Shown here: one piece after another, positions 1-64,000 of the stretch
How the letters are laid out: every line of letters starts with the position of its first letter
Position numbering within the stretch: position 1 is the first letter of the stretch
Source of the DNA: a phage
Reading direction: 5' to 3' (one strand)
Sequence record: PZ445442.1
DNA length: 64,000 nt
Program-made: the position numbers and the translations under genes
Notes under the pieces: generated by a model
Told to the model about the DNA's origin: nothing
Seen by the model: the letters and a program-made list of their open reading frames with translations, nothing else
The model's database searches: none

Positions 1-1118
1 TTTACATAGACCCACCATTCAATACTGGAAGGGCTTTTGAGCACTACGATGATAGCCTTGAGCATTCCATTTGGCTGGGCTTAATGAGGGATAGGTTAGA
101 AATAATTCGTAATCTTCTAAGTGATGATGGGGTAATATTCGTTCACTTAGATGATTGCGAAATGGCGTATTTAAAAGTTTTGATGGACGAGATTTTTGGT
201 CGTGCAAATCAGTTAAATACCATATCGATGACCACAAATTCCCCTTCGGGATTTAAGGCAACAGGAGCCACAGTTTTCTCCACAGCAAACTTTTTGCTTG
301 TATATGCAAAAGATCACACCCAGAAACCGCTTAACAAAATCTATATACCTAAAGGGTACGATACAGGATATAACAAATACCTATTAAACCCGGATGACCA
401 TTATAAAAATTGGACGTGGTGCAGTATTGCCGATGCGTTTGCAAAGGCCAATGGCTATAAGGATGCAAAAGAAGCCAAGAAAAAACTACCTGACACATTC
501 GATGATGAATTAGCACAATTCGCAATTGATAATGCAGAACGTGTATTTCAATCTGTTGCAATTGGTGGTGGTGCTAAAATAAAGAGAAAAGAAACTATCG
601 AGAAGTCAAAGAAAGATAGGGATAAGGTTTATGTACATCCAAATGAGGATGTTGAAGGATTTTATATCGCAAATGGTAGGCAAATGGTCTTTTACTCCAA
701 TAGGCTTTTGGAAATTGACGGTGAGATGCAACCTGCGGAACTAATAACTGATGTTTGGACAGACATTGGTTGGAATGGAATAGCAAATGAAGGCGGCGTT
801 AGTTTCAAAAATGGGAAAAAACCAGAAGCGCTTTTGAAGCGGATTTTCGAAATGTGCACGCGAGAAGGCGATTTGGTATTGGATTCATTCGGTGGTTCGG
901 GAACTACTGCTGCTGTAGCTCATAAGATGAAAAGACGCTGGATCTCAATCGAGCTAGGTGATCATTGTCATACCCATATTATTCCGCGCTTGGAAAAAGT
1001 GATCGATGGCGAAGATCAAGGTGGTATTTCTAAGTCTGTAAACTGGCAAGGTGGTGGTGGCTTCCGTTATTACAAACTTGCCCCGGCCTTAGTTGCGAAA
1101 GATAAGTCTGATCAATAA
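1..1118 (+). CDS. DNA methyltransferase, beta-class (N6-adenine or N4-cytosine), 5'-partial
   Basis: Reading frame is open from the window edge (frame of track ORF 84..1118); motif IV DPPF at nt 3-30 (YIDPPFNTG) precedes motif I FGGSGTT near the C-terminus, the order typical of beta-class amino-MTases. Confidence 0.7.
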   Translation, partial: YIDPPFNTGRAFEHYDDSLEHSIWLGLMRDRLEIIRNLLSDDGVIFVHLDDCEMAYLKVLMDEIFGRANQLNTISMTTNSPSGFKATGATVFSTANFLLVYAKDHTQKPLNKIYIPKGYDTGYNKYLLNPDDHYKNWTWCSIADAFAKANGYKDAKEAKKKLPDTFDDELAQFAIDNAERVFQSVAIGGGAKIKRKETIEKSKKDRDKVYVHPNEDVEGFYIANGRQMVFYSNRLLEIDGEMQPAELITDVWTDIGWNGIANEGGVSFKNGKKPEALLKRIFEMCTREGDLVLDSFGGSGTTAAVAHKMKRRWISIELGDHCHTHIIPRLEKVIDGEDQGGISKSVNWQGGGGFRYYKLAPALVAKDKSDQ

Positions 1119-1131
1119 AGAGTACAATCAA

Positions 1132-1437
1132 ATGATGAAACGTTATAAACCATACACTTTTGAAATCGATTTTGAACTTGACGATATGTTCACTGTGGAA
1201 GCTCAGGCAGTTGTCCAGTTGCCAGACCCAGAGTGTCGTGATTCTGATGTTGACTATTATGGATTTAGACAGATCACTGATGTGCATGTTTACCACAACG
1301 GTGAAGAGGTGGACTTCCACAAACTGCCAAACGATATGCGCCACTCAATTTACAAACGTGCAGCCCGTGAACTAGAGTCCTATCTTGATGCAGCGACGAC
1401 AGCAGCTGCATTTGCCGAAGAAGTGGGAGGTTTCTGA
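1132..1437 (+). CDS. hypothetical protein
   Basis: Track ORF 1093..1437 trimmed to first ATG (MMKRYKP...); start uncertain. Confidence 0.45.
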   Translation: MMKRYKPYTFEIDFELDDMFTVEAQAVVQLPDPECRDSDVDYYGFRQITDVHVYHNGEEVDFHKLPNDMRHSIYKRAARELESYLDAATTAAAFAEEVGGF

Positions 1438-1832
1438 TGATTACAGATGTGAAGATTGTCCAATACCACTTAACCAAGTTGGAAGATGCTGAGAAAGAGC
1501 TTGCAGAAGTTCTGAATAGTGGATATACTTTGCTATCATGCGCCTGCTCAGACACCTACGCTGTGTGGACACTTATCAGGAAGGAAGAGCCTGCAGGGAT
1601 CTTGGTGCCAAACCCTAAGATTATTAGTGAGGTGGATGACTACCCCCAGGACGGCCTGCCAGAAGGCTGGGAAGTATGGGAAGGTGGTGAAAACCCTGCA
1701 CCAGGTAAGTGGGTAAAATACAAACTACGTAGTGGTGCACAGTACGCTGACTACTCTGATGACCTAGACTGGAGTCATTCTTCACCAGGATCATCTGCAA
1801 GTTCATATGATATCGTTGCTTTTCAGGAATAA
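1437..1832 (+). CDS. hypothetical protein
   Basis: Track ORF; ATG overlaps upstream stop (TGATGA), suggesting translational coupling. Confidence 0.5.
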   Translation: MITDVKIVQYHLTKLEDAEKELAEVLNSGYTLLSCACSDTYAVWTLIRKEEPAGILVPNPKIISEVDDYPQDGLPEGWEVWEGGENPAPGKWVKYKLRSGAQYADYSDDLDWSHSSPGSSASSYDIVAFQE

Positions 1833-1844
1833 GGAGAGGGTGTT

Positions 1845-2327
1845 ATGTCAGATTTTATGTGGAAAGTAGGCTATGCCACTCCTGAAATGTGCGAGGCTTG
1901 CTTTGTGAAAATAGGCCGCGAGGATATCGACAAAGTGATCCTTAAGTTTCGTGATGTGGCTGTGATCGGCAACCGAGTGCTTAAGCACTTAAAGAATCTG
2001 AAGCTCACCAAAAAGAAGTTCTTCGGGCTTTTCGAAGAGAAAGTTGATGCTTGGACCCATTGCATTCAGGAAGCTAAATCTCACTACAGTGCTATCGTTA
2101 CTCCAGAACGGGTAGCTAAGATGGAAGGATTCATTAACAGCACAGAATTTGAGTGTCTGAAAGCTGCACTCGATAGTTATCCGAAATGCCTTAAGCACTT
2201 GGACAAGTATGCAGAAAAGGATGGGGAAATGTATCTAACCCTGGACGCATATTATGAGATGCAAGAAATTTTAAATTTAGATTTGACATTGGTATCCACC
2301 GAGTATACAATAGGTATCCGGGTTTAA
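1845..2327 (+). CDS. hypothetical protein
   Basis: Track ORF; AAGGAGAGGG Shine-Dalgarno about 6 nt upstream of ATG. Confidence 0.6.
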   Translation: MSDFMWKVGYATPEMCEACFVKIGREDIDKVILKFRDVAVIGNRVLKHLKNLKLTKKKFFGLFEEKVDAWTHCIQEAKSHYSAIVTPERVAKMEGFINSTEFECLKAALDSYPKCLKHLDKYAEKDGEMYLTLDAYYEMQEILNLDLTLVSTEYTIGIRV

Positions 2328-2333
2328 CACTAG

Positions 2334-2360
2334 GCCCTGCCCGAAAGGGTGGGGCTTTTT
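2334..2360 (+). terminator. rho-independent terminator (GAAA-tetraloop hairpin + T5)
   Basis: GCCCTGCCC-GAAA-GGGTGGGGC stem (with G-U pairs) followed by TTTTT; identical hairpin recurs at about 14611. Confidence 0.6.
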
Positions 2361-2378
2361 GCATTAGGAGACAGCAAA

Positions 2379-3140
2379 TTGAAATTTATCTACAAAGAAC
2401 ACTACCACAAAGGTGTTGTGTGGAGTCTATTTGACGGGTCTGGTGGTGCAGTCATTGACTGGGCAAAAGCTGGGTACCTGTGCCTGTGCTTTAATGCAGA
2501 AGGCGCTGATCACGGCAGTTATGCAGAGGTGATCACCGATCATCCCAACATTCACTATGTGGACTATTGGATTGACCCGTGGTTCCCTCAGGAAACTTTT
2601 TGCATGTATCCGGCTCCAGATTTTATTCTTGCATTTCCTCCGTGCACGCATTTAGCGGTATCAGGTGCTGCACATTTTAAGAAAAAGCTGGCTAAGGACC
2701 CCATGATCCAAATTAATGCTGTAAAGGATGCTCGGGTTGCGGAAGAGCTGGGAGAGATTTACGATTGCCCGTGGCATGTAGAGAATCCTGTGGGTGTTAT
2801 GTCCACACTGTGGCGCAAACCTGATTACCGTTTTCACCCTTCGGATTATGGCGGGTATTTACCGGAAGATGATGTAAACCCATGGTTTCCTGAATTTATA
2901 GCTCCACGTGATGCCTATCCAAAAATAACTTGCGGCTGGATAGGTAATGGATTTATAATCCCAGCCACAAAACCTGTCCCGCAAATAGTTGACGCGGTTA
3001 GTGGGTACTCCATGCAACACGCTAAGCTGGGTGGAAAGAGTGCAAGAACGAAGATGATCCGAAGCCTCACACCACGTGGCTGGGCAAAAGCTGTATTCTT
3101 AGCAAACGAGCCTGTAGTAAGGAGAAGGGCCAATGGTTGA
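2379..3140 (+). CDS. putative DNA (cytosine-5)-methyltransferase-like protein
   Basis: Track ORF 2349..3140 re-started at TTG 2379 (AGGAG SD at 2365-2369; the GTG at 2349 lies inside the terminator hairpin). Motifs resembling C5-MTase I (LFDGSGGA), IV (FPPCTHLAVSG) and VI (HVENPVG) in the right order; protein is short for this family. Confidence 0.4.
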   Translation: MKFIYKEHYHKGVVWSLFDGSGGAVIDWAKAGYLCLCFNAEGADHGSYAEVITDHPNIHYVDYWIDPWFPQETFCMYPAPDFILAFPPCTHLAVSGAAHFKKKLAKDPMIQINAVKDARVAEELGEIYDCPWHVENPVGVMSTLWRKPDYRFHPSDYGGYLPEDDVNPWFPEFIAPRDAYPKITCGWIGNGFIIPATKPVPQIVDAVSGYSMQHAKLGGKSARTKMIRSLTPRGWAKAVFLANEPVVRRRANG

Positions 3141-3804
3141 CTGGAGCAAGTATTTCACCTACAGTGACGGCAAACTGTTCTGGGCGTACACTGCAAAAGC
3201 CGGAAGGGGCAGGGTTATACATTACGCAGGTGAGGAGGCCACAGGCACAGATAAAAATGGCTATAGAGTGATATATGTGTCAGGTGTTGGGAGTGTTCGT
3301 AGGCATAGAATAGTTTGGGAGATGCATTACGGGGAGATACCTGAGGGACTTGTTGTGCGGCACAAGAACGACATAGCGGGCGATGATAGGGTAGAGAACT
3401 TAGTCCTAGGTACACAGGGCGATAATGCACGAGACATGATCTACAGTGACAAACTGAGCATTAACAATACCTCAGGGTGTAGAGGTGTACGCTACCATAG
3501 AGGCATAAAAAGATGGATTGCATCTGTTGGAGATATATACTTAGGGTGTTTTAAGACAAAAGAGGCTGCAATTGAATGCAGAAAGTTATGGGAGAAGGGA
3601 AAATTCGTCCCGCAAGAGTTGGATGTTAGAAACACTAGCGGTGTAACAGGGGTGTTCTATGTGCCGAGCTCTGGAAGGTGGAGAGTCAGAGTGCAAAGCG
3701 GCAAAAAGAGAAAGAGCTATGGCACTTACAATACTTTAGAAGAAGCAAAAACTGTAAGGGATAGAGTGATGAAAGAGATTGAGGAGTTTAAAGATGGGGA
3801 ATAA
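3133..3804 (+). CDS. HNH homing endonuclease (HNH + AP2-like DNA-binding domain), free-standing
   Basis: HRIVWEMHYGEIP...VVRHKNDIAGDDRVENL HNH signature and GVRYH..WIASV...LGCFKTKEEA AP2-like motif; sits between the MTase-like gene and primase-helicase. Confidence 0.7.
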   Translation: MVDWSKYFTYSDGKLFWAYTAKAGRGRVIHYAGEEATGTDKNGYRVIYVSGVGSVRRHRIVWEMHYGEIPEGLVVRHKNDIAGDDRVENLVLGTQGDNARDMIYSDKLSINNTSGCRGVRYHRGIKRWIASVGDIYLGCFKTKEAAIECRKLWEKGKFVPQELDVRNTSGVTGVFYVPSSGRWRVRVQSGKKRKSYGTYNTLEEAKTVRDRVMKEIEEFKDGE

Positions 3805-5872
3805 GTTTATATCCTCTGCATATAGCCGCTATGGAGAACCTAACCCAGTTGCAACAAGATACAAAAGTGGGGGTAGTATGAAACGAGACTATCGTGATGA
3901 AAAAGAGGTTGAAACTGTAGAGACTGTTTTAGAAAATACTAAAATTGTCCCTGTCCCACAACAAAATATCGGTCTGATGGCTGCACAATATTTTGGTGTG
4001 CGATCAGCATTGTCCCAAGAAGACGGTGTGACAGTCACTGCAACATATTTCCCATATTACGACCGATACGGAAATCTGTCCGGTTTCAAAAAGCGTGACT
4101 GGTCTAAGCCGAAAGAGCAGAAAGGGCACTGGTCTGTAGTAGGCATCGTAAAGGCCAACTCCCAGATGTTTGGTCAAAAGCTGTGTGCATCTTCCAACAA
4201 CCGTAAGCAGATCAACGTTTGTGAGGGAGAAGGTGATGTTATTGCAGCATGGCAGGCTGCATATCAGATACAAGTAAAAGGGATTCTCACCAATGCTAAA
4301 GCCCCGGCAAAGGTGAAGCAGTGGGCTAAAGAGGTCCAGGACGGGATCGATGCAGTTATCAACGGCGGTGATCTGGCAGGAAAACCCTGCCTGCCTTTTG
4401 TTGGAATTAACTGTGGATGTGCAAACGCAGTAGATACTTTTGCAAACAATGAGAAGTTTATCCGTAGCTATGGAACAGTTGTGCTGGCAATGGATAACGA
4501 TGCAGCTAACGAGGTAGAGAAGCAAAAACACGTCATTAAAGGTGTTGAGGCCACGCACAATATCGCAGCATTTTTAATGGCTGATAACGTTTACCACGTA
4601 GAATACCCTGGTGAAGTAAACGACCCTGACGGTGTAAAAGATATCCGAGACATGCTGAAGGCTAAAAAGCTGGAAGATATTGTCAACATGTTCCGGCATC
4701 CTGTTAAATATGTGCCTGATGCTGTGTCGGATTTAGAAGACTTCTCTATCGAGTCTTTGCGGAAAAAGACTTCCAACGGGGTAGATATCAGTGCAGAGTT
4801 CCCAAAACTGCAAAAAATGCTAAAAGGCTTGCACAAAGGGACACTCGTAATGCTTACAGGTCCATCAGGCGGCGGTAAAACAACCGTGGCTAAAAAACTG
4901 GAACACTGTATTGCAAGATACCTAATGGATCCGACATGCCAGAAGGCTGATGACTATGAAGAGGATGATCGTCTATGTATGATCCATCTTGAGGAGGACC
5001 CAGAGGAAGCAATTAACTCCTTGTATGCAAACCAGTTAGGGTTTGATGTTAAAGAGTTTGTTGAAGATCCTAGCCAGTTTTTAACTGATCAAGAACACGC
5101 AGAGATTCACCAATCATGGGCAAAAGCTGGAAAAATCAAAGTGTTCAAACATTTCGGGTCTATTCCGGTGGACGAGTTGATTACCAAGCTTAAGCAAATG
5201 GTTTGCCTGTACCATTGTCGTTATATTGTGCTGGATCACCTATCCATGGTAATTTCAGGGCTTAATGTTAAGGATGAGCGAAAAGAACTGGACATAGCTA
5301 TGACTCAGCTGGCTGCGTTTTGTAAGCAGTTTAATGTGTTTATCTTGGTGATCGCTCACCTCAAACGTACAGAGATTGTGCCTCCTAAGGACAAGGATGG
5401 TAACCCGTTACCTTTCTGGTATCCTGTGCGAAAAGAGAATTTGCGAGGATCGGCTGGGCTTGAGCAGTTGAGTTGGGTAGTCATAGGTGTCGAGGCCGAA
5501 GAAATGGTGGATCGTTCTCGTGGGCGTGTCCGTCTGGTAGGTCTTAAAAACCGTCCAGCAAAAACTTTAGGTATTGCTGACACTTTAGTTATGGACCCAC
5601 ACACAGGTAAGTTCCATGATGCCAGTAATTGGTACTGGGACAAAGAAATGCAAATGTTTACAGACGGAGAAGGTGGGGAGGTTGTTTGGAGACCTCAGGC
5701 TATGTTTGAGGATCAGGAGCATGCAGTTGTAGAAACACCTATGGGCAAGGTTGTGGCTGATAAGGTTGTAACTCCTACTGTTAAGTCTGTTGACACGCAG
5801 GAAGACCTCCAGTACGATGATCCATCCTCTGACCCGGTCCCCGGTTTTGAGGATGATGAAACGCCTTTTTAA
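3794..5872 (+). CDS. DNA primase-helicase (Toprim + DnaB-like helicase, T7 gp4-like)
   Basis: Toprim motifs CEGEGDV and LAMDNDAANE; Walker A GPSGGGKTT; Walker B/H2 IVLDHLS. Start moved to ATG 3794 with GAGGAG SD 7 nt upstream (track start 3779 is TTG). Confidence 0.85.
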   Translation: MGNKFISSAYSRYGEPNPVATRYKSGGSMKRDYRDEKEVETVETVLENTKIVPVPQQNIGLMAAQYFGVRSALSQEDGVTVTATYFPYYDRYGNLSGFKKRDWSKPKEQKGHWSVVGIVKANSQMFGQKLCASSNNRKQINVCEGEGDVIAAWQAAYQIQVKGILTNAKAPAKVKQWAKEVQDGIDAVINGGDLAGKPCLPFVGINCGCANAVDTFANNEKFIRSYGTVVLAMDNDAANEVEKQKHVIKGVEATHNIAAFLMADNVYHVEYPGEVNDPDGVKDIRDMLKAKKLEDIVNMFRHPVKYVPDAVSDLEDFSIESLRKKTSNGVDISAEFPKLQKMLKGLHKGTLVMLTGPSGGGKTTVAKKLEHCIARYLMDPTCQKADDYEEDDRLCMIHLEEDPEEAINSLYANQLGFDVKEFVEDPSQFLTDQEHAEIHQSWAKAGKIKVFKHFGSIPVDELITKLKQMVCLYHCRYIVLDHLSMVISGLNVKDERKELDIAMTQLAAFCKQFNVFILVIAHLKRTEIVPPKDKDGNPLPFWYPVRKENLRGSAGLEQLSWVVIGVEAEEMVDRSRGRVRLVGLKNRPAKTLGIADTLVMDPHTGKFHDASNWYWDKEMQMFTDGEGGEVVWRPQAMFEDQEHAVVETPMGKVVADKVVTPTVKSVDTQEDLQYDDPSSDPVPGFEDDETPF

Positions 5873-5930
5873 TGTTTAACAAAGAGTGGGAGGGGTAGTA
5901 CAACCGCCTCCCCTTTAAGGAGAACTGTAT

Positions 5931-8354
5931 ATGAGTATGTGGTCGTTCGATTTTGAGTCATCCGGTTTGCTGGAAGACCCAGATCTTTATTATCACTGCG
6001 GTCTGTTTAAAGAGCTGAATAAGAACCGTTTTATGCTGTTCCTTCCTCTAAATGACCGCACACACTACTCCGAGGAGGATATAGAAAAGGCTAAGAACTT
6101 CATTCTGGCAAAGAAAACTCTTTATAAAGATTTTGAAGTTCGCATAGCAGATTTTTCGGAGTTGGAAGGTTGGCTTACAGGCAATTCTGACTGGTCACCA
6201 ACAGCTTTGAACTGCCATAACTGCTACAGTTATGACTTTATGCTGATGGAAAGATTATCCGGTATTCATTTTGATATGTTCCGTGATCCTAAATGCATGG
6301 GGACTATCAACGATCACCAGGTTAACCTGTTTGATACGTTGGCGATGAGCCGAATCTTGTGGCCTGATCGCCCTTTACCAAAAGGTTGTCCGGACTCTGT
6401 ATTCAACCCGGTTACTAAGAAAATGCAGCCTGTTGGTCCCCACGGCCTTATGGCATGGGGCTACGCCCTTGGTAACCAGAAAGTTCAAATTGATGACTGG
6501 CGCGATCTTCCGTTGTGGAAGTATGTGGATCGTGTATTCGAGGACGTTATCATCCAGGAGCTGCTCTGGAAAGAGCTGGTAGCGGAATCAAAAGGTGTAT
6601 TCTACGGCAAATCTGACATGCAGAACTTTATGTACGATCCTGCCAAAGAGAAGCCGAAAGGGTTCAAGAAGATCACCTGGAAGAACGCATTACGCCGAGG
6701 CATGCTGCAGCACTTCCTGATGGAGCTGCAGGCCCGTCAGGGTGTGTATTTTGACATAGATGGAGCTATTGCTTTACGTGACCGTTGCGATGCGTGGATG
6801 AAAGAAATCGCTGATCGTGTTGAACCACAACTACCTTTAAAAGAGTTGTCAATGTCTCAGCGGCCCAAGTTCCCTGAAAAGCCGTTTAACCAAGATGGGA
6901 CAATCTCCAATAATGGTTGGAAATGGTTAAAAGATAAGCTTGGCTATCCTGTAGATATGAGCGCTTTAGAGTTCAAAGCCCCGCCTAAGCGAGCATTTAC
7001 CTCCACAGGGGATGTCAGCAAGATGGGGATAAAATGGTGTGAAGAGATGGGCTGCAAAGACCCTGATAAGATGGCTGATTTCTTGAGAGGCTATATTAAG
7101 GGCACTTCCACACCACAACCTTTACCTAAAGAGCTGATGGATCAGGCAATAAGTGATCTGCAGCAGAAGCGAATGCCTGACTGCAAGATACCTATGAAAA
7201 TCAGCAATCAGGACGACATTAAGCGGTATCTGATCAGTGCTGGCTGGCTCCCGACGATGTGGAGAACTAAGGATGTAACTAAAGACAGCAAGAAGAAAGC
7301 CCTACCTGATGCAGATGTTGATGCACGAGTATATGCATATATGGACGAGCTTTTAGAGTCAGAGTATTGTGATCTGATTATCAACTTCTGGAACAAAACT
7401 GATGCTAAGTTCCAGACAACCGTGCACAAGTTCCGAAGCTTTCCTAACTCCGAAAGGATTAAAAAGGAAGTATTCGGGAAAATACGTAGAAAAGCTAGGG
7501 CACTTATTACTTCTCCGCAACTGAAAGATACGTTTGGACACCTATGCCCGAATCTTGAAAAATTGAACGGAGAGATGGCTAAAGATATCGTCTTGTGGTT
7601 ATCTTTGCGAAACCGCAGATCGGTACTTGATCCAATCAAGGAGGATAAGGTTGATACTGGTCTTCTTAATCACCCACGTTTGAAGATTGACCATAAGCTT
7701 CCTGCTAAAAGCTCTGGATTAACAAACACTTCCAGACAGAAACACAGTATTTGTGCAAACATGCCTAAACCATCTCCTAAAGTGGTCATGGGTAAAGAGA
7801 TGCGTAGTCTGTGGGGTGTTCCTCCAGGATACTTTGAGATCGGTATTGACGGGTCCAACTTAGAGCAGCTTATCGGGGCTTGGGGTGCCTTTGAGTTCGA
7901 CAACGGATTGTATTATGATGTTGTAAGTAACGGGGACGCACACCAAAACAATGCTGAAGCATATACAAAAGTGGCAGGCAGAGAGGTGTCTCGTAACGAC
8001 GGTAAACCTATCACGTATGGGGTTATGTATGGGGCACAAAAAGATAAAGTTGCAGATATGCTGGACATCTCTCCAGAACTGGGGCAGAGAGTAATTGATG
8101 CTCTCTGGGATGCCAACCCAGGTCTTAAGGGGCGCAAAGAGGATCTGGAGAAATTCTGGGAAGCAACAGGTAAGAAATTTATCTACTCTTTTGACGGGCA
8201 TGCCATTTGGACCCGCTCTAAACACTCTTTGCTTAATGCATATCAGCAAAATGGCGGTGCATCGTTGTGCGACTTGGTCGGAATCCTCATGCACCACCAA
8301 ATGGTGAAGCGTGGATGGTATGATGAAGGTGTTCGTCGTATTATTTATTACCAT
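5931..8354 (+). CDS. DNA polymerase, family A, exon 1 (3'-5' exo + pol motifs A and B)
   Basis: Exo I FDFESSG at N-terminus; motif A-like GIDGSNLEQL; motif B KPITYGVMYGAQ; ORF halts at ...RRIIYYH just before motif C. Exon ends on T8354 (group I 5' splice-site U). Confidence 0.85.
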
Positions 8355-9196
8355 AAATAACATTGTGGCTTCGTGCAGTGATGCACGTCGAAAACCTCTT
8401 TAATTGACGGGAAGGCTAAGTTGACTTTTACACCTAAACATGGTAAAAGCTCAATATGCTAATCCGCAGCGAAGACTAAAGGGGTGTAGTTAAAATGGCT
8501 AGATCAGTTGATTATCACGGATATACCGTGTTTGATGATGGAACAATACCTTTATCGAAACGTGATCATACAACAATGTTCTGTTTTGATAATGGTCGAG
8601 GTTACCTTTGCGTAACCATGTTCATCGAGGGGAAGCAGTGCACAAAAGGTGTCCACCACTTGGTTGCTGAATGCTTTGTATCAAACCCTGATCCTGAAAG
8701 GCTCACATGGGTGAACCATAAGGACGGAAACAAATACAACAATGCATACTGGAACCTTGAATGGACCACCCCTGGTGGAAATATCAAACACGCTTATGAT
8801 AATGACCTCAGAGTAAGGCCAGTCGGTGAGTATAATGCCAACGCTGTACTGACCGAGGATGAGGTAACGGAGATTTGCGAACTGTTACAAAGTGGTTTAC
8901 GACAATGCGAGATTAGGGATCTTGGGTATCCTTATGAGACGGTCAGAGCCATAAAGCAAAGAAGACAGTGGAAACATATCTCTAAAAACTACACCTGGTA
9001 GTAACGTTCAGAGACTATCGAAAGCATAGCGCCAACATAAATTGGTGCGAAGAAGCGAGTAGAGTAGGCCAGCAAGTGCGGTCGAAATGGGAGGTGCCTT
9101 GGTAACAAGGTAGTGAGATAGTCCGATCCATACAGGAAACTGTATGGCTGTGCACGTAATGGTGCGGGGTAGCTTAACGACCTACCTGAACTATTG
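8355..9196 (+). mobile_element. group I self-splicing intron in DNA polymerase gene (contains HNH ORF)
   Basis: P1: exon CCAT (8351-8354) pairs with intron GTGG (8365-8368) giving the U-G splice-site wobble; P7 strands CAGAGACTA (about 9009-9017) and GAGATAGTCCG (about 9115-9125); intron ends in G9196; splicing restores motif C (...YYH|DEYQLQV). Confidence 0.7.
8495..9001 (+). CDS. intron-encoded HNH homing endonuclease
   Basis: Track ORF; HLVAECFVSNPDPERLTWVNHKDGNKYNNAYWNLEW HNH_3-like signature; located between P6-region and P7 of the intron. Confidence 0.75.
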   Translation: MARSVDYHGYTVFDDGTIPLSKRDHTTMFCFDNGRGYLCVTMFIEGKQCTKGVHHLVAECFVSNPDPERLTWVNHKDGNKYNNAYWNLEWTTPGGNIKHAYDNDLRVRPVGEYNANAVLTEDEVTEICELLQSGLRQCEIRDLGYPYETVRAIKQRRQWKHISKNYTW

Positions 9197-9550
9197 GATG
9201 AGTACCAACTTCAAGTGCCTGACACACCTAAGTATAAAACCGTATACACCTTCGACACAATTGAAGAGCTGGAAACATTTAAGGCCAAGCAGGAGGCTAA
9301 ACTTCATGTGTTCGACGGTCATAAGTACAAAAAGGCACGCAAGGATGAGGATGGAAACGAAGTGGTTGACAAGGACGGAAATACGGTGTACGATCCTATC
9401 CTGAACGATGACGGAAAGCTTGAACTTATCTGGAGCCCTGTGGGTGAAATGGTGGTGCATTGCTTCTGGCAAGCTTCTAAAATGATGGGAGTCCCGTTCC
9501 AGATCACAGGTGAATACTTGTGTGGTCGTAATTGGGGTGATTGTCACTAA
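9197..9550 (+). CDS. DNA polymerase, family A, exon 2 (motif C and C-terminus)
   Basis: Begins DEYQLQV (motif C HDE after splicing) and ends ...GRNWGDCH, resembling the C-terminal tail of family-A polymerases. Confidence 0.75.
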   Translation, partial: DEYQLQVPDTPKYKTVYTFDTIEELETFKAKQEAKLHVFDGHKYKKARKDEDGNEVVDKDGNTVYDPILNDDGKLELIWSPVGEMVVHCFWQASKMMGVPFQITGEYLCGRNWGDCH

Positions 9551-9599
9551 TGTAAACTATCAACACATGGAAGTGTTGTTGAGCAAAGAGGAGACTTTT

Positions 9600-9884
9600 A
9601 TGGTAGTAGAACCAACAAAAACATTTACATCCATGACTATCCCTGTTATTATGCAGGTGGAGTGTGTTCAGGTATCTCAAGTGTGGCCTGGCACCAAAAT
9701 CCCAACAGGGCCTGATTTCTTTCAGGTTGGGAAAGTGTACAATGTCTGGAAGGCACCAGATTGTTACCCTTTCATTAAAGATGACCGTGGGATGCTGTGG
9801 TACCTTGGAAATGACTTGACACTGCACCTTGGGAATACTATTATTGCAGTATTCAGACTTAACAAGAAGGAGACCGATCAATGA
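9600..9884 (+). CDS. hypothetical protein
   Basis: Track ORF 9510..9884 trimmed to ATG 9600 with AAAGAGGAG SD. Confidence 0.5.
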   Translation: MVVEPTKTFTSMTIPVIMQVECVQVSQVWPGTKIPTGPDFFQVGKVYNVWKAPDCYPFIKDDRGMLWYLGNDLTLHLGNTIIAVFRLNKKETDQ

Positions 9885-10108
9885 CGACTTTGGTTAAAGC
9901 TACCTTTGTAGAAGAAAAGATGACAGACCTGTCATTCTTTAAAGAAGGAAAGACCTACGAGGTTTATTACGATAAAGCTCGTGCAAACAAAATGATTAAA
10001 GACGAGGAAGGGGTTGCCTGGTATATCTCTCACCTGGCAAACGGTGAGTATCATATCTACGGAACCACTTTGCTTGCCAAGTTTGTAGTTGTTGAAGAGG
10101 ACCTATGA
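9881..10108 (+). CDS. hypothetical protein
   Basis: Track ORF; ATGA overlap with upstream gene. Confidence 0.5.
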   Translation: MTTLVKATFVEEKMTDLSFFKEGKTYEVYYDKARANKMIKDEEGVAWYISHLANGEYHIYGTTLLAKFVVVEEDL

Positions 10109-10299
10109 AAGTAAAGTATCTTGCTGAAGGTATGAATAGGTATTTTACCCTTGGTGAAGAATATTGGCCCTTTACAAACAACGGCGATGTCTACGTGAAA
10201 GATAATTTCGGCACGCCGTGGTTTCTGCACTCTAATGGGCTGGGATACTCCATTTACTGCGGTGCAGTGAACAACACAACTCTTGCAGAGTTCGTTTAG
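10105..10299 (+). CDS. hypothetical protein
   Basis: Track ORF; ATGA overlap with upstream gene. Confidence 0.45.
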   Translation: MKVKYLAEGMNRYFTLGEEYWPFTNNGDVYVKDNFGTPWFLHSNGLGYSIYCGAVNNTTLAEFV

Positions 10300-10309
10300 A
10301 GGAGGTAGG

Positions 10310-10681
10310 ATGTTAGTAAAAGGTACCCACACAGTCAAACAACGTATTGAAGTTGAGATTGATGATTGTGAGCTGAAGCATATTTTACGGTCATGCTCCA
10401 ACGTTTTGCTCCTTAGTATTCTTCAGGAGCGAGCGGAGAAAGAGTTCTTAAATGCATTGGCAGGCCGTCCCGGTGACTTCTGTGTGCGTAAGCGTGGTGA
10501 CAACAAGTCGTGGTTGTGGGAGATCGATGCCGACTGGGATTACCACAAAAATGAGGGTATAGATGAGCCTATTCGTGAACTGACGGACAAAGAGATTCAG
10601 ATGTACAATGAAGTTTGTCATTGGGCAACACGCCAACAAATTTACCTAGACCCTGTGTGGCTGATTGAAAATAGTCGTTGA
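10310..10681 (+). CDS. hypothetical protein
   Basis: Track ORF 10283..10681 trimmed to ATG 10310 after GGAGG SD. Confidence 0.5.
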   Translation: MLVKGTHTVKQRIEVEIDDCELKHILRSCSNVLLLSILQERAEKEFLNALAGRPGDFCVRKRGDNKSWLWEIDADWDYHKNEGIDEPIRELTDKEIQMYNEVCHWATRQQIYLDPVWLIENSR

Positions 10682-10757
10682 CAAGAAGTAAGGCTAGATG
10701 TAAGATACTCCCCACAAACAGAGTATTGATTGTTAAATAATTAAGGAGACCTCTAAG

Positions 10758-11012
10758 ATGAAAATCATGTTGAAACCAGAATGCGTTGCAAACGACCGAG
10801 CTTTTAAAGATTGCACACTTGGCGCTACTTATGAAGCAGAGTTTTGTGAGAACCCTTTGGTAAAAGCCCTTTTGGAAGAAGGGGCCCCTCTATCACAAGA
10901 AGAGCTTGATGAGCTGGAAAACTCAGCACAGTGCCTTACCTTTAAAGATGATGAAGGAGACTCTGTCTGGTGCACTGTTAATGAAGTAGTTTTTGTAAAA
11001 CCTGAACATTAA
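10758..11012 (+). CDS. hypothetical acidic protein
   Basis: Track ORF; AAGGAGACC SD; upstream TTGACA-N17-TAAGAT promoter-like element at about 10682-10710. Confidence 0.55.
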   Translation: MKIMLKPECVANDRAFKDCTLGATYEAEFCENPLVKALLEEGAPLSQEELDELENSAQCLTFKDDEGDSVWCTVNEVVFVKPEH

Positions 11013-11015
11013 TAC

Positions 11016-11044
11016 TTGACAACAGTGATGGGGCCTAATATAAT
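11016..11044 (+). promoter_or_regulatory. sigma70-type promoter (TTGACA-N17-TATAAT)
   Basis: Exact consensus -35 and -10 hexamers with 17-nt spacer read directly from sequence. Confidence 0.55.
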
Positions 11045-11075
11045 GGCCCTATCAAAACGAAAGGGGACCACAGCA

Positions 11076-11336
11076 ATGACCAAACAATATCAACGAATTA
11101 AAGCCAAGGTTAAGCCAGACTATCTGGAGAAAGACTCTGCTTTTCGGGACTGCACAGCCGACAAAGTTTACACAGGGGCTGTCCTGTTGAACGATAAACT
11201 TGAAGTAGATGTGCTGGGTAAAGAGGCCGTTATCGAGGATGACAACGGTGACTGTGTTTTCTGCACCACACGAGAGCTAGAAGTCTTAGAATATTTCGGT
11301 GAAATCTTCAACTCCTTAGACGACGAGGAAGCGTGA
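11076..11336 (+). CDS. hypothetical protein
   Basis: Track ORF 11016..11336 trimmed to ATG 11076, downstream of the consensus promoter (the track start is the TTG of the -35 hexamer). Confidence 0.5.
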   Translation: MTKQYQRIKAKVKPDYLEKDSAFRDCTADKVYTGAVLLNDKLEVDVLGKEAVIEDDNGDCVFCTTRELEVLEYFGEIFNSLDDEEA

Positions 11337-11725
11337 TGAAAAATATTTGGGATATCGATATCTTTGAAGCCTCTAAGCTTGACGGTGCTGATGGAGTGAT
11401 TATGGTGTCTGATGGCAAGGCAACACTAACTTCCGGAGATATCATCTATGCCTTGGACGAGCTGGCGCTTCTGAAATCTACCGGTAACACTTTGGAGGAG
11501 CGTCTTCAAGGATTCTCTTTCAAAGAAGGTACAAATACAGCCATGATGTGCACCACACGGACAGTTCAGGTTGGTAACGGTGTCTATATGATTATTGCTG
11601 TGTGTCCTAAATTCAGCAACGTCAACAAAGATGATGCTGACGCGGTCAACGATGTGGTTGTTCTCTTCGTGGGTGACGCTATGGCAGATCTGATGAATGC
11701 AGGAGAAGCAGCAAATGAAGACTGA
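11333..11725 (+). CDS. hypothetical protein
   Basis: Track ORF; ATGA overlap with upstream stop. Confidence 0.5.
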   Translation: MMKNIWDIDIFEASKLDGADGVIMVSDGKATLTSGDIIYALDELALLKSTGNTLEERLQGFSFKEGTNTAMMCTTRTVQVGNGVYMIIAVCPKFSNVNKDDADAVNDVVVLFVGDAMADLMNAGEAANED

Positions 11726-12017
11726 AAACATCACCCCAGCAGGGTTCTTAAAAGTATACCGTGAACTGCTATATACTACAGAGGACAGTGTTCTAGAGTA
11801 TCCAGAATATCTTTTGCTGTATAAGTATCTGCAGGAGGCTGGTGAAAATCTGCCAGTTAGTGCAGAAGGTGGTCCAAACTGGATATACAGCGCATGGAGA
11901 AAGGTTGACATTCTCCCAGACCCAGGTAAAGATATGGTAGTTTGGCAGCTTATCAACAACATCGGGATTCCAATCTTTGATGAAGCTGTTAAAATCTATT
12001 TTGAACTTGACGATTAA
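11715..12017 (+). CDS. hypothetical protein
   Basis: Track ORF 11697..12017; ATG 11715 preferred because of AGGAGAAG SD (alternative ATG at 11697). Confidence 0.45.
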   Translation: MKTENITPAGFLKVYRELLYTTEDSVLEYPEYLLLYKYLQEAGENLPVSAEGGPNWIYSAWRKVDILPDPGKDMVVWQLINNIGIPIFDEAVKIYFELDD

Positions 12018-12034
12018 TATCAGGAGACCTTAAG

Positions 12035-12280
12035 ATGACTGAAGCAGTTGCTCGCGCAGGACAGAAAGTACGTTGTGTTGAAGTAGGTTTTGGTGGCAAA
12101 GGGTGTCAAAACTTGACTCAAGGTAAGGAATACGCTGTTATCTCTGGGGGTGGAGACGAAAGTATTGTGTTCGAGGGCCACATCCTGGGTGCTGAAAACT
12201 TTGAAATCTTTGACGACGATGGGGACCCGATCACCTGCCTGCTGGACGGGAATTGGGGAACTTTCGAAGTGATTGGCTAA
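12035..12280 (+). CDS. hypothetical protein
   Basis: Track ORF; CAGGAGACC SD. Confidence 0.55.
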   Translation: MTEAVARAGQKVRCVEVGFGGKGCQNLTQGKEYAVISGGGDESIVFEGHILGAENFEIFDDDGDPITCLLDGNWGTFEVIG

Positions 12281-12363
12281 CAAATACCTATTGTAATTTA
12301 CAGAAGGGGATGCTAAAATAGTGTCTCCTTCTATGTTGTTCAAATAAAATCGGAGATTCCATA

Positions 12364-12729
12364 ATGGAACAAATGAACGATCAAGCGTCGGTTGCGATGA
12401 ACGAGCAAGAACAACCTCAAGAATTTTTCTTAGGGTTAAGTAAAGATCAAGTGTCTCTTCTGCTAGTGCTTTCTTCTTTCATGGGAAGACTTCAGGAGCT
12501 TACACAACAGCCAGAGGCTGAACAATTATTCCAGGCTCTGCGTGAAGAAGAAAAATATCGTCGTTTGGACTATGCCTTAGGTTGGGTAGCTCAACAACGA
12601 GATATGCTGATGGCCCTCTCTGGGACCACAAGTTTTGCAATGGGCCTGTTGGCTCAAGTTCAGGACAAATTAATTCAAGCAGGGTTTGCACACACGGCAA
12701 ACACTAACGAAGAACAAGGAGATAAATAA
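12364..12729 (+). CDS. hypothetical protein
   Basis: Track ORF; Q/E-rich helical protein. Confidence 0.5.
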   Translation: MEQMNDQASVAMNEQEQPQEFFLGLSKDQVSLLLVLSSFMGRLQELTQQPEAEQLFQALREEEKYRRLDYALGWVAQQRDMLMALSGTTSFAMGLLAQVQDKLIQAGFAHTANTNEEQGDK

Positions 12730-14000
12730 TGAGCGTTATTCAACAATTCGCTAACCCGATGAATCCGCGTGAAACTGTTTTACTAGCTCACGGCATGATT
12801 AAACGTGTCAGCATCAAGCCTATCAAAGGTGCTGATCCTACAACAGGTATTAAAACCACTGTGTGGCAAGGTAAGAAAATTGAATCCAGCCACACCATCT
12901 CTTTACTGATTTCTGAACTGGATTCCTCTGATAACCTACTTCAAGGTGGTGAAGAAGTTTGGATCAGTATGGGCGATAAGCTGCTTAAACCAGGTCATCA
13001 AGACTCTGTCTCTGTTAAAATTGATGACAAGTGGGAAACCGTAACGCCAGGATGGATCGTAAATATCCCTTTGAAGGCAAACGAGCATAACGGTAAGACC
13101 TACTACAAAGGCTCACTGGCTAAGATGGTTAAGCTGGGTGCAGGAGAGGCTCCAGCAGCGACTCAGCAGCAAAAACAGCAACAAGGTGCACAATCACAAG
13201 GCCAGAAGCAGAAACCTCAGCAGAATGCCAATCAGGGCGTTTTACGCATCTATGGTGATGTGACTCAGATTGTTGGCAACGTGGTTACTGTTAATGACCA
13301 CAAGATTGGCGAAGGTGCTATGGTTGTAACTGATGAGCAGCTTAAAGACCTAGTGGTAGGTGGTCGTGTTGCAGCCATTGTTGACAAAGACACCGGAAAC
13401 ATTATCAGTGGTTTCAAGGCCTATCCTCCTAAGGCAGAGAACGGTACTCAAGGCTCCGGTGGCAAGCGTAAATCCTCTTACGACCCTATTGGTGTGGAGA
13501 CGGGGCATAGCATCAATGCGTTGCAGATCATCCTGGATCGCGGGTTTAAGGTGGACGACCCACTAGGTGTGGCTAAAACACTGCACGTAGTCACCATTGA
13601 GCTTAAGAAAGAGTATGCTCAAGCCACCAACCGAACTGAAGATGAAGTAGGTGCCAGTGTCGGTAATGCGGTGTTGAACGCTTGTCGCCGTATTGACAAG
13701 AAAACGAAAGTTGATGATTTTGCAGCGGCAATTACTGCAGAAGCAAAAGATGTCTTGACTAATCTGGCTGAGCCGTTGTACGATTGGATCAAGAACGGTG
13801 CTGAGTCCACTGACCATCAAGAACCTCAAGCTGCCAAACAGGAAGCCGCTCCACAGCAAAACACTGTAGACGCACCTCCTGTAAATGATGAGGAAGATGA
13901 CCCGATGGGTCAGAATCCGGCGCAGTATGACTTCTGTGATGACATACCTTTCGCTCCGGTAGGTTTGCAATATGGCAAAAGTAGAATCCACGCATTGTAA
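12729..14000 (+). CDS. putative single-stranded DNA-binding (SSB-like) protein with C-terminal extension
   Basis: Inference only: Q-rich flexible linker ([20 protein letters not shown]) and acidic tail ending ...[17 protein letters not shown], resembling the bacterial SSB C-terminal DDDIPF tip, followed by 16 extra residues that overlap the next gene. Confidence 0.3.
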
Positions 14001-14595
14001 GAGGTGCATCAAGTGCGGAGAGGTGAAAGACATCTCCGAGTTCTACAAACACCCAAAGATGTCTGACGGTCATCTTAATAAGTGCAAAGAGTGTTGCAAG
14101 AAGGCCAGCAGGGAGGCTGACCAATTTTCCCACGACTCTTCAGAAAAAGGTGTAATACGCGTGCTGTACAAGGCTCAAAAGTGCAACAGCAAGCAAAGAG
14201 GTCACCCGCCTCCGACTTACACCAAAAAAGAGTTTAAGGAGTGGCTATACCTAAACGGTTACAAAGAGTTGTATGATCAGTGGGTAGCCAGCGGATACGA
14301 CAAAAGGAAAAAGCCTTCTTGTGACAGGATAGATGATTTCAAAGGGTACTCTTTTGATAATATCCGTTTAACGACTTGGGGAGAAAATAAAGACAAGCAG
14401 ACAGAGGATATTCTGTTGCATAGAAGCACCAGCGGTAGACGGTGTAAAAATGTAAGGAGGCTGGACATGAATGGCAACGTTCTTAAAGAATGGGTATCCC
14501 ACAATTCTTGTAGAAGAGAAACCGGAATATGTGTTGATTACTACATTCATGAAAAAATTCCAGCCCCAGATGGATACCTCTACGAATACTTTTAG
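13972..14595 (+). CDS. putative homing endonuclease (zinc-finger + HNH_3-like)
   Basis: N-terminal CxxC...CxxC cluster; [28 protein letters not shown] resembles the HNH_3 core (DHID..N...NLR..T..EN) with D in place of H; start overlaps 3' end of the SSB-like gene. Confidence 0.45.
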
Positions 14596-14610
14596 CACCT
14601 AACTAACATA

Positions 14611-14638
14611 GCCCTGCCCGAAAGGGTGGGGCATTTTT
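14611..14638 (+). terminator. rho-independent terminator (duplicate of the 2334 hairpin)
   Basis: Same GCCCTGCCC-GAAA-GGGTGGGGC stem followed by ATTTTT. Confidence 0.6.
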
Positions 14639-14657
14639 GTATAAGGAGATCTGAAAA

Positions 14658-15074
14658 ATGACATTAGAAGATATCATTGTTAAACCTGAGAACTATGACC
14701 AATACAACCTGTCAACTCAATCTGTAGACCTTGGATGCGCCACAGTTAGTGCGTGGCTGGTTAACGGAAAAGAGCTGGACAAGTGCTTAGAAGCTCACAT
14801 GTCTGTTAACAAGTTTCTGGATGAAAATACTCACTGGCTGGAAGGTGCAGGCGTATATGCTTCATGGTTGGAGAGCATGGGCTTTGACTATCAATCTGAT
14901 GAAGGGTGGTGGAGCTATCTAGCTATCTGTCCAGAAACACTGCAATGCTTCATGAAATACTCTGAAGATCTTGAGTACCGAGCGGTGGTTGATAGTGCTA
15001 TTGCCCGTTATAGCCGTAAACCTTTTTCCCACGACATTAAAACTGTGGAAGAGTTTGTTGAAGTTTTCTGTTGA
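14658..15074 (+). CDS. hypothetical protein
   Basis: Track ORF; AAGGAGATC SD. Confidence 0.55.
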   Translation: MTLEDIIVKPENYDQYNLSTQSVDLGCATVSAWLVNGKELDKCLEAHMSVNKFLDENTHWLEGAGVYASWLESMGFDYQSDEGWWSYLAICPETLQCFMKYSEDLEYRAVVDSAIARYSRKPFSHDIKTVEEFVEVFC

Positions 15075-15169
15075 CACAGGTTGAAAGGTGTGCAATTATA
15101 ACTTCATAGACGGGAGGACGTGATGAACGAAGAAAACTGGGATGTATAACTAACAGGAGGCCACTGCCC

Positions 15170-15367
15170 ATGATTTATCGAATCCGTGTAAGAGAAGATG
15201 CACCAGGCTGTTACTTTGACTGGCGTGGGTGGTGGTTTCTCCACCCAATGGATGGACTCACAGATAGAATGCTGGATGCTGCCCTTTATACAGATACCGA
15301 TATAGAATATAATCTCTATCTGAAGGACGGTATAGATAACGGCCTGTTTGAAGCAATTCCTGTGTAA
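15170..15367 (+). CDS. hypothetical protein
   Basis: Track ORF; CAGGAGGCC SD; upstream TTGACA..AATTAT promoter-like element near 15074-15105. Confidence 0.45.
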   Translation: MIYRIRVREDAPGCYFDWRGWWFLHPMDGLTDRMLDAALYTDTDIEYNLYLKDGIDNGLFEAIPV

Positions 15368-15435
15368 GAGGCTGTGATAGCTATGTTTTATGATCTTCCT
15401 GTAGCACCACCACCTGTTGAACCCGGAGAACTAAG

Positions 15436-15861
15436 ATGATCTATGAAATGCCAAAACTGATTCGCGACGATGCCCAAAACGCTCACACCATTATTATGGG
15501 CAAACGCATGGATATTATTTGTCATAGAGATTTCTGGGAAGGAAGTTACTTCACAGAGTATTTTGGTAAACTGGACAATGGTCTGCTGATCCAGTTCTAC
15601 ACCGATGCGGAAAACAACATTCCCTGGGAGTTCGAAACTGAAGATGTCCATAAACTTTTCACCTTCCTCGGTATTAAGGTTAAGGCCAAGTTTGAAGAAG
15701 GTGAGTGCGACGATTGTGGATTTTATGAGGTAACAGATTTCTACCTTCCTAGCGGTAAGAACCTTTACTATGAAAGCCACTTCGGTAACTCCAATATGCC
15801 ACAGTGCTGGACTGAGTTTTTTGAAATTGCGGAAGAGGAGCTGGCTTACCGTGATTATTGA
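15436..15861 (+). CDS. hypothetical protein (co-transcribed with macro-domain gene)
   Basis: Track ORF; 3' end overlaps start of the next gene. Confidence 0.5.
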   Translation: MIYEMPKLIRDDAQNAHTIIMGKRMDIICHRDFWEGSYFTEYFGKLDNGLLIQFYTDAENNIPWEFETEDVHKLFTFLGIKVKAKFEEGECDDCGFYEVTDFYLPSGKNLYYESHFGNSNMPQCWTEFFEIAEEELAYRDY

Positions 15862-16309
15862 TACTGTAGAGGGAGATTTAATCTCCCTTTTTAAGGGCGG
15901 TGCTGGTCACCTGATCCACGGTTGTAACTGCTTCCACACAATGGGCAAGGGTATAGCAAAACAGATTGCCCGTGAGTTTCCTCAAGCACTGTCAGCCGAC
16001 AAAGAGACTAGATACGGTTGCCTAAGTAAACTGGGTGCGTTCTCCCGATGGGAGCACTTATCTCCGATAGGTATTGTCTACGGAATCAATCTATATACCC
16101 AGTTCTACCCAGGACCTAATGCTGAGTATTTCTCAATCCTGAAAGGCTTTGAGCTAGTCAATGAAGTATTCAGCGGATCGACTTTACCATTCTACATCCC
16201 TAAGATCGGGTGCGGCATAGGCGGTTTGAAGTGGGAACACGTAGAGGACGTTATTAACCTTGCCACTTTCGACATAGATATTGTCGTGGTGGAGTACAAA
16301 AAGTGTTGA
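15851..16309 (+). CDS. putative macro-domain (ADP-ribose binding/hydrolase) protein
   Basis: Track ORF 15770..16309 re-started at GTG 15851 (GAGGAG SD 9 nt upstream). VEGDLIS...GAGHLIHGCNCFHTMGKGIAKQIAREFP and PKIGCGIGGL resemble the macro-domain GDIT...NAAN..GGGVAGAI and ISTGIYG motifs; call is from remembered motifs only. Confidence 0.45.
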   Translation: MIIDTVEGDLISLFKGGAGHLIHGCNCFHTMGKGIAKQIAREFPQALSADKETRYGCLSKLGAFSRWEHLSPIGIVYGINLYTQFYPGPNAEYFSILKGFELVNEVFSGSTLPFYIPKIGCGIGGLKWEHVEDVINLATFDIDIVVVEYKKC

Positions 16310-16560
16310 CGACCATCTTCTGAGGTGATATAGTTTCCACGACAACTAAGAGAGGAGAGCACTGTGGAGACTAAAATCTTAATTCTTGCTGTGGTAGATA
16401 CAACCGAAGGAGCTATATTCGAATCTGCAGGAGGGTATTTCTACCTACCATACGGAAAAAGAACTTCCGAGCCAAGTAAAGATTCAATCCTCAAAGTGTT
16501 CCCGTGTGCTTTCTGGCTGGAGATTTTGGTATAAGATTGCAGAGGATTTGGGAGAGAATT

Positions 16561-16755
16561 ATGAGAAACAAGAAAGAACTTTACTCCGGTGAGTGGATCA
16601 ACGATCAACAGGTGGGAGAGGTAACCTGCTTCCGATGTTTTACCAGGTACAATCTTAAAACTGCACCAAAAAGTGTTCCAAAGACTGACGGTTACTACAT
16701 AAAAGAACCTCATTGCCCAAAATGTAAATGCCGATTGTACTGGAGCAATCTGTAA
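16561..16755 (+). CDS. hypothetical zinc-ribbon protein
   Basis: Track ORF 16504..16755 trimmed to ATG 16561; CFRCF...CPKCKC cysteine pairs. Confidence 0.45.
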   Translation: MRNKKELYSGEWINDQQVGEVTCFRCFTRYNLKTAPKSVPKTDGYYIKEPHCPKCKCRLYWSNL

Positions 16756-16759
16756 GAGG

Positions 16760-16787
16760 TTGACATCTGAAAACTGCAGTGTATAAT
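16760..16787 (+). promoter_or_regulatory. sigma70-type promoter (TTGACA-N16-TATAAT)
   Basis: Consensus hexamers read from sequence upstream of gene 16819. Confidence 0.55.
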
Positions 16788-16818
16788 ATACGCATAAACT
16801 AACAGAGGGTGATGTATT

Positions 16819-17010
16819 ATGGTAATTTTTAACCGGGATGGTATCATAGTTAGACAGCACCCGTTCCTTGAATACTATCAAATTGAGCAATGGTGCTACG
16901 GGGATTGCAGTCACTCCTATGGGCAAAGTTGGGGATATCGTACAGTTTTTGAATCCACAGACCTTGACAAAGTAAAACAGAAAGTTTTAGAACTTCTTAA
17001 CAACAAGTGA
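16819..17010 (+). CDS. hypothetical protein
   Basis: Track ORF downstream of the consensus promoter. Confidence 0.5.
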   Translation: MVIFNRDGIIVRQHPFLEYYQIEQWCYGDCSHSYGQSWGYRTVFESTDLDKVKQKVLELLNNK

Positions 17011-17020
17011 GTATCGTGCC

Positions 17021-17353
17021 ATGGTAACATTGGAAAGACGTAAAGCTATTGCCGCCACACTGGCAGACATCTTTTGGGATTGTAATTTAAAATCTACCCG
17101 AAATTGTGGTGCATCTGTAGATGTATTATTCCCACGGCCTACTATTGTTGCAATGGGCAACCTGCTCGATGTGGTATATGGAGCATGGGACAAGGAAGGT
17201 GGATTCTATATCTGGCAACCTGACTACGGGACTTGGAAAGAGGTTAGTGGTTCTTCGGACTTCACTCCTGCAGTGGCTAAAATGGATGGCTGGAAAATCT
17301 ATGTCGGTAACGACATGGAACTGAAAGGCGAAATTGTTTACTGGTTACCTTAA
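17021..17353 (+). CDS. hypothetical protein
   Basis: Track ORF; weak SD. Confidence 0.45.
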   Translation: MVTLERRKAIAATLADIFWDCNLKSTRNCGASVDVLFPRPTIVAMGNLLDVVYGAWDKEGGFYIWQPDYGTWKEVSGSSDFTPAVAKMDGWKIYVGNDMELKGEIVYWLP

Positions 17354-17374
17354 GAAAGTCCAGGAGATAAAGTT

Positions 17375-17620
17375 ATGAACAAAGGGTGGACATTTGTAGA
17401 CGGCGTTAAAAACATGCCTCTAGGAAAGTATATTGTAGCCATGGCAGATGAGAATGGCAAGGTTGATTTCGGAGTTTGCGAGGTTGTTCTTGCAGGATCT
17501 GGTGACTATGCTCACAAAACTGGGATAATTAACGGTCATTTCTACTTTGATTACAACCCTGTTGTGGCGTATATGGCTATGCCAGAGTTCGAGCTCCCAA
17601 AGGAAGGTGCAGATGTTTAA
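17375..17620 (+). CDS. hypothetical protein
   Basis: Track ORF; CAGGAGATAA SD. Confidence 0.55.
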   Translation: MNKGWTFVDGVKNMPLGKYIVAMADENGKVDFGVCEVVLAGSGDYAHKTGIINGHFYFDYNPVVAYMAMPEFELPKEGADV

Positions 17621-17810
17621 GCTTAAATCTGCATGGAACATCGCTGTGGGGGACGAGATCCGTATCCCAGGTGGAAAGACCATTATGAAAATATCTCGTA
17701 TCGAGTACGAAGGTGATCGTGTATTTCATATCTTTGCAGAAGATGGTCGAGAAATTTATATACAGGCAGGCTCTCACATCTATATTCGTAAGAAAGGGGA
17801 GGACAAATGA
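17613..17810 (+). CDS. hypothetical protein
   Basis: Track ORF 17547..17810 trimmed to ATG 17613 (AAGGAAGG SD); overlaps upstream stop. Confidence 0.45.
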   Translation: MFKLKSAWNIAVGDEIRIPGGKTIMKISRIEYEGDRVFHIFAEDGREIYIQAGSHIYIRKKGEDK

Positions 17811-18136
17811 CAGAGATCATCATTTCAACTGCAGGGTATGTATTCCTGACAATCATTGCGCTGACTATTCTGGTGGCGGTGTATGGATTTGTTATCCTTC
17901 CTATTCTTGAGACATTTAGTTTGTGTCGGTGTTGGAGAAAAGCTTACGGTCCACAACCATGGAAGGACTGGCCCCACCTGGTGCGCTTAGCGTTCTCTTA
18001 TGCTTACGATCACTCCAGTAGTGCATGCATAACCGGATACCACGCCCACAACTGGAGCTGGGAAGGGTTGAGGAAATGGAATGTTACAAAGACCATACCT
18101 CTGCGCATGTACAAACCTAAAAACAAAGACAACTGA
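17807..18136 (+). CDS. hypothetical membrane protein
   Basis: Track ORF; N-terminal hydrophobic helix (IISTAGYVFLTIIALTILVAVYGFVILPIL). Confidence 0.5.
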   Translation: MTEIIISTAGYVFLTIIALTILVAVYGFVILPILETFSLCRCWRKAYGPQPWKDWPHLVRLAFSYAYDHSSSACITGYHAHNWSWEGLRKWNVTKTIPLRMYKPKNKDN

Positions 18137-18740
18137 TACTTGAAAATTCCTGGCATATCAAGTATAAGGGGGATTTCTAAAATGGATTTCCTCCTTTTGA
18201 TATTTCACCGGGCTGGATATTTTAAAATTCTTAGAAAATCAGAAAATGGATCGAAAACTAAAATGGATTTTTCAGAGTAGGCGCGACAAGCTGAATAGCT
18301 CATCCTATCGTTTGCACCATATTCCAGACCACCATTATAGATTTCCCACACATGCTAACCTCCCTCTACTAGAACTTCCTCCACTTACCCTTGACCTTCT
18401 ATGGTAACAATCTAACCACTATCTTGAAGTTGCGGTGCAGCTTTCCAGGTACTCGATCTACTTTTCATTTCAGGGCTTGGATTTTCTGAAAATTTTTCTC
18501 GATAAATTTCTCAGTACTCGATCTGTTTTTCGTTTTCTGAATCGGATTTTCTGGAAATCGTTCCGGATCTCGACCTGAAATTTTTGGGGACGAAATCTAT
18601 TTTTCGTTTTCAGAAATGGATTTTTAAAATTTCTATATGGGAATATTTTATGGGGCACTGTTTTATAGGAAATTGTTACGGAGGGTAATTAGCATGCTAA
18701 TTAAATTTATTAAATGCGAGGGATTCTTATTTAGAATTTT
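18137..18740. repeat. non-coding region with iteron-like direct repeats and palindromes
   Basis: Repeated AAATGGAT boxes (about 18181, 18244, 18260, 18612); degenerate 65-75 bp direct repeats starting GTACTCGATCT (about 18449 and 18514) containing GATTTTCTG(A/G)AAAT and TTTTCGTTTTC; 18-bp perfect palindrome TAATTAGCATGCTAATTA (about 18687-18704); inverted repeat ATACTTGA/TCAAGTAT near 18136-18165. Confidence 0.5.
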
Positions 18741-18769
18741 GAATGATAATTATTCTCGTTTGCAGAATA

Positions 18770-18960
18770 ACGGGCAGGCCCGGTGATTGTCTCCCGGCCC
18801 CTGCTGCCCCGGCTTGTTATTATAGTATCACACAGGACAAAGAAGGCAAGGATTTTTTGCATAAATTTTTAAATGATAATGATAACCGTTCTCATTTTAT
18901 GAAGCGCCCATCCCCGGTGGTTGTCTCCCCCGTCACCGGTGCCTGCCGTCCTTTCGATAG
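18770..18960 (+). repeat. two copies of a GC-rich stem-loop element (core GGTG(A/G)TTGTCTCC); third inverted copy at about 28343-28392
   Basis: GGCAGGCCCGGTGATTGTCTCC at about 18776 and CCGGTGGTTGTCTCCC...GGTGCCTGCCGT at about 18916; the reverse complement of both halves occurs at about 28343-28392. CCTGGCGGGG boxes at about 18973, 19040, 19227. Confidence 0.45.
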
Positions 18961-19358
18961 GTATATTATGCCGCCTGGCGGGGCCGCTGTCAACACTTTT
19001 CAAAAAATTTTTCTAACCTGATGCGCTAACCGTTGCAACCTGGCGGGGCCAGCCTGGCAGGTCCGCACTATAAAGTAAACAGCTACAGAAGAGGTACAAA
19101 AATGAAAGGTAATGCTACTCGCCTGGGAAATGTAGTGATTAATGATACGGAAGCTATCGCCCTGGTTGAAAAGGTTATGGCGGGAGCGTTGGAACATAAA
19201 GAAGAGTACGAAAAAAATGGTGGTTAACCTGGCGGGGGGCGGCAGGTGGATTCTATCATAAAAATAATTTAAAATAGTCGTTGACAACAAGGTTAATCAT
19301 GGTATTATTACCCTACAAGGTGAACAACACCGCACTAACCAGTAAAGAGGATAAATTT

Positions 19359-19556
19359 ATGAACGCATACGGGATCAAAGTACGTCGCAACACTCGCCAG
19401 GTGGTCACCAATCAAGTGATTTGCCGGGTGGATGTAACCATCAACAACGGGCAAGGCCTTTATAAATTTCGTCGCGGCCATAGCTATACCCTGCAACAGC
19501 TTAATCGTTGCGCCCTGACAAAAGGTCAGATCAACCACTGGTTTAATAAAAAATAA
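19359..19556 (+). CDS. hypothetical protein
   Basis: Track ORF 19281..19556 trimmed to ATG after AAAGAGGA SD; the track start is the TTG of an upstream TTGACA promoter hexamer. Confidence 0.5.
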   Translation: MNAYGIKVRRNTRQVVTNQVICRVDVTINNGQGLYKFRRGHSYTLQQLNRCALTKGQINHWFNKK

Positions 19557-19620
19557 GTATTGACATACAGTCCGACACCAAATACACTAAAAGCACAAAA
19601 GACACTAAGAGGATAAAATC

Positions 19621-20019
19621 ATGAAAACCACTACCTTTAATTTTGATAATGCAGACTTTTCTTTTTCTGATGTCAAGAACTGCCGCCGTGATCGTGGATT
19701 TTACAAGGCTTATAATCTGGTGGGCCTGGACGATGACAATAATTTGCACGAAGTAGCTGAGATCCGGTATTATGCCGCCGCCAGCGGGAACACTCACTAC
19801 TGCGTGTTTTGGATTCACGACAACAAGAACAATAAGTACGGTTATACTGGCGGCAAGGCGAGCGGTCACGGTTACGATAAAGCTAACGCAGCACTTGAGA
19901 GCGCATTAAATGCTATGGGGATCACTGCCGACGGCTGGATCTACGAAGAAGAGTTTTTGTCGGCACTTGCTGACCACCTGGGCTATAAAAAACACATTGT
20001 AACATGCGCCCACGAATAA
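19621..20019 (+). CDS. hypothetical protein
   Basis: Track ORF; AAGAGGATAA SD; upstream TTGACA-N17-TACACT promoter-like element. Confidence 0.55.
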   Translation: MKTTTFNFDNADFSFSDVKNCRRDRGFYKAYNLVGLDDDNNLHEVAEIRYYAAASGNTHYCVFWIHDNKNNKYGYTGGKASGHGYDKANAALESALNAMGITADGWIYEEEFLSALADHLGYKKHIVTCAHE

Positions 20020-20101
20020 AAATCATTGACACGCTGCAAAATTTAAGTAAACTAGACACAAAAGGCGGGAATGTTTCCCGCCAGCACAAAGGAAAAAGAT
20101 C

Positions 20102-20497
20102 ATGAATAAGAACGTACGCCGCATCATGAACGAACTGGCAAACGATGAAAAAATTATTGATATGCATTTGGTCAACATTTGCCGCCGTTGTGTAACATAT
20201 AACAACCGCGCCGCAAAAGCGCGTGAGATGAACGCAAAAGGCACCTTAAAGCCCTTTCAGGTGGTTGTAAAATCTATAACTAGCGCAGCAGGCCAGGCGC
20301 AGGACCACAACAACGAGAGCGCTAATATTGATCCGTCTTACGTAATGAAACGGATCCGGACTTGCAAGAATAAAGAGCAGGTATATAACGTCATAGATTG
20401 GCTGGACTCCCTGGGCGATGTGGTTTACAATAGGTTTTCTGCAGCTATCGAGATCCAGCTTGACAGATTGGACGGGAAAGTACTAAAAACTTATTGA
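20102..20497 (+). CDS. hypothetical protein
   Basis: Track ORF; upstream TTGACA..TAAACT promoter-like element and GGCGGGAATGTTTCCCGCC leader hairpin. Confidence 0.55.
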   Translation: MNKNVRRIMNELANDEKIIDMHLVNICRRCVTYNNRAAKAREMNAKGTLKPFQVVVKSITSAAGQAQDHNNESANIDPSYVMKRIRTCKNKEQVYNVIDWLDSLGDVVYNRFSAAIEIQLDRLDGKVLKTY

Positions 20498-20498
20498 G

Positions 20499-20545
20499 TT
20501 TATTTTTAGATGGCCTTGACACCAGGGCCATCAATAAAGTAAACT
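20499..20545 (+). promoter_or_regulatory. repeated 47-bp promoter cassette with palindrome over the -35 (copy 1)
   Basis: TTTATTTTTAGATGGCCTTGACACCAGGGCCATCAATAAAGTAAACT; GATGGCC/GGCCATC inverted repeat flanks TTGACA; TAAACT 18 nt downstream. Confidence 0.5.
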
Positions 20546-20576
20546 AACCACAGTTGAGCGGAAAGGGGGCTTAAAG

Positions 20577-20696
20577 ATGAGCACTACACGCCAGCACACA
20601 AAGGTAACCATCATCGTTTGCATCATTGGGTACATCCTGGCGCAAATGTTGATGGGTAGCGCCAACGGTGTCGCAAAATTTTTCTTAAACTTTTAA
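20577..20696 (+). CDS. small hydrophobic peptide (39 aa)
   Basis: ATG after AAAGGGGG SD; MSTTRQHTKVTIIVCIIGYILAQMLMGSANGVAKFFLNF; below track size cutoff. Confidence 0.35.
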   Translation: MSTTRQHTKVTIIVCIIGYILAQMLMGSANGVAKFFLNF

Positions 20697-20724
20697 TTGA
20701 CAAGCTAACTTAAATCGATATAAT
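20697..20724 (+). promoter_or_regulatory. sigma70-type promoter (TTGACA-N16-TATAAT)
   Basis: Perfect consensus hexamers; followed by leader hairpin and AAGGAG SD before gene 20776. Confidence 0.6.
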
Positions 20725-20775
20725 AAGCACATAAACGGGAAAACTTCCCAGAACACACAAAAGGAGAAAAACACC

Positions 20776-21117
20776 ATGACTACTATGACCGCCTCAGAAA
20801 AAGCTATGCAGATCGCTGAACTGAAAAAACAGATCGCAGACCTTGAGAATAAGATCGATAACTTTGAAATCGACGAGGACAAGTACGACGAAAACTATGA
20901 TGAATGGTTAGACGAGATCTACGGCGAAATTATGATCGGAAACATTTCTTTTCTTCCGTCGCGTATCCTCAAGGAGCTAGATCCTATCGCTTACCGCTGC
21001 GGATTTAGCGACTACATCGACAGCCTGGATATTGAGGACGATGAAGAATACCAGGAATTACAGACAGAGTTAGAAGAAGCAAAAGAAGAGCTTGCGGAGC
21101 TGGAAGAAAACGAGTAA
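20776..21117 (+). CDS. hypothetical highly acidic coiled-coil protein
   Basis: Track ORF; Asp/Glu-rich throughout (EDKYDENYDEWLDEIYGEI...DIEDDEEYQELQTELEEAKEELAELEENE). Confidence 0.55.
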   Translation: MTTMTASEKAMQIAELKKQIADLENKIDNFEIDEDKYDENYDEWLDEIYGEIMIGNISFLPSRILKELDPIAYRCGFSDYIDSLDIEDDEEYQELQTELEEAKEELAELEENE

Positions 21118-21118
21118 G

Positions 21119-21165
21119 CTTATTTTTAGATGGCCTTGACACCAGGGCCATCAATAAAGTAAACT
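21119..21165 (+). promoter_or_regulatory. repeated 47-bp promoter cassette (copy 2)
   Basis: Identical to the 20499 copy by eye; degenerate relative at about 21455-21502. Confidence 0.5.
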
Positions 21166-21206
21166 TTATACTGTTAACACTGAACTAATGCATAGGAGTT
21201 AAAACC

Positions 21207-21452
21207 ATGGCAGCACTAATCACCAAATATTATGCCCCTACCAACACCAAAAGCGCCCGTATCATGGTAAAAGGCTTCGGACGTAAAAAGGTGTACACCT
21301 GGGATTATGCCTTAGACACGGAAGACAACTACACCAACGCAATGACCGATTTTATTAATGAACTAAATAAGCAGATCTTGACAAGTTATAAAGTGACCGA
21401 TATTGCTTATATAGGTGAAGGCGGGATCTGTTTTGTAGGCATTGTGAAATAG
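21207..21452 (+). CDS. hypothetical protein
   Basis: Track ORF; ATAGGAGTT SD. Confidence 0.55.
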   Translation: MAALITKYYAPTNTKSARIMVKGFGRKKVYTWDYALDTEDNYTNAMTDFINELNKQILTSYKVTDIAYIGEGGICFVGIVK

Positions 21453-21526
21453 TTATTTTTTCGGTGGTCCTGGTTGCAGGGCCATCTATAAAGATAATTT
21501 ATTAACACCATGAAAGGAGAAAGTAC

Positions 21527-22066
21527 ATGATCAGCGGGGCAAGTTTTATTATTGGCGCTATTGCTACGGCTTTAATTGTAAATAAGATCCAGGATAAAAA
21601 GGAAAGAGGAAGTACCGCCCTTGCAGAATATCCATTTTGGGCATTCAACGATAACGAAGATTATATTATAAAGTATAAAAATAAAGAAGGTGACCAAGTA
21701 ACACCGCGACCGATCCCGGCTTACAAAATGCAGGAAACACTATACCGCCTGGAGGCGGGAGGCGCAAAAATTGTAGACTTTTGGGGATACGACCACACAG
21801 ATCAGGAAGTTATAAAGCGCCGTATCCGGGCTATTCAGGCCAATATTGAAGTTAGCAAGGGGGAATATATGAAAATTAATTTCGAGAAAATTGTAAAGCG
21901 CCCTCATGATTCCGAAGAGCTGCCAGAACGCCGCCAGCGTAACAATAAACTGAATAAGCCAAAAAGGTTTGGGAAGATCTGGCGTAATCATTATGATCGT
22001 AAATTGCCCGGCCTACTTTTGGAACGTGAACGACAGGCAGAACGATACCGCCATAAAGACAAATAA
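21527..22066 (+). CDS. hypothetical membrane-anchored protein
   Basis: Track ORF; N-terminal hydrophobic helix, basic C-terminus; GAAAGGAGAAAG SD. Confidence 0.55.
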   Translation: MISGASFIIGAIATALIVNKIQDKKERGSTALAEYPFWAFNDNEDYIIKYKNKEGDQVTPRPIPAYKMQETLYRLEAGGAKIVDFWGYDHTDQEVIKRRIRAIQANIEVSKGEYMKINFEKIVKRPHDSEELPERRQRNNKLNKPKRFGKIWRNHYDRKLPGLLLERERQAERYRHKDK

Positions 22067-22074
22067 CAACCAAC

Positions 22075-22103
22075 GCCCCGCCATTGTGCGGGGCTTTTTA
22101 TTT
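22075..22103 (+). terminator. rho-independent terminator
   Basis: GCCCCGC-CATTGT-GCGGGGC stem followed by TTTTTATTT. Confidence 0.6.
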
Positions 22104-22307
22104 CTATCCTACGAATAGCGCCCCTGGTTGGCCCCACAAACGCCACAAAAGCCCCTACCTATGCAATCCCCTTTCTTGACCTGAAAACAACGTCTAGGGC
22201 CGTTTTATGGCGTTAAAAATATTATTGACAGTGATTTTATTCAAAGCTTGACACCTTGGAATAGTCCGGATATACTAACCACATCAAAGCAAGAAGGAGT
22301 AAACGCC

Positions 22308-22568
22308 ATGCGTAAATTAAAAAATTTTGATAAAGTAGATGTTGTCCTGAATAATTTTTACTACTGCAATAATAAAGCCGTTTGGTGGCGTGATAGCTCC
22401 ACCGATAAAGTTAAAGCGCGCTTTCTCCAGGGGCACTGGCAAGGCCGCCCAGTGATTAAAATCTTAGGGCAATTGGTAGCGTTTAAAAATTGCCACCGTG
22501 TTGACGACGTTGAAGATATTTTGAACATTTTACGCCACAATAATTTAAAAAATAGTGTTGACAAGTAA
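22308..22568 (+). CDS. hypothetical protein
   Basis: Track ORF 22248..22568 trimmed to ATG 22308 after AAGGAGT SD; TTGACA-N17-TATACT promoter-like element upstream (about 22248-22276). Confidence 0.5.
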   Translation: MRKLKNFDKVDVVLNNFYYCNNKAVWWRDSSTDKVKARFLQGHWQGRPVIKILGQLVAFKNCHRVDDVEDILNILRHNNLKNSVDK

Positions 22569-22585
22569 GCCTCAATAAGTATACT
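22558..22585 (+). promoter_or_regulatory. sigma70-type promoter (TTGACA-N16-TATACT) with GC leader hairpin
   Basis: Hexamers read from sequence; followed by GGCGGG-AAAACTT-CCCGCC hairpin and AGGAG SD before ATG 22643. Confidence 0.55.
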
Positions 22586-22642
22586 TAAACACACAGGCGG
22601 GAAAACTTCCCGCCACTAACAAAGAAAATAGGAGAAAATATC

Positions 22643-23266
22643 ATGACCACCGTTAACATTACTACAGGTTACAATTTATCTTTCGACGTGCTGACCGACG
22701 AACAAAAAGAAAAAGCCGTTGAAATGGTCCGCGAAAGAGAAGAACACAGCGGGGATAATTTTTTTGCAGAAAGTGTAATTGAATACTATAAAGAATATGT
22801 TTTTCCAGAGTATGGCCTTGAAGATACCGAAGTACATTGGTCAGGCTTTTGGTGCCAGGGTGACGGCGCGTCAATCAGTGCGGAAAACGTGGATTTAGAA
22901 AAATTCTTGCGTAAAGTAAAGGCCCTGACCAAGTTCCGATCAATTCGTCACTTGTTCGGCACAATGCACGATGGCGAGCTATCCGCAAGTGTTGAGCGTG
23001 ATCCATATAGCCGCTATAGTCACGAAAACACTGTAAGCGGGTACATCGATACTACATGGCTAGACCTGACCGCCAAACAAGAAAATAAAGTGGAAGATCT
23101 GGAAGAGCTGATCACCGAGACGGTACGGGAGCTATCCCGCAAGGTTTACGTAGACCTGGAGGAGGCCTATCTTGAGCAATTTACCGCCGAAAACTTGATC
23201 GGCCTTATCGAGGCAAATGATTGGCGGTTTGATGTGGATGAGCATGGCGAGATGAGTTTTTCATAA
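22643..23266 (+). CDS. hypothetical protein
   Basis: Track ORF with promoter, leader hairpin and SD upstream. Confidence 0.55.
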   Translation: MTTVNITTGYNLSFDVLTDEQKEKAVEMVREREEHSGDNFFAESVIEYYKEYVFPEYGLEDTEVHWSGFWCQGDGASISAENVDLEKFLRKVKALTKFRSIRHLFGTMHDGELSASVERDPYSRYSHENTVSGYIDTTWLDLTAKQENKVEDLEELITETVRELSRKVYVDLEEAYLEQFTAENLIGLIEANDWRFDVDEHGEMSFS

Positions 23267-23355
23267 ATAAAGTGTTGCAATAATCTAAAAACCTGCTATA
23301 TTAAAACTCAAGGGGCAAGACGTTTGCCCCCACACAAAACAAAGAGGAAAACATC

Positions 23356-23736
23356 ATGAAAAACACTACTAAAGCTATTGACACCGTCATGTTTAACCTG
23401 GTTACATTCCGTGAAGATATGAAAGATCTTCCTCGTGAAACAGTGTGCGACCATATCGAAAACTATCGCAAACTAATCAAAGAGTTGCCTTTAAAACGTG
23501 ATCAATATGCGGCTAACGCCATGCTTAATGCCATGATCAAAAAGATGATCCAGTGTGATTTAACCCTGGCCTATGATTATGCAGGCGGTCGTTTTGCAGT
23601 ATACAATCAGCCCGTGCCCGGTATGAGCACCACCGAAGAATTGCACGCGCTCAATCTAAAACAAGACGTGTGGGATAGTATGCCTCGCGTGGTGGTATGG
23701 GTAGAAAGCGGAAAGATTTACGGCGATAATTTTTAA
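23356..23736 (+). CDS. hypothetical protein
   Basis: Track ORF; AAAGAGGAAAA SD; GGGGCAAGACGTTTGCCCC leader hairpin. Confidence 0.55.
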   Translation: MKNTTKAIDTVMFNLVTFREDMKDLPRETVCDHIENYRKLIKELPLKRDQYAANAMLNAMIKKMIQCDLTLAYDYAGGRFAVYNQPVPGMSTTEELHALNLKQDVWDSMPRVVVWVESGKIYGDNF

Positions 23737-23800
23737 TCAGGTAGCAGGCGGCATATTTGCCGCCTTATTGTTAATCAGAACTGTAAAAGAGGTACATAGA

Positions 23801-24172
23801 ATGGAATTTATTATTTTGGCTGTATTTGTTGCCTTGTTCAACGCCTGGATCGCTGGCAAGATGGGTAGATCCGCCTTTTTATGGTTTATTATATCTATTT
23901 TCCTGGGGGTGGTTGCAACTATTGTACTTGTTATCCTTGCAATTGTTGACAAGGGGAATAATAGAAAGGGTAAAGTATTTTCAGACCTGTACGACGCTCA
24001 AACGTTTGTCAACGCCTATTATAGTGATCTTCCAGTCTCCCTACGCTGCAGCCTGGCACAACAAGTTTTCGATGAGGCTAAAACCAGAGATCAAGCCCAT
24101 GAGATATGTTTAACTGAGGCGGATCGCCTATTTGAGAGGAATAGAAAATATGTGGGCCAACCGTTTAAATAA
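23801..24172 (+). CDS. hypothetical membrane protein
   Basis: Track ORF 23768..24172 trimmed to ATG 23801; two predicted TM helices in first 55 aa. Confidence 0.5.
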   Translation: MEFIILAVFVALFNAWIAGKMGRSAFLWFIISIFLGVVATIVLVILAIVDKGNNRKGKVFSDLYDAQTFVNAYYSDLPVSLRCSLAQQVFDEAKTRDQAHEICLTEADRLFERNRKYVGQPFK

Positions 24173-24371
24173 TGCCACATTAATTAATCCCTTTAGTGAA
24201 GATTTGAAGCCAGCCGCCTGGCGTGATGGATTCAATAACGAACGCTTTATTTTCAAGCCTGATCTTGAGGAATTTTATAACAATGGATCGAACAACGACA
24301 GAGATAATTTTTCTTGTGGTGTGCGTAGTGATGGTACTCCTGGGGGCCATTGTAAACCACGTCACTACTAA
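24150..24371 (+). CDS. hypothetical protein
   Basis: Track ORF 24132..24371 trimmed to ATG after GAGAGG SD; an alternative overlapping small TM ORF (in track ORF 24223..24408) cannot be excluded. Confidence 0.4.
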   Translation: MWANRLNNATLINPFSEDLKPAAWRDGFNNERFIFKPDLEEFYNNGSNNDRDNFSCGVRSDGTPGGHCKPRHY

Positions 24372-24391
24372 CAGGGGGAAAGGGGGAGACG

Positions 24392-24511
24392 ATGACACCC
24401 AAGGATAAGCCCCGCACCGATAAGGCGCGCCGTGTTATGGTATGGCTTGAGATCATCGCCCTTGAAATATTGTTAGGGGTAGGGATGTACTTTATCGCTG
24501 TAAGTAACTAA
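24392..24511 (+). CDS. small hydrophobic peptide (39 aa)
   Basis: ATG after GGGGGAGACG SD; MTPKDKPRTDKARRVMVWLEIIALEILLGVGMYFIAVSN; below track cutoff. Confidence 0.35.
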   Translation: MTPKDKPRTDKARRVMVWLEIIALEILLGVGMYFIAVSN

Positions 24512-24515
24512 GAAC

Positions 24516-24544
24516 GGCCCCCCGATCATGGGGGCCTATCTTTT
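24516..24544 (+). terminator. rho-independent terminator
   Basis: GGCCCCCC-GATCAT-GGGGGCC stem followed by TATCTTTT. Confidence 0.5.
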
Positions 24545-24648
24545 AAAAAAATTCTTCCGGGGTGTTGCAATCCGGTCCGGAATGTGGATAATAACAATCA
24601 ACGGGGAGCTAATCCCCACCACCACAAAAACCAGAAAGGAGAAACAAA

Positions 24649-24849
24649 ATGAGCAACAATATCCGCGTTATTAACTTCAAAAAAGAAGAAAAAATTGCCG
24701 TGCTGATTGACGGTCAAGAAATCTTCAAGGGCGACTATGAAGATCATCAAACGGCGATTAGTATCACTCGCGTGATTGGTTACCATAATTTTTACCCCCA
24801 AGGCGCTGAGGCAGCGGTTAAACGAATCAAAGAGATTGTAGGCCTGTAA
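24649..24849 (+). CDS. hypothetical protein
   Basis: Track ORF; AAAGGAGAAAC SD. Confidence 0.55.
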   Translation: MSNNIRVINFKKEEKIAVLIDGQEIFKGDYEDHQTAISITRVIGYHNFYPQGAEAAVKRIKEIVGL

Positions 24850-24851
24850 AA

Positions 24852-24898
24852 TTTATTTTTAGATGGCCTTGACTCCAGGGCCATCAATAAAGTAAATT
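24852..24898 (+). promoter_or_regulatory. repeated 47-bp promoter cassette (copy 3, TTGACT variant)
   Basis: ATTTATTTTTAGATGGCCTTGACTCCAGGGCCATCAATAAAGTAAATT. Confidence 0.5.
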
Positions 24899-24943
24899 TA
24901 AACCCTGTTAAAAATACCACGCAGTTAACAAGGAGTGATAGAC

Positions 24944-25243
24944 ATGTTTATCCAGGCTAATAATCTTTATTTCTTTGATGGTCAGATCGTAGACGGCGTG
25001 GAGGTGGAAATCACCGGGTGCCCTAGCGGTCAGGTTATGACTTTTCGGAATAATGCCTTTGATGATTCTCATATCGTTATGAGAATGGAAGTTAGTAAGC
25101 TGGATGACAAGAAAACACTTATCGACTATTCCGTCAAAGATCATCCAGACTACCACATGATCTATGGTGATTTGTGCATTGTTGACCGTGACAAGGTTGG
25201 CGGCATTGTGATCGCTATTGTGAACGATGTTTTCTCAAACTAA
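24944..25243 (+). CDS. hypothetical protein
   Basis: Track ORF 24935..25243 trimmed to ATG 24944 after AAGGAGTG SD. Confidence 0.5.
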   Translation: MFIQANNLYFFDGQIVDGVEVEITGCPSGQVMTFRNNAFDDSHIVMRMEVSKLDDKKTLIDYSVKDHPDYHMIYGDLCIVDRDKVGGIVIAIVNDVFSN

Positions 25244-25260
25244 TTTCAGCAGGTAATTTT

Positions 25261-25611
25261 ATGAAAGTAAAACTATATTACCTTAATGAGCTTAACCCCC
25301 TTGCCCAGGTCCGCGCCCTGGCTAATACCTTGATTTGTGAGAAATCTGTATATTGTGTTGAGCTTAACGCCATGCGTGAACGTCTCAAAGGTGGTTACTT
25401 TGACATCCATGCTGCAATCAACGGCCTGAATATAGAATTTATCCGCTTACGTAACAGCCGCCAGAATCTGGCAAGAATGGAACAAGATCCGGCCCACCTT
25501 CGTAAGCTGGTTATTGAAAATCATCTGATGTTTAATGCCGATGGTGATTATTACCATTTTCACCGTAAACGCTGGTACCGTAGCGGCAATATAGGAAAGA
25601 ATGCAAAATAA
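25261..25611 (+). CDS. hypothetical protein
   Basis: Track ORF. Confidence 0.55.
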   Translation: MKVKLYYLNELNPLAQVRALANTLICEKSVYCVELNAMRERLKGGYFDIHAAINGLNIEFIRLRNSRQNLARMEQDPAHLRKLVIENHLMFNADGDYYHFHRKRWYRSGNIGKNAK

Positions 25612-25646
25612 GGCCCCTGGCAGGGCCTGCAGCGATATAATCACAT

Positions 25647-25680
25647 AAAGGCTATGCGGTTGCATAGCCTTTATTATTTT
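25647..25680 (+). terminator. rho-independent terminator
   Basis: AAAGGCTATGC-GGTT-GCATAGCCTTT stem followed by ATTATTTT; a second hairpin GGCCCCTGGCAGGGCC lies just upstream. Confidence 0.55.
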
Positions 25681-25820
25681 GGCGTTACAGCGGCCCCCAA
25701 GGCGCTTAAAAAATTTTTAAAGAAGTACTTGCATCAAGTCCTACAATATGGATAATAAAGGGTGTCGGGGGGGGGCGGTGAGGCCTCCAATCATTAACCG
25801 GATAGATAGGAGTTAAAACC

Positions 25821-26105
25821 ATGGCTATTGTTACCGTTGGCGATGTAGTGGAAATGGAAGCAAAATACTTAAAAGCGGGTATGCATATCCTACGCAACGA
25901 TCTTGAACTAGTCCTGACAATGGTTGACTATAACCCAGGGCAAGATTATCCAAGCATCGACTACTTTTTTGAGTATGTTGATGAAGAGTTGAAAGAGGAT
26001 GAGGCCTATTGCGGTGAGTTCTGCAATTTCTTTTGTCCTGATGAGGTTGTAAAGGTTATCTATCAACCTGGCGTACCTTTCCCGCTGCACGCTATCAATA
26101 AATAA
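25821..26105 (+). CDS. hypothetical protein
   Basis: Track ORF; ATAGGAGTT SD. Confidence 0.55.
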   Translation: MAIVTVGDVVEMEAKYLKAGMHILRNDLELVLTMVDYNPGQDYPSIDYFFEYVDEELKEDEAYCGEFCNFFCPDEVVKVIYQPGVPFPLHAINK

Positions 26106-26168
26106 ACCTGGTGGGGCCGAAAAGGCCCCCTCCTGAAACTATGAAAAAATAAAGAGAGGTAAATCATC

Positions 26169-26402
26169 ATGATGGAACAAATTAAACGCGCTGAGTCTAT
26201 TAATGGCAATGTGATCTATTTTGTCAGCAAAAACGAAAAAGGCGTACCATATGCGGCGGTAATAGTACAACCTGACGGCGATTATTGGTTTACTGTATAC
26301 GGATCTTATTCTTTCGGGCGTCCGGTTCATGATAGAATTTTGAAAGTAGCAAATCCGACCGGGAAAAATATCACAGCAGAAAAATTTTTTGAAAATAGTT
26401 GA
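26169..26402 (+). CDS. hypothetical protein
   Basis: Track ORF; AAGAGAGG SD. Confidence 0.55.
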   Translation: MMEQIKRAESINGNVIYFVSKNEKGVPYAAVIVQPDGDYWFTVYGSYSFGRPVHDRILKVANPTGKNITAEKFFENS

Positions 26403-26478
26403 CATGACCATATAAGACTGTAATATATAAATCAAAGGGGGGCAACAAGCCCCACCAACCACAAAGAGGATAAAAATC

Positions 26479-26658
26479 ATGGCTATTATTGCAAAGACTG
26501 AGATCGTAGGCTTAGATTCTATTCTCCTCGCATATGAGGAAGCTATAGAAATGTATGTGGTTTCCTATGGTGAGTATATTCGTGAATATAAATCTATTGA
26601 TCTGGCTTTTGAATGTTATATTCGCCAGGTAAATAAAGCATATGATGATTATCGTTAA
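26479..26658 (+). CDS. hypothetical small protein (59 aa)
   Basis: ATG after AAGAGGATAA SD, preceded by TTGACA-N16-TAATAT promoter-like element (26399-26426) and GC leader hairpin; just below track cutoff. Confidence 0.45.
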   Translation: MAIIAKTEIVGLDSILLAYEEAIEMYVVSYGEYIREYKSIDLAFECYIRQVNKAYDDYR

Positions 26659-26743
26659 AATAGTTTGACAACAATTACAAATCGGGTAGAATGTATTTCG
26701 TAGGGCGGCAATGATGCCGCTCACAACTAAAAGAGAGATCATC

Positions 26744-26938
26744 ATGGCGCTTAAAAAACTAACAAGCAATACTCGTTGGGATGAAATCGACGGGGAAGTT
26801 TACATTTTTGCCCGTAAACCAGGGGATCAAAAATGGTCAAAGGCTTTTACTTGCCATCCTGCAACAATAGATCTGATAAAAAGTCAAGGACTACGTGAAG
26901 CAGTAGCAAGAAGTTTACTGATCCCTTGTAAAAATTAG
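26744..26938 (+). CDS. hypothetical protein
   Basis: Track ORF 26711..26938 trimmed to ATG 26744; TTGACA-N16-TAGAAT promoter-like element (26665-26692) and GCGGCAATGATGCCGC leader hairpin. Confidence 0.5.
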   Translation: MALKKLTSNTRWDEIDGEVYIFARKPGDQKWSKAFTCHPATIDLIKSQGLREAVARSLLIPCKN

Positions 26939-27015
26939 TTTGACAACAGTCAACAATCTGGTAAAGTGTACTACATAGCGCGGGAATACTTCCCGCCATT
27001 AATGAGGGTAATTTA

Positions 27016-27153
27016 ATGAAAACTTTCAACGCAACAGCCTCGACAATTGGTTATATTATTACAGTACAAGCCGTGGATCTGGTAGCAGCAGCAAACAAGA
27101 TTAAAAAGATGATTCCGCCAGGTAGTGAATTTTCCGTTTGGGAAGTAAAATAA
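27016..27153 (+). CDS. hypothetical small protein (45 aa)
   Basis: ATG after GAGGG SD; TTGACA-N16-TAAAGT promoter-like element (26940-26967) and GCGGG-AATACTT-CCCGC leader hairpin. Confidence 0.4.
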   Translation: MKTFNATASTIGYIITVQAVDLVAAANKIKKMIPPGSEFSVWEVK

Positions 27154-27236
27154 ATCTTGACAATAGTTTATTACTTGATAGACTGTATTTCGTAGGGCGG
27201 GGCAATAAGGCAACGCCCATTAATGAGGGTAGAATC

Positions 27237-27341
27237 ATGTTAGAGAAAATTTTCACGGTTGTAGTAGTTGGCCTGGCATTATCGGTTGGAGTGGTTGCAA
27301 CTATGGCTAACATGATCCTATCTTCCCACGGTATCGGTTAA
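27237..27341 (+). CDS. small hydrophobic peptide (34 aa)
   Basis: ATG after GAGGGTAG SD; TTGACA-N16-TAGACT promoter-like element (27157-27184); MLEKIFTVVVVGLALSVGVVATMANMILSSHGIG. Confidence 0.4.
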   Translation: MLEKIFTVVVVGLALSVGVVATMANMILSSHGIG

Positions 27342-27351
27342 GGTGAATCAA

Positions 27352-27567
27352 ATGATCACGAATAAGACAGGTAAAACAGAATTTTTACGCGGCTTGCAAA
27401 TAGGTAAGCCTGAGATCTGGCATTGCACTAAAACACCACGTGACGAAATGAAAGACTTCACCGCCACGCTGCAACGGGTAAAGATATCCATCACGCAGAA
27501 AAAGGCCTTGATAGTGGTGGAAGGTGAGATCCCTCAAACCGTTGTTATAGTTGAGCGTACAGCATAG
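27352..27567 (+). CDS. hypothetical protein
   Basis: Track ORF 27343..27567; ATG 27352 preferred (AAGGTG SD), GTG 27343 possible. Confidence 0.45.
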   Translation: MITNKTGKTEFLRGLQIGKPEIWHCTKTPRDEMKDFTATLQRVKISITQKKALIVVEGEIPQTVVIVERTA

Positions 27568-27658
27568 TTTAATTTATAGCGATACCTGAAAATTAACCAA
27601 TAAATCATAAACAGGCGGTTACCGCCGCCTTAAACGTAGCAGAAAGAGGCTAGACACA

Positions 27659-27943
27659 ATGAAAAAGATGATCGCAGTAGTTGCCCTGGTTGTTGGACTT
27701 AATGCGCCTGTAATGGCTAAAGAGCTGGCAAAAGAGGTTAATCTAACGGATATCCATGCCGTCAATCAAATCGGGGTTACTTATCGCTTATGCCTTGCCG
27801 CTAAAACTTTTAATGACGGCACAACAGAGTACTACGGATTCGAGGGTATCCGGTGCGGTAAGCTTGCTCGCGACCTTAAGGAAGATCCAGACCTGGAAGA
27901 TCTGCCCATCACCGTAAACGGTAAAGCTTACGTAAACCGTTAA
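27659..27943 (+). CDS. hypothetical secreted/periplasmic protein
   Basis: Track ORF; N-terminal signal-peptide-like segment MKKMIAVVALVVGLNAPVMA|KE. Confidence 0.5.
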   Translation: MKKMIAVVALVVGLNAPVMAKELAKEVNLTDIHAVNQIGVTYRLCLAAKTFNDGTTEYYGFEGIRCGKLARDLKEDPDLEDLPITVNGKAYVNR

Positions 27944-27945
27944 CC

Positions 27946-28080
27946 ATGAGAAAGATAATCATCACCTTGGGGATTGTGGCTGGATCGCTGGCGCTCTTTC
28001 CCCTTATGGTTAGGTATGTGCTGATCAGTATTGTCCTGGTAGTCAGTGATCTATTGGGAACGGTTGGCACCTTGTTTTAA
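27946..28080 (+). CDS. small hydrophobic peptide (44 aa)
   Basis: ATG immediately after upstream stop; MRKIIITLGIVAGSLALFPLMVRYVLISIVLVVSDLLGTVGTLF; weak SD. Confidence 0.3.
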   Translation: MRKIIITLGIVAGSLALFPLMVRYVLISIVLVVSDLLGTVGTLF

Positions 28081-28092
28081 AGAGCGATAAAA

Positions 28093-28284
28093 ATGAATAT
28101 CGAACAAGTTAGAAAGGTATTGGCGGTACTGCGTTATCATAATCATAGAAAGGTTATAGACGATCCTGATTATGTTGATTCAAGTCTGGAAGGGGATACA
28201 CTGCAAGCCATAAGCAACATGCAAGAATTGCTCAAGCGCATGACAGAGAAAAACCGACCGGACTACATAGGCGAAAAAATATAA
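28093..28284 (+). CDS. hypothetical protein
   Basis: Track ORF. Confidence 0.5.
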   Translation: MNIEQVRKVLAVLRYHNHRKVIDDPDYVDSSLEGDTLQAISNMQELLKRMTEKNRPDYIGEKI

Positions 28285-28300
28285 TCCTTATAAACTACAA

Positions 28301-28329
28301 AACAGGGCTTGCAATGGTCCTGTTTTTTG
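28301..28329 (+). terminator. rho-independent terminator
   Basis: AACAGG-GCTTGCAATGGT-CCTGTT stem followed by TTTTG. Confidence 0.5.
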
Positions 28330-28495
28330 TTATACTTGTTTCACGGCAGGCACCTGGCGACGGGTGGAGACAATCACCGGGCCTGCCTGTCATATAAGAA
28401 CTATAAAAACCGTTGACATCTGCCAGGTGGTGGGGTAACATTTATCTTGAAGGGGCAAAAGTGCCCACACAACAACCAGAAGAGAGGAAAACATT

Positions 28496-28768
28496 ATGTC
28501 AAGCTGGATTAATCAAGAAGTCGAATCACGTTTTAATGCTATTTGGGATCTCATCGAAAAAGAGGACGGAACATCAAGCCCTTATCTCAATAATCTTGAA
28601 TTCCATTTCGTGGAAGCGATGAACGCAGAACATGATCACGAAGGTGGTGCGGATGAGTTCGCTAAAGGGTATGGCTTCAACAATGCCAACGAAATGATCG
28701 AGGCGGTTGTACTCCAGGCTGAGGAAGATTATCAATTAAAAACGCTTGAATTCTGCCGCCGTAAGTAA
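28496..28768 (+). CDS. hypothetical protein
   Basis: Track ORF; TTGACA..TAACAT promoter-like element, GGGGCAAAAGTGCCC leader hairpin, AGAGAGGAAAA SD. Confidence 0.55.
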   Translation: MSSWINQEVESRFNAIWDLIEKEDGTSSPYLNNLEFHFVEAMNAEHDHEGGADEFAKGYGFNNANEMIEAVVLQAEEDYQLKTLEFCRRK

Positions 28769-28828
28769 TAAGATAATGACACGGGCCAAAAGGCCCACTA
28801 ATCAGAACCACACAAAGAGAGAAAGAAA

Positions 28829-29047
28829 ATGACAACCCGTAAAATTAAAGTTGTTTGCATTGAATCGACTGGGGGCGCTTTTGTAGTTGGTCAGGAATAT
28901 AATGCGGTTTTAATGGGTACGGATTGGAAGGTTAAAGGCCTTAATGGTTACGAGTACGGCACTACTTGCGGCTTGCGTGGTCGAATCGGATACGTGAGTT
29001 TAGACAACAAAGAAAAATTTGTTTTCGACACCGTTGTGAGTAAATAG
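28829..29047 (+). CDS. hypothetical protein
   Basis: Track ORF; GGCCCAAAAGGCCC leader hairpin and AAAGAGAGAAAG SD. Confidence 0.55.
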   Translation: MTTRKIKVVCIESTGGAFVVGQEYNAVLMGTDWKVKGLNGYEYGTTCGLRGRIGYVSLDNKEKFVFDTVVSK

Positions 29048-29125
29048 CATGAATTGCTAAAGACTGATCTGCGAACTGCTGTATTATCAACTAATCAAAA
29101 CGAACCGCATAAAGAGGAAAACATC

Positions 29126-29389
29126 ATGAAACGTCTGGATCAGCTTAAATTAGTTCAGTACATGGCCTACAGAATTCTTGAAGTCCAAAAAGGTAGCAAA
29201 AAAGAGGTTTGCGAGAAAGCTTATAAGATCTTTACTCGCAAAAAAGATGACTGGATGCTACGCCAGACCAAAAAATCCGATATCCTGGGGTACCTGGAAG
29301 AAGAGATCCGGCTTGAAGAACAAGAAGAGATCCGCCGCAGTGAGGCAGATTATCAGGCAGCTTGGGAAAACTGGATGAGCAACAAATAA
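29126..29389 (+). CDS. hypothetical protein
   Basis: Track ORF 29054..29389 trimmed to ATG 29126 after AAAGAGGAAAA SD. Confidence 0.5.
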   Translation: MKRLDQLKLVQYMAYRILEVQKGSKKEVCEKAYKIFTRKKDDWMLRQTKKSDILGYLEEEIRLEEQEEIRRSEADYQAAWENWMSNK

Positions 29390-29455
29390 TACAACAAGTT
29401 ACGGTCAGGGGGGTAATAAAGCCCCTTGATCACATAAAAATTATGCTATCCCTGG

Positions 29456-29484
29456 TTGACAGGGATCGGCAGTTTTGCTATATT
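29456..29484 (+). promoter_or_regulatory. sigma70-type promoter (TTGACA-N17-TATATT)
   Basis: Hexamers read from sequence upstream of gene 29534. Confidence 0.5.
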
Positions 29485-29533
29485 CTTTTTTGAAGGGGAG
29501 TTGTAAGAAAATTAACTAAGAGGTAAAAACACC

Positions 29534-29953
29534 ATGAACATTAAATCTAATAATCCGGCATATAGCTTTGATAACGCTTTTTGTCACGGTCCGGCGGCGA
29601 AAGGATTCGAAATCGATGGTAAACTAATTATTGTCAATGTTGACGGGGAAGAGGTTGCAGTATATCCGGTGGCAGACGTTAAAAGCCGTCTACAATGCCG
29701 CATGGATGTTACCGCCTATCAGCTTGATCCGGTCCGCATAGTTGCCCTGGTCCTGGAAGAAGAAATTAAAGCCATGCACCATAGCAACAGATTTATTGGT
29801 GACGCGCAGGATAATATGAAAGTATGCCGCCATAAAGTTAATGAAGTGCTTAAAGAGTACGGCTATAAAGATCTTATGATCAAACGCGAGGAAAAATTCC
29901 GCTACCGTAACGACCTGGCAAATCGGATTTTTGAAATATACGAATCATTATAA
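29534..29953 (+). CDS. hypothetical protein
   Basis: Track ORF; AAGAGGTAAAAA SD. Confidence 0.55.
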   Translation: MNIKSNNPAYSFDNAFCHGPAAKGFEIDGKLIIVNVDGEEVAVYPVADVKSRLQCRMDVTAYQLDPVRIVALVLEEEIKAMHHSNRFIGDAQDNMKVCRHKVNEVLKEYGYKDLMIKREEKFRYRNDLANRIFEIYESL

Positions 29954-29971
29954 TTTTTTAACTGAATTATC

Positions 29972-29997
29972 AAGGGGCTTAGGCCCCTTTCTTTTTG
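29972..29997 (+). terminator. rho-independent terminator ending the rightward block
   Basis: AAGGGGC-TTAG-GCCCCTT stem followed by TCTTTTTG. Confidence 0.55.
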
Positions 29998-30599
29998 TCT
30001 GCTCTTCCCCCTACCATAAACGGCCCTACCTGGCAAGTGGAATAATTGACGAGCCATCAATCCCACACACTGTACAAACATACATATAAAATAACTATTG
30101 CATAATTTTTCATTGTGTGGTAGCAGGGCCATTTTTACACATTTTTCCTTCCAAAATTGCACGTAATGCAGCATTTGCACAAAATTTAACCTGATGCATA
30201 TATTCAATAGCTTGTCAACAACTAAAAATCTTTATAAGTCATACACTTACATAACTACAAAAGCGTTTTCTACGTGAAAAATCGAGTATAACTATAGCCG
30301 CCAGATCTCAGAATTTACGTACGCTCGCCATTCTATAGCCTGCTAAGCATTTATTCCAACCATAGAATAACGGAATAGTCAATACCTGCATAAAATAATT
30401 ATTCGTGTAAACTGCATAACATAAATCGGCCCAGGTGTCAACATTTTTCGTAAACAGTCTGGAATTGTCACGTTAGGTTACCATAAGCAGAGAAATCTTT
30501 AGTCGTCTAATGTTTACTGTACGTTACTATATTAACTGAAATCATTAGATGACTAATAGAAAGATAAGAAATAATTAACAATACAATTATTTTATCTGT

Positions 30600-30960
30600 A
30601 ACAATAAGGCAACTATGCAAACGAATGGCATGGCGCGACGGAGTCGCGACATAATATAAAAGCAGTAACCATCACCCCCGTGATAGTTTGTCTGCAAACT
30701 ATTAATCAGATCATAGTTGCCTTGTATTTAGTTAATCATGACATAACAAGCAAGGCAACTATAGATCTTCTAATAGTTGCCCTGCTTTTATATTATGTCA
30801 TAAATTATTAACATGCAAACGAATGGCATGGCTTATAATTTTTGAGAAAATAGTCTATACGTGAACAGTAAGGCATGCAATAGTAACAATTGTTATTGTA
30901 TCCAGTGTGTTGAGTATGCCCAGTATGTCACCATTGTGTCCAGTATGTCAGACAAGTTTT
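30600..30960. repeat. cluster of inverted and direct repeats in the convergent non-coding region
   Basis: 9-bp site GGCAACTAT at about 30608 and 30754, its complement ATAGTTGCC at about 30713 and 30773; 19-bp direct repeat TGCAAACGAATGGCATGGC at about 30616 and 30814; 18-bp inverted pair GACATAATATAAAAGCAG (about 30648) / CTGCTTTTATATTATGTC (about 30782); CCAGTATGTCA x2 at about 30920-30950. Confidence 0.5.
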
Positions 30961-32399
30961 CCTCCTCTTTGTCAAGTGCTGCATGAAAAATTTACAAACT
31001 GGTATGGTAGCATTTTTGCGGCCCTGTTTACATTCAGTAATGTATGTATAATCCTTGTTGTGTGGGCGTTTAGACGTCTAGACGGTTGGAAGTCTACAGG
31101 TCAATATCTAATCTATTGGCTGCTAACTATATCCCACACAAATAGTAAGAAATATGATTGTTATATGCGTAAACTGTAACTCATGTTATCAATCCCTGTA
31201 TGTATCACCAGTGGTGCGCATAATGGGTATTATGTTAAATTGCCCGTAATGATAACTATTCTCACAATGATAGGTATTCTCATTCACCCCAACAAAATAG
31301 GTTGCAAATGTTGTGCCACTGTGTGAACGGCCTCACCTATTAATTTGCCTCACTGCCTCGATATTTGAGAATTATTATAAAAATGAGAAGTATTCCCATT
31401 CCGTCCGCCTGGCAGCACTCCAGTCGCTACGGCTCCTGACAGGGCAGCACTCCTGTAGGTCAGGTCAAAATCGGGGTAGAACTGGACCTGTTCAGATATT
31501 TCTGGCTGACTCTTCAGGTCTGTGTGGGAAAAGCCAACCTCTCCGGCGGGGCAGGGGAGGTAAATTAAAAAATTTACGTGGTGTATGAAGAGCCCTTCAG
31601 GTAAGGCATGTATTATAGGATGAAACCCTCTTCAGGCATGATATTTGTGGGTGTGATATTTGCTGGAAAGCCAGATATGACGGGACTCCCGGCGGGGCAG
31701 GGGTAGTACAGACGGGGAAATATGGGGATGTAGTTGGGGAAATTGATCAGGCAGGTGGGGTATAGGATATGTTACAAGTATGTTAAATATGGAGGTTGAA
31801 TATCTGTAGGATTTGTGTGTAAAATCAAAGACTTAAGTGGTGTTGTGGTATTTTCTATAAATAATTCAAGTTTAATAGGTAATATTTGCCTCTATCCACT
31901 TTGTGTGGTAAACAGATTCAGATGAGATTAGTTTACAAGTGTATACATAATATACAAATTAAAGATACAGGAAACCCCCCTCCCCCTTCGGCTACCATTC
32001 ACCTTTTCCTCTGACTGGTACTTAAACACTTATTCAGACTCTTCAGGTTATCACCCATATATCATATGGCAGTGACTGGTGTCCTCCGGCCCCTCTTTCG
32101 TCACCCGTCCGCTTCGCCATGCTAATGCCATAGCCAAAGGTTCGGTTGTTCACCCTGTTCACTCAGGTGTATCTCCATACCCCTTCAAACCGAAGAGAAC
32201 AGAAAACCCGAATTACTCGGTAAAAGAAAAGAGAAGAACTTAATTTTATCAGGATAGGCAAGAATGTCAAGGCATGACTGCTCACTAAACAAGCAAACAG
32301 TCATGTGTGGGAGGTAAGTGATTGTGGTGGTGGGAAATTTAGTTGAAAGATGTGTTATAGGTGCGCTTCCAGCACTTTAGCCGGGCAGCTAATTGTGTG

Positions 32400-32615
32400 T
32401 CAGTCCAGCGGTTCATCCTCTACTTCACTGAAATCAATGTTCATGGTCTCTTCCCAACCATCGATCTCAGCACAAGAGTGGAGTTCTTTAGGGTTTACTC
32501 CCAAAGCCTCAGCAACAGAGTCTATATTTAACACCTCTGGCAGGTATGATTCATCGAATTCAAGGTAAATCAGGCCACGAGTGTTGTCAGCTCCACCAAA
32601 TATTTCTATCTTCAT
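32400..32615 (-). CDS. hypothetical small acidic protein
   Basis: Track ORF; last gene of the leftward block. Confidence 0.5.
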   Translation of the reverse strand: MKIEIFGGADNTRGLIYLEFDESYLPEVLNIDSVAEALGVNPKELHSCAEIDGWEETMNIDFSEVEDEPLD

Positions 32616-32736
32616 GAAATCTCCTCTGGAAATGAGAGTGTGAACAGGGTTTTATACGTTCCAATACGCTGGAATTATGCTCGTTTTCCTCTTCAGGCCA
32701 TGCTTTAGCATGAGGAACCTGTGTGGGCTCGGTGCT

Positions 32737-33150
32737 TCATAGTCTACCACCTCTGAACTCTTCGTGCTCAGGCATAATAGAGAACCAGATATCTACGATG
32801 TCCTCCCACGTCAGGTCATTAGCCTCAGGATCTGTCTGGGGCGAAGATGAAGAATCTTCAGAATCGAAGTTTTCCTCTTTCACTGGCTCAGTCAATGGAC
32901 ATATGGTCACTCCTTCAGATGTTTCTTCAGATGCATGTGTGTTGATCATGTTCCACCCGTGAGTATTCCGGCAACAGCCGCTATGGACGTAATGATCATC
33001 AGGATCACCACTAAAACTTCGGACAATGTTCTCATTGTGTATCCCATATTCTCCAAACGATGTGTGGATACTATCACGAGAGCGGTAATGTGTCAACAGA
33101 AACGCCGCGAGGGTTTGGTTAAAATCCGAGCGTATGGTGATTTGGGTCAA
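32737..33150 (-). CDS. hypothetical protein
   Basis: Track ORF. Confidence 0.5.
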   Translation of the reverse strand: MTQITIRSDFNQTLAAFLLTHYRSRDSIHTSFGEYGIHNENIVRSFSGDPDDHYVHSGCCRNTHGWNMINTHASEETSEGVTICPLTEPVKEENFDSEDSSSSPQTDPEANDLTWEDIVDIWFSIMPEHEEFRGGRL

Positions 33151-33309
33151 AACGGACGTGCGTTCTCGCTACGCTCGAAAGAGAGATTTGTTTGTAGGAA
33201 GCTCTTAAACGCTCTGTAATTAGATTATCTGTCTAAGGTAGGCAATCGTGCACCAGATAAAGAAAAGGACGCCACAGAGCGTCCTAGGTGTCTTAAATTT
33301 GATATTTTG

Positions 33310-33621
33310 CTATACCCATGAGGGCTTATCAAGGTTGGAGTAGCTGAAAGGTGTCAAAAGGTGACTGTCAAAATCTCTCAAACTATCCAAATCTTTTTCC
33401 TCGTCCTGACACCATCTGTGCCTACACTTATTGTTGTAGTGCATAGAATGCATAGCGTTCTGCAACTTAACAGGCACAAGTGATTCAGGAGTAGATAGTA
33501 TTGTCGGGTATGCCAGAACCACCTCAAACAGTGGAAACACATCGAAACTAAAGTCTACCTCTGCAGAGGTTGATGGCATGTAAGAGTATTTAGCCGCCTT
33601 TGTAGACATAATCCACCTCAC
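33310..33621 (-). CDS. hypothetical protein
   Basis: Track ORF. Confidence 0.5.
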   Translation of the reverse strand: MRWIMSTKAAKYSYMPSTSAEVDFSFDVFPLFEVVLAYPTILSTPESLVPVKLQNAMHSMHYNNKCRHRWCQDEEKDLDSLRDFDSHLLTPFSYSNLDKPSWV

Positions 33622-33944
33622 ACAGGTTTGATAATACCTTTACCGAATAACTCTTCGTATCTAATCTTATCCGGATCCCACTCCTGGATAATTTCGAAGA
33701 CAATATCCAACCCAGGGATAATCACTTCTCCAGTGTCAAGTTTGGCAAGAACAAAACCAGAAGGCTGAATGGTTTCCCAGTTGCGACGATTGGAATAGAA
33801 GACCTCGAAAATATCACCGACCTTGATCTGTTGATCAAGATGTTCAAGATTCTCTTTCATATAGACGCAGCGTATTTTTCGTGCAGGCCATAGACCGCCT
33901 GCATCACGTTCATTCAATTCTTTTACAGTAATCGGTATACCCAT
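33618..33944 (-). CDS. hypothetical protein
   Basis: Track ORF; 4-nt overlap with downstream gene. Confidence 0.5.
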   Translation of the reverse strand: MGIPITVKELNERDAGGLWPARKIRCVYMKENLEHLDQQIKVGDIFEVFYSNRRNWETIQPSGFVLAKLDTGEVIIPGLDIVFEIIQEWDPDKIRYEELFGKGIIKPV

Positions 33945-33965
33945 CTCAAATCTCCTTCATAGATA

Positions 33966-33991
33966 GTAAAAAGAGGGGCCCAAGCCCCTCT
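33966..33991 (-). terminator. rho-independent terminator (minus strand)
   Basis: On the minus strand: GAGGGGC-TTGG-GCCCCTC stem followed by TTTTTAC. Confidence 0.5.
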
Positions 33992-33999
33992 CTTTGTCA

Positions 34000-34305
34000 T
34001 TATTCTACAGAGCGTTTGAACAGAATGTCTGCCTCAGACATGTGCTCAACCTCTTCTTCGATTTTAGCTCGACGTTTTTCAGCCTCATAGCGAATATCGA
34101 ACTCGGTAGCCACCAGGGATTTGATGAATTTAGGAGAATACAGGTGATCCTGCTTCTCTACGAGAATGATATCCTTAATGGCATCTTTCAGATCTTTAAT
34201 CTGAAGTTGGAGTTCTACCAGTTCTTCGATTGTTTTGCGAAGGCGATCACGCTCTGCAGTGTCAGAAGGAAGAGAGGTGAACAGTTCAACTTTAGATTTA
34301 GCCAT
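34000..34305 (-). CDS. hypothetical coiled-coil protein
   Basis: Track ORF; heptad-like charged sequence. Confidence 0.5.
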   Translation of the reverse strand: MAKSKVELFTSLPSDTAERDRLRKTIEELVELQLQIKDLKDAIKDIILVEKQDHLYSPKFIKSLVATEFDIRYEAEKRRAKIEEEVEHMSEADILFKRSVE

Positions 34306-34333
34306 AGTAAGAGTCTCCTTATGTTGTTTTAAA

Positions 34334-34651
34334 TTAACGTTCTACAAAAATACCGTTCAGTTCAATAACCAGGAATTTCTGGTCTTCGCTATCGTCTCGT
34401 GCCAGCACCTCACAGACGTATCGGTCATCCCCATCATCATCGCAGTCAAATACAAGACTGAGGACTTTATCATGATAAACCTTCGCCACTACCGCCTCGT
34501 AAGTATTGCCGATTGTGAATCCAAGATAATCTCCAATGCATTTGACAACAACATGATCGCCAGCATTTAAGTCAATCTTCGTCATTACTGCGCTCCTTGG
34601 GTAATAATACTGTATGTAAAACTTTAACCAGAGATGTGAATAACGCCCCAA
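34334..34651 (-). CDS. hypothetical protein
   Basis: Track ORF. Confidence 0.5.
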   Translation of the reverse strand: MGRYSHLWLKFYIQYYYPRSAVMTKIDLNAGDHVVVKCIGDYLGFTIGNTYEAVVAKVYHDKVLSLVFDCDDDGDDRYVCEVLARDDSEDQKFLVIELNGIFVER

Positions 34652-34740
34652 AACACACCGATAGCGCTAAAACAGACAAGGCCATCATTAAAGCTTCAGT
34701 AAAATCAGTCATTCCTCACCTCTTGTTAGTCACTATACTA

Positions 34741-35004
34741 TCATTTATCCTTGTCGTCAAGAACTTTTTTAAATCTTTCAGGGATATCTCCCGTTCTTAG
34801 ATAGTTCATGACCTCGCAAGGTTCCCACTTGAATTTCTTACAGAGTAGGGCGGCTGAGATTGTTTCATTGCGAAAAGAAAGGATATTAATATCCCACTCT
34901 GAGAACCCCAACTTCCGAAGGGTAGCTACAGAAATCCTTACCGCAACCCAGCAGCAAAAACATGCAACAAACGCCACTGCTACAACCCACATCAGGATGT
35001 TCAT
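34741..35004 (-). CDS. hypothetical membrane-anchored protein
   Basis: Track ORF; N-terminal hydrophobic helix MNILMWVVAVAFVACFCCWVAV. Confidence 0.45.
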   Translation of the reverse strand: MNILMWVVAVAFVACFCCWVAVRISVATLRKLGFSEWDINILSFRNETISAALLCKKFKWEPCEVMNYLRTGDIPERFKKVLDDKDK

Positions 35005-35093
35005 ATAAGCACCTTACTGAAATACAAGACACAGTGTTAAGGTTACTGACCAGCAAATAATTAACAGTGCCGTTGCAACCTTGGCAAGATTTA

Positions 35094-35381
35094 TCATAGT
35101 GCCTCTAAGATTTCATATCCTTCGGGTCGGAATACAAGCCACTCCGTGGCTCCGTTTGGTCGATACGCTTTATACAGAACAACCTGGTCTCGGCACATGC
35201 ACATGGCTACATAGTTTTCATCCACACCTGCAGCCTGCATTGCATCTTCTTCTCCGGCAACTGCTTTGCTTACAACTTCCTTGGTAGGCAAGTGTGCGAT
35301 CAGCTCGTCACCATCATTAATTCCAAAATGGCTGAGTTCGCCGTTGGTATCTTTAATCTTAATCTTAACCAGATCTTTCAT
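35094..35381 (-). CDS. hypothetical protein
   Basis: Track ORF. Confidence 0.5.
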   Translation of the reverse strand: MKDLVKIKIKDTNGELSHFGINDGDELIAHLPTKEVVSKAVAGEEDAMQAAGVDENYVAMCMCRDQVVLYKAYRPNGATEWLVFRPEGYEILEAL

Positions 35382-35710
35382 TAGTCTTCCCCCAGGTTCA
35401 AAGGTCCTAAGATTTCATATGCCAGATTAGAAGTTACAAGAGGGTCTTCTGCGTCTTTAGTATTATACCACCCGTGAATAACCAGAGTCCCACTTTGTTT
35501 CATGTCCAACTGGAACTCTTCTGCCGTTTCCTCATCCAGCTCCAAGATTTCCATAAGGTATTTGATGTTAGGGAGGTATGCAGCTGTTACAGTCCCCTCT
35601 ACCAGACCTTCAGGCCAACCTACATCTGGATGACAAGTAGGAACCAGGTTGGTCAGCTTAATGGTGTACGCTTTTTCTGCACGAGCCTTCAGTAACGGGT
35701 CAATCTTCAT
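35381..35710 (-). CDS. hypothetical protein
   Basis: Track ORF; abuts neighbours. Confidence 0.5.
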   Translation of the reverse strand: MKIDPLLKARAEKAYTIKLTNLVPTCHPDVGWPEGLVEGTVTAAYLPNIKYLMEILELDEETAEEFQLDMKQSGTLVIHGWYNTKDAEDPLVTSNLAYEILGPLNLGED

Positions 35711-36060
35711 TATTCGTCCTCCTCTTCGGTACCTGCTTCCAGTAATAAGTTAAGAATATCTTCTGCACAAGGCTCATAGAACTCTTGGCCTTCATTATCG
35801 ATGATTTTATAGTCATCTCCACGAATAATCAGGGGATCACTCTCAAAATTATCGAGACCTTTAACAACGACAACACGATCGATTGCCATCATTGTAAGAA
35901 CTTTATCGACATCTTCCTCTGCTACACCATACTGCAGCAGAATGTCTTTGGTAGGAGGAACAGCATCCACCACAACACCGTTACCAAAACCTTCCGGGAG
36001 TTTAGCTAAAATATCTTCCGGAACCACATTCACATCAAAACCAGTAATTTCTACTTTCAT
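35710..36060 (-). CDS. hypothetical acidic protein
   Basis: Track ORF. Confidence 0.5.
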   Translation of the reverse strand: MKVEITGFDVNVVPEDILAKLPEGFGNGVVVDAVPPTKDILLQYGVAEEDVDKVLTMMAIDRVVVVKGLDNFESDPLIIRGDDYKIIDNEGQEFYEPCAEDILNLLLEAGTEEEDE

Positions 36061-36321
36061 TTACAGCACCTCTTCGTCAACTACTTCATAAAAATGGCTT
36101 GGGATTGCAATAGCGTTCTCACCTTCACCCAAGAACACTGTCCCACTAACGATTAACATTAGAAGAACGTCTGCGATACCTTCCTCGGGGACGTTGCCAA
36201 AACCTTTGATCAGCTCGTAGGTTGGAATATTTACCTCTAAGATGTCACCATCTTTAGAACGGAAATCAACACCGTCCTGAATCTCTGCCGTTTCAAGGTT
36301 TTTCAATTTAATCTTCATCAA
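36061..36321 (-). CDS. hypothetical protein
   Basis: Track ORF. Confidence 0.5.
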   Translation of the reverse strand: MMKIKLKNLETAEIQDGVDFRSKDGDILEVNIPTYELIKGFGNVPEEGIADVLLMLIVSGTVFLGEGENAIAIPSHFYEVVDEEVL

Positions 36322-36397
36322 TCGGTCTCCTGTCTTGTTAAGATGAAGGTATTATTTCACACAGGGTTGGCGTTGTCAACACCTGTGTGCAAGAAAA

Positions 36398-36793
36398 TTA
36401 CTGAAACAGTGCAGATAAATTACCTTCTGGTGGGAACTTATCTGCCAAAAACGGTGTTAGCACAGTAGCCTTCTGAAGATCTGGGGTCCACTCGTTGTTC
36501 AGAACATCCCAGTAGTACGCAATATTGCTGTGTGGGTGCCGCATTACGAACTTTTTCCCTTCGTAGTCATCTGAAACCTCTACAGAAGAAATAACAACAG
36601 AATCTTCAAGGGTTTCTTCATAGAAAGATCCACCTTCAAATTTCCAACGAGATGCAAGAGCCCCTGCCTTGAACGCTGCAGATAACGGACTGTCGGCAAG
36701 AACATACATTTCTTGCACTCTGTCGCTGCGATCTTTGCTTCTTACGTTGTATACAGTATCTGAACTATACTCAACACGGTATAGGCTTACCAT
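36398..36793 (-). CDS. hypothetical protein, paralog family A
   Basis: Track ORF; shares a ..HP.S...YW.....W.TP....AT.L.. pattern with ORF 38600..38998. Confidence 0.55.
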   Translation of the reverse strand: MVSLYRVEYSSDTVYNVRSKDRSDRVQEMYVLADSPLSAAFKAGALASRWKFEGGSFYEETLEDSVVISSVEVSDDYEGKKFVMRHPHSNIAYYWDVLNNEWTPDLQKATVLTPFLADKFPPEGNLSALFQ

Positions 36794-37152
36794 TACCGCA
36801 CCTCCTCAATAACTTCCACATCTGAACCTACCACAAATGCAAAAGGGCAGGTTTCATGAAAGACATCCGGATCGCCGCCAAGCTTGCTAACAATCTCTCC
36901 ACCACTAATAAACACAAGCTCACCGATATTCATCAAATTGCTGAAATAGTACCCATAATGATTAAAGAATGCAGCAGGGTCAGGTAGACTGGTAGCCTCA
37001 AGCACTACATCGGTTAAGGTTACTTTCTTATCATAACCTCTCGCCTTTTGAGATGCAAGATCTGCAGAATCCTCAGGCGACCGGAGATGCACAGGGATTG
37101 TTTCACCAATAAAGCGTACTTTCATATTATCACCCAACAACCATAGCTTCAA
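36793..37152 (-). CDS. hypothetical protein
   Basis: Track ORF. Confidence 0.5.
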   Translation of the reverse strand: MKLWLLGDNMKVRFIGETIPVHLRSPEDSADLASQKARGYDKKVTLTDVVLEATSLPDPAAFFNHYGYYFSNLMNIGELVFISGGEIVSKLGGDPDVFHETCPFAFVVGSDVEVIEEVR

Positions 37153-37393
37153 AAGGAGTCATGAACGAATAAACGGCATCATCATCAGCTTCAGGGAATG
37201 CTCCCAAAGACTTCATGTCTGAGCCCTTGACAAATACAAGGTTTTGATCAAAAGCTTCTTGGGGATCAATCCGATACATATTACGTAGAATATCGCTTAC
37301 CTCCTCATCAAGAGGTGAGTATGCTGTGCACGTTTTTCCGATCAAGCTTTGAGAATCAGGGTATCCACCTGAAGTTTTAAAATAAACAATCAT
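37130..37393 (-). CDS. hypothetical protein
   Basis: Track ORF. Confidence 0.5.
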   Translation of the reverse strand: MIVYFKTSGGYPDSQSLIGKTCTAYSPLDEEVSDILRNMYRIDPQEAFDQNLVFVKGSDMKSLGAFPEADDDAVYSFMTPFEAMVVG

Positions 37394-37484
37394 ATAGTAT
37401 CACCTCTGGCAAGAGATTGGGATTCCTTTCCCACAAATAATTACAAACCTTCCTTATCGAGGAAGTATGCTAATCTAAGCAGGA

Positions 37485-37754
37485 TTATTCCTCTACAATC
37501 TCATACACATCAGGAGTTACAATCAACTCTTCTCCGTTACCAGGTGCAACAAACACCACCAAACCTTCAGGTGTGTGCTTTTTAGCCATCTCGATAACAT
37601 CTTCCCGCAGAGCTGGCTCCATCAGATCAAAACCTTCACCCAGGGCATCACGAACCACCTTCATATAGTCCACTGGTTGTGCTTCAACAATCATGCCTTC
37701 AACCAGACCACAATTTTTGTCTGCCAGCTCAGTTTTGAATAATTTAATTTTCAT
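37485..37754 (-). CDS. hypothetical protein
   Basis: Track ORF. Confidence 0.5.
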   Translation of the reverse strand: MKIKLFKTELADKNCGLVEGMIVEAQPVDYMKVVRDALGEGFDLMEPALREDVIEMAKKHTPEGLVVFVAPGNGEELIVTPDVYEIVEE

Positions 37755-37780
37755 TTGGAGGTCTCCTCAATTATTTGATA

Positions 37781-37882
37781 TTAATAGCCGTAACCTAACA
37801 CATTAACTACAACTGCGATTGCAAACATAATTTCAAAGCATGCAATCTCTACATTTGGGACTAATTTCTTAATCACACCCAT
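37781..37882 (-). CDS. small hydrophobic peptide (33 aa)
   Basis: Minus-strand ATG after GAGGTG SD; MGVIKKLVPNVEIACFEIMFAIAVVVNVLGYGY; below track cutoff. Confidence 0.3.
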   Translation of the reverse strand: MGVIKKLVPNVEIACFEIMFAIAVVVNVLGYGY

Positions 37883-37891
37883 TGTAGCACC

Positions 37892-38209
37892 TCATTCTCC
37901 AAAGTCAATCTTTACTTTGCCTTTCCCCTTACCTTTCTTTCCACCGCATTTAGCCAGCTGACGTGCTGCAACATCTACCATACGGTCAGTTGCCTCGTAA
38001 GCATCACTGCCTTTAGCCTTGGCAATAACTTCTTTTCCAGAATTGTCAAAAATGAACGCCATAACTTCCTGGTGATCATTTTCAACTTTTACACTCACAC
38101 GTGCATAGTTGGCAGAGGGGTGCAAACGCTCCAGCTTAGACATTTTGTGGGAAATGAAAGACACCATACCTTCAGTGATTTCTACGTTGCCAGTGATTTC
38201 AATTTGCAT
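37892..38209 (-). CDS. hpf: ribosome hibernation promoting factor (HPF/RaiA/YfiA family) homolog
   Basis: MQIEITGNVEITEGM...KLERL...VSVKVE...AKAKGSDAYEATDRMVDVAARQLAK aligns by eye along its length with E. coli HPF/YfiA (MQLNITGNNVEITEALREFV..KLEQ...VVLKVE...AEGQDMYAAIDGLIDKLARQLTK); Lys/Gly-rich tail is extra. Confidence 0.75.
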   Translation of the reverse strand: MQIEITGNVEITEGMVSFISHKMSKLERLHPSANYARVSVKVENDHQEVMAFIFDNSGKEVIAKAKGSDAYEATDRMVDVAARQLAKCGGKKGKGKGKVKIDFGE

Positions 38210-38291
38210 AACGTGTTCCTTTTAAAGAAGAGGGAACCAAACCCTCTTTGAAAACAATGATACTAAATCTGAAGCGTTGTGTCAACAGTTT

Positions 38292-38582
38292 TTACAGCTT
38301 GTTGTCGATAGTTCTTAAAATATCTACAGCAAGATCTGCCATTTTTCGAACATACTCTGCAAACTCAACAGGATCCTTGATCGAAGAATTCACAGGGTCG
38401 TACCCTAGAGCGTTCAAAATGGCTGCAGCATCTACAACCTTCTCATCATTTGCGAAGATCTCTCCGTCAAACTTGTAGGTCCATTTTGAGTCAACCTTAG
38501 CAGAGCAGGGTTTGTCCATGCTTGTTACACCATCGTCTTTAAACTCTCCTGCGTTATCAATATTTAGAATTAAATCCATCAT
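38292..38582 (-). CDS. hypothetical protein
   Basis: Track ORF. Confidence 0.5.
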   Translation of the reverse strand: MMDLILNIDNAGEFKDDGVTSMDKPCSAKVDSKWTYKFDGEIFANDEKVVDAAAILNALGYDPVNSSIKDPVEFAEYVRKMADLAVDILRTIDNKL

Positions 38583-38599
38583 AGTGACACCTCACTGTT

Positions 38600-38998
38600 T
38601 CAGTTTAGCTTTTCTTCAACAACCCCATAGCTCGGGGCAGAGTCAAGAGCTTTTTGGTTTAAAAGTGGTGTAGCAGAATCTGCAAACGGTGTCCAAGTTT
38701 TTGTTCTGGCATTCCAGTAATGCTTCACTCTGGAATCTGGATGCACTATAACAAAAACTTTTTCACTTGTCAACACATTAATTTCTTCTACACCCTTGCT
38801 GATAATTTCTCCGTCATAGCCTCCAGTCTGGTATCCTTCGTACCAGGTTCTTGCATAGGCATAGCCAGCCTGCCAGCATGCAGCCTCCTCCGAGGTGGAG
38901 ACTACGTAGAAGTCTTTCTCAAATTCCGGAATACGCCCTTGCTTTACGCTCCAAGCTCCGCGAATTTTCATTGTAACTTTGAATAGTTTATTTTTCAC
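38600..38998 (-). CDS. hypothetical protein, paralog family A
   Basis: Track ORF; paralog of 36398..36793. Confidence 0.55.
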   Translation of the reverse strand: MKNKLFKVTMKIRGAWSVKQGRIPEFEKDFYVVSTSEEAACWQAGYAYARTWYEGYQTGGYDGEIISKGVEEINVLTSEKVFVIVHPDSRVKHYWNARTKTWTPFADSATPLLNQKALDSAPSYGVVEEKLN

Positions 38999-39010
38999 AA
39001 CGGTTACCCA

Positions 39011-39295
39011 TCACAGCTCTACAATATCTGCATCTGACCCTGCCCCAAAGGCATAATAGGACTCTTCCCCGAAATAATATTCCGGTGCACCAGCAGCGAT
39101 CAGGTCTGATCCCAAAATAAACACCACGTTGTGGCCTACATAGCTGTGATGTTGCCGCACAGGATCATCCCACGGCAACCCTTCAAAGTATACCGCAGGA
39201 ACGACCTTTCCTTTCAGGAAGGATTGCCCCAAGTAGACGTTAGAATCAAGAATTTTAACCTTCATGATCGTCCTCCACGATCTCCACATCCTCAC
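39011..39295 (-). CDS. hypothetical protein, paralog family B
   Basis: Track ORF; MKVK(I/V/F)LD...GKV......DLIAAGA core shared with 39255..39482 and 43009..43242. Confidence 0.5.
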   Translation of the reverse strand: MRMWRSWRTIMKVKILDSNVYLGQSFLKGKVVPAVYFEGLPWDDPVRQHHSYVGHNVVFILGSDLIAAGAPEYYFGEESYYAFGAGSDADIVEL

Positions 39296-39482
39296 CTAGG
39301 GCAAAGTTGTAGGTCCACTGACTGTCAAAGCAGTCCTGAGATGCACCAGCGGCAATAAGATCTGCCCCTTTTATTTTTAAAAGGTCAGGGTAATCTTCGT
39401 TAGGTACAGCAGTAAACACTTTCCCTACTAAAGGCTCCTGACCAATATAGAAGCTTGAATCTAAAACTTTAACTTTCATCAA
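39255..39482 (-). CDS. hypothetical protein, paralog family B
   Basis: Track ORF; see family B motif. Confidence 0.5.
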   Translation of the reverse strand: MMKVKVLDSSFYIGQEPLVGKVFTAVPNEDYPDLLKIKGADLIAAGASQDCFDSQWTYNFALGEDVEIVEDDHEG

Positions 39483-39766
39483 CGGTCTCCATCAGGTGGT
39501 TGTGGGACGTAAACACTGTTACGAATATCGTCCGCAGTATAGTAATAAGTGTCTCCAACCCTATCTCTGGCTGCAATGTACTCTGCTATACCAATAAGTG
39601 CCATTGATTTGGTGGCGTATCTTCCCAACTCGTTAGCTCCCCAGTAGAATTTAGACCAGTAGGGAATAAGACCGAACAAATATACCTTTTGACGAACTTC
39701 CCAGTAAGTGCCTTTTCCGACAAGTTTAAACTCGACTTCACTACTGTTAATCTTTTTCATTATCAA
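39479..39766 (-). CDS. hypothetical protein
   Basis: Track ORF. Confidence 0.5.
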   Translation of the reverse strand: MIMKKINSSEVEFKLVGKGTYWEVRQKVYLFGLIPYWSKFYWGANELGRYATKSMALIGIAEYIAARDRVGDTYYYTADDIRNSVYVPQPPDGDR

Positions 39767-40059
39767 TCTCCCTCTACCGTGGTCGGATTGTCAGTAAGAA
39801 ATTGAGCATTGGCTGGAGGCACGCCTGACATTTTCCACACAACCATAAGTTTGTAACCCGGCACCCTGTTAAGTGCAGATCGAGTAGAGTTTGTGCACGT
39901 ATACTTTCGCTTTCCAAACCCGTTCTCCATCATAATCCAGTACCCAGTATCTTTGTCACCAGGTATCGGTAGACCACCTTCATCAACCCACTGAATGGAC
40001 CACGGCACGATGGCTACAGCTTTATATTTAAACTTTTTAAACCACTCAAAAAGTTTCAT
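39763..40059 (-). CDS. hypothetical protein
   Basis: Track ORF; the tandem repeat lies immediately upstream. Confidence 0.5.
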   Translation of the reverse strand: MKLFEWFKKFKYKAVAIVPWSIQWVDEGGLPIPGDKDTGYWIMMENGFGKRKYTCTNSTRSALNRVPGYKLMVVWKMSGVPPANAQFLTDNPTTVEGD

Positions 40060-40063
40060 AATT

Positions 40064-40255
40064 CAGCCTCGCATAGACATAATCACTATAAACAGGCAAA
40101 CAATGAATCCGAATGCCACGCCACCCATAAACGTTAATATTGATGCAATCATAGTCAATCAGCCTCGCATAGACATAATCACTATAAACAGGCAAACAAT
40201 GAATCCGAATGCCACGCCACCCATAAACGTTAATATTGATGCAATCATAGTCAAT
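40064..40255. repeat. perfect tandem direct repeat, 2 x 96 bp (plus 9-bp start of a third unit)
   Basis: Unit CAGCCTCGCATAGACATAATCACTATAAACAGGCAAACAATGAATCCGAATGCCACGCCACCCATAAACGTTAATATTGATGCAATCATAGTCAAT appears twice back-to-back; intergenic on the minus strand. Confidence 0.8.
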
Positions 40256-40436
40256 CAGCCTCGCTTGGCAACTCTTCTACCTTAACATGCCGAAAAGTGT
40301 TACCGTAATGGTTGATCCATGACATCAGCTCGCTTTCTTGCTCTTCCTCTGGGATGAACTCTCGAATGCTGACAAGTTTTAAGAAAACCCAATCACAATC
40401 TGCACCCATTCTACCAGACAGGCAATAGTGCTTCAT
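40251..40436 (-). CDS. hypothetical protein
   Basis: Track ORF. Confidence 0.45.
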   Translation of the reverse strand: MKHYCLSGRMGADCDWVFLKLVSIREFIPEEEQESELMSWINHYGNTFRHVKVEELPSEAD

Positions 40437-40454
40437 AAAACCCTCCCGCCTGGT

Positions 40455-40649
40455 TTAGAATATTGCTTCTTCCATTGCGCCTGAGAGCAACAAAGAGGTG
40501 ATCTGGCTAACATTCATCTCAGACTCTACTTCCTCCCCTTTGAAAGGTTCGCGGCAGAATAGGACTGTTTCAGGACTTTTACTTCGAACAATATAATACA
40601 AATCATTCAATGTGTTGTAGTAATAAGTGTTAAAATGTAAGTTTTTCAT
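40455..40649 (-). CDS. hypothetical protein
   Basis: Track ORF. Confidence 0.45.
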   Translation of the reverse strand: MKNLHFNTYYYNTLNDLYYIVRSKSPETVLFCREPFKGEEVESEMNVSQITSLLLSGAMEEAIF

Positions 40650-40933
40650 TTTCTAGTCCTCTTCTTAGATTTTTGTGCAGAAACGCTTTCTGCAATACGA
40701 GACAGGCGTTCTTCTGAAGCTTTACCTATCCCAGGTTTCTTGAGCGGGTTATCTTTATGACCGCAATCCAATTGGATATTGGATACCTCCCCAACCTTGT
40801 AAGTCAATTCTAGCAAAAGGTTGTCGTCCTTGTCAAATGTTCTTACGATAAATTTTTTATCGTTCTCCTGAACTTCATATCTGGTACCTGCAGTATACAA
40901 CATGGTACCATCAGCATAGGATATCCAGATCAT
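40646..40933 (-). CDS. hypothetical protein
   Basis: Track ORF. Confidence 0.5.
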   Translation of the reverse strand: MIWISYADGTMLYTAGTRYEVQENDKKFIVRTFDKDDNLLLELTYKVGEVSNIQLDCGHKDNPLKKPGIGKASEERLSRIAESVSAQKSKKRTRK

Positions 40934-41277
40934 TGAGCCTCCTTCTGCTGCAACAGCATTAACTCTTTGTTAGAGATCTTTACTGCTGTTTTTATTGTTC
41001 CATCTTTACGGAACCACGACCAGAACTCTACAGTGTCCCCACTATCAAGCAAAGCATACCCGTGGTAGAAGTCTTTGTCCTTAGACAGTTTCTCATCTAT
41101 GTCTGCATCGACACATTCATGATCCATAGCATTTTGCCTGAATGCATCGGTTATGCCAATGCACGCCTTGCTCTCAAGACTGGTATATCCGATATCTTTT
41201 AATTCAGTTTCCCAAGTCCAGTACCCTATAAAAGCTAAAACAGCTACCCACAGTAATAACGTTTTAATCTTTGGCAT
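40930..41277 (-). CDS. hypothetical secreted or membrane-anchored protein
   Basis: Track ORF; N-terminal MPKIKTLLLWVAVLAFIGYWTW hydrophobic segment. Confidence 0.5.
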   Translation of the reverse strand: MPKIKTLLLWVAVLAFIGYWTWETELKDIGYTSLESKACIGITDAFRQNAMDHECVDADIDEKLSKDKDFYHGYALLDSGDTVEFWSWFRKDGTIKTAVKISNKELMLLQQKEAQ

Positions 41278-41339
41278 TCTCTCTACCTCTTTCTTAGTTT
41301 ATTTCACTATGGCACATCCTTTGTGCCATATCTCAACTA

Positions 41340-41810
41340 CTACTTAAATAGTAGTTCAAAATAGTGCAAAATTAACAGAAGTTGAACTACACCTAGTGCA
41401 ACGGCAAGTATGTTAATCTTAGAATCGAAAAACTTCTTAACTTTTACTCTAAAAGGTTCCTTAATGTCCTTTACGATCCTATCTATAGATGACCTCATAT
41501 CTCTGATTACCATCCTGAACATTAAAGACGGATGCTCCCCCATCTCTGTAACGGAATCGAAAACATACTCTCTTCGGTCATAAGGGCCGCCAGCTCTGCG
41601 TATTAACCTCTCCACAGAGACCTCGAACGTCACACCTGTAACGTAATCATCTATAACAAGTCGTGACGGGTCTTTACCTTTACTATCAAGAGGTATCAAA
41701 GTTATCTTTCCAGATTTTGTTAAAATTTCCCCTTTTTCAAGCAAGGTGTACCAATGCTCTCTGCCAAGACTGTTGAGGCACGTTTTTACATATTTAACAA
41801 ACATCGTCAC
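41340..41810 (-). CDS. hypothetical protein
   Basis: Track ORF; C-terminal hydrophobic helix. Confidence 0.5.
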   Translation of the reverse strand: MTMFVKYVKTCLNSLGREHWYTLLEKGEILTKSGKITLIPLDSKGKDPSRLVIDDYVTGVTFEVSVERLIRRAGGPYDRREYVFDSVTEMGEHPSLMFRMVIRDMRSSIDRIVKDIKEPFRVKVKKFFDSKINILAVALGVVQLLLILHYFELLFK

Positions 41811-42010
41811 CCCTCATCGCACGTCTGATATAACCACTCTATAAAATCTTGATACCATTCTCCCTCTGAGCGCTCCGTAGGCCAATAATCTTCACCCTCT
41901 CGTGCATTAAAATCTGAGTATTCAACTTTCCACTCCTTTACCAGCTCGTGGAGAAGGTTTTCAGCCTGCTCTAAAGATTTATTTTTTACCATTGCTGTCT
42001 CCTTTTTCAA
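41807..42010 (-). CDS. hypothetical protein
   Basis: Track ORF; start uncertain. Confidence 0.45.
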   Translation of the reverse strand: MKKETAMVKNKSLEQAENLLHELVKEWKVEYSDFNAREGEDYWPTERSEGEWYQDFIEWLYQTCDEG

Positions 42011-42211
42011 GATAGTTATACATCAGAACTGCACCACCTAAGATGGCTACCAGTAACAATACCCCAGATAGCATCTCAATAAACATGGCTTGAAACACTG
42101 GAAGGCCTCCCTAAATTAACGCACCATTTTAAATACATGCTCTTTTCCCATAAAGGTGCCTGGCTAAGATCTGCGTAGAACGCAATCTCTTTAAGAACAG
42201 TATAAACAGTT

Positions 42212-42448
42212 TTAGGTGCGGTCTCCATCCCTACCCTCCTTTTTCTCCTTACGGATATTCTTGTAGTAATCAACCAGGCACATTATCACGATGAAGATAA
42301 CAACAGGCCAAAAAGGTGCAGCAGTGATGATGGTGATAAAATCATCAAACTTCACCCTTCGTCTGGACACGATGCATACACCTGTCAAGAATACCGCTGT
42401 TATAACGGACATTACCAGGTAACCTATTAGCACAACATTTATACTCAT
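42212..42448 (-). CDS. hypothetical membrane protein
   Basis: Track ORF; two hydrophobic helices. Confidence 0.45.
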   Translation of the reverse strand: MSINVVLIGYLVMSVITAVFLTGVCIVSRRRVKFDDFITIITAAPFWPVVIFIVIMCLVDYYKNIRKEKKEGRDGDRT

Positions 42449-42478
42449 TGGTCCTCCCTTTGTAGGTTAAATTGTATA

Positions 42479-43012
42479 CTACGGATGGTTGCTGATGGTG
42501 TTAAGAAAATTATCCCGTTCTTTCTCAGAGTTTTCACGAGTGTAGCTGAAAAACATGTCTAGAATAACCTTATTGATATATTCCAGCTCCTCTGTGTTCA
42601 GGTACTTAGCAGGATCTGCAATGACATCCCAAGTCTCATACAGACCGCACTCATGATACCCCCAACGCTGCTCAATTGTCAAGCTGAGTGGCAAATCTTT
42701 ACCGTCACAAACAACCTTCCATCTACAAATGCTGGTATCTGGGCGTATCTGTGCACGGTATATCTGTACAAAATCCAATTTGAATTTGAGGTACTCGTCA
42801 TACAATTTAAGCACAAAGCTCTCGATTTGTGGAGACACTTTTGCAGCAAACTGTGCGTATTTGTACTTGCACTGGATGATCTTTCTGCGTTTTGCAGTTA
42901 AATTTTTTGCCGCCAGTTGTTCTTCAGTGTATCTCCACCTACGATCAACAAACGCAACAGGGTCTTTGTCCCCATAGAGGTCTTCCCAGTTAATCAGAAG
43001 CATACCTGTCAC
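42479..43012 (-). CDS. hypothetical protein
   Basis: Track ORF. Confidence 0.5.
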   Translation of the reverse strand: MTGMLLINWEDLYGDKDPVAFVDRRWRYTEEQLAAKNLTAKRRKIIQCKYKYAQFAAKVSPQIESFVLKLYDEYLKFKLDFVQIYRAQIRPDTSICRWKVVCDGKDLPLSLTIEQRWGYHECGLYETWDVIADPAKYLNTEELEYINKVILDMFFSYTRENSEKERDNFLNTISNHP

Positions 43013-43242
43013 TCCTCCACAACTTCAAGGCCTTTACCGCCTCGCTCTGGCAGATTACTTAAAGATAGGTAATACATATAATCAGGAGAGATCCTGCCAG
43101 ACTCTGCACCTGCAGCTAGTAAATCCTTCCCTTTAACCAGGACAACATTCTCGTTTGCAGATAGCCGTTTTGCTTCCACAATTTTACCAACACAGTCAAC
43201 CAAGGAAGGGTACCCTAAATCTGTAAGAAATTTAACTTTCAT
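43009..43242 (-). CDS. hypothetical protein, paralog family B
   Basis: Track ORF; MKVKFLTD...VGKIVEA...GKDLLAAGAE. Confidence 0.5.
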   Translation of the reverse strand: MKVKFLTDLGYPSLVDCVGKIVEAKRLSANENVVLVKGKDLLAAGAESGRISPDYMYYLSLSNLPERGGKGLEVVEE

Positions 43243-43281
43243 GCTACCTCCTGCTTCTACCGTCCCTGGTAAGATAAATTA

Positions 43282-43680
43282 TTACTGAACAGAGCGCGGG
43301 GCTGGGAAGGATAACTCTTCTAAAGAGAAGATTTCATTTCCTACCACCCAAGTTGCTGGATCATCTGGGTTGACGGGATAGATAATCATCACCTCGTCAG
43401 TGTTACATACCCGCTTTTTACCTGTGGAGTCATCAGCAACCAGCATGCGCGGTTCTTCAGAAATGCACAGGTAGCCTCCTCGGCCCACTGTTCCTTCCAC
43501 AGGGTCTTGCCCTTTGATCACGATGATTATCTTCTCTCCTGAGGCGATATTACCTTGCACACTCACCGTTTGACCAACCTTGGATGTGCCAATCTTAGTG
43601 ACTTCGAACATTACATCCCGAATTACTGTTGCATAATCGCCAGACACTTTCTTACCTTCTTTAGTGATCTCAATCTTCAT
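43282..43680 (-). CDS. hypothetical protein
   Basis: Track ORF. Confidence 0.5.
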   Translation of the reverse strand: MKIEITKEGKKVSGDYATVIRDVMFEVTKIGTSKVGQTVSVQGNIASGEKIIIVIKGQDPVEGTVGRGGYLCISEEPRMLVADDSTGKKRVCNTDEVMIIYPVNPDDPATWVVGNEIFSLEELSFPAPRSVQ

Positions 43681-43943
43681 ACACTGGGCTCCTTAAATGA
43701 ATCTATGTAATCAATTAAATCCCAAGCATCGCGATGGGCTGTCAGAGGGTATACTTCCCCAAGAGGGATCATGGCAATAAGTCTATCAAAAACCCAATCT
43801 GGACGCAACATTTTATGGTGATATTCCCACTCACCTTCTACAGATTTTTTCTGAGTAATCAGGATCTCTGTGTAGTGTTTCGCCTGTCTTGAGTAAATTG
43901 AGAATGACTTGTACATAAATGACCCCCTTGTTGAGAACAACAA
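43677..43943 (-). CDS. hypothetical protein
   Basis: Track ORF. Confidence 0.5.
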   Translation of the reverse strand: MLFSTRGSFMYKSFSIYSRQAKHYTEILITQKKSVEGEWEYHHKMLRPDWVFDRLIAMIPLGEVYPLTAHRDAWDLIDYIDSFKEPSV

Positions 43944-43950
43944 TACACAA

Positions 43951-44265
43951 CTACCAGGTTACTGTCAAGTAGGCAACCGTGTTATTTTTCTCTGGAGAGA
44001 TGCCGACAACATCTACCTGCAAACCTCCTGCCCTTAAATCTCCAACAATGTGCGGGAAGTAATCTGAGAGATGCGACGGTAGATTTATCGAAAATCCGCA
44101 TCCCAGAAAGCCTGCTAACGCTTTATTTTGTATCTCCCCTACAATCGCATCATAAATGGAGTTAAGCTCGTCAGGGAGCGTTACAGGACGTTTTAGCGCT
44201 AACTGGTGTAATTTGTCCTTAGCACTCATTTTCATTTCAGGTCTACCTCTGGGGGTGCCAACCAC
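43951..44265 (-). CDS. hypothetical protein
   Basis: Track ORF. Confidence 0.5.
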   Translation of the reverse strand: MVGTPRGRPEMKMSAKDKLHQLALKRPVTLPDELNSIYDAIVGEIQNKALAGFLGCGFSINLPSHLSDYFPHIVGDLRAGGLQVDVVGISPEKNNTVAYLTVTW

Positions 44266-44765
44266 ATAAATGGCGGCAAGTCTAAACGGTTTTTCTTATC
44301 CCACACAAAATATGCATATGCTTGCCCGTCAGTTCTACCATTTGATTGAAATGATGGACGCTTAGATATTGTGATCACAGTAGTAGGTGCATTATCAAGC
44401 CACCATTCAAATCTGGCTTTGCTTTCCAGAAAATTAAGACGCAAAAGCATAATAACTACGTCAGCATCTTTCAACGCCTTGTCTACGAACTCACGGGCCA
44501 GACTGTATGGTGGGTTGGTGATAATACAGTCAACATGGTTGTATTCTGTATTCAGATAGTCAACACCTTCTTGGATTTCTCCCCATGCAGATCCTAACGG
44601 CATACGGGAGTAGAACACACCTGAGGCACTATTCCTGCAAGGCTCTAAGTAGGTCCAGTCTTCTGGGAACGGAATAAGGTCATACAGCCCTTCTGCACAC
44701 CACTCCGGTGTCACATACTCATCGTAGGCGTTACGTTGTTCATCAGGTTTTCTAGCACAAGTCAT
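44232..44765 (-). CDS. DNA N6-adenine methyltransferase (small NPPY-type)
   Basis: Catalytic motif IV IITNPPY; compact 177-aa protein. Confidence 0.65.
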   Translation of the reverse strand: MTCARKPDEQRNAYDEYVTPEWCAEGLYDLIPFPEDWTYLEPCRNSASGVFYSRMPLGSAWGEIQEGVDYLNTEYNHVDCIITNPPYSLAREFVDKALKDADVVIMLLRLNFLESKARFEWWLDNAPTTVITISKRPSFQSNGRTDGQAYAYFVWDKKNRLDLPPFMWLAPPEVDLK

Positions 44766-44783
44766 GCAAATCTCCAGATCATA

Positions 44784-44805
44784 AAAGCCCTCCGAAGAGG
44801 GCTTT
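44784..44805 (-). terminator. terminator-like hairpin downstream of ClpP-like gene
   Basis: AAAGCCCTC-CGAA-GAGGGCTTT palindrome with flanking A/T runs. Confidence 0.45.
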
Positions 44806-44816
44806 AGAATTAATGT

Positions 44817-45866
44817 TTAAGCTTCTTCGACAATTCCTGCACCCAGGATTTTTTCATTGAGCTCTTTTGCTGTTTTAATAATATTGTCCACCAGGCGCTT
44901 GCGAGTCTTATCTTTCACCTTAACCTCTTCACCGCCGTTCAGAGTAGTCTTCAATTGAGACAGAATATCCTGAAGTTCAACGACAGAGAATCTCTGCAGA
45001 TCTTCTGAAGTAATCTCACCCAGGGCAATTCTGATGGTCTCGCCACTTTCCATCTGCAGATTCAGGAACACAGTGTGAACATCACCTTTCGAACCACCCG
45101 CTTTTGCAGATTCAACAGCATGAACTAACTCATCTAAAGATGTGCACTGGTGAATCTCCGGGAGACCTGCTTCACCTAACACGCCTTCTTCATCACCTTT
45201 TGCCAGAAGCTTTTTCGGTTTTTGTCCGTTCTGGATGCGTTGTATGTTGCCTTCATCCAGAATAATAGCTCCAGTGCGTGCTGCCAGCTCTTCTCCGTCC
45301 AACCACACTTCGCCACCAGCTGTGATGGATGCGATCTCATCTTCTGTCAGCACCCCACCGTAGTATTTTTCAATCAGGCGTTCAAAACGTTTTTTCCAGT
45401 AGCTGACCTGAGTATTCATGTTCACACCGTTACCATAAGTGCCACCTTGATAGTAGTGGAACATAAACTCTGTGTCCGGAGCCACAGTGCGTTCTTTGCA
45501 ACCCAGCCATAAGATTGTTCCCGCAGAGCAGCACATTCCTTCAGCATGTGCAACAACGCTTGCCTGAGACTCGCGGAATGCCTGCAGATAAGCCATCGCA
45601 ATGTGCACGCAACCACCAGGGCTGTTAATGATCACTCGAATGCTTTCTTCAGGCTGAGCCATACGGATCGTCTGCAGGCGAGACATATGATCCTGCAGGT
45701 CTTCCAAATCGTCGATATAAAGAACGTGGTCAACAACAGGTGTTGGGTAGCTGTATGTTTCCATGATACCGCCCGGCATACCAAACATTTTATTACTCAT
45801 AGGTTCGAAACCGTTCTGTTTCTCTTTCATGCCGTGTACCATGGTGCTGCGAGGTGTTAAATTCAT
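44817..45866 (-). CDS. ClpP-family (S14) serine protease-like protein with long C-terminal extension
   Basis: VIINSPGG, GMCCSAGT and MFHYYQGG match ClpP signature blocks (INSPGG, GQAASMG, MIHQPLGG); about 150 extra charged C-terminal residues. Confidence 0.65.
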   Translation of the reverse strand: MNLTPRSTMVHGMKEKQNGFEPMSNKMFGMPGGIMETYSYPTPVVDHVLYIDDLEDLQDHMSRLQTIRMAQPEESIRVIINSPGGCVHIAMAYLQAFRESQASVVAHAEGMCCSAGTILWLGCKERTVAPDTEFMFHYYQGGTYGNGVNMNTQVSYWKKRFERLIEKYYGGVLTEDEIASITAGGEVWLDGEELAARTGAIILDEGNIQRIQNGQKPKKLLAKGDEEGVLGEAGLPEIHQCTSLDELVHAVESAKAGGSKGDVHTVFLNLQMESGETIRIALGEITSEDLQRFSVVELQDILSQLKTTLNGGEEVKVKDKTRKRLVDNIIKTAKELNEKILGAGIVEEA

Positions 45867-45926
45867 GAGAAATCCTTAATATTGGAAGTTGAAAGCTATT
45901 TATTTAAACCTGATTCACATTTACCT

Positions 45927-46238
45927 TTATTTAGCAATCACTATGGAATACTTACGATTGTCAGAAGCATCACAACTCAATGATTGCCAGTCTACCACAT
46001 ACCACGTATCATTGTCAACAATTACTTTATCGCCTGTTCTGTAGCAAGTGCTGCTTTCAATAATTCGAGACTCGATAAAGAATCTGTGTCGGCGCTCACG
46101 TAGCAACGCTAAGTTAATTATATTACCACCGCTGTCCTTGGTCCACACATTCTTGGATCCTTTATTTGCCAAAATTGTCTCGCCGTTATAGACAAACAGG
46201 CAGTATATTTTATTCAGTTTCTCTTGTATTGTAGCCAT
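45927..46238 (-). CDS. hypothetical protein
   Basis: Track ORF. Confidence 0.5.
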   Translation of the reverse strand: MATIQEKLNKIYCLFVYNGETILANKGSKNVWTKDSGGNIINLALLRERRHRFFIESRIIESSTCYRTGDKVIVDNDTWYVVDWQSLSCDASDNRKYSIVIAK

Positions 46239-46267
46239 ACTGTCCTTCTCTCTGTTTTGTCCGATAA

Positions 46268-46296
46268 TAATATCTAAAGCTTACCTATTTGTCAAC
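46268..46296 (-). promoter_or_regulatory. sigma70-type promoter on minus strand (TTGACA-N17-TATTAT)
   Basis: Seen on the plus strand as ATAATA...TGTCAA; sits between phoH and the next leftward gene. Confidence 0.5.
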
Positions 46297-46339
46297 AACT
46301 GTTTTAGATATTTAAGGGTGGAATAACCACCCTTCTGTA

Positions 46340-47128
46340 TTACTCGGAAACAGGGGTCCAAATATGATTTGCACGATCCTCAATAAGATTGAGTGCGATC
46401 TGACGGCCCAACCCGGAACGAACGACATCGTCTGGACTATCAAAGCTGATCATTCCAACCTCAGGATCTGGATGACGAGTAAAGAAATCCGTCACCCACG
46501 CAAGGCCAGATTTACCAGGGATGTCACGTTGGCTATTATCACCCATAATTACAAGGGTGGCTTGATCAGAGATCCTTGTGATAATTGACAACATTTCTTC
46601 AGGGTTAGTTTGCTGTGCCTCGTCAATCAGGACAAAGCATCGCTCATCGAAACTACGACCACGAATGCTTTCAACCTCACAAATCTCGATACGACTGTTC
46701 TGACCGTCTCCCAGCATTGCGGCAAAAGCACCTTTGCCAACACGACGACAAATCGTGTCCATCATGCTTCGAAGATAGGGCCACAGTTTCTGCATTGCAT
46801 TTCCGGGTTTAAATCCTGAAGTCTTTCCTGTCTGGACGTAAGGACGTGCAACAATGATCTTATCAATCTCGTTCTTACGCAGAAGATCACCTGCATATGC
46901 AGATGCCATAAATGTCTTACCGGATCCAAACACACCGTTTACAATAATAATCTTACGTGACCCTAGATAATCAAGATACTTTTGCTGCTTCTTATTCATT
47001 GGTCGGAGAGCTGGAGCGGTGTGCTCTCTTTCGTCAGCAAATTTCTCAGCAGCCTTACGCAAGCGATCAGATTTGCGAGCCTCTCTAGCTTCATCACGCA
47101 TGCGTTTTGTTTCTTTAGCTCGACCCAT
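46340..47128 (-). CDS. phoH: PhoH-like ATPase
   Basis: Walker A GVFGSGKTF, Walker B FVLIDEAQ, and overall PhoH-like block order. Confidence 0.85.
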   Translation of the reverse strand: MGRAKETKRMRDEAREARKSDRLRKAAEKFADEREHTAPALRPMNKKQQKYLDYLGSRKIIIVNGVFGSGKTFMASAYAGDLLRKNEIDKIIVARPYVQTGKTSGFKPGNAMQKLWPYLRSMMDTICRRVGKGAFAAMLGDGQNSRIEICEVESIRGRSFDERCFVLIDEAQQTNPEEMLSIITRISDQATLVIMGDNSQRDIPGKSGLAWVTDFFTRHPDPEVGMISFDSPDDVVRSGLGRQIALNLIEDRANHIWTPVSE

Positions 47129-47166
47129 GTTGGGACTCCTTTCAGATTGAGATGTGCCAAGTACTT

Positions 47167-47517
47167 TTACTGCAACAGTTTTTCAATAGCCGCTTCCATG
47201 CTGCTTGCAACAGCCTGAACTCGGATATTCATCTCTTCTTGGTGGATCAGCTCCTTAAGCTCTTTAATGGTAAATTCTTTAGAGAAACCTTCCACCATAA
47301 TCTTGTGCAAGGCTTCTTGCGTGTCTACTTGCAAGAACTTTTCCAGTTTGTTGGCAGAGGCTTCTAAATCAGCCCGAATACGAGGGTCATCTGTGCGATT
47401 CAGCATTAGGCGTAAGCCATCAAGATTAGTAGAAATAGCATCTGCATGTTGAGTAACTAACCGTGGCAAAATGAGATCTACAAACTTATTAGCCAAATCG
47501 ATACGTTCTTGTGTCAC
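47167..47517 (-). CDS. hypothetical protein
   Basis: Track ORF; GTG start overlapping upstream stop. Confidence 0.5.
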   Translation of the reverse strand: MTQERIDLANKFVDLILPRLVTQHADAISTNLDGLRLMLNRTDDPRIRADLEASANKLEKFLQVDTQEALHKIMVEGFSKEFTIKELKELIHQEEMNIRVQAVASSMEAAIEKLLQ

Positions 47518-47627
47518 TGTTGCACCCCCTCTTCATCTCCATGATGTTTCTTTTCACGCTTGTGTTTTTTCTTAAGCTCAAGCGCAATCTCTTTCTTGTA
47601 CGCCTTCTTCAAGGCTTTTTTAGCCAT
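47514..47627 (-). CDS. small lysine-rich basic protein (37 aa)
   Basis: ATG after GGAGGTG SD; MAKKALKKAYKKEIALELKKKHKREKKHHGDEEGVQQ; below track cutoff. Confidence 0.4.
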   Translation of the reverse strand: MAKKALKKAYKKEIALELKKKHKREKKHHGDEEGVQQ

Positions 47628-47691
47628 TTGGCACCTCCTCTGCTTTCATTTTACGATAATTATACCTATCTAAACAAAGCTTTGTCAACAA

Positions 47692-48165
47692 CTAGTCTAC
47701 CTGAACCCAACCGCCTGATACTTTTTTAAACATTCTTTGGTTATCACTGCCTCGGAACGGTTTCTTGGTTGGTAAATCTTTTACATACTTACCGTCAATG
47801 ATGATATCAGCCAGTTTAAGAACATCACTAGAGATATGGTCAAATGTGAACCCAGTATATACAAGAATAGTTTTCTTGTCACCAAATTTTTCCTTAATTT
47901 TCTCCATCAGGCTAATAATATCTGGCTCATTATAGTATGCTAAGGGTTCTCCACCCAGCAGAGAGATACCGCACACAGACGGGTTATCTAAATCTGACAA
48001 GATTTTTTGCAAGTCTTCTTCAGTGAACTCCCTCCCCTTATCTTTTGACCAAAATGCCTGATTAAAGCAACCAGGGCAAGCGTGTGGGCACCCAGATACC
48101 CACAAGGCAGTTCTAATACCTGGCCCTTCGGTGTAAGATATTTCTGTGTATCCGACAATGTTCAT
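47692..48165 (-). CDS. nrdG: anaerobic ribonucleotide reductase activating protein (radical SAM)
   Basis: CxxxCxxC radical-SAM cluster (GCPHACPGC) in a roughly 157-aa protein immediately downstream of nrdD. Confidence 0.8.
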   Translation of the reverse strand: MNIVGYTEISYTEGPGIRTALWVSGCPHACPGCFNQAFWSKDKGREFTEEDLQKILSDLDNPSVCGISLLGGEPLAYYNEPDIISLMEKIKEKFGDKKTILVYTGFTFDHISSDVLKLADIIIDGKYVKDLPTKKPFRGSDNQRMFKKVSGGWVQVD

Positions 48166-48278
48166 AGATACTCCGCATCACATTTAGGGCAATGCCAAAT
48201 AAAATCGTCTAGTGCCTTGCACCAACGAAGATTGCAACTACAGCCGCACTTGCAAATTTTATAAATACCTGATGACAT
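48162..48278 (-). CDS. small zinc-ribbon protein (38 aa), translationally coupled to nrdG
   Basis: GGAGG SD; MSSGIYKICKCGCSCNLRWCKALDDFIWHCPKCDAEYL; stop overlaps nrdG ATG (ATGA). Confidence 0.45.
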   Translation of the reverse strand: MSSGIYKICKCGCSCNLRWCKALDDFIWHCPKCDAEYL

Positions 48279-48341
48279 ACTGCACCTCCTAGCTCACTGT
48301 GTGTCAATAATATGCCACATCCTTGTGGCTTTTGTCAAGAA

Positions 48342-49604
48342 TCAGCAACCACAACTTCCGTAGTGCTTAACTCGCTCGATAACTTCCGCTTGCTTACCTT
48401 TATTGTAAGGACGGGAGTTAGGACTGGAAAGATATCCAGACACTCTTCGGATCACTGAGATATATTGTTCATCGTGGCATCCGCACGCAGGGCAGCAGAA
48501 CCCTTTAGCTGTTGCACTGAACTCACCAGAGAAACCACACTTGAGACATTTATCCACAGGTTGGTTAATACCAAAATACATAATGTGTTTATACCCGAAG
48601 TCAACAAGAGCCTCTAAAGCATCCAGGTTGTTTTTCAGGTTAGGTGTCTCTACGTATCCGATGTTGCCACCAGAGGAGATCATAGCAAAACCTTCCTCAT
48701 ACTCCCACTTATCAAAAGGAGAGCTATTTATCCATACTGGCTGATGGAAACTGTTGGTGAGATATTCATGCTCGTGCTTCAACACTTCCGGATATTCACG
48801 ATCCAGACAGGTTGCAGCTTTATAGCATAGACTCTCAGAAGGAGTGCCGTACAAGCTAAATGCTAGTCTACTTTCCTTCTTGTATCGCTCACAAGCATCT
48901 CTCATGTGCTGAAGGATTCTAAGAGCTAAAGCCTTGTCACCCTCTCTACCCAAAATCTGACAGGTTTCATACACACCAATATACCCAATACTGATGGAAG
49001 CGTACCCGTCATAGAAGAGTTTATCAATACTCTCTTCAGGACCCAGGCGAGCAAGAGCGCCTTCACACCACATGATAGGGTTCTGCCCTGCCTTGGTGCC
49101 TTTCAGACGGTTAACCCTTACAAGGTGAGCTTCATATGCCAAATCCAGATACTCGTCAAGAACGGCAAAGAAATCAACACCTTCCGTCTTAGCTTTTGCC
49201 GCAATCATTGGTAGGTTAAGGCTAACAACACCCAAGTTGAATCTGCCGAGGTATTTCTCCTCACCTGTTTCCAAGTCATTGTATTTGCTAAGAAAACTCC
49301 GGCAACCCATGCTCGTTACTTTGCCATCTGTCGATCCTGTTACTTTACGATTTAGTGGAACAGAAACAAAGTCAGGATAAATCCGCTCTGCAGAGCATTC
49401 CAGAGCTAATCGTTTCAAATCATAGTTAGGATCTCCAGGGTTCATGTTGACACCCTCTTCTAGGAAGAACAACACTTTAGGGAACACAGGTGTGATACGT
49501 TCTTCACCAAGACCCATTTTGTGGACTTTCAAGTAGTTTTTGGTAATCATTCTACCAAAGACTGAGGTGTCCAGACCTAAACTTAATGTGATGAATGGAG
49601 TCTG
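48342..49604 (-). CDS. nrdD: anaerobic ribonucleoside-triphosphate reductase, exon 2
   Basis: Begins QTPFITLSLGLDTS... (E. coli NrdD: QTPFVTFGFGLGTS); contains GCRSFL and the C-terminal Cys cluster plus glycyl-radical-like RRVSGYL. Confidence 0.8.
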   Translation of the reverse strand, partial: QTPFITLSLGLDTSVFGRMITKNYLKVHKMGLGEERITPVFPKVLFFLEEGVNMNPGDPNYDLKRLALECSAERIYPDFVSVPLNRKVTGSTDGKVTSMGCRSFLSKYNDLETGEEKYLGRFNLGVVSLNLPMIAAKAKTEGVDFFAVLDEYLDLAYEAHLVRVNRLKGTKAGQNPIMWCEGALARLGPEESIDKLFYDGYASISIGYIGVYETCQILGREGDKALALRILQHMRDACERYKKESRLAFSLYGTPSESLCYKAATCLDREYPEVLKHEHEYLTNSFHQPVWINSSPFDKWEYEEGFAMISSGGNIGYVETPNLKNNLDALEALVDFGYKHIMYFGINQPVDKCLKCGFSGEFSATAKGFCCPACGCHDEQYISVIRRVSGYLSSPNSRPYNKGKQAEVIERVKHYGSCGC

Positions 49605-50401
49605 CTGTCTCCTCCCTGTGTTTCCACAGGGCCAGACTATCTCTTACTCTACTTCAATAAGATAATAACCCTTTATTGTGAGATGCTTACCTTCGGCATT
49701 TCCTTCGATAGCCCTATGAACGTTACCTACGTTCAAGTTTAAGGCTTTTGCACAGGCATAGAGTGAAGGATATTCACCCACCAAGGTTTTCCCTTTGTAT
49801 GCCTGCACTTTCCTATAGCACTTACCTGGACAAAGTCCTGTTCGGAAAGCATGTCTCTTATTATCTTCCGGCAAAACCCACTCTAGGTTAGACGGATGAT
49901 CATTCAATGTATTGCCATCTTTATGATTCACTTCCCAGTTTTCAGGGTCTTCTGGGACATCCGGCAAACAATACAAGGCAACAACCCTTGAGGTTTGGAT
50001 TCGAATCTTTTTACCTTTGTGGTTGAAAGAGTACATATAACGGCGTTTAACATGCTTGTTACCTTTTCCATAACCTCCCCACAATATTGGGTGTAGCATT
50101 CCACGTTTCCCGTATACGTTTCCAACCTCATCAATCACATAGTTTGATTCTTCACCATTAAGAATGATCTTTTTCATAGAGCCTCTCCATTTCGAAGTTA
50201 GTATTTCAACTAACCCCTACACTACTTGGTTCAGAAATGTTTGTCAAGCATCTCTGCCTTTCGTTAGTCGTTACAACCGTTCCAACTCCTGTAAGAACTA
50301 GTCACGGGATTGGCATAGCTTTCGCCTTAGCGTTCCCCGTTAGCCGGATTTACCGACCCCTCTTATGAGGTTAGGAGAGTTTTACAACGGCCAGTTTGTT
50401 A
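49605..50401 (-). mobile_element. group I self-splicing intron in nrdD (contains HNH ORF)
   Basis: Exon 1 ends ...AACGGU; intron GCCGUU pairs with it (P1, U-G at splice site, 10-nt loop as in the pol intron); P7 strands GACUA-ACGAAAGG and GAGAUAGUC; GAAA-tetraloop hairpin CCCTGTGGAAACACAGGG; intron ends in G; splicing gives ...SVNG|QTPF.... Confidence 0.7.
49644..50177 (-). CDS. intron-encoded HNH homing endonuclease
   Basis: WEVNHKDGNTLNDHPSNLEWV HNH signature; located between P7 5' strand and P7' 3' strand of the intron. Confidence 0.75.
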   Translation of the reverse strand: MKKIILNGEESNYVIDEVGNVYGKRGMLHPILWGGYGKGNKHVKRRYMYSFNHKGKKIRIQTSRVVALYCLPDVPEDPENWEVNHKDGNTLNDHPSNLEWVLPEDNKRHAFRTGLCPGKCYRKVQAYKGKTLVGEYPSLYACAKALNLNVGNVHRAIEGNAEGKHLTIKGYYLIEVE

Positions 50402-51262
50402 ACCGTTGACAGAGGTTAACGTATTGATTTGATAGAGCAAAGTCTGCATGCTGTCAAATACATCTTTATCTGTCATTTGCATTGCAACAGTTTCAGCATC
50501 CGGCAACCAATGTTCCTGGCAAAATTTAAGGTTCTTCTCATAGGTCGCTCCAGCATACTGTGCCAGATAATGATCAATATGGCTCATAGTCTGACCTCCA
50601 TATTGAGCACTAGCTACAGCACTAGAGATTTGGCTAAGGATTGTTGTTGCAACCCCTATTGACTTCGGCTTACTGACATGGGCGTTACCAATGTTGAATC
50701 CGTTTTCCAACATATCTGGATAATTTACCAAACAACAGTTTGTTAACGGACTGATCAAGTAGTCAAGATCATGCACATGGATGAAGCCTTTATTGTGCTC
50801 TTCTGAAACACGGTCTGGCAGGATCTGTGTTGATGCAAGGTGTTTGCTAAGGATGCCTGCAAGCAGGTCACGATGAGTGTGTACATGATTAGTAGGCTTA
50901 TTTGCGTTTTCTTTTGTAAATTCATCACAAGTTCGATCCAAGAAGCCACTAATATCTGCAAGCAGTTTTCCACCTGCCTCTCTGTTATTATCTCTTGTCT
51001 GTCTATACTGGATGTATTCTCTGGCTGCACATTTTAAACCCATATCCATAAGAGCATCTTCAACAAGGATATGGATATTTTTTACAGAGATCGTGCACTG
51101 GTCGGTTGGTAGATTGTTAGCCACAACTTCATTAACCGCGCAGGCGATCCGGTAAGCTTCTTCTTCAGTATGTCCAGACTCAAGTAAGGCGGACTCTGCC
51201 GCCTTGATCACCTTAATTCCGTTATAGAACTCTTCTCTACCGTCCCGTTTTACAACTTTCAC
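50402..51262 (-). CDS. nrdD: anaerobic ribonucleoside-triphosphate reductase, exon 1 (ATP-cone + N-terminal catalytic region)
   Basis: VVKRDGREEF ATP-cone start; NENANK...RDLLAGI, IHVHDLDY and GNAHVSKPKSIGVATT blocks match E. coli NrdD from memory. Confidence 0.8.
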
Positions 51263-51537
51263 TTTTTCTCTCCAAAACCATTCTTAACAAAAGAGATGAA
51301 ATCGTCGGCACCGCCTATATGGACACTGTCAAGATCGCTTTCTAAGAAGATCTGCGGCAACGTTCTGGGGACAATTGGACTGCACTTCTCAATAAGCTCT
51401 TCTTTTGTGTAGCCCTCGCCAAGTGTCTTATATACAAAAGGCAGACCTTTGCTGATTGCAAATTCTTTTGCTCTGACACAATGTGGGCAGTTATCCTTAC
51501 CGTAAATGATGATGAAAAAAGATTTTTCGCAGCTCAT
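51259..51537 (-). CDS. glutaredoxin
   Basis: CPHC active site and TLPQIFL....HIGGADD glutaredoxin fold signature. Confidence 0.75.
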   Translation of the reverse strand: MSCEKSFFIIIYGKDNCPHCVRAKEFAISKGLPFVYKTLGEGYTKEELIEKCSPIVPRTLPQIFLESDLDSVHIGGADDFISFVKNGFGEKK

Positions 51538-51540
51538 ATA

Positions 51541-52629
51541 TTAAAACTCCCAAATTTCTTCTTCAGCGTCGTTAACAGTTGTGTTGACGCGGTAGTCAGT
51601 GTTCGACATTTCTTGGTTCGCCGTCTGTTGTAATGAAGGTTTCATCCACACCTGCATAAACGGTAGCGGGTCCTTTGTTGGCGGCACAAAGTCTTTGTCG
51701 ATGTCGTAGTAATCATAAATCGGTGAGCAGTTATAGTCAACCCACTCTTTAAGCAACGGTGAGTTAAGACCTATAATCGCTCTTCCTTCGCTGAAAATAT
51801 AGTCACTCCAACCGTACTCTTTGGTTCGTACTTCATCAAGAATCTCTTTTAACTCCCCCTTTATCTCAAGGAAGCTTTTCTCCCATGCGGGATCATTAAG
51901 CAAGATATCAATGATGGCAAAATCACCTTTCGAATGTAGCATTTCGTCAAGCATGATTTTTTGAACAAGCTGCGCCACCTGAACAAAGATACCCTGTTCA
52001 GCTACTGCGAAAGTGCATGCAAAACTTGCAATAAACTCAATACTTTCCAGAGCTAAAAGTGCAAAAAGCGCTCTAAGAATGCATTTCCGCACAACATCTT
52101 CTTCAACACTAGAAGGATCCAGGCGGTATTTTGCACCAATAACCTCAAGCTCTTGCATGTATTTGACAATAACGCCGGATCTGCTCAGAACGTTTTGGTT
52201 TTCCTGAATCTCTTCTATAATCTCACGGGCATTGGGGAGGCATTGTCTAACAATCTCTGAGTAAGTTAGTGCGTGAAGAACTTCAATCTCTGACTGTTTC
52301 ATCAATAGAGTGAAAAGCTCACTATTAGTGATGAATGGTGAAAAGAGGCAGATGATCGATCTTGCCGCAACGCTATCAGCCTCCCATTGCCACATCAAGG
52401 TCTGCACCATCACGTCATAAGTTGACTTTGAGCATGTTACAAAATCTGAAATAGATTGCGACAAATCCACTTCATCCTCTGCCCAATCTTGCTCTTTTTG
52501 TTTTTTGTATAGTTCAAACAGTTGTGGATATTTTTTGTTGATAGAGTCGTACATACCCATTTGCTGTCCCAGAAACAGCGGATAGTCACCAGTTTTATGA
52601 GCGGTGTTCTCAGCATTAAATACAGCCAT
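51541..52629 (-). CDS. nrdB: ribonucleotide reductase class Ia beta subunit
   Basis: Track ORF 51541..52689 trimmed to ATG 52629 (GAGG SD); iron-ligand region ALESIEFIASFACTFAVAEQG resembles R2. Confidence 0.85.
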   Translation of the reverse strand: MAVFNAENTAHKTGDYPLFLGQQMGMYDSINKKYPQLFELYKKQKEQDWAEDEVDLSQSISDFVTCSKSTYDVMVQTLMWQWEADSVAARSIICLFSPFITNSELFTLLMKQSEIEVLHALTYSEIVRQCLPNAREIIEEIQENQNVLSRSGVIVKYMQELEVIGAKYRLDPSSVEEDVVRKCILRALFALLALESIEFIASFACTFAVAEQGIFVQVAQLVQKIMLDEMLHSKGDFAIIDILLNDPAWEKSFLEIKGELKEILDEVRTKEYGWSDYIFSEGRAIIGLNSPLLKEWVDYNCSPIYDYYDIDKDFVPPTKDPLPFMQVWMKPSLQQTANQEMSNTDYRVNTTVNDAEEEIWEF

Positions 52630-52646
52630 TATTCTACCTCTAAAAT

Positions 52647-52660
52647 GGGGCCGAAGCCCC
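52647..52660 (-). promoter_or_regulatory. stem-loop in 38-nt nrdA-nrdB intergenic spacer
   Basis: GGGGC-CGAA-GCCCC hairpin between nrdA stop and nrdB SD. Confidence 0.4.
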
Positions 52661-52667
52661 TTTAAAA

Positions 52668-54983
52668 TTATAGTGCACAGCTTTCGCAATACGGATCTTC
52701 AACTGAACTATCTGCAATCAAAGGATAGTTCTTTCTGGTTTCATCTTCAGCCTGTTTCTTGGCATGAAGTTCCTCTGCCAAGGAGTCACCAGCACCAACC
52801 CTAGAGTTTAAATAATACCATGTCTTCATCCCGAATTTAGTGGCACGGATAAGGTACCCTAACTGCTCCTTCATTGAAATTTTACCATCTTTCAACTTGG
52901 TGTAGTCTATGTATAAATCCGCGCTGATTGCCTGACCTGTGAATTTTTGAATCACGGCATACATATCGATCATGTCGTTAGTATCAACGTCCCAAGCCGA
53001 GGTGTAATACTCTTTCAACTCATCATAGTCAGGAACGATAAACAGCACCTGCCCTTGTGGCGACTTTTTAAAGATAATGTGCTCACGGACAGGATAAACC
53101 CCGTTAGTGGTGTTTGTTGCCAGCGAAGAGCTTTCATTAGGCATATATGCTTCAAGAACGCTATTACGTAGCCCACCATTCTCAATGATTTCTTTACGTA
53201 ACCCTTCCCAATCCTGTTTAAGAGAAGGATCTTTCACCACGCTATCGACCTCTTTGTTATAGGTGTCGATTGGTAACCAACCTTCTGGATATTTTGTTTT
53301 ATGCATCCACTCGCAGACACCACGCTCTTTTGCCAACCGTAAACTTGCCTTATGCAAGCTGTAGCTGTGAAGTTCTGCAAGATCGTGAACGAGCTGTTTA
53401 CTTTCAGGAGACCCGTAAGTAACCTTGTGGCTGGCAATAAAATGTGCAACATTGGTAAGGCCAACCCCGATGGATCTGCGTTTTTTAACTGTGCTTTCCA
53501 TATTTTCATACGGATATGTCATGATTTCCATAACATTGTCAATCATAAGCACCGTATAGTATGCAACATCCTCATACTCCTCTGGAGTAACCCTCCCAGC
53601 TACAAGAGATGACAGGAAGCACAATGCAACCTCTCCATCATCAGCATCGTACTTGAAGATATTACGCATATCTGAATAGCCTTTTGTCGGGAGGGCTATT
53701 TCTGCACACAGGTTGCTTGAATAGATCACATCTTTAAAAGGTGTATGTCTATTCATCTCATCTGTCCAGTATACGTACAGCCTTCCCACCTCAGTGCGCT
53801 GCGTGATCAGTTCAACAGCAAGATCTCTGGCTCGGATCCATGTTTTAGGAATACTGTCATCTTTAGCAATACGATCAACCTCTGCATCAAACTCCTCCAT
53901 AGACATGGTGAAGATACCCTCATGCAGTTGAGGCGCGTGCTTATAAGAAACAAGCATCCAATCTAAATTCTTAGCCACACGGTTGATAAACGACCTATTA
54001 ATACCGATGGAGTAGTCCATGGTGTTGATTCTTTTTGAAGCAACAGTCATAGGGTTTCTCAAACGGATTAGCTCATCAATCTGCGGGTCCAGTGCAAGGA
54101 ATGATACTGTTGCAGAACCACCACGTGATTGTTGTCTGTTCTCCTTAACCCCAGCATCAATACCTCGATAATATGGAATCTTACCCATATGTTTAATAGT
54201 GTTACCACGAACACCATCGCCTGCAGATCTTGAGGATAAGTAGTAGCCGATACCTGCTTGATTAACCGTCATTGTGTACGCAACTTCACGTGCCACACCA
54301 ATAGATTTTGCTGTATCGTCAGCTTTTATTACACAACAAGATGCATATCCTGTCTTACCTGTGCGCAGCCCGTTTAAGTACGGTGTCGGGGCATTGATCT
54401 TTAAGTCGGACAGATAAGTGTATAATTTTACAACATCGTTGATACGACGTTCTTTCGGCATATTCTTCATGACAGCCATTGCTATCCCCATAAACATCAT
54501 CTGGGGAGATTCAAACAAGGTGTCTTTAAGAGTATCCTTGATCCCATATTTGTCGCGAAACTGTTTAAGGACTGCATAGCCATAACCGAGATCTTTACTG
54601 TGGTCAATAACAGCGTCTAAAGTGTTTAGCTCGGTAAAGCTATAACCCATATCCTCCCAATAACCTTTCTCAACCATGTCATTGTAAAATGATGGTAAGG
54701 AAGGGATCTTTGTAAACCCTCCAAAAGCCTCTTTATAGATCTGACCAATAAGAACACGACCAGCCATACAGGAATGTGCTTCGTCTTTACGGCTAACACA
54801 AGAGTCTATAATAGCTTGGTTAACTTCTTTGGTTGTACATCCATCATACAACCGCTTGTAGGCATCCAGTGCAATATGTGACCAATTGCCGTTACCATCG
54901 TCACCGAAAATAGCTGCCTTATTTAAACGTTCTGGATCGAATGCCACTTCACATCCGTTGCTTTTAATTACCTTGGTGATCAA
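52668..54983 (-). CDS. nrdA: ribonucleotide reductase class Ia alpha subunit
   Basis: N-terminal ATP-cone (VIKSNGCEVAFD), active-site SNLCAEI block, PNESSSLATNTTNG, C-terminal Cys pair. Confidence 0.9.
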   Translation of the reverse strand: MITKVIKSNGCEVAFDPERLNKAAIFGDDGNGNWSHIALDAYKRLYDGCTTKEVNQAIIDSCVSRKDEAHSCMAGRVLIGQIYKEAFGGFTKIPSLPSFYNDMVEKGYWEDMGYSFTELNTLDAVIDHSKDLGYGYAVLKQFRDKYGIKDTLKDTLFESPQMMFMGIAMAVMKNMPKERRINDVVKLYTYLSDLKINAPTPYLNGLRTGKTGYASCCVIKADDTAKSIGVAREVAYTMTVNQAGIGYYLSSRSAGDGVRGNTIKHMGKIPYYRGIDAGVKENRQQSRGGSATVSFLALDPQIDELIRLRNPMTVASKRINTMDYSIGINRSFINRVAKNLDWMLVSYKHAPQLHEGIFTMSMEEFDAEVDRIAKDDSIPKTWIRARDLAVELITQRTEVGRLYVYWTDEMNRHTPFKDVIYSSNLCAEIALPTKGYSDMRNIFKYDADDGEVALCFLSSLVAGRVTPEEYEDVAYYTVLMIDNVMEIMTYPYENMESTVKKRRSIGVGLTNVAHFIASHKVTYGSPESKQLVHDLAELHSYSLHKASLRLAKERGVCEWMHKTKYPEGWLPIDTYNKEVDSVVKDPSLKQDWEGLRKEIIENGGLRNSVLEAYMPNESSSLATNTTNGVYPVREHIIFKKSPQGQVLFIVPDYDELKEYYTSAWDVDTNDMIDMYAVIQKFTGQAISADLYIDYTKLKDGKISMKEQLGYLIRATKFGMKTWYYLNSRVGAGDSLAEELHAKKQAEDETRKNYPLIADSSVEDPYCESCAL

Positions 54984-55288
54984 TTTGCTTCCTCCACTTC
55001 ACTAACGTATTTATCAAGGCAGGTATCAGTATCTTGCTGGATAAAAGTATCCTCTTCTACAGAGATATTTATAATTTTACCTGTATACTCGTCATAATAG
55101 ACATCATCATACATTTTAATATCGTTTGTCAGGCCATTGAACCAAAGCCAACCAACATACTCTGCCCGACTTGCAAAACCAAGATCCTTCCACTTGGAGT
55201 TATGACTCATCTTCACCACCTTAGCTTTCAATACCGAATAATTTTTCCAGGCGATGCAGATCTTCAAAATTGAAAGGTTCATCAACAA
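54980..55288 (-). CDS. hypothetical protein
   Basis: Track ORF. Confidence 0.5.
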   Translation of the reverse strand: MLMNLSILKICIAWKNYSVLKAKVVKMSHNSKWKDLGFASRAEYVGWLWFNGLTNDIKMYDDVYYDEYTGKIINISVEEDTFIQQDTDTCLDKYVSEVEEAN

Positions 55289-55721
55289 TATGAATATCTT
55301 CAGCCTTTTCAGATTGTTTTGTATACTTTCTTACATTAACACGATCCTCTACAGGGATATCATACGGGAGATCTTGAACAAGCATTGCCTCACCAGGTGC
55401 TTTATCTACATCTAAAATATCTACACCGTTATACATTTGTGGGTATCTAAAGTCTGCACGCATGACACCAGCAAATACATCTGCCTTTCGATAATGTGTT
55501 GGCTTATTTTTGCATCGAACGTTTTTTCCACGAAGAACATCAATACTTTTTAAATCAAACCCTACGGCAAAGAGTGCAGCTCGGAGACCGTTTCGTGTGC
55601 GAACGTTAAACCCGGGGACGGTAGATAGAAAATCTAAAGTAACTGAAATAAATGTCTTTTTAGGAATCATAACATTACTCATATCTGTCTCCATTTCTGG
55701 CTCACCAACAAAGTGAGCCAT
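55221..55721 (-). CDS. hypothetical protein
   Basis: Track ORF; start uncertain. Confidence 0.45.
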   Translation of the reverse strand: MAHFVGEPEMETDMSNVMIPKKTFISVTLDFLSTVPGFNVRTRNGLRAALFAVGFDLKSIDVLRGKNVRCKNKPTHYRKADVFAGVMRADFRYPQMYNGVDILDVDKAPGEAMLVQDLPYDIPVEDRVNVRKYTKQSEKAEDIHIVDEPFNFEDLHRLEKLFGIES

Positions 55722-55780
55722 TATTATAGATTATCTAATACTATTAGTCAACACAAAAGTTACCTATCGCTGTGATAGGA

Positions 55781-56764
55781 TTAACCTTTCACGAAGTGGT
55801 TATTAAGCAGTTGTCTGTGCTGAACCCACCCACAAAAGTTGGCAGACCAGAATTTACCATCACGGTCTTGATGGGTTACACCTTCCTGCCAAGTACTGAT
55901 GTCTTGTGTGATTTCACATGAAGACAGGTAGTAGTTTAAACGTTCCATTGCGTTATCGTGATCCATAGGTGTTGCCTGGTGCTCGTAAGGGCTTGCATGA
56001 ATACGATCCCCACCAATCAATTTTTTAGCCACACTATCTGCCTTTTCAAACGTGCTGTCAATATTTCGATAAGATACTTGTGCACAGCAACTAGCACTGA
56101 TAGACAGAGCTTCTTTAGTATCGAGAATGCAGAGCTTTCCTTCTGTGTCACGTACAGCGTAGTTAAACTCTCCGTCCAAATAAACGTGCTCTACATATGG
56201 GGTGTGCCATTGACCCGGTTTAAGGATTTCAGGAGTGCTATTCTCAAGAGCCTCCCACATACAATTAGCTAACATCTGAATCGTAGGATCCGCATCGTGC
56301 CAGCAACGGAGGTGGAAAAAATTATTCCACTCGGTGCTTGTTACAACTGTTTTCATGCGCTGGAACGGCTCCACTAAGCGGTTACATACTTGCTTATGGT
56401 AACCAGCAAGGGCGAACTTCTCTGCATGCCAAGCGGCGTTTTTTGCAGCTTCTTTCCAAAACTCTTCAGGAGTTAGCTCCATGTCAGTGTACTCTACACG
56501 GATCTTTTGATCGTGTTCCCCACCATCTTCCATTCCTCGCTTATTTACACCGAAGCGAACTGGCATTGCCGGATTCTCCACAATCTGTTGCAGCATCTTG
56601 CCGACAGGTACTGCACGGGAAGACATGGCGTTTCGGCTGAACACTCGGTGCGTCATAAGCTCTGAGTGAATAATTCGAGGATACTCTAGTTCAAAAGTGG
56701 TGATACGCTTACCTTTCTCGGAAATGCTGTCAGCAATAATCTTTGCAGTGCACAGTTTTAGCAT
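55781..56764 (-). CDS. thyX: flavin-dependent thymidylate synthase (ThyX-like), long form
   Basis: ThyX-like RHR-S...S.R signature region (ELMTHRVFSRNAMSSRA); 327 aa, longer than typical ThyX. Confidence 0.7.
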   Translation of the reverse strand: MLKLCTAKIIADSISEKGKRITTFELEYPRIIHSELMTHRVFSRNAMSSRAVPVGKMLQQIVENPAMPVRFGVNKRGMEDGGEHDQKIRVEYTDMELTPEEFWKEAAKNAAWHAEKFALAGYHKQVCNRLVEPFQRMKTVVTSTEWNNFFHLRCWHDADPTIQMLANCMWEALENSTPEILKPGQWHTPYVEHVYLDGEFNYAVRDTEGKLCILDTKEALSISASCCAQVSYRNIDSTFEKADSVAKKLIGGDRIHASPYEHQATPMDHDNAMERLNYYLSSCEITQDISTWQEGVTHQDRDGKFWSANFCGWVQHRQLLNNHFVKG

Positions 56765-56964
56765 TATTTAGCTCTCCTTGTTTTAATTTTGGAAATTTCG
56801 TCTGGGTTTATGTTGGCCTTAAATGCAAGGTATCTGTTGAACATGTCAGAGCACATATCTTGGGTGATCCTAGAGGCATACACTAGCTTACCTCCTAGAT
56901 CATACACCTCTAGCCAGTCACCGTATCTGACTACAGGATCGCCACCTTTAGAACATCTGCCCAT
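56764..56964 (-). CDS. hypothetical protein
   Basis: Track ORF. Confidence 0.5.
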   Translation of the reverse strand: MGRCSKGGDPVVRYGDWLEVYDLGGKLVYASRITQDMCSDMFNRYLAFKANINPDEISKIKTRRAK

Positions 56965-56965
56965 T

Positions 56966-57559
56966 TCAAATACCTTCTAAAAATTTTCCTATTTTATACC
57001 AGCTATTAGCGGTATAGTCAACACTGACCTTTAACTCCTCGAATTGCTCATAAGGCGTATCTTTTAGGATTTTAATAACTTCAGGTCGTGAAGCGAATTG
57101 GTTCAGGTATTCATGCCTGTCGTCAATTATAACATCTACAGCCACATTCCCTTTGAAATGTGTGGCGTAGAAGCCGTGGCCCTGGGTGTGATCGTCCAGA
57201 TCCATAAAATCACTGGTCCAACGCTTTAAGAACCTTGATTTAGATGCAAGGTGACCTTTCTTGCATACCGAGATAAATGCAAGCTTGTGACCACGAGCCA
57301 CCAAATCTTTCATAACCTCAATAGCCCCCTCTTCAGGCTTAAGGAAGTCGTAGAGGAACGGATCACTCCAGAAATCAAAAGGTCCTATGATGTTTTCTTT
57401 GGGACGATCAGGCCAATACTTTGACAGATCGTAATACATTAGCCCATTAGATGGTTTAGCCACTGTCTTACTGGCTGGACCATACAAACGCTCCAACCAC
57501 TCCCACCATGCTGTTCCTGAATCTACCAGTGTCAGATCTACATCAATTCCGATTAACAT
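56966..57559 (-). CDS. HAD-superfamily phosphatase (putative 5'-deoxynucleotidase)
   Basis: HAD motif I IGIDVDLTLVD (DxDxT) at N-terminus; sits among nucleotide-metabolism genes. Confidence 0.55.
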   Translation of the reverse strand: MLIGIDVDLTLVDSGTAWWEWLERLYGPASKTVAKPSNGLMYYDLSKYWPDRPKENIIGPFDFWSDPFLYDFLKPEEGAIEVMKDLVARGHKLAFISVCKKGHLASKSRFLKRWTSDFMDLDDHTQGHGFYATHFKGNVAVDVIIDDRHEYLNQFASRPEVIKILKDTPYEQFEELKVSVDYTANSWYKIGKFLEGI

Positions 57560-58167
57560 TCTTCTTGGGCCTCTTTAGCATCAATATACTTGCACACAAT
57601 CTCCGATGCACACTCCCAAGGTGCACCTTCAGGGTTTACAACATCAAACTCAACCCCTTTTATTCCGTTCTTTTCCAGACTTAGATAGGTTCTGGAATCA
57701 TTTCCCCAGTCATATCCTACACGGTGAATACGGAACAACAACAGATCTCCACCTGTGCTGTATGCGTACTCGCTAAGGCATGCCAGCTCCTCTTTGAATC
57801 CCCCATCGGAGTAAACAATAACCCCTTTACCTTCAGGGAAATCTTTCTTCAAAGATGCGACTGCGGCTTTACCGAAAGCATCTTCACCAAAGATAGGTTT
57901 AATCAGATTTTCACTACAATGGATCATCCATTCTCGCGGAGAAACATGCTTGCCGTCTATCATTAAGAAAGGGCAAGGCTCTTCTTTGTAGTGGCGGTCA
58001 TAAAGTGCATTCCAGAGTTGAGGAGTTACACCAGCTGCCTTAATTGCCACACTGAAGAGCATTTCCTTAACCTCACGGTGGTGTGAGTTAGGAATAGCTT
58101 CCAACAAGAGATCTGCAATGTGATCCTTACCACTGCTGGGTGGGGCGTTAAGAACAATAATATCCAT
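57553..58167 (-). CDS. deoxynucleoside monophosphate kinase-like P-loop kinase
   Basis: P-loop LNAPPSSGKDHIADLL resembles T4 gp1 dNMP kinase (GVKRSGKDTTADFI). Confidence 0.6.
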   Translation of the reverse strand: MDIIVLNAPPSSGKDHIADLLLEAIPNSHHREVKEMLFSVAIKAAGVTPQLWNALYDRHYKEEPCPFLMIDGKHVSPREWMIHCSENLIKPIFGEDAFGKAAVASLKKDFPEGKGVIVYSDGGFKEELACLSEYAYSTGGDLLLFRIHRVGYDWGNDSRTYLSLEKNGIKGVEFDVVNPEGAPWECASEIVCKYIDAKEAQEEC

Positions 58168-58370
58168 TAAAAACCTCCGTGGTATTCTTCAACTGCATCA
58201 ATAATACTTTTACACTTATCTACCAGCTCGTTAGCCACTACAGCATCGTCTTCCCAAACAGCTTCCTCGATCTGATCAAGCAATGATCGCATCTTACCCA
58301 TCATTTCTGGGATAAAGTCTTCTGAAAAGCTGTCTGGAATTGTTAACTTTAGTGTCATTGCGTTCTCCAA
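58167..58370 (-). CDS. hypothetical protein
   Basis: Track ORF. Confidence 0.5.
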   Translation of the reverse strand: MENAMTLKLTIPDSFSEDFIPEMMGKMRSLLDQIEEAVWEDDAVVANELVDKCKSIIDAVEEYHGGF

Positions 58371-58385
58371 TCATACTATGCGTTA

Positions 58386-58844
58386 TTAGAAGTTTGTTTT
58401 TACACGTCCCTTTTCATCAACCTCGTTGTTGGCTAGAAGCGTTACAAAGTCTGTGAAACGGACATGAAGAACTCTTTTCTTATCAAGGTATCCTAAAGCC
58501 ACCCCTGAGAAATTTAGCATCAAAGGGGCTAAAGAAGCTCTGGCACTGAAATGCTGTTGTTCTACCCTTCCAACACCCTTAGTGTAGGATGGGTTAAGAT
58601 TGTAAGTTCTGAATCCCAGTTTTGTTGGAGCTTTAGAATTAAAAACAACTTTATAGCGTTTCTTACTCAACTTATGCTCCAGGATAAGCATTCCCTTATC
58701 ACCCTTGATAAGTTGAAAATCTGTAAAGTGCTCTTTTAATACGAAAGGTAGTGCCAGTCCCATCGCCTGCCCCCTTTGTACCGCTGTCTCACCAAAAGCT
58801 TTTGCATCAGTAAGTTCTTTGGTCAAGTCTATGCTTTTGATCAT
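58386..58844 (-). CDS. hypothetical protein
   Basis: Track ORF. Confidence 0.5.
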   Translation of the reverse strand: MIKSIDLTKELTDAKAFGETAVQRGQAMGLALPFVLKEHFTDFQLIKGDKGMLILEHKLSKKRYKVVFNSKAPTKLGFRTYNLNPSYTKGVGRVEQQHFSARASLAPLMLNFSGVALGYLDKKRVLHVRFTDFVTLLANNEVDEKGRVKTNF

Positions 58845-59625
58845 ACCTAGTCTCCAAAATGTATTGTAGTTCTTTCTTACCTATACTCTTCATTCCGGCA
58901 GTCTTACCTGCTTCTTCTTGAAAAGAAGAATAGCATTCAGCAAACACTCTGTCAACACCGTCAACTAAAGATTTTATGAAATATGTTGATTCTTCAGATT
59001 TTGGGTCATCCTCCCCCAATACTTTTCCAGCATTATACCCAACACGTCTTACACAGAAGTCGTAGTCATCTGGAGTGCTAAAAGAAAATAACTTATTCTC
59101 CCCAATCTCTACAGGATCCCTGTTGCACGCCTTTTTCTCCCAAATTTGGAAAACACACGGCACGTCATAAGGTTTGCCATTAAGTAGAAACGAGTTCTTA
59201 GGGCACCTTTCACTGTAGACAAGGTGCATCGACATGTCCAGTTTGTTTGCAAAAAATATTTTTTCAAATGTCCGTGGCAAGATGAAGGCTATAGCCCCTC
59301 CAAGCTCTAGCAATGATGCACAATGGTTAAAGAATTTGCAAGCTAAAGATGAATTCTTGCCAAATGGTGGGTTACCTATGAAGACATCTGCCTTGGGATG
59401 CACCTCCAAGAAGTTTGCCTGAATGCACGGTGTTGGTCCTTCAAATTCAGGATCTGGTACTAGATCGTAAGACAGTATCTCTGAAAATAGTTTTGAAAAA
59501 GAACCCCTTCCAGCAGAAGGCTCAACGTATGCACAATTTCCATACTTATCTTTTACTTTACCAACAAGATATTCTGCATACTCAGGGTTTGTGTAATATT
59601 TGTCGTTGGACTCTTTCTTGCTCAA
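58807..59625 (-). CDS. DNA N6-adenine methyltransferase, gamma-class-like
   Basis: YYTNPEYAEYLV, motif I VEPSAGRGSF and motif IV FIGNPPFG; track ORF 58807..59655 starts inside a terminator hairpin, so the start is tentatively moved to in-frame TTG 59625 after GGAGG. Confidence 0.6.
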   Translation of the reverse strand: MSKKESNDKYYTNPEYAEYLVGKVKDKYGNCAYVEPSAGRGSFSKLFSEILSYDLVPDPEFEGPTPCIQANFLEVHPKADVFIGNPPFGKNSSLACKFFNHCASLLELGGAIAFILPRTFEKIFFANKLDMSMHLVYSERCPKNSFLLNGKPYDVPCVFQIWEKKACNRDPVEIGENKLFSFSTPDDYDFCVRRVGYNAGKVLGEDDPKSEESTYFIKSLVDGVDRVFAECYSSFQEEAGKTAGMKSIGKKELQYILETRYDQKHRLDQRTY

Positions 59626-59644
59626 AGTGCCTCCAAAAGGAAAA

Positions 59645-59662
59645 GGGAGGCGCAAGCCTCCC
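59645..59662 (-). terminator. rho-independent terminator (minus strand)
   Basis: GGGAGGC-TTGC-GCCTCCC stem followed on the minus strand by TTTTCCTTTT. Confidence 0.55.
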
Positions 59663-59671
59663 TATACTTGA

Positions 59672-60661
59672 TTAGATTATCTGAATCAGGGTGTTTTTCA
59701 TTTCTTCTCTGGTACGGATGTTGTTACGGTCACGAACAACAGATCCACAACCTTCGCAGCGATATGTTTTAAATGCACTCAGTTGAGTATACGCCAAAGC
59801 TTCTTCCTCGTGAAGGTGTTCTCCACCGCAGCGTGGGCAACGAACTTTTGGCTCCTCATCCTGGTAGTACAATGACATGTTGGGGTGCTGCTTAGCAAAC
59901 GGGCGTGCCAGCAAATACAGGCCTTCCAGAGATAGGATATCACCAACATTGTACTCCCGCATCTGTTTAAACGCCTCAAGATCACCATGAACACACTTGA
60001 TCCACATTTCAAATGTGTGGTCAATCAGTTTCTGTCGGGCAAGTTGGAAGTATTTGCAGGCATACTCCAAAGTGTTTGCATTCAAACGGAATGCCTTCTT
60101 GATCATTTTAAGGGTGTCAACCTCTTTGTATGGGCTTGTTGGAGGCAACCCGTGAAATGCAAATCGTTGGTTTGCCCACCCACAGTCAAAACCTGAATTG
60201 TGGGCTACTGCGACATCACATTTATCCAGATAATACCACAAGTCCTGAATCAATTCGAGGTCATTGTGAATATCCTCATCCCACATTTTGCAATCGGGAA
60301 GAGCGCAGTCAACCACACTAGGACTGTCTAACCACTTACCTGCGAAAGTTAGCATATAGGGCATAATTTCAATACCGCAGGTTTGAATGTTGGTCTTATA
60401 GTGCCCAAAGAACCAGCCGTTTGTTGGTGATGTTTCTGTATCATACACCCAAACTTTAGCTCCTTTGTGTTCTTCAAGGAAGCGCTCCGTTGCTTCTCCT
60501 ACAATCTCTGACATATTCTCTTGTGCACGTTTAAGCTGTAGTCGGATCCAACTCTCACGTGACTCACGGCCTAAAAATTCACGAGCAATTTGTCTATTAG
60601 TGTATCCCTGCTGCTTTAGTGTTAAAATTTGCTCAAGAGTTAACTTTGTCATCATCGTCAA
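59672..60661 (-). CDS. DEDD-family 3'-5' exonuclease (DnaQ-like) with N-terminal HTH and C-terminal zinc ribbon
   Basis: Exo I VYDTETS, Exo II VAHNSGFD, Exo III H..D; C-terminal CPRCGG...CEGCG. Confidence 0.65.
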   Translation of the reverse strand: MTMMTKLTLEQILTLKQQGYTNRQIAREFLGRESRESWIRLQLKRAQENMSEIVGEATERFLEEHKGAKVWVYDTETSPTNGWFFGHYKTNIQTCGIEIMPYMLTFAGKWLDSPSVVDCALPDCKMWDEDIHNDLELIQDLWYYLDKCDVAVAHNSGFDCGWANQRFAFHGLPPTSPYKEVDTLKMIKKAFRLNANTLEYACKYFQLARQKLIDHTFEMWIKCVHGDLEAFKQMREYNVGDILSLEGLYLLARPFAKQHPNMSLYYQDEEPKVRCPRCGGEHLHEEEALAYTQLSAFKTYRCEGCGSVVRDRNNIRTREEMKNTLIQII

Positions 60662-60667
60662 AATTCC

Positions 60668-60889
60668 TTAGTAAAACTGAAGAATGTCTTTTAAAGCGAA
60701 GTCACGATATTCGCCCTTGTCTACATCAAAGGCATGCATCAACCACTGCTCTTCTTTATGATACTCTGTAGAGCCAAACCATAAATTAGGCTCAGTAACG
60801 CAGCGATCTGCAACAACACCTTTCCAGTTACGGTATTTCATCCTGATCAGGACTGAGTCGCAAGGATTGAATACCTTTTTCATCCCCAT
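60668..60889 (-). CDS. hypothetical protein
   Basis: Track ORF; overlaps start of next ORF, boundaries uncertain. Confidence 0.4.
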   Translation of the reverse strand: MGMKKVFNPCDSVLIRMKYRNWKGVVADRCVTEPNLWFGSTEYHKEEQWLMHAFDVDKGEYRDFALKDILQFY

Positions 60890-61433
60890 AGAAATCTCTC
60901 TCCTCAGTTTTCTTTATAAACTCCTGCATGTAGGACTCAATAGCCTCATGCTTGGTGCACTCTGGATTAATGACAAGATTGAGATCTGATTCTGCTCGTG
61001 CAATAATCGTAGCTTTAGAGCATCTCCTCAAGAACTTTGTCATATCATCTCTGTAGTTTTTGTGGAGCGGGAAGTCGCTGTAGTCTTTCTCCAGATAGTC
61101 AGCCATCCGGCGCAACGCCTCTGATAAACTGCAATCTGTATACTCGTTACAGTATTTCATCCAGTATTTAAGCACATACCCCTCAAAGGTATTAGTGCAC
61201 TGAGACAAAACACCCCTGCAACGACCAGTCAGATGATCATGATCTAAACAAGGCTTACGAAGTGGCTCGCACAAGATCGGATCAAGACCATCCTGCTCCT
61301 CTGACAATTCTTTTCGAAAGTTGGCTATGTCCTTAGAATCTTTTAGCCACCCGCTATGAACGGGGGCTTTGACAGCTTTCTTTCTTATTTTACGCTTTGC
61401 GATAACCCCTCCAGATGCGCCCTGCCTATCCAA
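60828..61433 (-). CDS. endonuclease VII-like (T4 gp49-type) junction-resolving nuclease
   Basis: PCLDHDHLTGRCRGVLSQCTNTFEG matches the T4 endo VII zinc/HNH core (NHLDHDHELNG...RGLLCNLCNAAEG). Confidence 0.65.
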   Translation of the reverse strand: MDRQGASGGVIAKRKIRKKAVKAPVHSGWLKDSKDIANFRKELSEEQDGLDPILCEPLRKPCLDHDHLTGRCRGVLSQCTNTFEGYVLKYWMKYCNEYTDCSLSEALRRMADYLEKDYSDFPLHKNYRDDMTKFLRRCSKATIIARAESDLNLVINPECTKHEAIESYMQEFIKKTEERDFYGDEKGIQSLRLSPDQDEIP

Positions 61434-62014
61434 TAAGCATCTGCGAGATCGGCCTTACCTTGTACCAAATTGATCCCATCTAGGAACCCTGGTTCAGATA
61501 CTTCGCAGGCCTTAACCATCAACTTTTTATCCATCGTAACAGGTTTCTTCACAGTATGCTCTTTACCTGTCTTTTTGTCAAGCTTTTTCTTCTCCTCGAA
61601 AGCAAGTTCCTCAGGAAGATGACTACGAGCAAACTTTTTGGCAGTTGTTGGTGTCACTGTGTGGACCTTAAACAGGCCGTCATTTTCACAATCAGCTAAG
61701 GCATCCCAAAGCATAACTTCAAGACCGTAAAACAACCCAGCCAGTTCACGTGTGGCATCCCCGCGTGATCCAAAGGAAAGCCCTTCCATAACTACGGTGT
61801 CAACGCCGTGCGTGTGGATATAATATCTGACCTGTTTGCAGATCCAGTCAATACGCTCAGCAGCTGTTGCAAAAGAAACCGTCCCTGGTTTCTTCTCTTT
61901 TGCAGATGAGCTTTGAGTTCGTAACACAACCTTATGAACAGGCTTTCCATCGTCCCATACAACGCAAGCTGTGTGTGTCAACGACTGGTCTATGGATAAT
62001 AGACGCTCTCTCAT
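61385..62014 (-). CDS. RuvC-like Holliday junction resolvase
   Basis: N-terminal LSIDQSLTHTACVVW resembles the RuvC catalytic start (GIDPG...G.AV); C-terminal LADAYWIGRA acidic-residue motif. Confidence 0.5.
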   Translation of the reverse strand: MRERLLSIDQSLTHTACVVWDDGKPVHKVVLRTQSSSAKEKKPGTVSFATAAERIDWICKQVRYYIHTHGVDTVVMEGLSFGSRGDATRELAGLFYGLEVMLWDALADCENDGLFKVHTVTPTTAKKFARSHLPEELAFEEKKKLDKKTGKEHTVKKPVTMDKKLMVKACEVSEPGFLDGINLVQGKADLADAYWIGRAHLEGLSQSVK

Positions 62015-62346
62015 GCTTCCTCATCCTCCTCTCCTTCATCAGGAGCATAAGCCTTATCTTTGAACAATACGAGAGAGCAAAGCTTAACATCTGTTTCCAC
62101 ACTGGTGAACATGCATAACCGCTCGCCCTCAATCAGCTCACAATCCTCTTTTAAAACAGCAGACCATACACGGTCATCTGCGTAATCATCCGTGTACAGG
62201 ATGTATGAAATGGTGTCATCTTCATACAACCGCCACATACCTGTGGCAACAACGAATGTATTTTTTGTTTTAAGTGTCCCTGTTGTGTGATCATCCTCAA
62301 AAACAGCTTCCATAATTGCGTTATCTACAGAATTTTTAGTCATCAA
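62011..62346 (-). CDS. hypothetical protein
   Basis: Track ORF. Confidence 0.5.
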   Translation of the reverse strand: MMTKNSVDNAIMEAVFEDDHTTGTLKTKNTFVVATGMWRLYEDDTISYILYTDDYADDRVWSAVLKEDCELIEGERLCMFTSVETDVKLCSLVLFKDKAYAPDEGEEDEEA

Positions 62347-63482
62347 ATTGCTCCAACATTTCTAAGAACGTTAACAAGTTTTGTTTGATCATTGAATGTT
62401 CGCTTCATATACAAACAGTCAAAAATTATACTCATCCATTGACCTACGGAAATTCTACGATCAATACCATTGAAGTCAGTATACTTAACAACACCTTTCG
62501 GGAACCACTTCTTGTACTGATCAATAATAGCCATCCACATCTCCTTTGGAGTGCTGCACTGAGACAGTAGGTAGAATGCTGAGGCATCTCCGAACTTACC
62601 CTTACCGATAAGTCCCTGATACGGCTTGATGTTGTCAGCAGAGTCACCACACAGCATTTGGTATCCGAAGAACAGCATTCCGTAACCACCAACCTCTCCA
62701 TTAGGCTTCATGAAGATGTTCCCCATACCGTTATCGATCAGCATAGGGGTTTCTCTTACAAAATCTCCCTTATCGTTCCGCATGGGATCGAACACAAGCC
62801 CCGGTAGTGTTCTTTGGTCCTTATCAATAGAGATAATAAACTTGTTGAACTTACCTGTTTTTTGGTAGTGGTTCCAACCTTCAAATTGCTGGATAGCTAA
62901 CCAGTCGTCAGCCTCGATACCGTTGATCACTTGAGCATTATACTGCTTTTGGAGATACTGTCTTGCATCTCCAAGCAGCAGTGGTCGAAGAGTATTGTTA
63001 CGGTTGGCTTTATATCTTTCCGGCATGGGAAGATCTAGTCTGAAATTACCTGTGCCTCCAAGTACCCCCACGCACCGATCTTCCGGAATACCGAGATAAT
63101 TAAGGACTGCATTAGCTTTACACTTAATTGTGTGCAAGCAGTTCTCTACAGGATCAGGGGTTTGGATATCCAAGACATCGAAATCTTCTCGTGTCCACGG
63201 AATAAACTCCTTGCCAGCCTTTTTACATGCAGCTTCACGGTTGGTATTCTCAGCTTTTAACCAACCTCCAACGGTGTTCTTCTGCCGCCCCCAGAACTCT
63301 GTTCGTGTTTTAAACATCTTCTTACGTCCGGAGGCTTTGTGTGTTACCTCAATTGTCCTTTTTTCACAACTTGCTGCAGCTTGATATGCAACCTGATCGA
63401 AGTCATAATAAACTATAGCGTCAGGTTCAAGAAGATCAGCCAGACAATCTATGGACTCAATAAGTGGATATTCTCTACTCAA
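62343..63482 (-). CDS. 5'-3' exonuclease / flap endonuclease (T5 D15-like)
   Basis: GIEADDWLA and LCGDSADNIKP (H3TH) motifs of FEN-family nucleases. Confidence 0.8.
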   Translation of the reverse strand: MSREYPLIESIDCLADLLEPDAIVYYDFDQVAYQAAASCEKRTIEVTHKASGRKKMFKTRTEFWGRQKNTVGGWLKAENTNREAACKKAGKEFIPWTREDFDVLDIQTPDPVENCLHTIKCKANAVLNYLGIPEDRCVGVLGGTGNFRLDLPMPERYKANRNNTLRPLLLGDARQYLQKQYNAQVINGIEADDWLAIQQFEGWNHYQKTGKFNKFIISIDKDQRTLPGLVFDPMRNDKGDFVRETPMLIDNGMGNIFMKPNGEVGGYGMLFFGYQMLCGDSADNIKPYQGLIGKGKFGDASAFYLLSQCSTPKEMWMAIIDQYKKWFPKGVVKYTDFNGIDRRISVGQWMSIIFDCLYMKRTFNDQTKLVNVLRNVGAI

Positions 63483-63783
63483 AGACCCTCCTGTTAGTTA
63501 TTCTGCAAGATGGTTGGATGCTGTAATGGAATGCATCATCACTCTCTGCAATAAGTGACTCAACATCCCAATACTTTTCAAAAAGGAACGGATTAGACCC
63601 CCAGTGGTGGGTTATTTTCATCAAGGAGTCTGGTATCATATAACCACAGATCTTAATTACATCGCCAGGTTGAATTGTGTTTTCATGAAGGTTGCTTGCC
63701 TTCTTCAGAATCATACCTTTATGATTCTCGTTTGCATACAACTGGACAATATCTTTATCTTCAACAATAAAAATTTTAAGCAT
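63475..63783 (-). CDS. hypothetical protein
   Basis: Track ORF. Confidence 0.5.
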   Translation of the reverse strand: MLKIFIVEDKDIVQLYANENHKGMILKKASNLHENTIQPGDVIKICGYMIPDSLMKITHHWGSNPFLFEKYWDVESLIAESDDAFHYSIQPSCRITNRRVFE

Positions 63784-64000
63784 ATCTAGTTCTCCTAGTT
63801 TATAGATATCTGACCGATAATATCAGATTAATAACACTTTTGTCAAGACTTTTTAGTCTTTCTTGGAGAGCTTTTTGTTGATCTTTTCCTTTTGTGGTAG
63901 ATTCCAAGTGCAGCGTTTTCTTGGGCGCACGTTTTAACAGTTCTCAGAGAAGAACTTTCAGCTTTAGGCAGGTTTAACTCCCACCAACCGAGCCAGTAAA

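Follow-up and report, generated by a model that had tools for sequence, protein, structure and literature searches.

That phages use orphan methyltransferases against host restriction is textbook knowledge. The classical examples are the Dam enzymes of T4, T1 and P1 and the multispecific C5 enzymes of the Bacillus phages SPbeta and phi3T, for which both specificity and protection have been demonstrated. The four methyltransferase genes (MTase1 to MTase4) described here resemble these systems in being phage-encoded, in the lack of an endonuclease partner and in their presumed protective self-methylation, but plating of the phage that carries them reveals no protection against EcoRI or EcoRV. 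The same four genes occupy the same positions, with 87-100% DNA identity, in rV5 and other members of Vequintavirus (naswa, DrSchubert, FV3, APECc02), where the orthologues are labelled as adenine methyltransferase or type III Mod, (site-specific) DNA or cytosine methylase, and N6-adenine methyltransferases.

The window, that is, the whole 64,000-nucleotide stretch of DNA that was analysed, is a 100% match to MZ501062.1, the record of Escherichia phage EmilHeitz (Bas49), an rV5-like phage of the genus Vequintavirus. All four genes carry a methyltransferase annotation in that record and are already known, being annotated publicly, as are their counterparts in over 100 genomes of related phages. 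With their predicted classes, they are:

MTase1: 1..1118 (partial), plus strand; beta-class, type III Mod-like amino-methyltransferase, represented by the 3' 1,116 nt of the gene
MTase2: 2379..3140, plus strand; 253 aa, bas49_0074, annotated as 'Dcm-like'; C5-cytosine-methyltransferase fold
MTase3: 44232..44765, minus strand; 177 aa, bas49_0177; minimal gamma-class amino-methyltransferase
MTase4: 58807..59625, minus strand; 272 aa, bas49_0198; gamma-class, TaqI/BseCI-like amino-methyltransferase

The original prediction of four methyltransferase reading frames with their characteristic motifs at these positions is borne out, with MTase1 cut by the window edge, and the classes it proposed (beta for MTase1, the C5 fold for MTase2, gamma for MTase3 and MTase4) appear to be essentially right. 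All four genes are orphans: Pfam shows no restriction-endonuclease partner among their neighbours, the sole endonuclease found being an HNH-AP2 homing endonuclease. The annotation of the 139,980-bp EmilHeitz genome includes no methyltransferases besides these four, and a six-frame scan for [DNS]PP[YFWH], covering open frames of at least 70 aa, recovered the three amino-methyltransferases (MTase1, MTase3 and MTase4) along with two matches in unannotated ORFs. Three of the four proteins, MTase2, MTase3 and MTase4, miss the curated Pfam thresholds; neither MTase2 nor MTase4 has a significant match in Pfam and NCBIfam, and single-sequence searches of all three against solved structures yielded nothing usable, family profiles being required. 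Their classes were assigned, accordingly, from alignments of the families, from profile searches and from predicted folds. A literature search turned up neither a methylome nor an enzyme assay on any of MTase1 to MTase4 and, for rV5-like phages, no methylome or restriction-digest data, the rV5 genome paper reporting only an XbaI digest; thus, the activity of the four proteins, the modified base, the site and the choice between DNA and RNA as the substrate are all inferred.

It appears probable, and we hold this view with good confidence, that EmilHeitz is a typical rV5-like phage with four orphan genes for putative DNA methyltransferases, which provide, most likely, narrow protection but no broad shield. 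Under this scenario, MTase2, MTase3 and MTase4 would perform S-adenosylmethionine-dependent methylation of replicating phage DNA, each at its own short motif, with specificities that are likely narrow, whereas MTase1 would be a type III Mod-like beta-class adenine methyltransferase encoded in an accessory cassette that is disrupted here by one extra T. The most likely benefit would be protection against those RM or BREX-like systems whose sites match the motifs of the enzymes. We regard this as an ordinary gene set rather than a broad shield because one of the genes is frameshifted and because EmilHeitz is heavily cut by common RM systems.

The genus-wide core: MTase2, MTase3 and MTase4

MTase2, MTase3 and MTase4 are conserved in 116-121 Vequintavirus records, with 87-100% DNA identity (MTase3 in 119 of the 119 related records), and are core genes of the genus whose conserved catalytic motifs, so far as the alignments tell, are intact. 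MTase2 is adjoined by primase/helicase and polymerase genes, and MTase4 by a DnaQ-like exonuclease, that is, by replication and nucleotide-metabolism modules. Dam methylation acts at the P1 pac site, and the conserved methyltransferases of EmilHeitz could likewise serve the phage's own biology, such as the timing of replication, packaging or gene expression, rather than defence. The location of the genes in these modules and their strict conservation in the genus, even though they are unprotective in published assays, are compatible with such a role. However, an early or replication-module position is equally expected for protective methylation of nascent DNA, and we consider this possibility unlikely.

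MTase2 contains the motifs FDGSGG (I), FPPCTHLAVSG (IV, with the catalytic Cys) and HVENPVG (VI), followed by a C-terminal KLGGKS..RSLTPRG stretch, with the protein ending some 20 residues further on. Motifs I-IV align to those of DNMT3B, HaeIII and HhaI, Cys89, Glu135 and Asn136 are invariant among 28 diverse homologues, and the C5-methyltransferase fold is recognizable in the protein. Nevertheless, MTase2 has no match to Pfam PF00145 even at E<=10, and two of its homologues pass that profile only narrowly (24.7 and 25.4 bits vs 22). Unlike M.HhaI, M.HaeIII, the DNMT3B domain, the prophage protein 3g7u and CmoX (8yf3), MTase2, at 253 aa, has a very short variable region, and the family to which it belongs, with more than 3,550 members, is compact and appears to lack a recognisable motif X and a normal recognition domain. 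The canonical motif X (GN[AS]V) was not located in MTase2; an hhalign comparison of the family with M.HhaI reached 1.8% probability, covered motifs I-IV alone and placed neither motif X nor the cofactor-determining position, which is Asn304 in HhaI and Arg350 in CmoX (PMC12783734).

MTase3 and MTase4 are, probably, putative N6-adenine enzymes. In MTase3, the motifs are DEYVTP (X), LEPCRNSASG (I) and TNPPY (IV, within IITNPPYSLA); motif I is degenerate in its clade, with CRNSASG in place of GxG, and the target-recognition domain is nearly missing. Among 312 homologues, T19 and T83-N84-P85-P86 are invariant. MTase3 matches PHROG 799 'DNA methyltransferase' at 8e-67, and the top solved structure for its family profile is M.TaqI (1.1e-4), ahead of further N6A DNA methyltransferases, type I HsdM and, at a small distance, Erm, whereas its scores against EcoRI_methylase (20.1 vs 26.4), Dam (19.2 vs 28.1) and TIGR01712 (NCBIfam phage_N6A_met; 16.1 vs 97) stay below the thresholds. 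MTase4 carries DKYYT (X), EPSAGRGSF (I) and GNPPFG (IV, within FIGNPPFGKN), all invariant in the family alignment, and, after motif IV, a C-terminal domain some 110 aa long; it scores 16 bits against Pfam Eco57I, below the 25.3 cut-off, also matches PHROG 799, and has homologues that carry the precomputed family PF26055. Compared with M.TaqI, M.BseCI, CamA and the MmeI module, with which they share 15-18% identity, both proteins are small (177 aa for MTase3 and 272 aa for MTase4 vs 382-751 aa) and fall under the curated Pfam cut-offs, and MTase3, unlike those enzymes, is essentially without a recognition domain. We rejected the notion that MTase3 and MTase4 are recent paralogues: their BLASTP similarity is marginal (E = 0.026) and confined to the surroundings of NPP[YF].

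The best structural matches to the core of MTase4 taken by itself are rRNA m6A enzymes, and it is conceivable that MTase4, and possibly MTase3, acts on RNA, methylating adenine or guanine in rRNA or tRNA, and not on DNA. The matches of MTase4 to RNA enzymes, however, span just the 140-170-aa Rossmann core, whereas those that extend over about 85-90% of the protein, including the C-terminal domain, are M.BseCI, MmeI, M.TaqI and CamA only, all of them DNA N6A enzymes. Together with M.TaqI as the top profile match of MTase3 and the assignment of both proteins to a PHROG of DNA methyltransferases, this makes an RNA substrate quite unlikely.

The accessory Mod-like gene and its frameshift

In frame 3 of the window (3-1118), MTase1 reads YIDPPFNTG...DSFGGSGTT, with DPPF (motif IV) occupying codons 3-6 of this frame and FGGSGTT (motif I) near the C-terminus; motif IV precedes motif I, which is the beta-class order. 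This fragment matches Pfam N6_N4_Mtase (PF01555) with 139.1 bits (cut-off 26.7, E=2.8e-40), and an intact orthologue does so with 145 bits. The intact orthologue also matches the structures of type III Mod proteins, those of Helicobacter pylori (6k0w, 1.3e-28) and EcoP15I (4zcf, 2.2e-24), with which it shares the order of DPPF and FGGSG and to which both its core and its N-terminal region with 'LELTWxGK' align, residues 2-88 corresponding to Mod residues 52-138. Unlike these Mod proteins (618-644 aa), MTase1 comprises 441 aa when intact, is frameshifted in EmilHeitz and is an orphan: no res gene (SF2 helicase plus nuclease) lies beside it, its neighbours being small hypothetical proteins without a Pfam match, and the helicase encoded nearby is PIF1-like, not a Res subunit.

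The true ATG of MTase1 lies at record position 64474 (window -208), so that the window edge cuts the gene. Upstream of the edge, at record positions 64598-64603 (window -84 to -79), EmilHeitz has a run of six T that breaks the reading frame, which then ends in a stop behind codon 43, whereas in relatives a run of five T leaves an intact 441-aa ORF. The six-T allele is found in one of 81 records, EmilHeitz itself, and the other 80 have the plain in-frame T5; removal of one T in silico restores a 441-aa EmilHeitz ORF that differs from those of the relatives by 3-9 aa. Because of the extra T, normal translation cannot yield full-length MTase1 in EmilHeitz. The GenBank CDS bas49_0070 begins at an ATG at window position 84, 3' of the catalytic DPPF, and thus leaves the motif out; being a shortened prediction within a gene that has a frameshift, it deserves a disrupted flag or a re-check. 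An assembly error could account for the T6 run, although the record states 130x Illumina coverage. Since 80 of the 81 records have the plain in-frame T5, we rejected a programmed frameshift as the main reading of this gene. The lesion yields UUU-UGA, however, which would let tRNA-Phe slip by +1 and pair perfectly again, and there is therefore a remote possibility that a small amount of full-length MTase1 still arises. Full-length MTase1 genes occur in 86 records, and about one quarter of the relatives have none; in HeinrichReichert, the gene is cleanly missing, exactly from its start codon to the next one. MTase1 is an accessory gene or cassette.

Restriction sensitivity and the case against a broad shield

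The original prediction was that the four enzymes jointly methylate many sites and so protect the phage broadly from host restriction. One genome holding four enzymes of three classes invites this view, as does the established role of orphan phage methyltransferases, and an anti-restriction role has been argued along the same lines for BME3, a related phage (PMC12210895). The published plating data, which cover the six RM systems of the BASEL panel, contradict it. The EOP of EmilHeitz on EcoRI is 3e-4 to 1.6e-3, a roughly 1000-fold restriction, and on EcoRV its plating is below detection; on EcoCFT_II and EcoPI, the EOP is 0.12-0.5 and 0.11-0.77, respectively (PMC8594841). The EmilHeitz genome carries 20 GAATTC and 49 GATATC sites, so that self-methylation does not let the phage escape EcoRI or EcoRV, two systems whose sites it contains. 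The authors of that study termed the whole phage group 'exceptionally susceptible' to RM (PMC8594841). Nor does an intact MTase1, which is frameshifted in EmilHeitz, give relatives any extra resistance: DrSchubert, RudolfGeigy and WalterGehring, in which the gene is intact, are equally or more RM-sensitive than EmilHeitz (PMC8594841). Finally, seven GC-rich 6-bp palindromes are entirely missing from the EmilHeitz genome (0 vs 4-12 expected), a strong avoidance of the kind expected of unprotected sites, and EmilHeitz appears to rely also on the avoidance of many 6-bp palindromes. As far as the six RM systems in the panel go, then, broad protection is largely refuted, and we consider it very unlikely overall.

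Among the BASEL vequintaviruses, EmilHeitz, with its frameshift, shows the lowest sensitivity to the type III RM systems, and both MTase1 carriers and one phage without MTase1 are sensitive; MTase1 status was rejected as the cause of these differences.

The original prediction had also named inactive remnants as one outcome that would overturn it, and for MTase1 this is true in part, given that the extra T splits the gene, that standard decoding yields no 441-aa protein, and that the annotated CDS is without the catalytic motif. Yet this lesion is a single base, present in EmilHeitz only, with the rest of the ORF intact, and MTase2, MTase3 and MTase4 are full-length, occur in essentially all relatives and have catalytic residues that are invariant in families whose sizes range from 300 to more than 3,500 proteins, so that loss of function across the set is highly improbable. 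The compactness of the large MTase2 family and its apparent lack of motif X and of a normal recognition domain leave room for a different chemistry, though this is a long shot: MTase2 might place a group other than methyl on C5 of cytosine, such as the carboxymethyl of Cx-SAM, as phage CmoX does; E. coli CmoA already makes Cx-SAM, and no CmoA gene is among the EmilHeitz annotations.

Narrow protection by an ordinary set of orphan methyltransferases thus remains the reading that we favour. For Vequintavirus, the inference that many methyltransferases mean broad restriction evasion is contradicted by the published plating data. The BASEL Vequintavirus set, in which MTase1 is intact, frameshifted or absent, is a natural series for assigning the specificity of MTase1.

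Four orphan methyltransferases of known kinds

The four methyltransferases of EmilHeitz (Bas49 of the BASEL collection, an rV5-like member of the genus Vequintavirus) are of known kinds: one is a beta-class orphan resembling type III Mod, one a compact C5 enzyme of phages, and two are small gamma-class amino-methyltransferases.

Methyltransferase genes in the window, with GenBank annotation
MTase1, 1-1118, plus strand, partial; type III Mod-like beta-class; bas49_0070, putative N6 adenine methyltransferase
MTase2, 2379-3140, plus strand, 253 aa; compact C5 fold; bas49_0074, Dcm-like C5 cytosine methyltransferase
MTase3, 44232-44765, minus strand, 177 aa; minimal gamma-class, NPPY; bas49_0177, putative N6 adenine methyltransferase
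MTase4, 58807-59625, minus strand, 272 aa; gamma-class, NPPF; bas49_0198, putative N6 adenine methyltransferase

Every motif on which the original prediction relied was found where it had been placed, and its four class labels hold on family and motif evidence, with three of the four proteins missing curated family thresholds. MTase1 scores 139 bits against Pfam N6_N4_Mtase (cut-off 26.7), and its intact orthologue in the related phage naswa resembles type III Mod over the whole length including the N-terminus, matching H. pylori Mod (6k0w, 1.3e-28) and EcoP15I Mod (4zcf, 2.2e-24). MTase2 has no Pfam match; its family comprises >3,550 proteins of 220-260 aa, many from phage-sized contigs, in which the motif IV Pro-Cys, the motif VI Glu-Asn and a C-terminal SLTPRG are invariant. 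The family of MTase3 likewise consists of small proteins, many from phage-sized contigs; TNPP, the core of TNPPY, is invariant in it, and motif X takes the form DxYxTP. The best solved-structure match of the family profile is M.TaqI (1.1e-4). In MTase4, EPSAGxGxF and GNPPFG are invariant. DNA is the more likely substrate of MTase3 and MTase4, and we infer for MTase2-4 a putative S-adenosylmethionine (SAM)-dependent methylation of phage DNA at specific motifs; our literature search for methylome or enzymological data on rV5-like phages returned none. In phage CmoX, the choice between SAM and carboxy-SAM is set by one position (HhaI Asn304/CmoX Arg350; PMC12783734). Because the MTase2 family has no recognisable motif X, and the equivalent of this position could not be placed, non-methyl transfer by these proteins might be entertained, speculatively.

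No further methyltransferase is annotated in the other 76 kb of the genome, and a motif scan of the annotated genes of the window yielded no additional (D/N/S)PP(Y/F) protein. No restriction-enzyme partner accompanies any of the four: the adjacent genes lack Pfam matches, and, two genes upstream of MTase1, the helicase gene encodes a PIF1-like protein and not a type III Res.

MTase1 as a disrupted cassette

The first 12 kb of the window are 100% identical to MZ501062.1 (record 64683-76682), and by a 25-mer map the window is collinear with that record throughout, the single exception being a tandem duplication at 40063-40254 (96-bp unit, 2.1 copies, 100% identity) whose unit contains bas49_0162 (29 aa, minus strand). 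The record has one copy, so the window departs from the deposited genome at one place; the duplication junction occurs as a contiguous piece in none of the best 10 of 91 matched records. Since the record lacks the duplication, the window position is obtained by subtracting 64682 from the record position up to 40158, and 64586 beyond.

The window edge truncates MTase1, which begins with an ATG at record 64474. The EmilHeitz sequence has six T's in the run ATATTTTTTGA, and translation then ends, after 43 codons, in D I F and a stop. With five T's, naswa, Phage 206 and JohannBauhin encode 441 aa without interruption, and the coding sequence is likewise uninterrupted in Inoa, DrSchubert and FV3; among 81 records matched by a 91-nt query spanning the site, only EmilHeitz has T6. 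Deleting one T in silico restores a 441-aa protein with 3-9 differences from its relatives. The lesion is either a single recent event or an assembly error, the latter despite the 130x coverage stated in MZ501062.1. Because GenBank starts the gene at the next ATG (window 84), downstream of the catalytic DPPF, the product as annotated would have no catalytic activity. The relatives being plainly in frame, this is not a conserved programmed frameshift; the lesion yields UUU UGA, where tRNA-Phe, on slipping by +1, would pair again without mismatch, and low-level read-through is conceivable.

Full-length copies of MTase2, MTase3 and MTase4 occur in 116, 119 and 121 related records, respectively, that is, in essentially every Vequintavirus, whereas MTase1 is accessory (full-length in 86 records, missing from about 26). 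The exact site of the MTase1 start codon in EmilHeitz is occupied in HeinrichReichert by that of the downstream gene (AAACG-ATG-AAACGTTAT versus AAACG-ATG-AGTAAAACC in EmilHeitz, upstream of and into window 1-1134), so that MTase1 is missing cleanly, from start codon to start codon. MTase1 thus has the behaviour of a cassette the size of one ORF, and both phages have a GC-rich hairpin, GGGGAGGCACTCCTCCCC, immediately 5' of the site. The final 8 nt of MTase2 are shared with an HNH_3 + AP2 homing endonuclease gene (3133-3804, plus strand). Of the related records listed, nearly all match MTase2 only up to 13-16 nt before its end, and the endonuclease gene therefore seems to be inserted variably, in EmilHeitz and a small number of other phages. 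Further ORFs for homing endonucleases lie within the genes for DNA polymerase (start at 5931) and class III ribonucleotide reductase, each annotated in two parts. Separately, 16-20 unannotated GenBank records titled 'Campylobacter phage' (MG0656xx) share 93-99% identity with E. coli vequintaviruses in all regions searched; probably, the host label is wrong or the preparations were contaminated.

Restriction sensitivity and the protection hypothesis

Adenine methylation within EcoRI or EcoRV sites blocks these enzymes. EmilHeitz is restricted by both, and its virion DNA is therefore unmethylated at those sites.

Efficiency of plating (EOP) of EmilHeitz, from published raw data (BASEL S1 Data, PMC8594841 supplement 7)
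EcoKI: about 0.6-1.2
EcoCFT_I: 0.7-1.25
EcoRI: 3e-4 to 1.6e-3
EcoRV: below detection
EcoCFT_II: 0.12-0.5
EcoPI: 0.11-0.77

The EcoRI and EcoRV values contradict the broad protective self-methylation that had been proposed from the gene set, an argument already in print, as protection by four methyltransferases, for the related phage BME3 (PMC12210895). The same sensitivity would speak against efficient, non-specific adenine methylation by MTase3, which has hardly any recognition domain. The genome contains 20 GAATTC, 49 GATATC and 214 AGACC sites; all three counts agree with the site table of PMC8594841, directly for AGACC and, for the two palindromes, at half the tabulated number.

DrSchubert, RudolfGeigy and WalterGehring, which carry MTase1, equal EmilHeitz in EcoRI/EcoRV sensitivity and exceed it in sensitivity to the two type III systems, and HeinrichReichert, without MTase1, is sensitive too (PMC8594841); MTase1 therefore does not explain the differences. 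Under type III EcoCFT_II, plating falls below detection in DrSchubert, RudolfGeigy and HeinrichReichert, compared with an EOP of about 0.1-0.5 for EmilHeitz (PMC8594841). Site counts are similar (EmilHeitz 293, DrSchubert 295), and methyltransferase content does not explain this variation among the BASEL vequintaviruses.

The whole EmilHeitz genome strongly avoids GC-rich 6-bp palindromes: CCGCGG, CGGCCG, CTCGAG, GCCGGC, GCTAGC, GGCGCC and GTCGAC are each absent where 4-12 would be expected, and CGATCG has a single occurrence where 14 would be. Neither GATC, with 702 sites, nor the hexamers that contain it are avoided. Avoidance of GC-rich palindromes is a signature of sites unprotected by modification.

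Taken as a whole, the reading of these genes as orphan methyltransferases of the stated classes stands, but they form no broad shield, and one of the four is disrupted. What the public annotation lacks is limited to the frameshift in MTase1, the wrong start called for that gene, and its presence or absence in the manner of a cassette; overall, the finding of four methyltransferases represents biology already known.

Follow-up and report, generated by a model that had tools for sequence, protein, structure and literature searches.

The td intron of phage T4, which encodes I-TevI, belongs to subgroup IA2 of the group I introns, has its endonuclease open reading frame (ORF) looped out from P6, and carries RNA structure over the translation start of that ORF. 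Its host gene codes for thymidylate synthase and I-TevI is a GIY-YIG rather than an HNH enzyme, in contrast to the intron described here. Other known systems interrupt DNA polymerase genes. I-HmuI, encoded by a group I intron in the family-A polymerase gene of SPO1, is the closest solved structure to our endonuclease ORF (PDB 1U3E). That intron lies at E. coli Pol I site 674, in the fingers, whereas ours lies at site 881, in motif C; in addition, the SPO1 system belongs to Gram-positive hosts, and I-HmuI has Asp74 where our ORF has Asn. According to PMC3428280, the introns of the T7-like phages PhiI/W31 interrupt the same polymerase family as ours (T7-type family A), are likewise IA2 introns with an HNH gene in P6a, and stand at site 881, the motif C His, matching the H/DE position of our intron (a slash marks the junction throughout). 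According to the same source, their ribosome-binding site is also involved in structure. PhiI/W31 are podoviruses whereas our phage is a 140-kb myovirus, and the likeness is taken from PMC3428280; among the blastn matches listed for our intron there was no T7-like phage. The CB7_50 intron of Pectobacterium phage vB_PatM_CB7 / phiTE (Certrevirus, same subfamily) occupies the identical site (...IIYYH/DEYQLE), uses the same P1 guide, has a homologous ribozyme 3' domain and an HNH ORF in P6, and was found by RT-PCR to be removed from the mRNA (PMC7344957). It differs from ours in its length (687 nt versus 842 nt), in an expanded P5 region, and in a different, shorter HNH protein of 127 aa.

The DNA analyzed here, which we call the window, is a stretch of 64,000 nt of phage sequence (record PZ445442.1). 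Over positions 7800-9700 the window matches Escherichia phage EmilHeitz (Bas49, MZ501062.1) at 100% identity. EmilHeitz is a Vequintavirus, an rV5-like myovirus of the BASEL collection. In MZ501062.1 the DNA polymerase gene, bas49_0077, is annotated as a two-piece joined CDS with bas49_0078, a 'putative homing endonuclease', inside it, and the intron boundaries in the BASEL genomes were fixed via comparative genomics (PMC8594841). The parts of the locus are as follows.

5931-8354, plus strand: DNA polymerase exon 1 (ORF of 808 codons, family A), whose last residue is the motif C His, ...IIYYH
8355-9196, plus strand: group I intron, subgroup IA2, 842 nt, missing from ECP26 at exactly these boundaries and supported by RF00028 and by covariation
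8495-9001, plus strand: HNH homing-endonuclease gene, 168 aa, I-HmuI-like (PHROG 59, 1U3E, dN/dS), annotated as bas49_0078
9197-9550, plus strand: DNA polymerase exon 2, 117 codons plus stop, DEYQLQV...GRNWGDCH, whose first residues are the motif C Asp-Glu

We hold with high confidence that positions 8355-9196 are a mobile IA2 group I intron in the family-A polymerase gene of a Vequintavirus, carrying an I-HmuI-like HNH gene. The original prediction, made from the letters of the window, had proposed a group I intron with an HNH endonuclease gene at this place, and the covariance-model matches, the covariation, the presence and absence of the insertion among relatives, the identity of the spliced product and the likeness to I-HmuI all support it. 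Its reading of the three ORFs agrees with ours: the polymerase ORF, read without splicing, occupies 5931-8360 and terminates in ...RRIIYYHK-stop; a downstream ORF in the frame of 9197 runs from DEYQLQV to GRNWGDCH; and the HNH ORF lies at 8495-9001. When T8354 is joined to G9197, as it had also proposed, the reading frame continues as ...IIYYH/DEYQLQV, and the resulting 925-aa protein equals the deposited QXV77979.1 in every letter, so the depositors' junction is the one predicted. The intron is already annotated in its own GenBank record, with this same junction, and is of an ordinary kind and low novelty. A search for literature on this polymerase intron specifically in Vequintavirus found no describing paper; the rV5 genome paper mentions introns in the terminase gene only and lists the polymerase as 775 aa, an entry that is apparently the first exon alone.

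The boundaries of the insertion follow from an intron-less relative. In alignment, ECP26 reads ...TATTACCAT/GACGAATATCAG... (TACCAT/GACGAA) where the window has 842 extra bases between T8354 and G9197. Moving the boundary by a single base spoils the match to ECP26, which leaves no sliding ambiguity, and the insertion is exactly 8355-9196. Using tblastn, we found the spliced junction peptide uninterrupted in dozens of related phages at 97-100% identity, and the joined reading frame agrees with their intact polymerases.

The alignment with a family-A polymerase that had been proposed as a check of the prediction was also carried out. The spliced protein aligns with residues 468-658 of T7 DNA polymerase (E = 7e-16), a region that includes motif A (GIDxSxLE), motif B (KxxxYGxxYG) and motif C, where ...YYHDEYQL faces ...WVHDEIQV of T7, so that the HDE falls on T7 H653-D654-E655. 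All three motifs of a T7-type family-A enzyme are therefore present, with the motif A Asp and the motif C Asp-Glu, and the last of these straddles the junction. In the Pfam scan, exon 1 alone matched DNA_pol_A at 27.9 bits, under the cut-off of 34.3; matches of all three ORFs were sub-threshold, and more was learned from searching PHROGs and the PDB sequences. We searched exon 1 for an HDE and found none. Given the T7 alignment at the junction and the lack of an HDE in exon 1, the insertion point falls within motif C, where the intron, in phase 0, separates the His codon of the catalytic HDE from the Asp codon. The interruption had been placed 'just before motif C': motif C is indeed what is interrupted, but the position is inside the HDE, after the His codon. 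The sequence is consistent with the further claim that the unspliced message would give a polymerase without the catalytic Asp and Glu.

A default Rfam scan of the whole window, run at the gathering score, reported nothing. In E-value mode, RF00028 (Intron_gpI) matched positions 8345-9146 over model positions 1-253 with 38.9 bits against a gathering score of 50 (E = 3.4e-8 for the region, 2.1e-6 for the window as a whole); this is the covariance-model scan that had been named as a check of the prediction. In the alignment a stretch of 510 nt, the ORF, is looped out of P6, and it is because of this insertion that the score stays under the gathering score. Introns at the same site that lack the ORF exceed the cut-off, with 91.2 bits in 18-1-2, 75.6 in SYGMH1 and 64.7 in rV5. 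The ribozyme core of SYGMH1 is 96.8% identical to that of the window, which makes it a natural ORF-deleted control. 'No Rfam hit' at default settings would thus be a false refutation here, since ORF-bearing group I introns can fall under the gathering score. The structure built by hand for the window consists of the following elements.

8351-8356 with 8363-8368, plus strand: P1, exon CCAU and intron AA paired with the internal guide UUGUGG (cmscan, pair counts)
8372-8377 with 8382-8387, plus strand: P2 hairpin CGUGCA-GUGA-UGCACG with a GNRA loop, compensatory in 5/6 pairs and paired in 100% of cells
8394-8400 with 9089-9095, plus strand: P3, ACCUCUU with GGGAGGU, three double-change pairs, e.g. 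CUCUUU/AAAGAG in PVP-SE1
8405-8468, plus strand: P4-P5-P5a domain
8405-8411 with 8463-8468, plus strand: P4 (cmscan, RNAfold, pair counts)
8414-8416 with 8458-8460, plus strand: P5 (cmscan, RNAfold, pair counts)
8420-8431 with 8443-8455, plus strand: P5a, from folding only
8469-9007, plus strand: P6/P6a with the ORF looped out, a helix present in 12/12 homologues with or without an ORF, with compensatory changes in Av-05
8469-8470 with 9006-9007, plus strand: P6 (G8469.U9007, C8470-G9006), continued by ACUA 8475-8478 with UAGU 8999-9002, read from the sequence
8483-8491 with 8987-8995, plus strand: P6a, GGUGUAGUU with AACUACACC, read from the sequence
9011-9017 with 9119-9124, plus strand: P7, G-A-GACUA (A9012 bulged) with UAGUCC, paired in 100% of cells, two compensatory pairs
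9018-9020 with 9056-9058, plus strand: P7.1, tentative, with an inner hairpin at 9029-9035 and 9042-9048, from folding only
9064-9066, plus strand: GUA linker, invariant in 12/12
9067-9070 with 9080-9083, plus strand: P7.2, double changes in 3/4 pairs
9096-9101 with 9106-9111, plus strand: P8 hairpin GCCUUG-GUAA-CAAGGU, double changes in 4/5 aligned pairs
9128-9135 with 9140-9147, plus strand: P9, four double-change pairs
9151-9155 with 9162-9166, plus strand: P9.1, two double-change pairs
9167-9172 with 9182-9187, plus strand: P9.2, three double-change pairs
9196, plus strand: terminal guanosine (omega G), at the boundary given by the intron-less allele and present in 12/12 homologues
9197-9200 with 8361-8364, plus strand: possible P10, GAUG with CAUU, read from the sequence

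The core helices P3-P4-P6 and P7-P3-P8, with the P3/P7 pseudoknot, are present and show covariation. The P1 that had been predicted, with a U-G pair at the splice site, forms as C8351-G8368, C8352-G8367, A8353-U8366, U8354.G8365, A8355-U8364 and A8356-U8363; the U.G wobble of this 6-bp helix is kept in 12/12 homologues, as is the predicted terminal G, G9196, as final intron base. Both P7 strands lie within the segments proposed for them (CAGAGACUA and GAGAUAGUCCG). Subgroup IA2 is distinguished by two extra helices, P7.1 and P7.2, linked by G-U-A between P7 and P3' (PMC3428280). By this criterion the arrangement P7.1-GUA-P7.2 places our intron in IA2, with a GUA invariant in all 12 homologues, a P7.2 that covaries, and a P7.1 that is variable and comes from folding only.

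The hand-built structure was projected onto an alignment of 12 introns, all at the polymerase site ...(Y/A/S)YH/DE..., from which P6 interiors and ORFs had been removed first. The sample covers six named genera and two unclassified phages: EmilHeitz, rV5 and SYGMH1 (Vequintavirus), Av-05 and 18-1-2 (Avunavirus), PVP-SE1 and SSE-121 (Seunavirus), phiTE (Certrevirus), Aeromonas phage phiA019 (Plateaulakevirus), Pseudomonas phage SPA01 (Pakpunavirus), A73 (unclassified Vequintavirinae) and Vibrio phage K470 (unclassified). P7.1, which has no consistent alignment across the homologues, was omitted from the pair counts, and PH357 was omitted since it has only an intron-like 3' fragment outside any polymerase gene. 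Standard pairs occupied 96.2% of 756 cells, against 36-42% when the partners were slid by 1-3 columns. Changes on both sides were seen in 30 of 65 pairs (2-14 in the slid controls), and not one of 500 shuffles matched the observed paired fraction, the compensatory counts or the covariation score. Together with the covariance-model E-values, the shuffles argue that the pattern is not due to chance. Compensatory pairs occur in P2, P3, P7, P7.2, P8, P9, P9.1 and P9.2, and in the three P9 helices 98.6-100% of cells are paired. All six pairs of P1 form in all 12 introns; five are invariant, including U.G, and the innermost is A-U in 11 and G-U in one. P1 is also constrained by the coding sequence. 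The sequence of P6 is wholly different between lineages and cannot be aligned, and a helix of 5-11 bp nevertheless stands there in 12/12, closing either a tetraloop or a 500-nt ORF.

The ORF that is looped out of P6 matches PHROG 59 (HNH endonuclease) with E = 9e-38, and its sole match among solved structures is I-HmuI (E = 4.5e-6). In that alignment H75 and N96 of the ORF fall on H75 and N96 of I-HmuI, so that both the catalytic His and the metal-binding Asn of an HNH enzyme are present, and Asp74 of I-HmuI is replaced by Asn. Pfam HNH_3 matched 20 residues only, with 17.7 bits (E = 0.0028) under its cut-off of 24.8. Homologues of the ORF occur in about 1,500 phage records, and 74 publicly available contigs carry this same ORF. 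It is intact in all intron-bearing relatives examined, with a dN/dS of 0.09 versus APECc02 and 0.035 versus FFH2, which indicates a protein maintained by purifying selection. A Shine-Dalgarno-like AAGGGG at 8479-8484 overlaps P6a, the AUG stands at 8495, and the UAG stop, at 8999-9001, is within P6; in SSE-121 and A73 the P6 helix even includes the start codon. With the ribosome-binding region and the stop codon in P6/P6a, folding of the ribozyme would restrain translation of the endonuclease, and judging from these positions it probably does. This agrees with what PMC3428280 describes for PhiI/W31 and Pf-WMP3.

The distribution of the intron was followed with a probe of 200 nt centred on the intron-less junction, which matched 99 related records. 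The junction was uninterrupted or nearly so in 58 of them, and in the remainder the match is broken precisely at probe position 100/101. Some close relatives have the intron and others lack it, and the insertion nucleotide is always the same. The intron-bearing genomes show at least three states: about 30 records have the HNH intron, and introns without an ORF come in an rV5-type form of 276 nt and another form of 328 nt. ORF-less copies at this base range from 254 to 328 nt. PVP-SE1 has the same ribozyme with a LAGLIDADG gene 3' of the 5' strand of P7 and no HNH gene in P6.

Beside the insertion site, the alleles differ in a short exon-2 signature. We compared a small sample of 11 Vequintavirus alleles that encode the same protein sequence. 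Over its first 12 bases, exon 2 reads GATGAGTACCAA in five of six intron-bearing alleles and GACGAATATCAG in four of five intron-less ones, with synonymous differences at +3, +6, +9 and +12. The next 138 bases of ECP26 are identical to the window, yet these four synonymous positions differ. The exceptions are FFH2, which bears the intron and has the +3 T only, and Murica, which is intron-less with intron-type bases and suggests, from its sequence, a precise loss of the intron. Over the intron-bearing alleles of the 12-intron sample, exon 2 starts with GAUGA in 11 of 12, and intron-less alleles have GAC there in four of five. We take the signature as a lead that points to a short co-conversion tract or to recoding of a target immediately 3' of the insertion. 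The nick made by I-HmuI falls 3 nt downstream of the insertion site of its own intron (PMC3428280), and that region is where our intron-bearing and intron-less alleles differ.

A more specific proposal can be built on these differences, and we put it forward tentatively, as less likely than not. In this proposal, the four exon-2 positions would mark the recognition sequence of the endonuclease; intron-bearing phages would have been recoded to immunity, the +3 T at the same time strengthening P10; and the intron would serve as a weapon against co-infecting rV5-like phages that lack it, damaging their polymerase gene, with translation of the nuclease gated by P6a over its ribosome-binding site. 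A precedent for a competitor-damaging weapon is the intron endonuclease of PhiPA3 (PMC11620839).

The same data could come from an intron that still splices and no longer moves, its HNH protein being inactive or repurposed (e.g. as a maturase-like splicing helper or in another nuclease role) and its presence and absence being due to recombination and loss. The Asn in place of the I-HmuI metal-binding Asp and the weak HNH_3 match would fit an inactive protein, and the persistence of ORF-less copies in many relatives (rV5, SYGMH1) and the intron-type bases of Murica would fit loss. Against this, strong purifying selection acts on an ORF that is intact, keeps the catalytic His75 and Asn96 and recurs on the 74 public contigs, and the signature beside the insertion is the trace expected of co-conversion. 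We consider an immobile intron unlikely.

Far less probable is a free-standing homing-endonuclease cassette that has fractured the gene, so that 809-aa and ~118-aa products assemble with no RNA splicing. Many GenBank records do list the halves as separate CDSs, and the second ORF might conceivably begin from a TTG at 9194. However, a Shine-Dalgarno sequence was looked for before 9194 and none was found, there being no ribosome-binding site ahead of 9197, and the catalytic HDE would be split over two chains. Moreover, the noncoding portion of the insert folds as a conserved group I intron with covariation, inserts of 254-328 nt without any ORF still interrupt the gene at the same base, and the CB7 homologue is spliced out of its mRNA (PMC7344957). 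An intervening element of another type has a negligible probability: inteins are present in this gene in relatives (Mangalyan), but an intein is ruled out here by a stop that the exon 1 frame meets two codons into the insert and by the 11-28 stops found in each frame, and a group II intron by the lack of a match to any group II or other Rfam family and of a reverse-transcriptase ORF.

Returning to the reading of a mobile group I intron, we infer splicing of the intron in the window by analogy, from the RT-PCR result on CB7 and from the shared site of PhiI/W31; its self-splicing and the activity of its endonuclease are likewise inferred. The transcript would fold, and an external guanosine would attack after U8354. 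The freed exon 1 would then attack after G9196, aligned by P10 (GAUG 9197-9200 with CAUU 8361-8364), and ligation would restore ...YYH-DEYQ..., which would make the polymerase active. Any RNA translated unspliced would end in ...YYHK-stop, without the catalytic Asp and Glu. When a co-infecting relative has a polymerase allele without the intron, the endonuclease probably nicks or cuts that allele close to the insertion site, and recombinational repair would then copy the intron and a few flanking exon bases into it, which is homing.

In summary, the intron belongs to a family that is already known and has experimental support, its insertion site is a known homing site, and it opens no new question of its own. 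Its practical weight lies in annotation and phylogeny: default Rfam misses it, and many GenBank records of related phages split the polymerase halves or call them 'hypothetical protein', so that an essential gene appears split in pangenome and marker-gene analyses. The motif C nucleotide is a homing hot spot, where related ribozymes carry several HNH types in P6, a LAGLIDADG gene in the P7.1 region, or no gene at all. The rV5-like phages, including BASEL strains, occur with and without the intron and offer a convenient cross system for homing and for competition between phages.

In most GenBank records of related phages, among which we count rV5 (DQ832317; stretch L004), the two halves of the polymerase appear as two individual genes or bear the label 'hypothetical protein'. 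For rV5, the genome paper gives the polymerase as 775 aa and mentions introns for the terminase gene alone (PMC3606486); the 775-aa product is apparently exon 1 by itself.

The window has a second intron, within nrdD, the gene for the class III anaerobic NTP reductase. In the record, nrdD is annotated as two joined pieces, between which lies a putative homing endonuclease; the intron recalls that of T4 nrdD. The features are as follows:

Window ~49551-50398, minus strand: second intron, in nrdD
Window 49644-50177, minus strand: HNH-like ORF of 177 aa in the nrdD intron
Window 49614-49901, minus strand: weak Intron_gpI match in the nrdD region (27.1 bits, E = 0.007)

When the window was compared with the deposited EmilHeitz record (MZ501062.1), the offset was 64682 at 4.8-11.8 kb and 64586 at 47.9-51.4 kb, so the window carries 96 nt extra at some point in the 11.8-47.9 kb interval.

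Other insertions were found in the polymerase gene of relatives. In other Vequintavirinae this gene is interrupted by additional group I introns ~350 nt upstream of where the motif-C intron sits. They score 36-48 bits in Rfam and in some cases contain HNH genes; the EmilHeitz polymerase has none there. In coordinates of the relatives' stretches, these upstream introns are:

L006 (Av-05), L009 (18-1-2) and L008 (SSE-121), 14-217
L024 (CB7), 558-1270

Escherichia phage Mangalyan (OR449013; stretch L003, 1145-2140) and VB-EcoM-WM (PQ014731) have an in-frame insert of ~996 nt in exon 1, after ...SNGDAH, and carry the motif-C intron as well. This insert starts with CYSGDTQILTEKGW, contains LLIAIHDDGH, and ends in VAVCGN followed by Cys; in appearance it is an intein that carries a LAGLIDADG endonuclease. 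Outside any recognisable polymerase gene, an 82-nt intergenic stretch of Pseudoalteromonas phage PH357 (L014, ~1500-1582), adjoining an endonuclease VII gene, was 78% identical to the P9.1-P9.2 end of the motif-C intron.

Four synonymous differences in exon 2, at +3, +6, +9 and +12 (window 9197-9208 compared with the relatives' stretches L001, L016-L019 and L022), follow the presence of the intron, with two exceptions. Murica has the intron-type bases yet lacks the intron, and FFH2 has the intron but, among the intron-type bases, only the T at +3; the FFH2 intron has a P2 of the rV5 type and a differing 3' end (...AACAGAUG). These exceptions indicate recombination mosaics.

In PVP-SE1 (NC_016071; stretch L007, 601-1519), the motif-C site is occupied by the same ribozyme, where the endonuclease gene is not the HNH gene in P6 but a LAGLIDADG gene located 3' of the P7 5' strand, in the P7.1 region. 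This suggests that different endonuclease genes have invaded one intron independently.

Follow-up and report, generated by a model that had tools for sequence, protein, structure and literature searches.

The gp2.5 and gp4 proteins of phage T7 carry acidic C-terminal tails that end in phenylalanine (Phe). In bacterial SSB, partner recruitment depends centrally on the terminal Phe with its free carboxylate. The pockets that bind the SSB tip take the Pro and the Phe at the ultimate C-terminus, and basic residues contact the Asp and/or the terminal carboxyl (PMC3632105). Partners of the E. coli SSB tip (DFDDDIPF) are ExoI, RecQ, PriA, chi, RecO and DnaG. In phage T4, segG lies between genes 32 and 59 and its product cleaves gene 32 ('intronless homing', PMC2988022). 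A family of SSB-like phage proteins has just been implicated as a trigger of DRT10: Bas52_0087 of phage RudolfGeigy is the SSB-like trigger of DRT10/UG17 defence, two OB folds have been ascribed to it and an interplay with ExoI has been proposed, the requirement for activation having been demonstrated for Bas52 only (bioRxiv 10.64898/2026.04.29.721553). The text and supplements of that preprint give no per-phage value for Bas49, and the preprint makes no mention of the extension/endonuclease allele described below.

We analyzed a 64,000-nt stretch of DNA (sequence record PZ445442.1, referred to as the window) from Escherichia phage EmilHeitz (Bas49, Vequintavirus), in which an ortholog of Bas52_0087 is overlapped at its 3′ end by an HNH endonuclease gene (Table 1). 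A first-pass annotation made from the letters alone had singled out both open reading frames and the internal DDIPF tip, and we confirm all three; the extension behind the tip counts 15 residues rather than the 16 then given.

Table 1. Features of the SSB-like gene, its 3′ cassette and their surroundings (window coordinates)
Feature	Position	Strand	Basis
Upstream gene, 121 aa, phrog_7310; TAATG overlap with the SSB-like start	12364..12729	+	ORF; profile
SSB-like replication protein gene bas49_0089, 423 aa	12729..14000	+	ORF; phrog_4477; Bas52_0087 orthology
N-terminal beta domain, OB-like, aa 1-138	12729..13142	+	
Q-rich disordered linker, aa 141-168	13149..13232	+	pLDDT <50; sequence
Second small beta-barrel domain, aa 171-232	13239..13424	+	AF2 strands 171-232, pLDDT 81-88
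Four-helix domain, aa 253-355; DRT10 escape positions D252, Y351	13485..13793	+	AF2 helices 253-355, pLDDT about 90-95
Replaced segment (cassette): last 12 codons recoded, extension, endonuclease, ~15 nt past its stop	13919..14610	+	
SSB-Ct-like acidic tip YDFCDDIPF, aa 400-408, internal in the Bas49 allele	13926..13952	+	sequence
Extension, 15 aa, member of the AP[IV]GLQ[YH]... tail module	13953..13997	+	sequence; homologue comparison
Free-standing HNH homing endonuclease gene bas49_0090, 207 aa	13972..14595	+	phrog_1035; AF2; PacI, Hpy99I, I-HmuI matches
N-terminal Cys4 Zn ribbon (C12, C15, C38, C41)	13996..14094	+	invariant cysteines; aligns to PacI N-terminus
Beta-beta-alpha-Me core; Arg replaces first HNH His, as in PacI	14314..14391	+	PacI alignment
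C-terminal I-HmuI/NUMOD-like DNA-binding region (predicted)	14443..14592	+	profile aligns to I-HmuI residues 73-171
Intrinsic terminator, common to all alleles	14611..14640	+	

The product of the first gene is a Vequintavirus SSB-like replisome protein in which two OB-type barrels and a helical domain precede an acidic tail that is disordered. Its residues 1-408 match the phrog_4477 profile (E 6e-173), and 402 of 408 are identical (99%) in Bas52_0087, with D252 and Y351 kept. The two proteins are positional orthologs that share two OB folds, the helical domain and an acidic tail with an FDDDIPF-type tip. Bas52_0087, however, terminates with the tip and is not followed by an endonuclease gene, whereas the Bas49 allele has D403C within the tip, the added residues and the overlapping endonuclease gene. 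The OB fold suspected earlier is supported by the AF2 model, in which the predicted fold provides the OB-type ssDNA-binding core of a bacterial-type SSB. The protein showed no match to the PF00436 SSB profile in Pfam or NCBIfam, even at E≤10, and these databases returned no usable match for the SSB-like protein, the endonuclease or their sub-domains. Compared with E. coli SSB, the Bas49 protein thus has an OB fold, a disordered tail and a near-identical tip motif but no PF00436 match, and F408, the last residue in the 408-aa orthologues, is internal, with the free carboxylate absent. A DnaB-like helicase with the C-terminal end FEDDETPF is also encoded in the window, adjacent to a family A polymerase. 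As in T7, the SSB-like protein and the helicase of Bas49 both have acidic Phe-terminated tails, but the Bas49 tip is E. coli-like rather than T7-like and the extension is without T7 counterpart. In distant relatives, the helicase bears the tip together with the extension.

The overlapping gene product matches phrog_1035 (E 7e-41) and its AF2 model (pLDDT 92.4) has a beta-beta-alpha-Me nuclease fold. Phmmer comparison with the PDB gave only weak matches and became informative once a profile was used. The enzyme resembles the PacI restriction endonuclease (3ldy/3m7k) in its N-terminal CxxC...CxxC ribbon and its vDRxDxxxGYSxxNxRL core, and I-HmuI (1u3e) in its C-terminal region. At the canonical HNH His position stands an Arg (DRID) that aligns with the DR of PacI; D118-R119 and N139 are invariant, and N130 is nearly so. 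By analogy, we assume that the endonuclease is catalytically active despite this replacement. Among 45 homologues, PF22083 is matched by 12 and NUMOD1 by nine, while the Bas49 endonuclease itself matches neither.

Several other identities were rejected. The label T4 endonuclease VII, which many orthologues carry in GenBank, has no Pfam match behind it, a PHROG label being its sole support. An intron- or intein-encoded endonuclease does not fit a separate ORF in another frame, and Rfam, which detects a DNA polymerase intron at 8345-9146 in the same sequence, is blank over 12,700-14,700. The peptide MEKAESTH at the same overlapping ATG in two other loci (L077 and L083) raised the possibility that the first eight codons of the endonuclease gene were borrowed from another gene; this was dismissed because similar extension DNA (38 of 46 nt identical) gives rise to the +1-frame ATG through its Tyr-Gly codons, and relatives use a second such +1-frame ATG, in ...IYAL. 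RNA structure near the endonuclease start (13930-14030) does not go beyond that of shuffled sequences (z 0.64) and therefore provides no evidence here for the kind of RBS-sequestering hairpin that PFN-type cassettes, described below, seem to carry.

The endonuclease core was found in 52 of about 117 related records holding the locus, once per genome and always at this site, which agrees with the first-pass proposal of an endonuclease inserted at the extreme 3′ end of the SSB-like gene. Its presence varies among genomes that are 95-99% identical at the locus, and an 82%-identical ortholog (L043) has a decayed copy in which 5′ and 3′ remnants persist and the extension is intact, only the interior being lost. 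Such fixed-site presence or absence combined with decayed copies characterizes homing endonucleases. In the empty alleles, the intrinsic terminator directly follows the SSB-like gene, making the endonuclease a promoter-less insert in that transcription unit. Close orthologues free of the endonuclease, including Bas52_0087, stop directly after ...DDDIPF. The 52 occupied records divide into 32 with the extension junction and 20 with a navn-type junction lacking the extension, where the stop directly follows ...DDSIPF, an end that occurs together with the endonuclease in phages WalterGehring and HeinrichReichert; because the navn-type allele keeps its stop after PF, insertion alone does not remove the stop. 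The 36 nt just upstream of F408 differ from the empty alleles at nine positions (25%) compared with about 2% for the rest of the gene, and the alignment of alleles places the right-hand boundary of the replaced segment at about 14610.

We consider it probable that a cassette of ~0.7 kb, consisting of the recoded tip, a pre-existing extension and the HNH endonuclease, entered Vequintavirus by gene conversion. In Bas49 this optional cassette lies between the body of the SSB-like gene and its terminator. The endonuclease would cut endonuclease-free alleles at or near a putative target in the DNA for the tip and stop codon, and repair from the occupied genome during co-infection would presumably copy the endonuclease along with flanking sequence. 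Occupied alleles would be protected because this short tip/stop region is recoded or extended. The extension, pre-existing and selectively maintained rather than produced by the insertion, would have been carried into Vequintavirus as flanking sequence co-converted with the endonuclease.

A presence/absence polymorphism by itself is compatible with both insertion and deletion. An alternative history is that the extension, alone or together with the endonuclease, is ancestral and that the 408-aa alleles arose by deletion of both between two TTY-stop junctions, with nothing imported. Consistent with this, the extension is old and occurs in scattered branches all over the family tree, and loss does happen, as in L043. 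Furthermore, both junctions present a Phe-stop, TTC TAA CATCTAGTTAAC for the empty SSB-like ORF and TTT TAG CACCTAACTAAC for the endonuclease, and since both precede homologous sequence they offer microhomology for a precise deletion. However, the decay product L043 has lost the endonuclease interior and not the extension, the 25% divergence before F408 within genes that are ~98% identical fits foreign replacement better, and the 5′ ends of the endonuclease differ between the three allele types. We regard the deletion as unlikely and retain gene conversion as the preferred history.

The Bas49 endonuclease shares with T4 SegG a free-standing gene adjoining a phage SSB gene and a promoter-less cassette within an existing transcript and, in the proposed history, the co-conversion of flanking markers (PMC2988022). 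SegG, however, is a GIY-YIG enzyme encoded upstream of gene 32, whereas the Bas49 enzyme is of the HNH type and its gene overlaps or abuts the 3′ end; unlike SegG, the HNH family recurs behind many unrelated tip-bearing genes. A second parallel is T7 gene 2.8, annotated 'endonuclease', which lies directly behind an SSB gene with an acidic-Phe end and starts one base past the gene 2.5 stop (GACTTCTAAGTG). Its product differs in having another N-terminus without the C.KCG...FY...C..C ribbon, and the terminal Phe of gp2.5 is kept.

The first-pass annotation had further proposed that the insertion replaced the stop codon and thereby created the extension; in the strict form of this idea, the 15 residues are accidental, functionless read-through into cassette DNA. 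In Vequintavirus, the extension never occurs apart from the endonuclease (32 of 32 records) or its remnant (L043), the endonuclease-free close orthologues end at DDDIPF as the annotation expected, and related cassettes add a single codon to give PFN before the stop, all of which favors read-through. Outside this group, however, the same peptide is present in endonuclease-free orthologues and unrelated families with a terminator or another gene directly 3′. Distant orthologues lacking the endonuclease (L007 from Serratia phage Kashira, L008/9, L019, L022 and L044) end in AP[VI]GLQY... followed by a terminator, precisely the observation that the annotation had named as contradicting its proposal. 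Despite an overall identity of 25-40%, all 27 homologues continuing past PF share the GLQY core and 25 of them the AP[VI] prefix. Over the APxGLQY codons, third positions are saturated and amino acids are kept (pS 0.84, pN 0.08, pN/pS about 0.10), a pattern indicating that the extension is under purifying selection. The navn-type allele, in addition, combines an endonuclease with a stop directly after PF. Accidental read-through is very improbable, and in its strict form it is already refuted by the endonuclease-free extension alleles.

The extension is instead a conserved, previously undescribed tail module of many phage replication proteins and not insertion debris. We defined this module, from a consensus of 62 distinct extensions rather than a curated family, as A-P-[IV]-G-L-Q-[YH] directly after ...PF, followed by a C-terminal stretch of 7-10 residues whose end is hydrophobic; the Bas49 extension has each of these elements. 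A profile search of 1.84 billion proteins returned 47 clusters (50% identity), with the module C-terminal in every case. At least six protein families have it behind the tip, in most cases without an endonuclease close by, and its hosts comprise PF00436 SSBs, DUF669 SSBs, phrog_4477, other SSB-like families and PF03796 (DnaB-like) helicases, from many gammaproteobacterial phages and prophages. The endonuclease is absent from 44 of 49 IMG/VR loci with the extension, and likewise from L007, L008, L019, L022, L044 and L047. Literature searches on the motif strings, on SSB extensions and on endonucleases next to ssb found no description.

The endonuclease belongs to a family of at least 418 IMG/VR loci in which the Cys4 Zn ribbon is the domain common to all SSB-3′-end-associated members, with two different nuclease domains behind it. 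The family sits almost exclusively just 3′ of genes whose products finish with an acidic D-D-x-[ILV]-P-F tip of the SSB type: about 72-74 of 78 loci lie 4-170 nt behind a gene for a protein with an acidic PF terminus, including PF00436 SSBs, gp2.5-like proteins and a DEAD helicase. An endonuclease was found downstream of 67 of 99 genes ending in DDIPFN-stop and of 0 of 103 ending in DDDIPF-TAA, extending to the wider family the earlier idea that occupied alleles have altered SSB C-termini. The contrast holds inside protein clusters (24/31 vs 0/24, 14/24 vs 0/3 and 10/12 vs 0/5). The left end of the PFN-type cassette is conserved as CCTTTT-AATTAG-AACGGGTCTATAATGG. In other phages, many occupied alleles have an unextended PF end with a non-canonical tip such as DDSLPF or DDQLPF, so a changed stop is not obligatory.

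Near-universal synteny with tip-encoding genes from at least five protein families, and co-transcription with no terminator between the genes, would also suit a non-selfish role: the Zn-ribbon HNH protein might work together with replisome proteins that bear the tip, for instance as a nuclease that the SSB tail recruits. Against this, the gene is present or absent among genomes that are 95-99% identical at the locus, and decayed copies exist. Moreover, the tip/stop region is recoded in occupied alleles only, two nuclease domains alternate behind one Zn ribbon, and the I-HmuI/NUMOD-like architecture is typical of homing enzymes. We find a partner role extremely unlikely. As a homing enzyme, this large HNH family appears specialized on the coding DNA of a short peptide motif that ranks among the most conserved in bacteria, which, if true, would explain the mosaic 3′ ends of SSB genes and why PFN variants are frequent in phage SSBs.

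With Phe408 internal, we infer that the extension caps the tip, removing the free carboxylate used in binding to canonical SSB-Ct pockets and possibly supplying a second docking motif for another partner. In the AF2 monomer of the full SSB-like protein, the tail and extension are disordered and no docking is seen (extension pLDDT about 31-37). By analogy with T7-style tails, the partner of the tip may be the phage polymerase and not a host protein, which would change the meaning of 'capping'. A broader proposal is that the extension, as a functional cap or second docking motif, switches replisome proteins between states that do or do not engage host SSB-interacting proteins, and that endonuclease-driven tail swaps alter how visible phages are to defences keyed to the SSB tip and ExoI, such as DRT10; we hold this to be rather improbable. 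The free ...DDIPF-COOH would then be the engaging state, and Bas49 and Bas52 would constitute a natural near-isogenic pair with 99% identical proteins differing essentially in the tail. In natural alleles, the tip is exposed in Bas52, mutated to DDSIPF in the navn type and covered by the extension in Bas49 and rV5; since BASEL or other isolate collections include all of these, the part that the tip plays in triggering defence and in replication is directly testable.

Upstream, the 121-aa gene is likely translationally coupled to the SSB-like gene. In phage JLBYU08, this upstream gene carries the label 'putative SSB'.

The segment 12300-15100 of the window is 100% identical to Escherichia phage EmilHeitz (Bas49, MZ501062.1), an rV5-like Vequintavirus. 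As the first-pass annotation had described, two ORFs overlap here (by 29 nt), and the 423-aa product of the first has a Q-rich linker and an acidic tail with an internal YDFCDDIPF tip ending at F408. The extension past this tip counts 15 residues rather than the 16 reported. The endonuclease ATG sits within the Q-Y-G codons of the extension, and the same junction recurs in 32 independent phage records. An upstream 121-aa gene (phrog_7310) overlaps the start of the SSB-like gene as TAATG and is also labelled putative SSB in one GenBank record (JLBYU08).

Features of the locus and its surroundings, predicted domains of the SSB-like protein and allele types in Vequintavirus
Feature	Position	Strand	Description
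bas49_0089 (SSB-like)	12729-14000	+	GenBank: hypothetical protein
bas49_0090 (endonuclease)	13972-14595	+	GenBank: putative homing endonuclease
Replaced segment	~13919-14610
Terminator	14611-14632
phrog_7310 gene	12364-12729
DnaB-like helicase (PF03796)	3779-5872
Family A polymerase	ORF from 5931
Group I intron (RF00028)	8345-9146
Intron ORF	8495-9001		168 aa, annotated homing endonuclease
Beta domain	aa 1-138		AlphaFold model
Disordered linker	between beta domain and second barrel		AlphaFold model
Second small barrel	aa 171-232		AlphaFold model
Four-helix domain	aa 253-355		AlphaFold model
Disordered tail	aa 361 onward		AlphaFold model
Allele A, empty			408 aa, ends FDDDIPF; 62 nt to next gene
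Allele B, navn type			20 records; 408 aa, ends FDDSIPF; 192-aa endonuclease starts 8 nt later
Allele C, rV5/EmilHeitz type			32 records; 423 aa; overlapping 207-aa endonuclease

The SSB-like protein has no match in Pfam or NCBIfam; phrog_4477 matches it along its whole length, the profile ending exactly at residue 408. An AlphaFold model was built from an alignment of 42 homologues. The protein's positional ortholog Bas52_0087 of phage RudolfGeigy, the trigger of DRT10 defence, has been described as ‘SSB-like’, having a pair of OB folds and ending in the C-tip FDDDIPF, with escape substitutions at D252 and Y351 and a proposed interplay with ExoI/SbcB (bioRxiv 10.64898/2026.04.29.721553). The two proteins are identical at 402 of 408 positions, D252 and Y351 included, and two of the six differences fall in the tip. 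Fold, motif and literature thus back the SSB-like label, whereas membership of PF00436 is not supported.

The endonuclease protein matches phrog_1035. A profile of 45 homologues matches PacI (E 0.0047) through an N-terminal CxxC...FY...CxxC ribbon and the core vDRiDdykgYs.dNirL, and I-HmuI (E 0.036) through the core and the C-terminal region; 12 of the 45 match PF22083 (I-HmuI NUMOD-like) and nine match NUMOD1. C12, C15, C38, C41, D118, R119 and N139 are invariant and, as in PacI, an Arg replaces the first HNH histidine. No intron RNA was found around the gene, and the protein is a free-standing HNH-type endonuclease. The label ‘endonuclease VII’ carried by orthologues is backed by no profile except the PHROG name.

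Among the ~117 records containing the locus, 52 carry the endonuclease core, one copy each, and three allele types are found. The terminator is common to all of them, making the endonuclease a promoter-less insert between the SSB-like gene and the terminator. Along the gene, each 60 nt shows 0-3 differences between alleles A and C, but the 36 nt directly before F408 contain 9. The two alleles diverge again over ~15 nt past the endonuclease stop, which bounds the replaced segment. In a metagenome ortholog (L043, 82% identical) the extension is intact and ~560 nt of the endonuclease are gone, leaving ~44 nt from the 5' end of the ORF and ~23 nt from its 3' end. A homing endonuclease is expected to show just such optional presence, diverged flanks and decay (PMC2988022). 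Sixteen records named ‘Campylobacter phage’ (host C. jejuni; e.g. MG065644, MG065690) share ~97% identity with E. coli Vequintavirus over the locus, and their host labels look doubtful.

The extension itself is not insertion debris. The first-pass annotation had derived it from the insertion, a reading contradicted by several extension alleles that lack an endonuclease: in Serratia phage Kashira a terminator and a convergent gene follow, in L008/9 a methyltransferase, and in L019, L022 and L044 terminators. Of 72 homologues gathered by whole-protein similarity, 27 run past PF, all with a GLQY core and 25 with an AP[VI] start (the others start SPV and AYA). Their overall identity falls as low as ~25%, and within the same subfamilies sister proteins end at DDDIPF. 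Scanning IMG/VR with a degenerate DNA pattern for P-F-A-P-[VI]-G-L-Q-[YH] returned 57 loci, mostly canonical SSBs (MASRGVNKVILVGNLG..., ending ...PPMDFDDDIPFAPIGLQYPALLNCM); of the 49 whose downstream sequence is long enough, only 5 are followed by a Zn-ribbon ORF. The consensus of 62 distinct extensions is AP[IV]GLQ[YH][PGA]x[LH][LA][ILN][CYH][MAC][LI], 14-17 residues long. At 11 loci picked by homology, not by motif, the seven APxGLQY codons have a pS of 0.84 (saturated) and a pN of 0.08, a constraint equal to that of the tip (ratio 0.16).

The extension also terminates the DUF669/HK620-type SSB of a Salmonella prophage, members of other SSB-like families and some small proteins. It likewise closes a 691-aa DnaB-like helicase from distant rV5-like phages (L053, L078 and L102; IMG/VR contigs of 86-147 kb), which ends ...GPDDDTPF-APIGLQYAKHAIYVI; the module is therefore not limited to SSBs. 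When 1.84 billion representatives were searched with a profile, 47 clusters emerged, with the module C-terminal in every one. In a one-genome-per-species set it occurs in ~12 representative genomes, nearly all Gammaproteobacteria (among them Vibrio, Pseudoalteromonas, Oceanisphaera, Providencia and Tatumella). Three proteins of 86-136 aa (P0196, P0199, P0213) end ...DFDDDIPF-AP[IV]GLQ... with no OB domain detected, and may be free-standing tail mimics or just fragments.

The N-terminal ribbon is common to two nuclease classes, PacI-like and classical HNH, both found behind SSB-like genes. Searching IMG/VR with the ribbon alignment gave at least 418 loci; among the best 78 with an upstream ORF, ~72-74 sit 4-170 nt past a gene with an acidic ...PF tip, ~20 of these tips having one added residue (PFN, PFS or PFD). 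The upstream genes encode PF00436 SSBs, gp2.5-like proteins, other families and a DEAD-box helicase, the last a 580-aa protein ending ...EDFDPTDIPF (L126), with the Zn-ribbon HNH gene 21 nt further on. In IMG/VR, a Zn-ribbon ORF lies within 330 nt of 67 of 99 phage genes ending DDIPFN (L211-L330), against 0 of 103 ending DDDIPF-TAA (L331-L450). The contrast persists inside protein clusters (24/31 against 0/24, 14/24 against 0/3, 10/12 against 0/5), and the left end of occupied alleles is conserved (CCTTTT AATTAG AACGGGTCTATAATGG). Occupation thus accompanies an altered gene end in this family, and to this extent the first-pass proposal stands. Some PFN alleles without the endonuclease gene still hold remnants. 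A possible hairpin spanning the RBS and ATG follows the conserved left end. In T7, gene 2.8 (L451, 9857-10276), an annotated endonuclease, likewise abuts an acidic-Phe SSB gene, starting one base past the stop of gene 2.5 (...DGDF), but lacks the Zn ribbon.

Four steps make up the most economical account. A homing endonuclease specific for SSB 3' ends would have settled behind an extension-type SSB gene and then reached Vequintavirus by gene conversion, carrying along both the extension and the last 12 codons in recoded form; the extension itself would be an older module with a function. Supporting this, the window's extension DNA matches, at 38 of 46 positions, the extension DNA of a canonical SSB gene on an unrelated 54-kb phage contig (L077), where the downstream gene, not an endonuclease, also begins at an ATG inside the Q-Y-G codons. 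The reverse direction, with the extension ancestral and the empty alleles produced by deletion, we consider unlikely. In L077 (4714-5007) and L083 (625-918), both with canonical extension-type SSBs, the ORF starting at the ATG inside the Q-Y-G codons is a conserved one of 97 aa with the overlap geometry of the window endonuclease.

SSB partner pockets accept the Pro and Phe at the ultimate C-terminus, and surrounding basic residues contact Asp residues and/or the terminal carboxyl group (PMC3632105). The 15 added residues would abolish the carboxylate at the tip Phe. The window helicase, just upstream of the polymerase, ends FEDDETPF (...PVPGFEDDETPF), so that, as in T7, helicase and SSB-like protein both have acidic Phe-type tails with a polymerase nearby. 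The T7 polymerase is where the tails of that phage's SSB and helicase dock. Distant relatives carry tip and extension on the helicase instead. On these grounds we favour an extension that would cap replisome tails and offer them a second docking motif; it could possibly be a degron or removable pro-peptide.

The endonuclease and the SSB-like protein are of known kinds. The conserved extension, whose motif strings were not found in the literature searched, and a Zn-ribbon HNH family specialised on SSB-tip-encoding gene ends both appear undescribed; the allele series in available isolates makes them readily testable. Overall, the first-pass observation held and its interpretation was partly supported. 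The family A polymerase gene is itself split by a group I intron (full-length RF00028 match, E 3.4e-7, below the gathering score), across which the GenBank CDS is joined.

Follow-up and report, generated by a model that had tools for sequence, protein, structure and literature searches.

A Tk.4/AdfM-family macro-domain protein of an rV5-like phage as a probable counter to DarTG2 defense

In Escherichia phage EmilHeitz (Bas49), the gene bas49_0094 encodes a small stand-alone macro-domain protein of the family of phage T4 Tk.4, which was recently renamed AdfM. By analogy with the T4 protein, we think it likely that this protein is a macro ADP-ribosyl hydrolase that undoes the ADP-ribosylation of phage DNA by DarT2. 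We establish here the gene itself, its fold, its family membership and the make-up of its active site. The analogy also makes DarT2-modified DNA the most likely substrate and defense against DarTG2 the most likely biological role. The gene directly upstream, bas49_0093, is by sequence comparison a real conserved gene that is separate from bas49_0094, and the two are probably not functional partners.

Results

The bas49_0093–bas49_0094 locus

The stretch of DNA that we analyzed, called the window here, is 64,000 nucleotides long, and its position 1 is record position 64683 of EmilHeitz (MZ501062.1), an rV5-like Vequintavirus. The 2.8 kb around bas49_0093 and bas49_0094 (0093 and 0094 below) are 100% identical to EmilHeitz and recur at 90–99% identity in ~120 related phage genomes. 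Both ORFs proposed in the initial annotation of this DNA are present and match the GenBank coding sequences of MZ501062.1 exactly. Each is labeled ‘hypothetical protein’ in EmilHeitz; in near-identical relatives, including HdK5, the APECc02 RefSeq record, rV5 variants and O157 typing phages, 0094 carries the label ‘macro domain protein’ or ‘phosphatase’. The features of the locus are as follows.

14611–14632, plus strand: intrinsic-terminator-like hairpin from a pattern scan, a consensus match with a 9-bp stem, 7 GC pairs and a T-run
15436–15861, plus strand: bas49_0093, 141 aa, ATG start, GenBank CDS, PHROG 8157
15835–15861, plus strand: 0093/0094 junction, with a GAGGAG Shine-Dalgarno sequence at 15835–15840, the GTG at 15851 and the TGA of 0093 at 15859–15861
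15851–16309, plus strand: bas49_0094, 152 aa, GTG start at 15851, GenBank CDS, PHROG 335

The GTG start of 0094 and the TGA stop of 0093 create an 11-nt overlap, with the GAGGAG ending 10 nt 5′ of the GTG, and both the overlap and the Shine-Dalgarno sequence are unchanged in six Vequintavirus genomes (Bas49, HdK5, Bas59, inoa, FFH2 and JEP1). An in-frame ATG at 15770 was considered as the start of 0094 and ruled out by the N-termini of the family, because all homologues, which come from many phage groups and include T4 Tk.4, start at MI(I/V)xx(V/I)xGD. Purifying selection acts on both genes, with dN/dS values of ~0.10 for 0094 and 0.11–0.22 for 0093. The pair is part of a long series of small genes on the plus strand that follows the primase/helicase and DNA polymerase genes. 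The hairpin at 14611–14632 is the nearest strong terminator-like element before the pair, and phage HdK5 has an annotated terminator at the equivalent place. Promoter-like sites near the pair are at consensus level only, and scanning the window for Rfam families and tRNAs returned no matches.

A predicted macro fold for 0094

The initial annotation had called 0094 a macro-domain protein from remembered motifs. Every motif it quoted is found in the translation (GDL at residues 8–10, GAGHLIHGCNCF at 17–28, MGKGIAKQI at 31–39, FP at 43–44 and PKIGCGIGGL at 117–126), and profile searches against Pfam, PHROGs and the PDB confirm the call. The protein matches Pfam PF01661 (Macro) with 28 bits (gathering score 22; E 2.2e-6), a precomputed PF01661 match is carried by most of its homologues, and PHROG 335, annotated ‘phosphatase’, is matched at E 7e-59. 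Searched against the PDB, the 0094 profile finds DarG, SCO6735, BT1257, TARG1 and Poa1p at E 4e-16 to 6e-14; the DarG models of PADLOC (E 1e-12) and NCBIfam (E 7.5e-12) also match, covering the macro part alone.

Structure prediction, which the initial annotation had named as a check on its call, gives a confident model and best PDB matches that are all ADP-ribose-bound macro domains. The AlphaFold2 model, built from 58 homologues, has a pLDDT of 97 and a pTM of 0.91. Foldseek finds 180 PDB matches to it at E ≤ 0.001, and the 50 listed among these are macro domains or designed proteins. ADP-ribose-bound TARG1, Poa1p, DarG and SCO6735 are included in the best 22 of the 180 matches (probability 1.00, TM 0.72–0.78), and the best fold matches are TARG1, Poa1p, DarG from T. 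aquaticus and M. tuberculosis, BT1257 and SCO6735. We assign 0094, on its model, a predicted three-layer α/β/α macro fold of the ALC1-like class, to which TARG1, DarG, SCO6735 and Poa1p belong.

Proteins of the Tk.4 type are common in phages. By tblastn, 2769 of 50,697 phage records (~5%) contain a member of the family, and the carriers include the T-even phages, in which the gene is tk.4, as well as Krischvirus, Felixounavirus, Pakpunavirus, Ackermannviridae and others.

Active-site residues and loops

Ten residues of 0094 are invariant in the 58 homologues (G24, N26, G34, A36, N80, Q84, P117, I119, G120 and G125), G32 and G122 are near-invariant, and conservation of H23, Y82 and T83 is 90% or more. 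These positions fall in four short segments.

15917–15928, plus strand: codons of H23-G24-C25-N26; N26 is the conserved macro-domain Asn (DarG N22, SCO6735 N27) in the profile–PDB alignment
15944–15958, plus strand: codons of G32-K33-G34-I35-A36, predicted first Gly-rich loop for ADP-ribose (phosphate)
16088–16102, plus strand: codons of N80-L81-Y82-T83-Q84 (NLYTQ); Q84 is at the position of the catalytic Lys of DarG and TARG1
16199–16225, plus strand: codons of P117-K-I-G-C-G-I-G-G125, predicted second Gly-rich (diphosphate-binding) loop

The features predicted to hold ADP-ribose, namely the conserved Asn and two Gly-rich loops, are all present in 0094 by sequence alignment. G32–A36 is aligned to MGKGIA in DarG and MGAGIA in TARG1, and P117–G125 aligns with PRIGCGLDR of TARG1, PRIGCGLAGG of SCO6735 and PPLGVGNGG of DarG; the position of TARG1 Asp125 is a Gly in 0094. 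In the profile–PDB alignments, Q84 is aligned to DarG Lys80, TARG1 Lys84 and SCO6735 Gln85 (DarG N22 and K80 are counted along the 5M3I chain, with a 10-residue tag offset). Because Q84 thus pairs with SCO6735 Gln85 at the Lys position of DarG and TARG1, the active site of 0094 is, as judged from these alignments, of the Gln type found in SCO6735 and lacks the DarG-type Lys.

Biochemical studies of SCO6735 give this assignment functional meaning. SCO6735 strips ADP-ribose from DarT-modified thymidine in single-stranded DNA, rescues cells from DarT and has the highest thymidine-ADP-ribose hydrolase activity among three enzymes compared; its Q85A mutant is inactive and its N27S mutant nearly so (PMC9411070). 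A role for the conserved Asn is reported for both DarG and SCO6735 (PMC9411070, PMC13309987). The mechanism proposed for SCO6735 also involves Val25 and a longer, Lys-rich mobile loop, which are stated to be specific to that enzyme, and ALC1, which likewise has Gln at the catalytic-Lys position, is described as a binding module (PMC9411070).

Relation to T4 Tk.4 and the DarTG2 phenotype

T4 Tk.4 aligns with 0094 over its full length in BLASTP (residues 1–150 versus 1–152) with 39% identity and E 7e-41. Both are stand-alone macro domains of ~152–155 aa, and they have the HGCNCFHTMGxG, NLYTQ and IGxGIG motifs in common. The Tk.4 protein of RB49, a Krischvirus, is closer still, at 69.5% identity, and its gene lies in vs–tk.4–tk synteny, as does the gene for a 59%-identical metagenomic relative of 0094. 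The neighborhood in Bas49 differs from this T4-like arrangement, with 0093 and 0094 downstream of the DNA polymerase block.

A preprint on a HIDEN-SEQ screen reports tk.4 as the one T4 gene to be depleted of transposon insertions on a DarTG2 host; the depletion was confined to that host, and removal of tk.4 by clean deletion makes T4 sensitive to DarTG2, for which the gene was renamed adfM, for anti-DarT factor macrodomain (10.1101/2025.11.20.689424). Removal of ADP-ribose from DNA by Tk.4 is the proposal of those authors, made without biochemistry (10.1101/2025.11.20.689424). T4 lacking both adfA and adfN had earlier been found to remain resistant to DarTG2 (PMC11825919), which fits the later finding that tk.4 is needed against this system. 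Our literature search on DarTG2 sensitivity of Vequintavirus or Vequintavirinae found no data.

Gene 0093 and the proposed two-gene unit

Sequence comparison indicates that 0093 is a real conserved gene, distinct from 0094. Its family, PHROG 8157, is annotated without a function and comprises 177 phage records from Vequintavirus, Krischvirus and a few T4-like phages, the last of which have the C-terminal half only. That half carries the conserved motif GxCDxCGxYxVxD...PxG...YxExHFGNxNxPxxWxEF. Searches of Pfam, NCBIfam and PADLOC with 0093 gave no match, and the PHROGs search gave PHROG 8157 only; the 0093 profile had 0 matches to PDB sequences at E ≤ 10. The fold of 0093 is predicted with confidence and resembles no solved structure. 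Searched exhaustively by phmmer against 1.84 billion representatives, 0093 gave 11 matches, which are small phage proteins and one artifact, and a profile-based search through 5.8 billion proteins turned up neither remoter relatives nor domain fusions. Residues 77–124 look like the end segment of von Willebrand D domains, CGLCGxY...FGNSW, in a protein of 3189 aa, and a relationship to VWD was rejected.

The initial annotation described 0093 and 0094 as a translationally coupled two-gene unit. Their adjacency is real and coupling is plausible, and both genes are retained in essentially all of ~117 Vequintavirus records; the arrangement is nevertheless confined to Vequintavirus, and elsewhere the two families live apart. 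In RB49 and other Krischvirus phages, the 0093 homologue is directly upstream of dam and 9 kb from tk.4; in three further metagenomic lineages with a 0093 homologue, no macro gene was found within 4–5 kb; and in ~2,600 phage records the macro gene occurs but 0093 does not. Moreover, comparison of Bas49 with Bas59 gives a dS of 1.13 for the macro gene (83% amino-acid identity) and of 0.18 for 0093 (94%), which implies that the two genes recombine independently. Together, these comparisons depict 0093–0094 as neighbors in one lineage, plausibly coupled in translation, and not as a conserved module. Because the adjacency is found in Vequintavirus only and the recombination histories differ, 0093 and 0094 are probably not partners in function.

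A natural deletion allele, in P0017, joins residues 1–57 of 0093 to the C-terminus of the macro protein at a QFY microhomology.

Discussion

We propose the following role for 0094. In a host with the DarTG2 toxin–antitoxin defense, DarT2 would place ADP-ribose on thymidines of single-stranded phage DNA, and this modification would block phage replication. The 0094 protein would grip the ADP-ribose by its two Gly-rich loops and Asn26, and could then cleave the thymidine–ribose bond using Gln84 held by Asn26, in the manner of SCO6735 rather than with a DarG-type Lys. Removal of the adduct would make the DNA replicable again. In such a mechanism, 0094 would act as an orphan ‘antitoxin’ enzyme that has dispensed with the toxin-binding domain of DarG, and 0093 would stand outside as a separate gene, co-transcribed and probably translationally coupled with 0094 in Vequintavirus. 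Several points weigh against this reading. The T4 evidence is of a genetic kind and comes from a preprint, and in the alignments 0094 lacks the Lys of DarG and TARG1 as well as both the Val25 and the Lys-rich loop of SCO6735; in addition, at 39% identity to T4 Tk.4, the substrate range of 0094 could differ. The initial annotation had suggested counter-defense against ADP-ribosylating host systems or NAD-derived signals. The counter-defense role agrees with the genetics of T4 Tk.4/AdfM against DarTG2; nothing in our results supports the idea of NAD-derived signals.

The absence of the catalytic Lys raises the question of whether 0094 is an enzyme at all. An inert ADP-ribose binder or sponge would be compatible with Gln at the position of the DarG and TARG1 Lys, since ALC1 also has this Gln and is a binding module (PMC9411070), but SCO6735 has the same Asn/Gln pair and outperformed the other two hydrolases with which it was compared (PMC9411070), and N26, N80 and Q84 are strictly invariant, as is typical of an active site; we give this possibility very little weight. 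If 0094 is a hydrolase, it might remove ADP-ribose from proteins or RNA instead of DNA, acting on ADP-ribose attached by other ADP-ribosyltransferase toxins or defense systems of the host, or by phage enzymes, in which case protection against DarTG2 would be secondary or absent. Such activity has precedent, as its closest relatives in structure, TARG1 and SCO6735, cleave Glu/Asp-linked ADP-ribose on proteins besides DNA adducts (PMC9411070), and the spread of the family over 2769 phage records could reflect a range of targets beyond DarTG2. Yet the phenotype of the T4 homologue is specific to DarTG2, the Lys/Asp dyad that TARG1 uses for protein substrates is missing in 0094, and the two thirds of the EmilHeitz record that we covered contain no ADP-ribosyltransferase annotation; we therefore regard action on proteins or RNA as unlikely. 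A small-molecule substrate seems less probable again. Here, 0094 would be an ADP-ribose-1″-phosphate phosphatase, or an O-acetyl-ADP-ribose deacetylase working after the phage sirtuin-domain protein bas49_0213, which EmilHeitz encodes outside the window. The RefSeq name of T4 Tk.4 and several relatives is ‘phosphatase; contains A1pp phosphatase motif’, and Poa1p ranks with the top matches in both sequence and fold, its His23 and Ser30 corresponding to His23 and Thr30 of 0094. The ‘phosphatase’ name is, however, an annotation transfer, the T4 tk.4 phenotype again points to DarTG2 specifically, and bas49_0213 is ~52 kb distant and on the opposite strand. We also count against this activity that the Poa1p residue at the position of Q84, which we take to be Ser, is not Gln.

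A different possibility concerns 0093. The two proteins could form a two-component counter-defense, with 0093 as a subunit that binds or targets the toxin in trans and replaces the C-terminal domain of DarG2; 0093 would then be a new anti-defense component, a binder or inhibitor of DarT2 that aids the macro enzyme in Vequintaviruses. This idea draws on the 11-nt overlap and conserved Shine-Dalgarno sequence in 6/6 Vequintavirus genomes, on the co-retention of both genes in essentially all records of that genus, on the lack of a DarT-binding domain in 0094 and on the confidently predicted fold of 0093. Were it true, the range of nucleic-acid ADP-ribose adducts cleaved by the Gln-type Tk.4 family might be broader than that of DarG. 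Against it stand the Krischvirus homologues of 0093 located beside dam, the three metagenomic lineages in which no macro gene is nearby, the many phages with a macro gene and no 0093, the gap in dS between the genes in Bas59 (1.13 versus 0.18) and the lack of resemblance of 0093 to any solved structure. Both the two-component arrangement and a DarT2-directed role for 0093 thus strike us as very unlikely, and reversal of DarT2 modification by 0094 acting as a single enzyme is the reading that we favor.

Parts of this picture were already known. The macro identity of 0094 is annotated in close relatives, and the role of the family against DarTG2 in T4 was reported in 2025. We add the Gln-type, SCO6735-like site of the Tk.4 lineage and, also from sequence, the non-orthology of the two phage proteins called AdfM; we also add 0093 as an independent gene with no detectable known fold. 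A specialist will find no surprise in these results. They do, however, give a specific and testable candidate function to a gene that is left as a ‘hypothetical protein’ in Bas49 and most rV5-like genomes, and rV5-like phages are used in phage therapy and form part of the BASEL collection. More broadly, the presence of a Tk.4-type macro domain in ~5% of phage genomes suggests that DNA ADP-ribosylation of the DarT kind is a common selective pressure, and that DarT-like toxins exert this pressure on large lytic phages.

Comparison with other macro-domain systems

SCO6735 of S. coelicolor (PDB 5E3B) and BT1257 of Bacteroides (2FG1) belong to the same ALC1-like class as 0094 and are about 21–23% identical to it. 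H24, N27 and Q85 of SCO6735 correspond to H23, N26 and Q84 of 0094, and the His-x-Cys-Asn and Asn...Gln elements occupy equivalent positions. The differences lie around these residues. Gly24 of 0094, invariant in the family, replaces Val25 of SCO6735, and NLYTQ replaces NMIGQ; the loop that follows the Gln, QFYPGPNAEY, is ~5 residues shorter than its SCO6735 counterpart, QHGMKTGSKGAPVRYEA, and has no Lys, whereas SCO6735 has Lys89 and Lys94. SCO6735 is moreover a bacterial chromosomal protein and 0094 the product of a phage gene.

DarG2 (T. aquaticus 5M31/5M3E and M. tuberculosis 5M3I) is the top PDB sequence match of 0094, with E 1e-6 for the single sequence and 4e-16 for the profile. The two share the fold, the conserved Asn and the Gly-rich loops and presumably the substrate. 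By contrast, the catalytic Lys80 of DarG is replaced by Gln84, and 0094 has 152 aa compared with ~330–340 aa for DarG, whose DarT-binding C-terminal domain it lacks. The score of 0094 with the DarG equivalog NF048014 of NCBIfam is 45 bits (cutoff 250), with coverage limited to profile positions 3–141 of 338. The missing Lys, the missing C-terminal domain and the sub-threshold score rule out 0094 as DarG proper. No darT gene adjoins 0094, and its neighbors are small phage genes.

Human TARG1 (C6orf130; 4J5R/4J5S) and yeast Poa1p (6LFQ–6LFU) are the top Foldseek matches, with TM values of ~0.74–0.78. The Lys84/Asp125 dyad of TARG1 is absent from 0094, which has Gln84 and a Gly at the Asp position. 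Poa1p is an Appr-1″-p phosphatase with a 25-residue insertion; H23 and T30 of 0094 align with its His23 and Ser30, which are residues also general to the class, and the folds match well.

The chimallivirus AdfM, gp104 of PhiKZ, is likewise a stand-alone phage macro domain. It counters DarTG2 by removing the ADP-ribose that DarT2 places on DNA, and it enters the phage nucleus by import (Cell Rep 2026, PMC13309987). PhiKZ gp104 is only ~20% identical to 0094 (pairwise E 1e-4), which rules it out as an orthologue, and its site is of the Lys type, like that of DarG (FPTKDNW; N23/K78), with FPTK where 0094 has LYTQ. The name AdfM thus covers, on sequence grounds, two non-orthologous phage proteins, one of the T4/Bas49 type and one of the chimallivirus type. 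The ~20% identity and the Lys-type versus Gln-type sites argue that these two AdfM proteins are separate recruitments of the macro fold, and the existence of two non-orthologous types suggests at least two recruitments of macro-domain DNA de-ADP-ribosylases by phages.

Probable exchange and partial loss of the macro gene

The macro gene bas49_0094 (152-aa macro domain, T4 Tk.4/AdfM family) has a history distinct from that of its upstream neighbor bas49_0093. When the Bas59 locus (MZ501061.1, 1501-2374) is aligned with window 15436-16309, divergence shifts abruptly at the boundary between the two genes: dS is 0.18 for bas49_0093 and 1.13 for the macro gene, whose products share 83% amino-acid identity. 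This jump indicates that the macro gene was swapped by recombination, as an allelic replacement. The Vequintavirus macro gene is also much nearer to Krischvirus tk.4 (69.5%) than to T4 tk.4 (39%). Such closeness points to gene transfer linking Vequintavirus and Krischvirus.

The same interval has also been shortened in nature. In a Vequintavirus-like genome on a 135.5-kb metagenomic contig, the counterpart of window 15436-16309 encodes a 121-aa protein (P0017) in which residues 1-57 of the bas49_0093 product (...LLIQFY) are fused to macro-protein sequence that starts at residue 85/86 (QFYPGPN...), with a QFY microhomology at the junction. P0017 is a natural in-frame deletion allele. It lacks the N-terminal half of the macro protein, including the predicted active-site residues N26 and Q84, so at least one lineage in the wild can do without both bas49_0093 and the macro gene.

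Residues 77-124 of the bas49_0093 product (window 15664-15807) form a conserved C-terminal motif. It is similar to the end of von Willebrand factor type D (VWD) domains, which reads CGLCGxY...DDF...PxG...FGNSW, and it aligns with seven repeats in one VWD/C8/TIL protein of 3189 aa, each with 21/53 identities. The Pfam VWD model did not match bas49_0093, and structure lends the likeness no support. The likeness to VWD domains is probably a coincidence of motifs, inflated by the repeats of the matched protein.

Outside the window, the phage has further genes whose NAD/ADP-ribose-related and RNA-repair functions might be linked to the macro enzyme:

MZ501062.1 132688-135813: genes for a sirtuin-domain NAD-dependent deacetylase (bas49_0213), RNA ligase, polynucleotide kinase and phosphoesterase

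Homing endonucleases and interrupted genes

Three loci in the window involve homing endonucleases:

13972-14595: bas49_0090, homing-endonuclease gene
5931-9550: DNA polymerase gene, annotated as two joined pieces with a homing-endonuclease ORF inside
48246 onward (record 112928-115635): class III anaerobic ribonucleotide reductase gene, likewise annotated as two joined pieces with a homing-endonuclease ORF inside

The first of these shares sequence with the 3' end of bas49_0089. It is a mobile insertion whose presence differs between otherwise collinear Vequintavirus genomes: JEP1 and inoa carry it, and HdK5 lacks it, with a terminator immediately 3' of the bas49_0089 homolog. In a 142-aa protein (P0103), an N-terminus near-identical to bas49_0090 (MxKCGEVKDxSEFY...KEWLYxNG) is joined to the last 50 residues of a bas49_0093-family protein, and this composite sequence suggests a homing-endonuclease insertion into, or fusion with, a bas49_0093 homolog of another phage. 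Rfam group I and group II intron models matched nowhere in the window; the polymerase and reductase interruptions may represent either introns outside Rfam coverage or inteins.

A region without annotated genes between convergent gene blocks

The annotated plus-strand gene block ends at 29953 and the minus-strand block begins at 32400, converging on a repeat-bearing stretch:

29954-32399: stretch without annotated genes, 2.4 kb
30599-30832: dense repeat cluster within it
30615 and 30813: copies of an exact 20-nt direct repeat
30648 and 30782: arms of a perfect 18-nt inverted repeat

Within the cluster, ATAGTTGCC occurs in several copies and in both orientations. Rfam families gave no match in 29954-32399. 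We consider this region a candidate for an origin of replication or for an essential cis-acting element of another kind; in the related phage Bas54, the equivalent ~2-kb region is devoid of tolerated transposon insertions (HIDEN-SEQ preprint, 10.1101/2025.11.20.689424).
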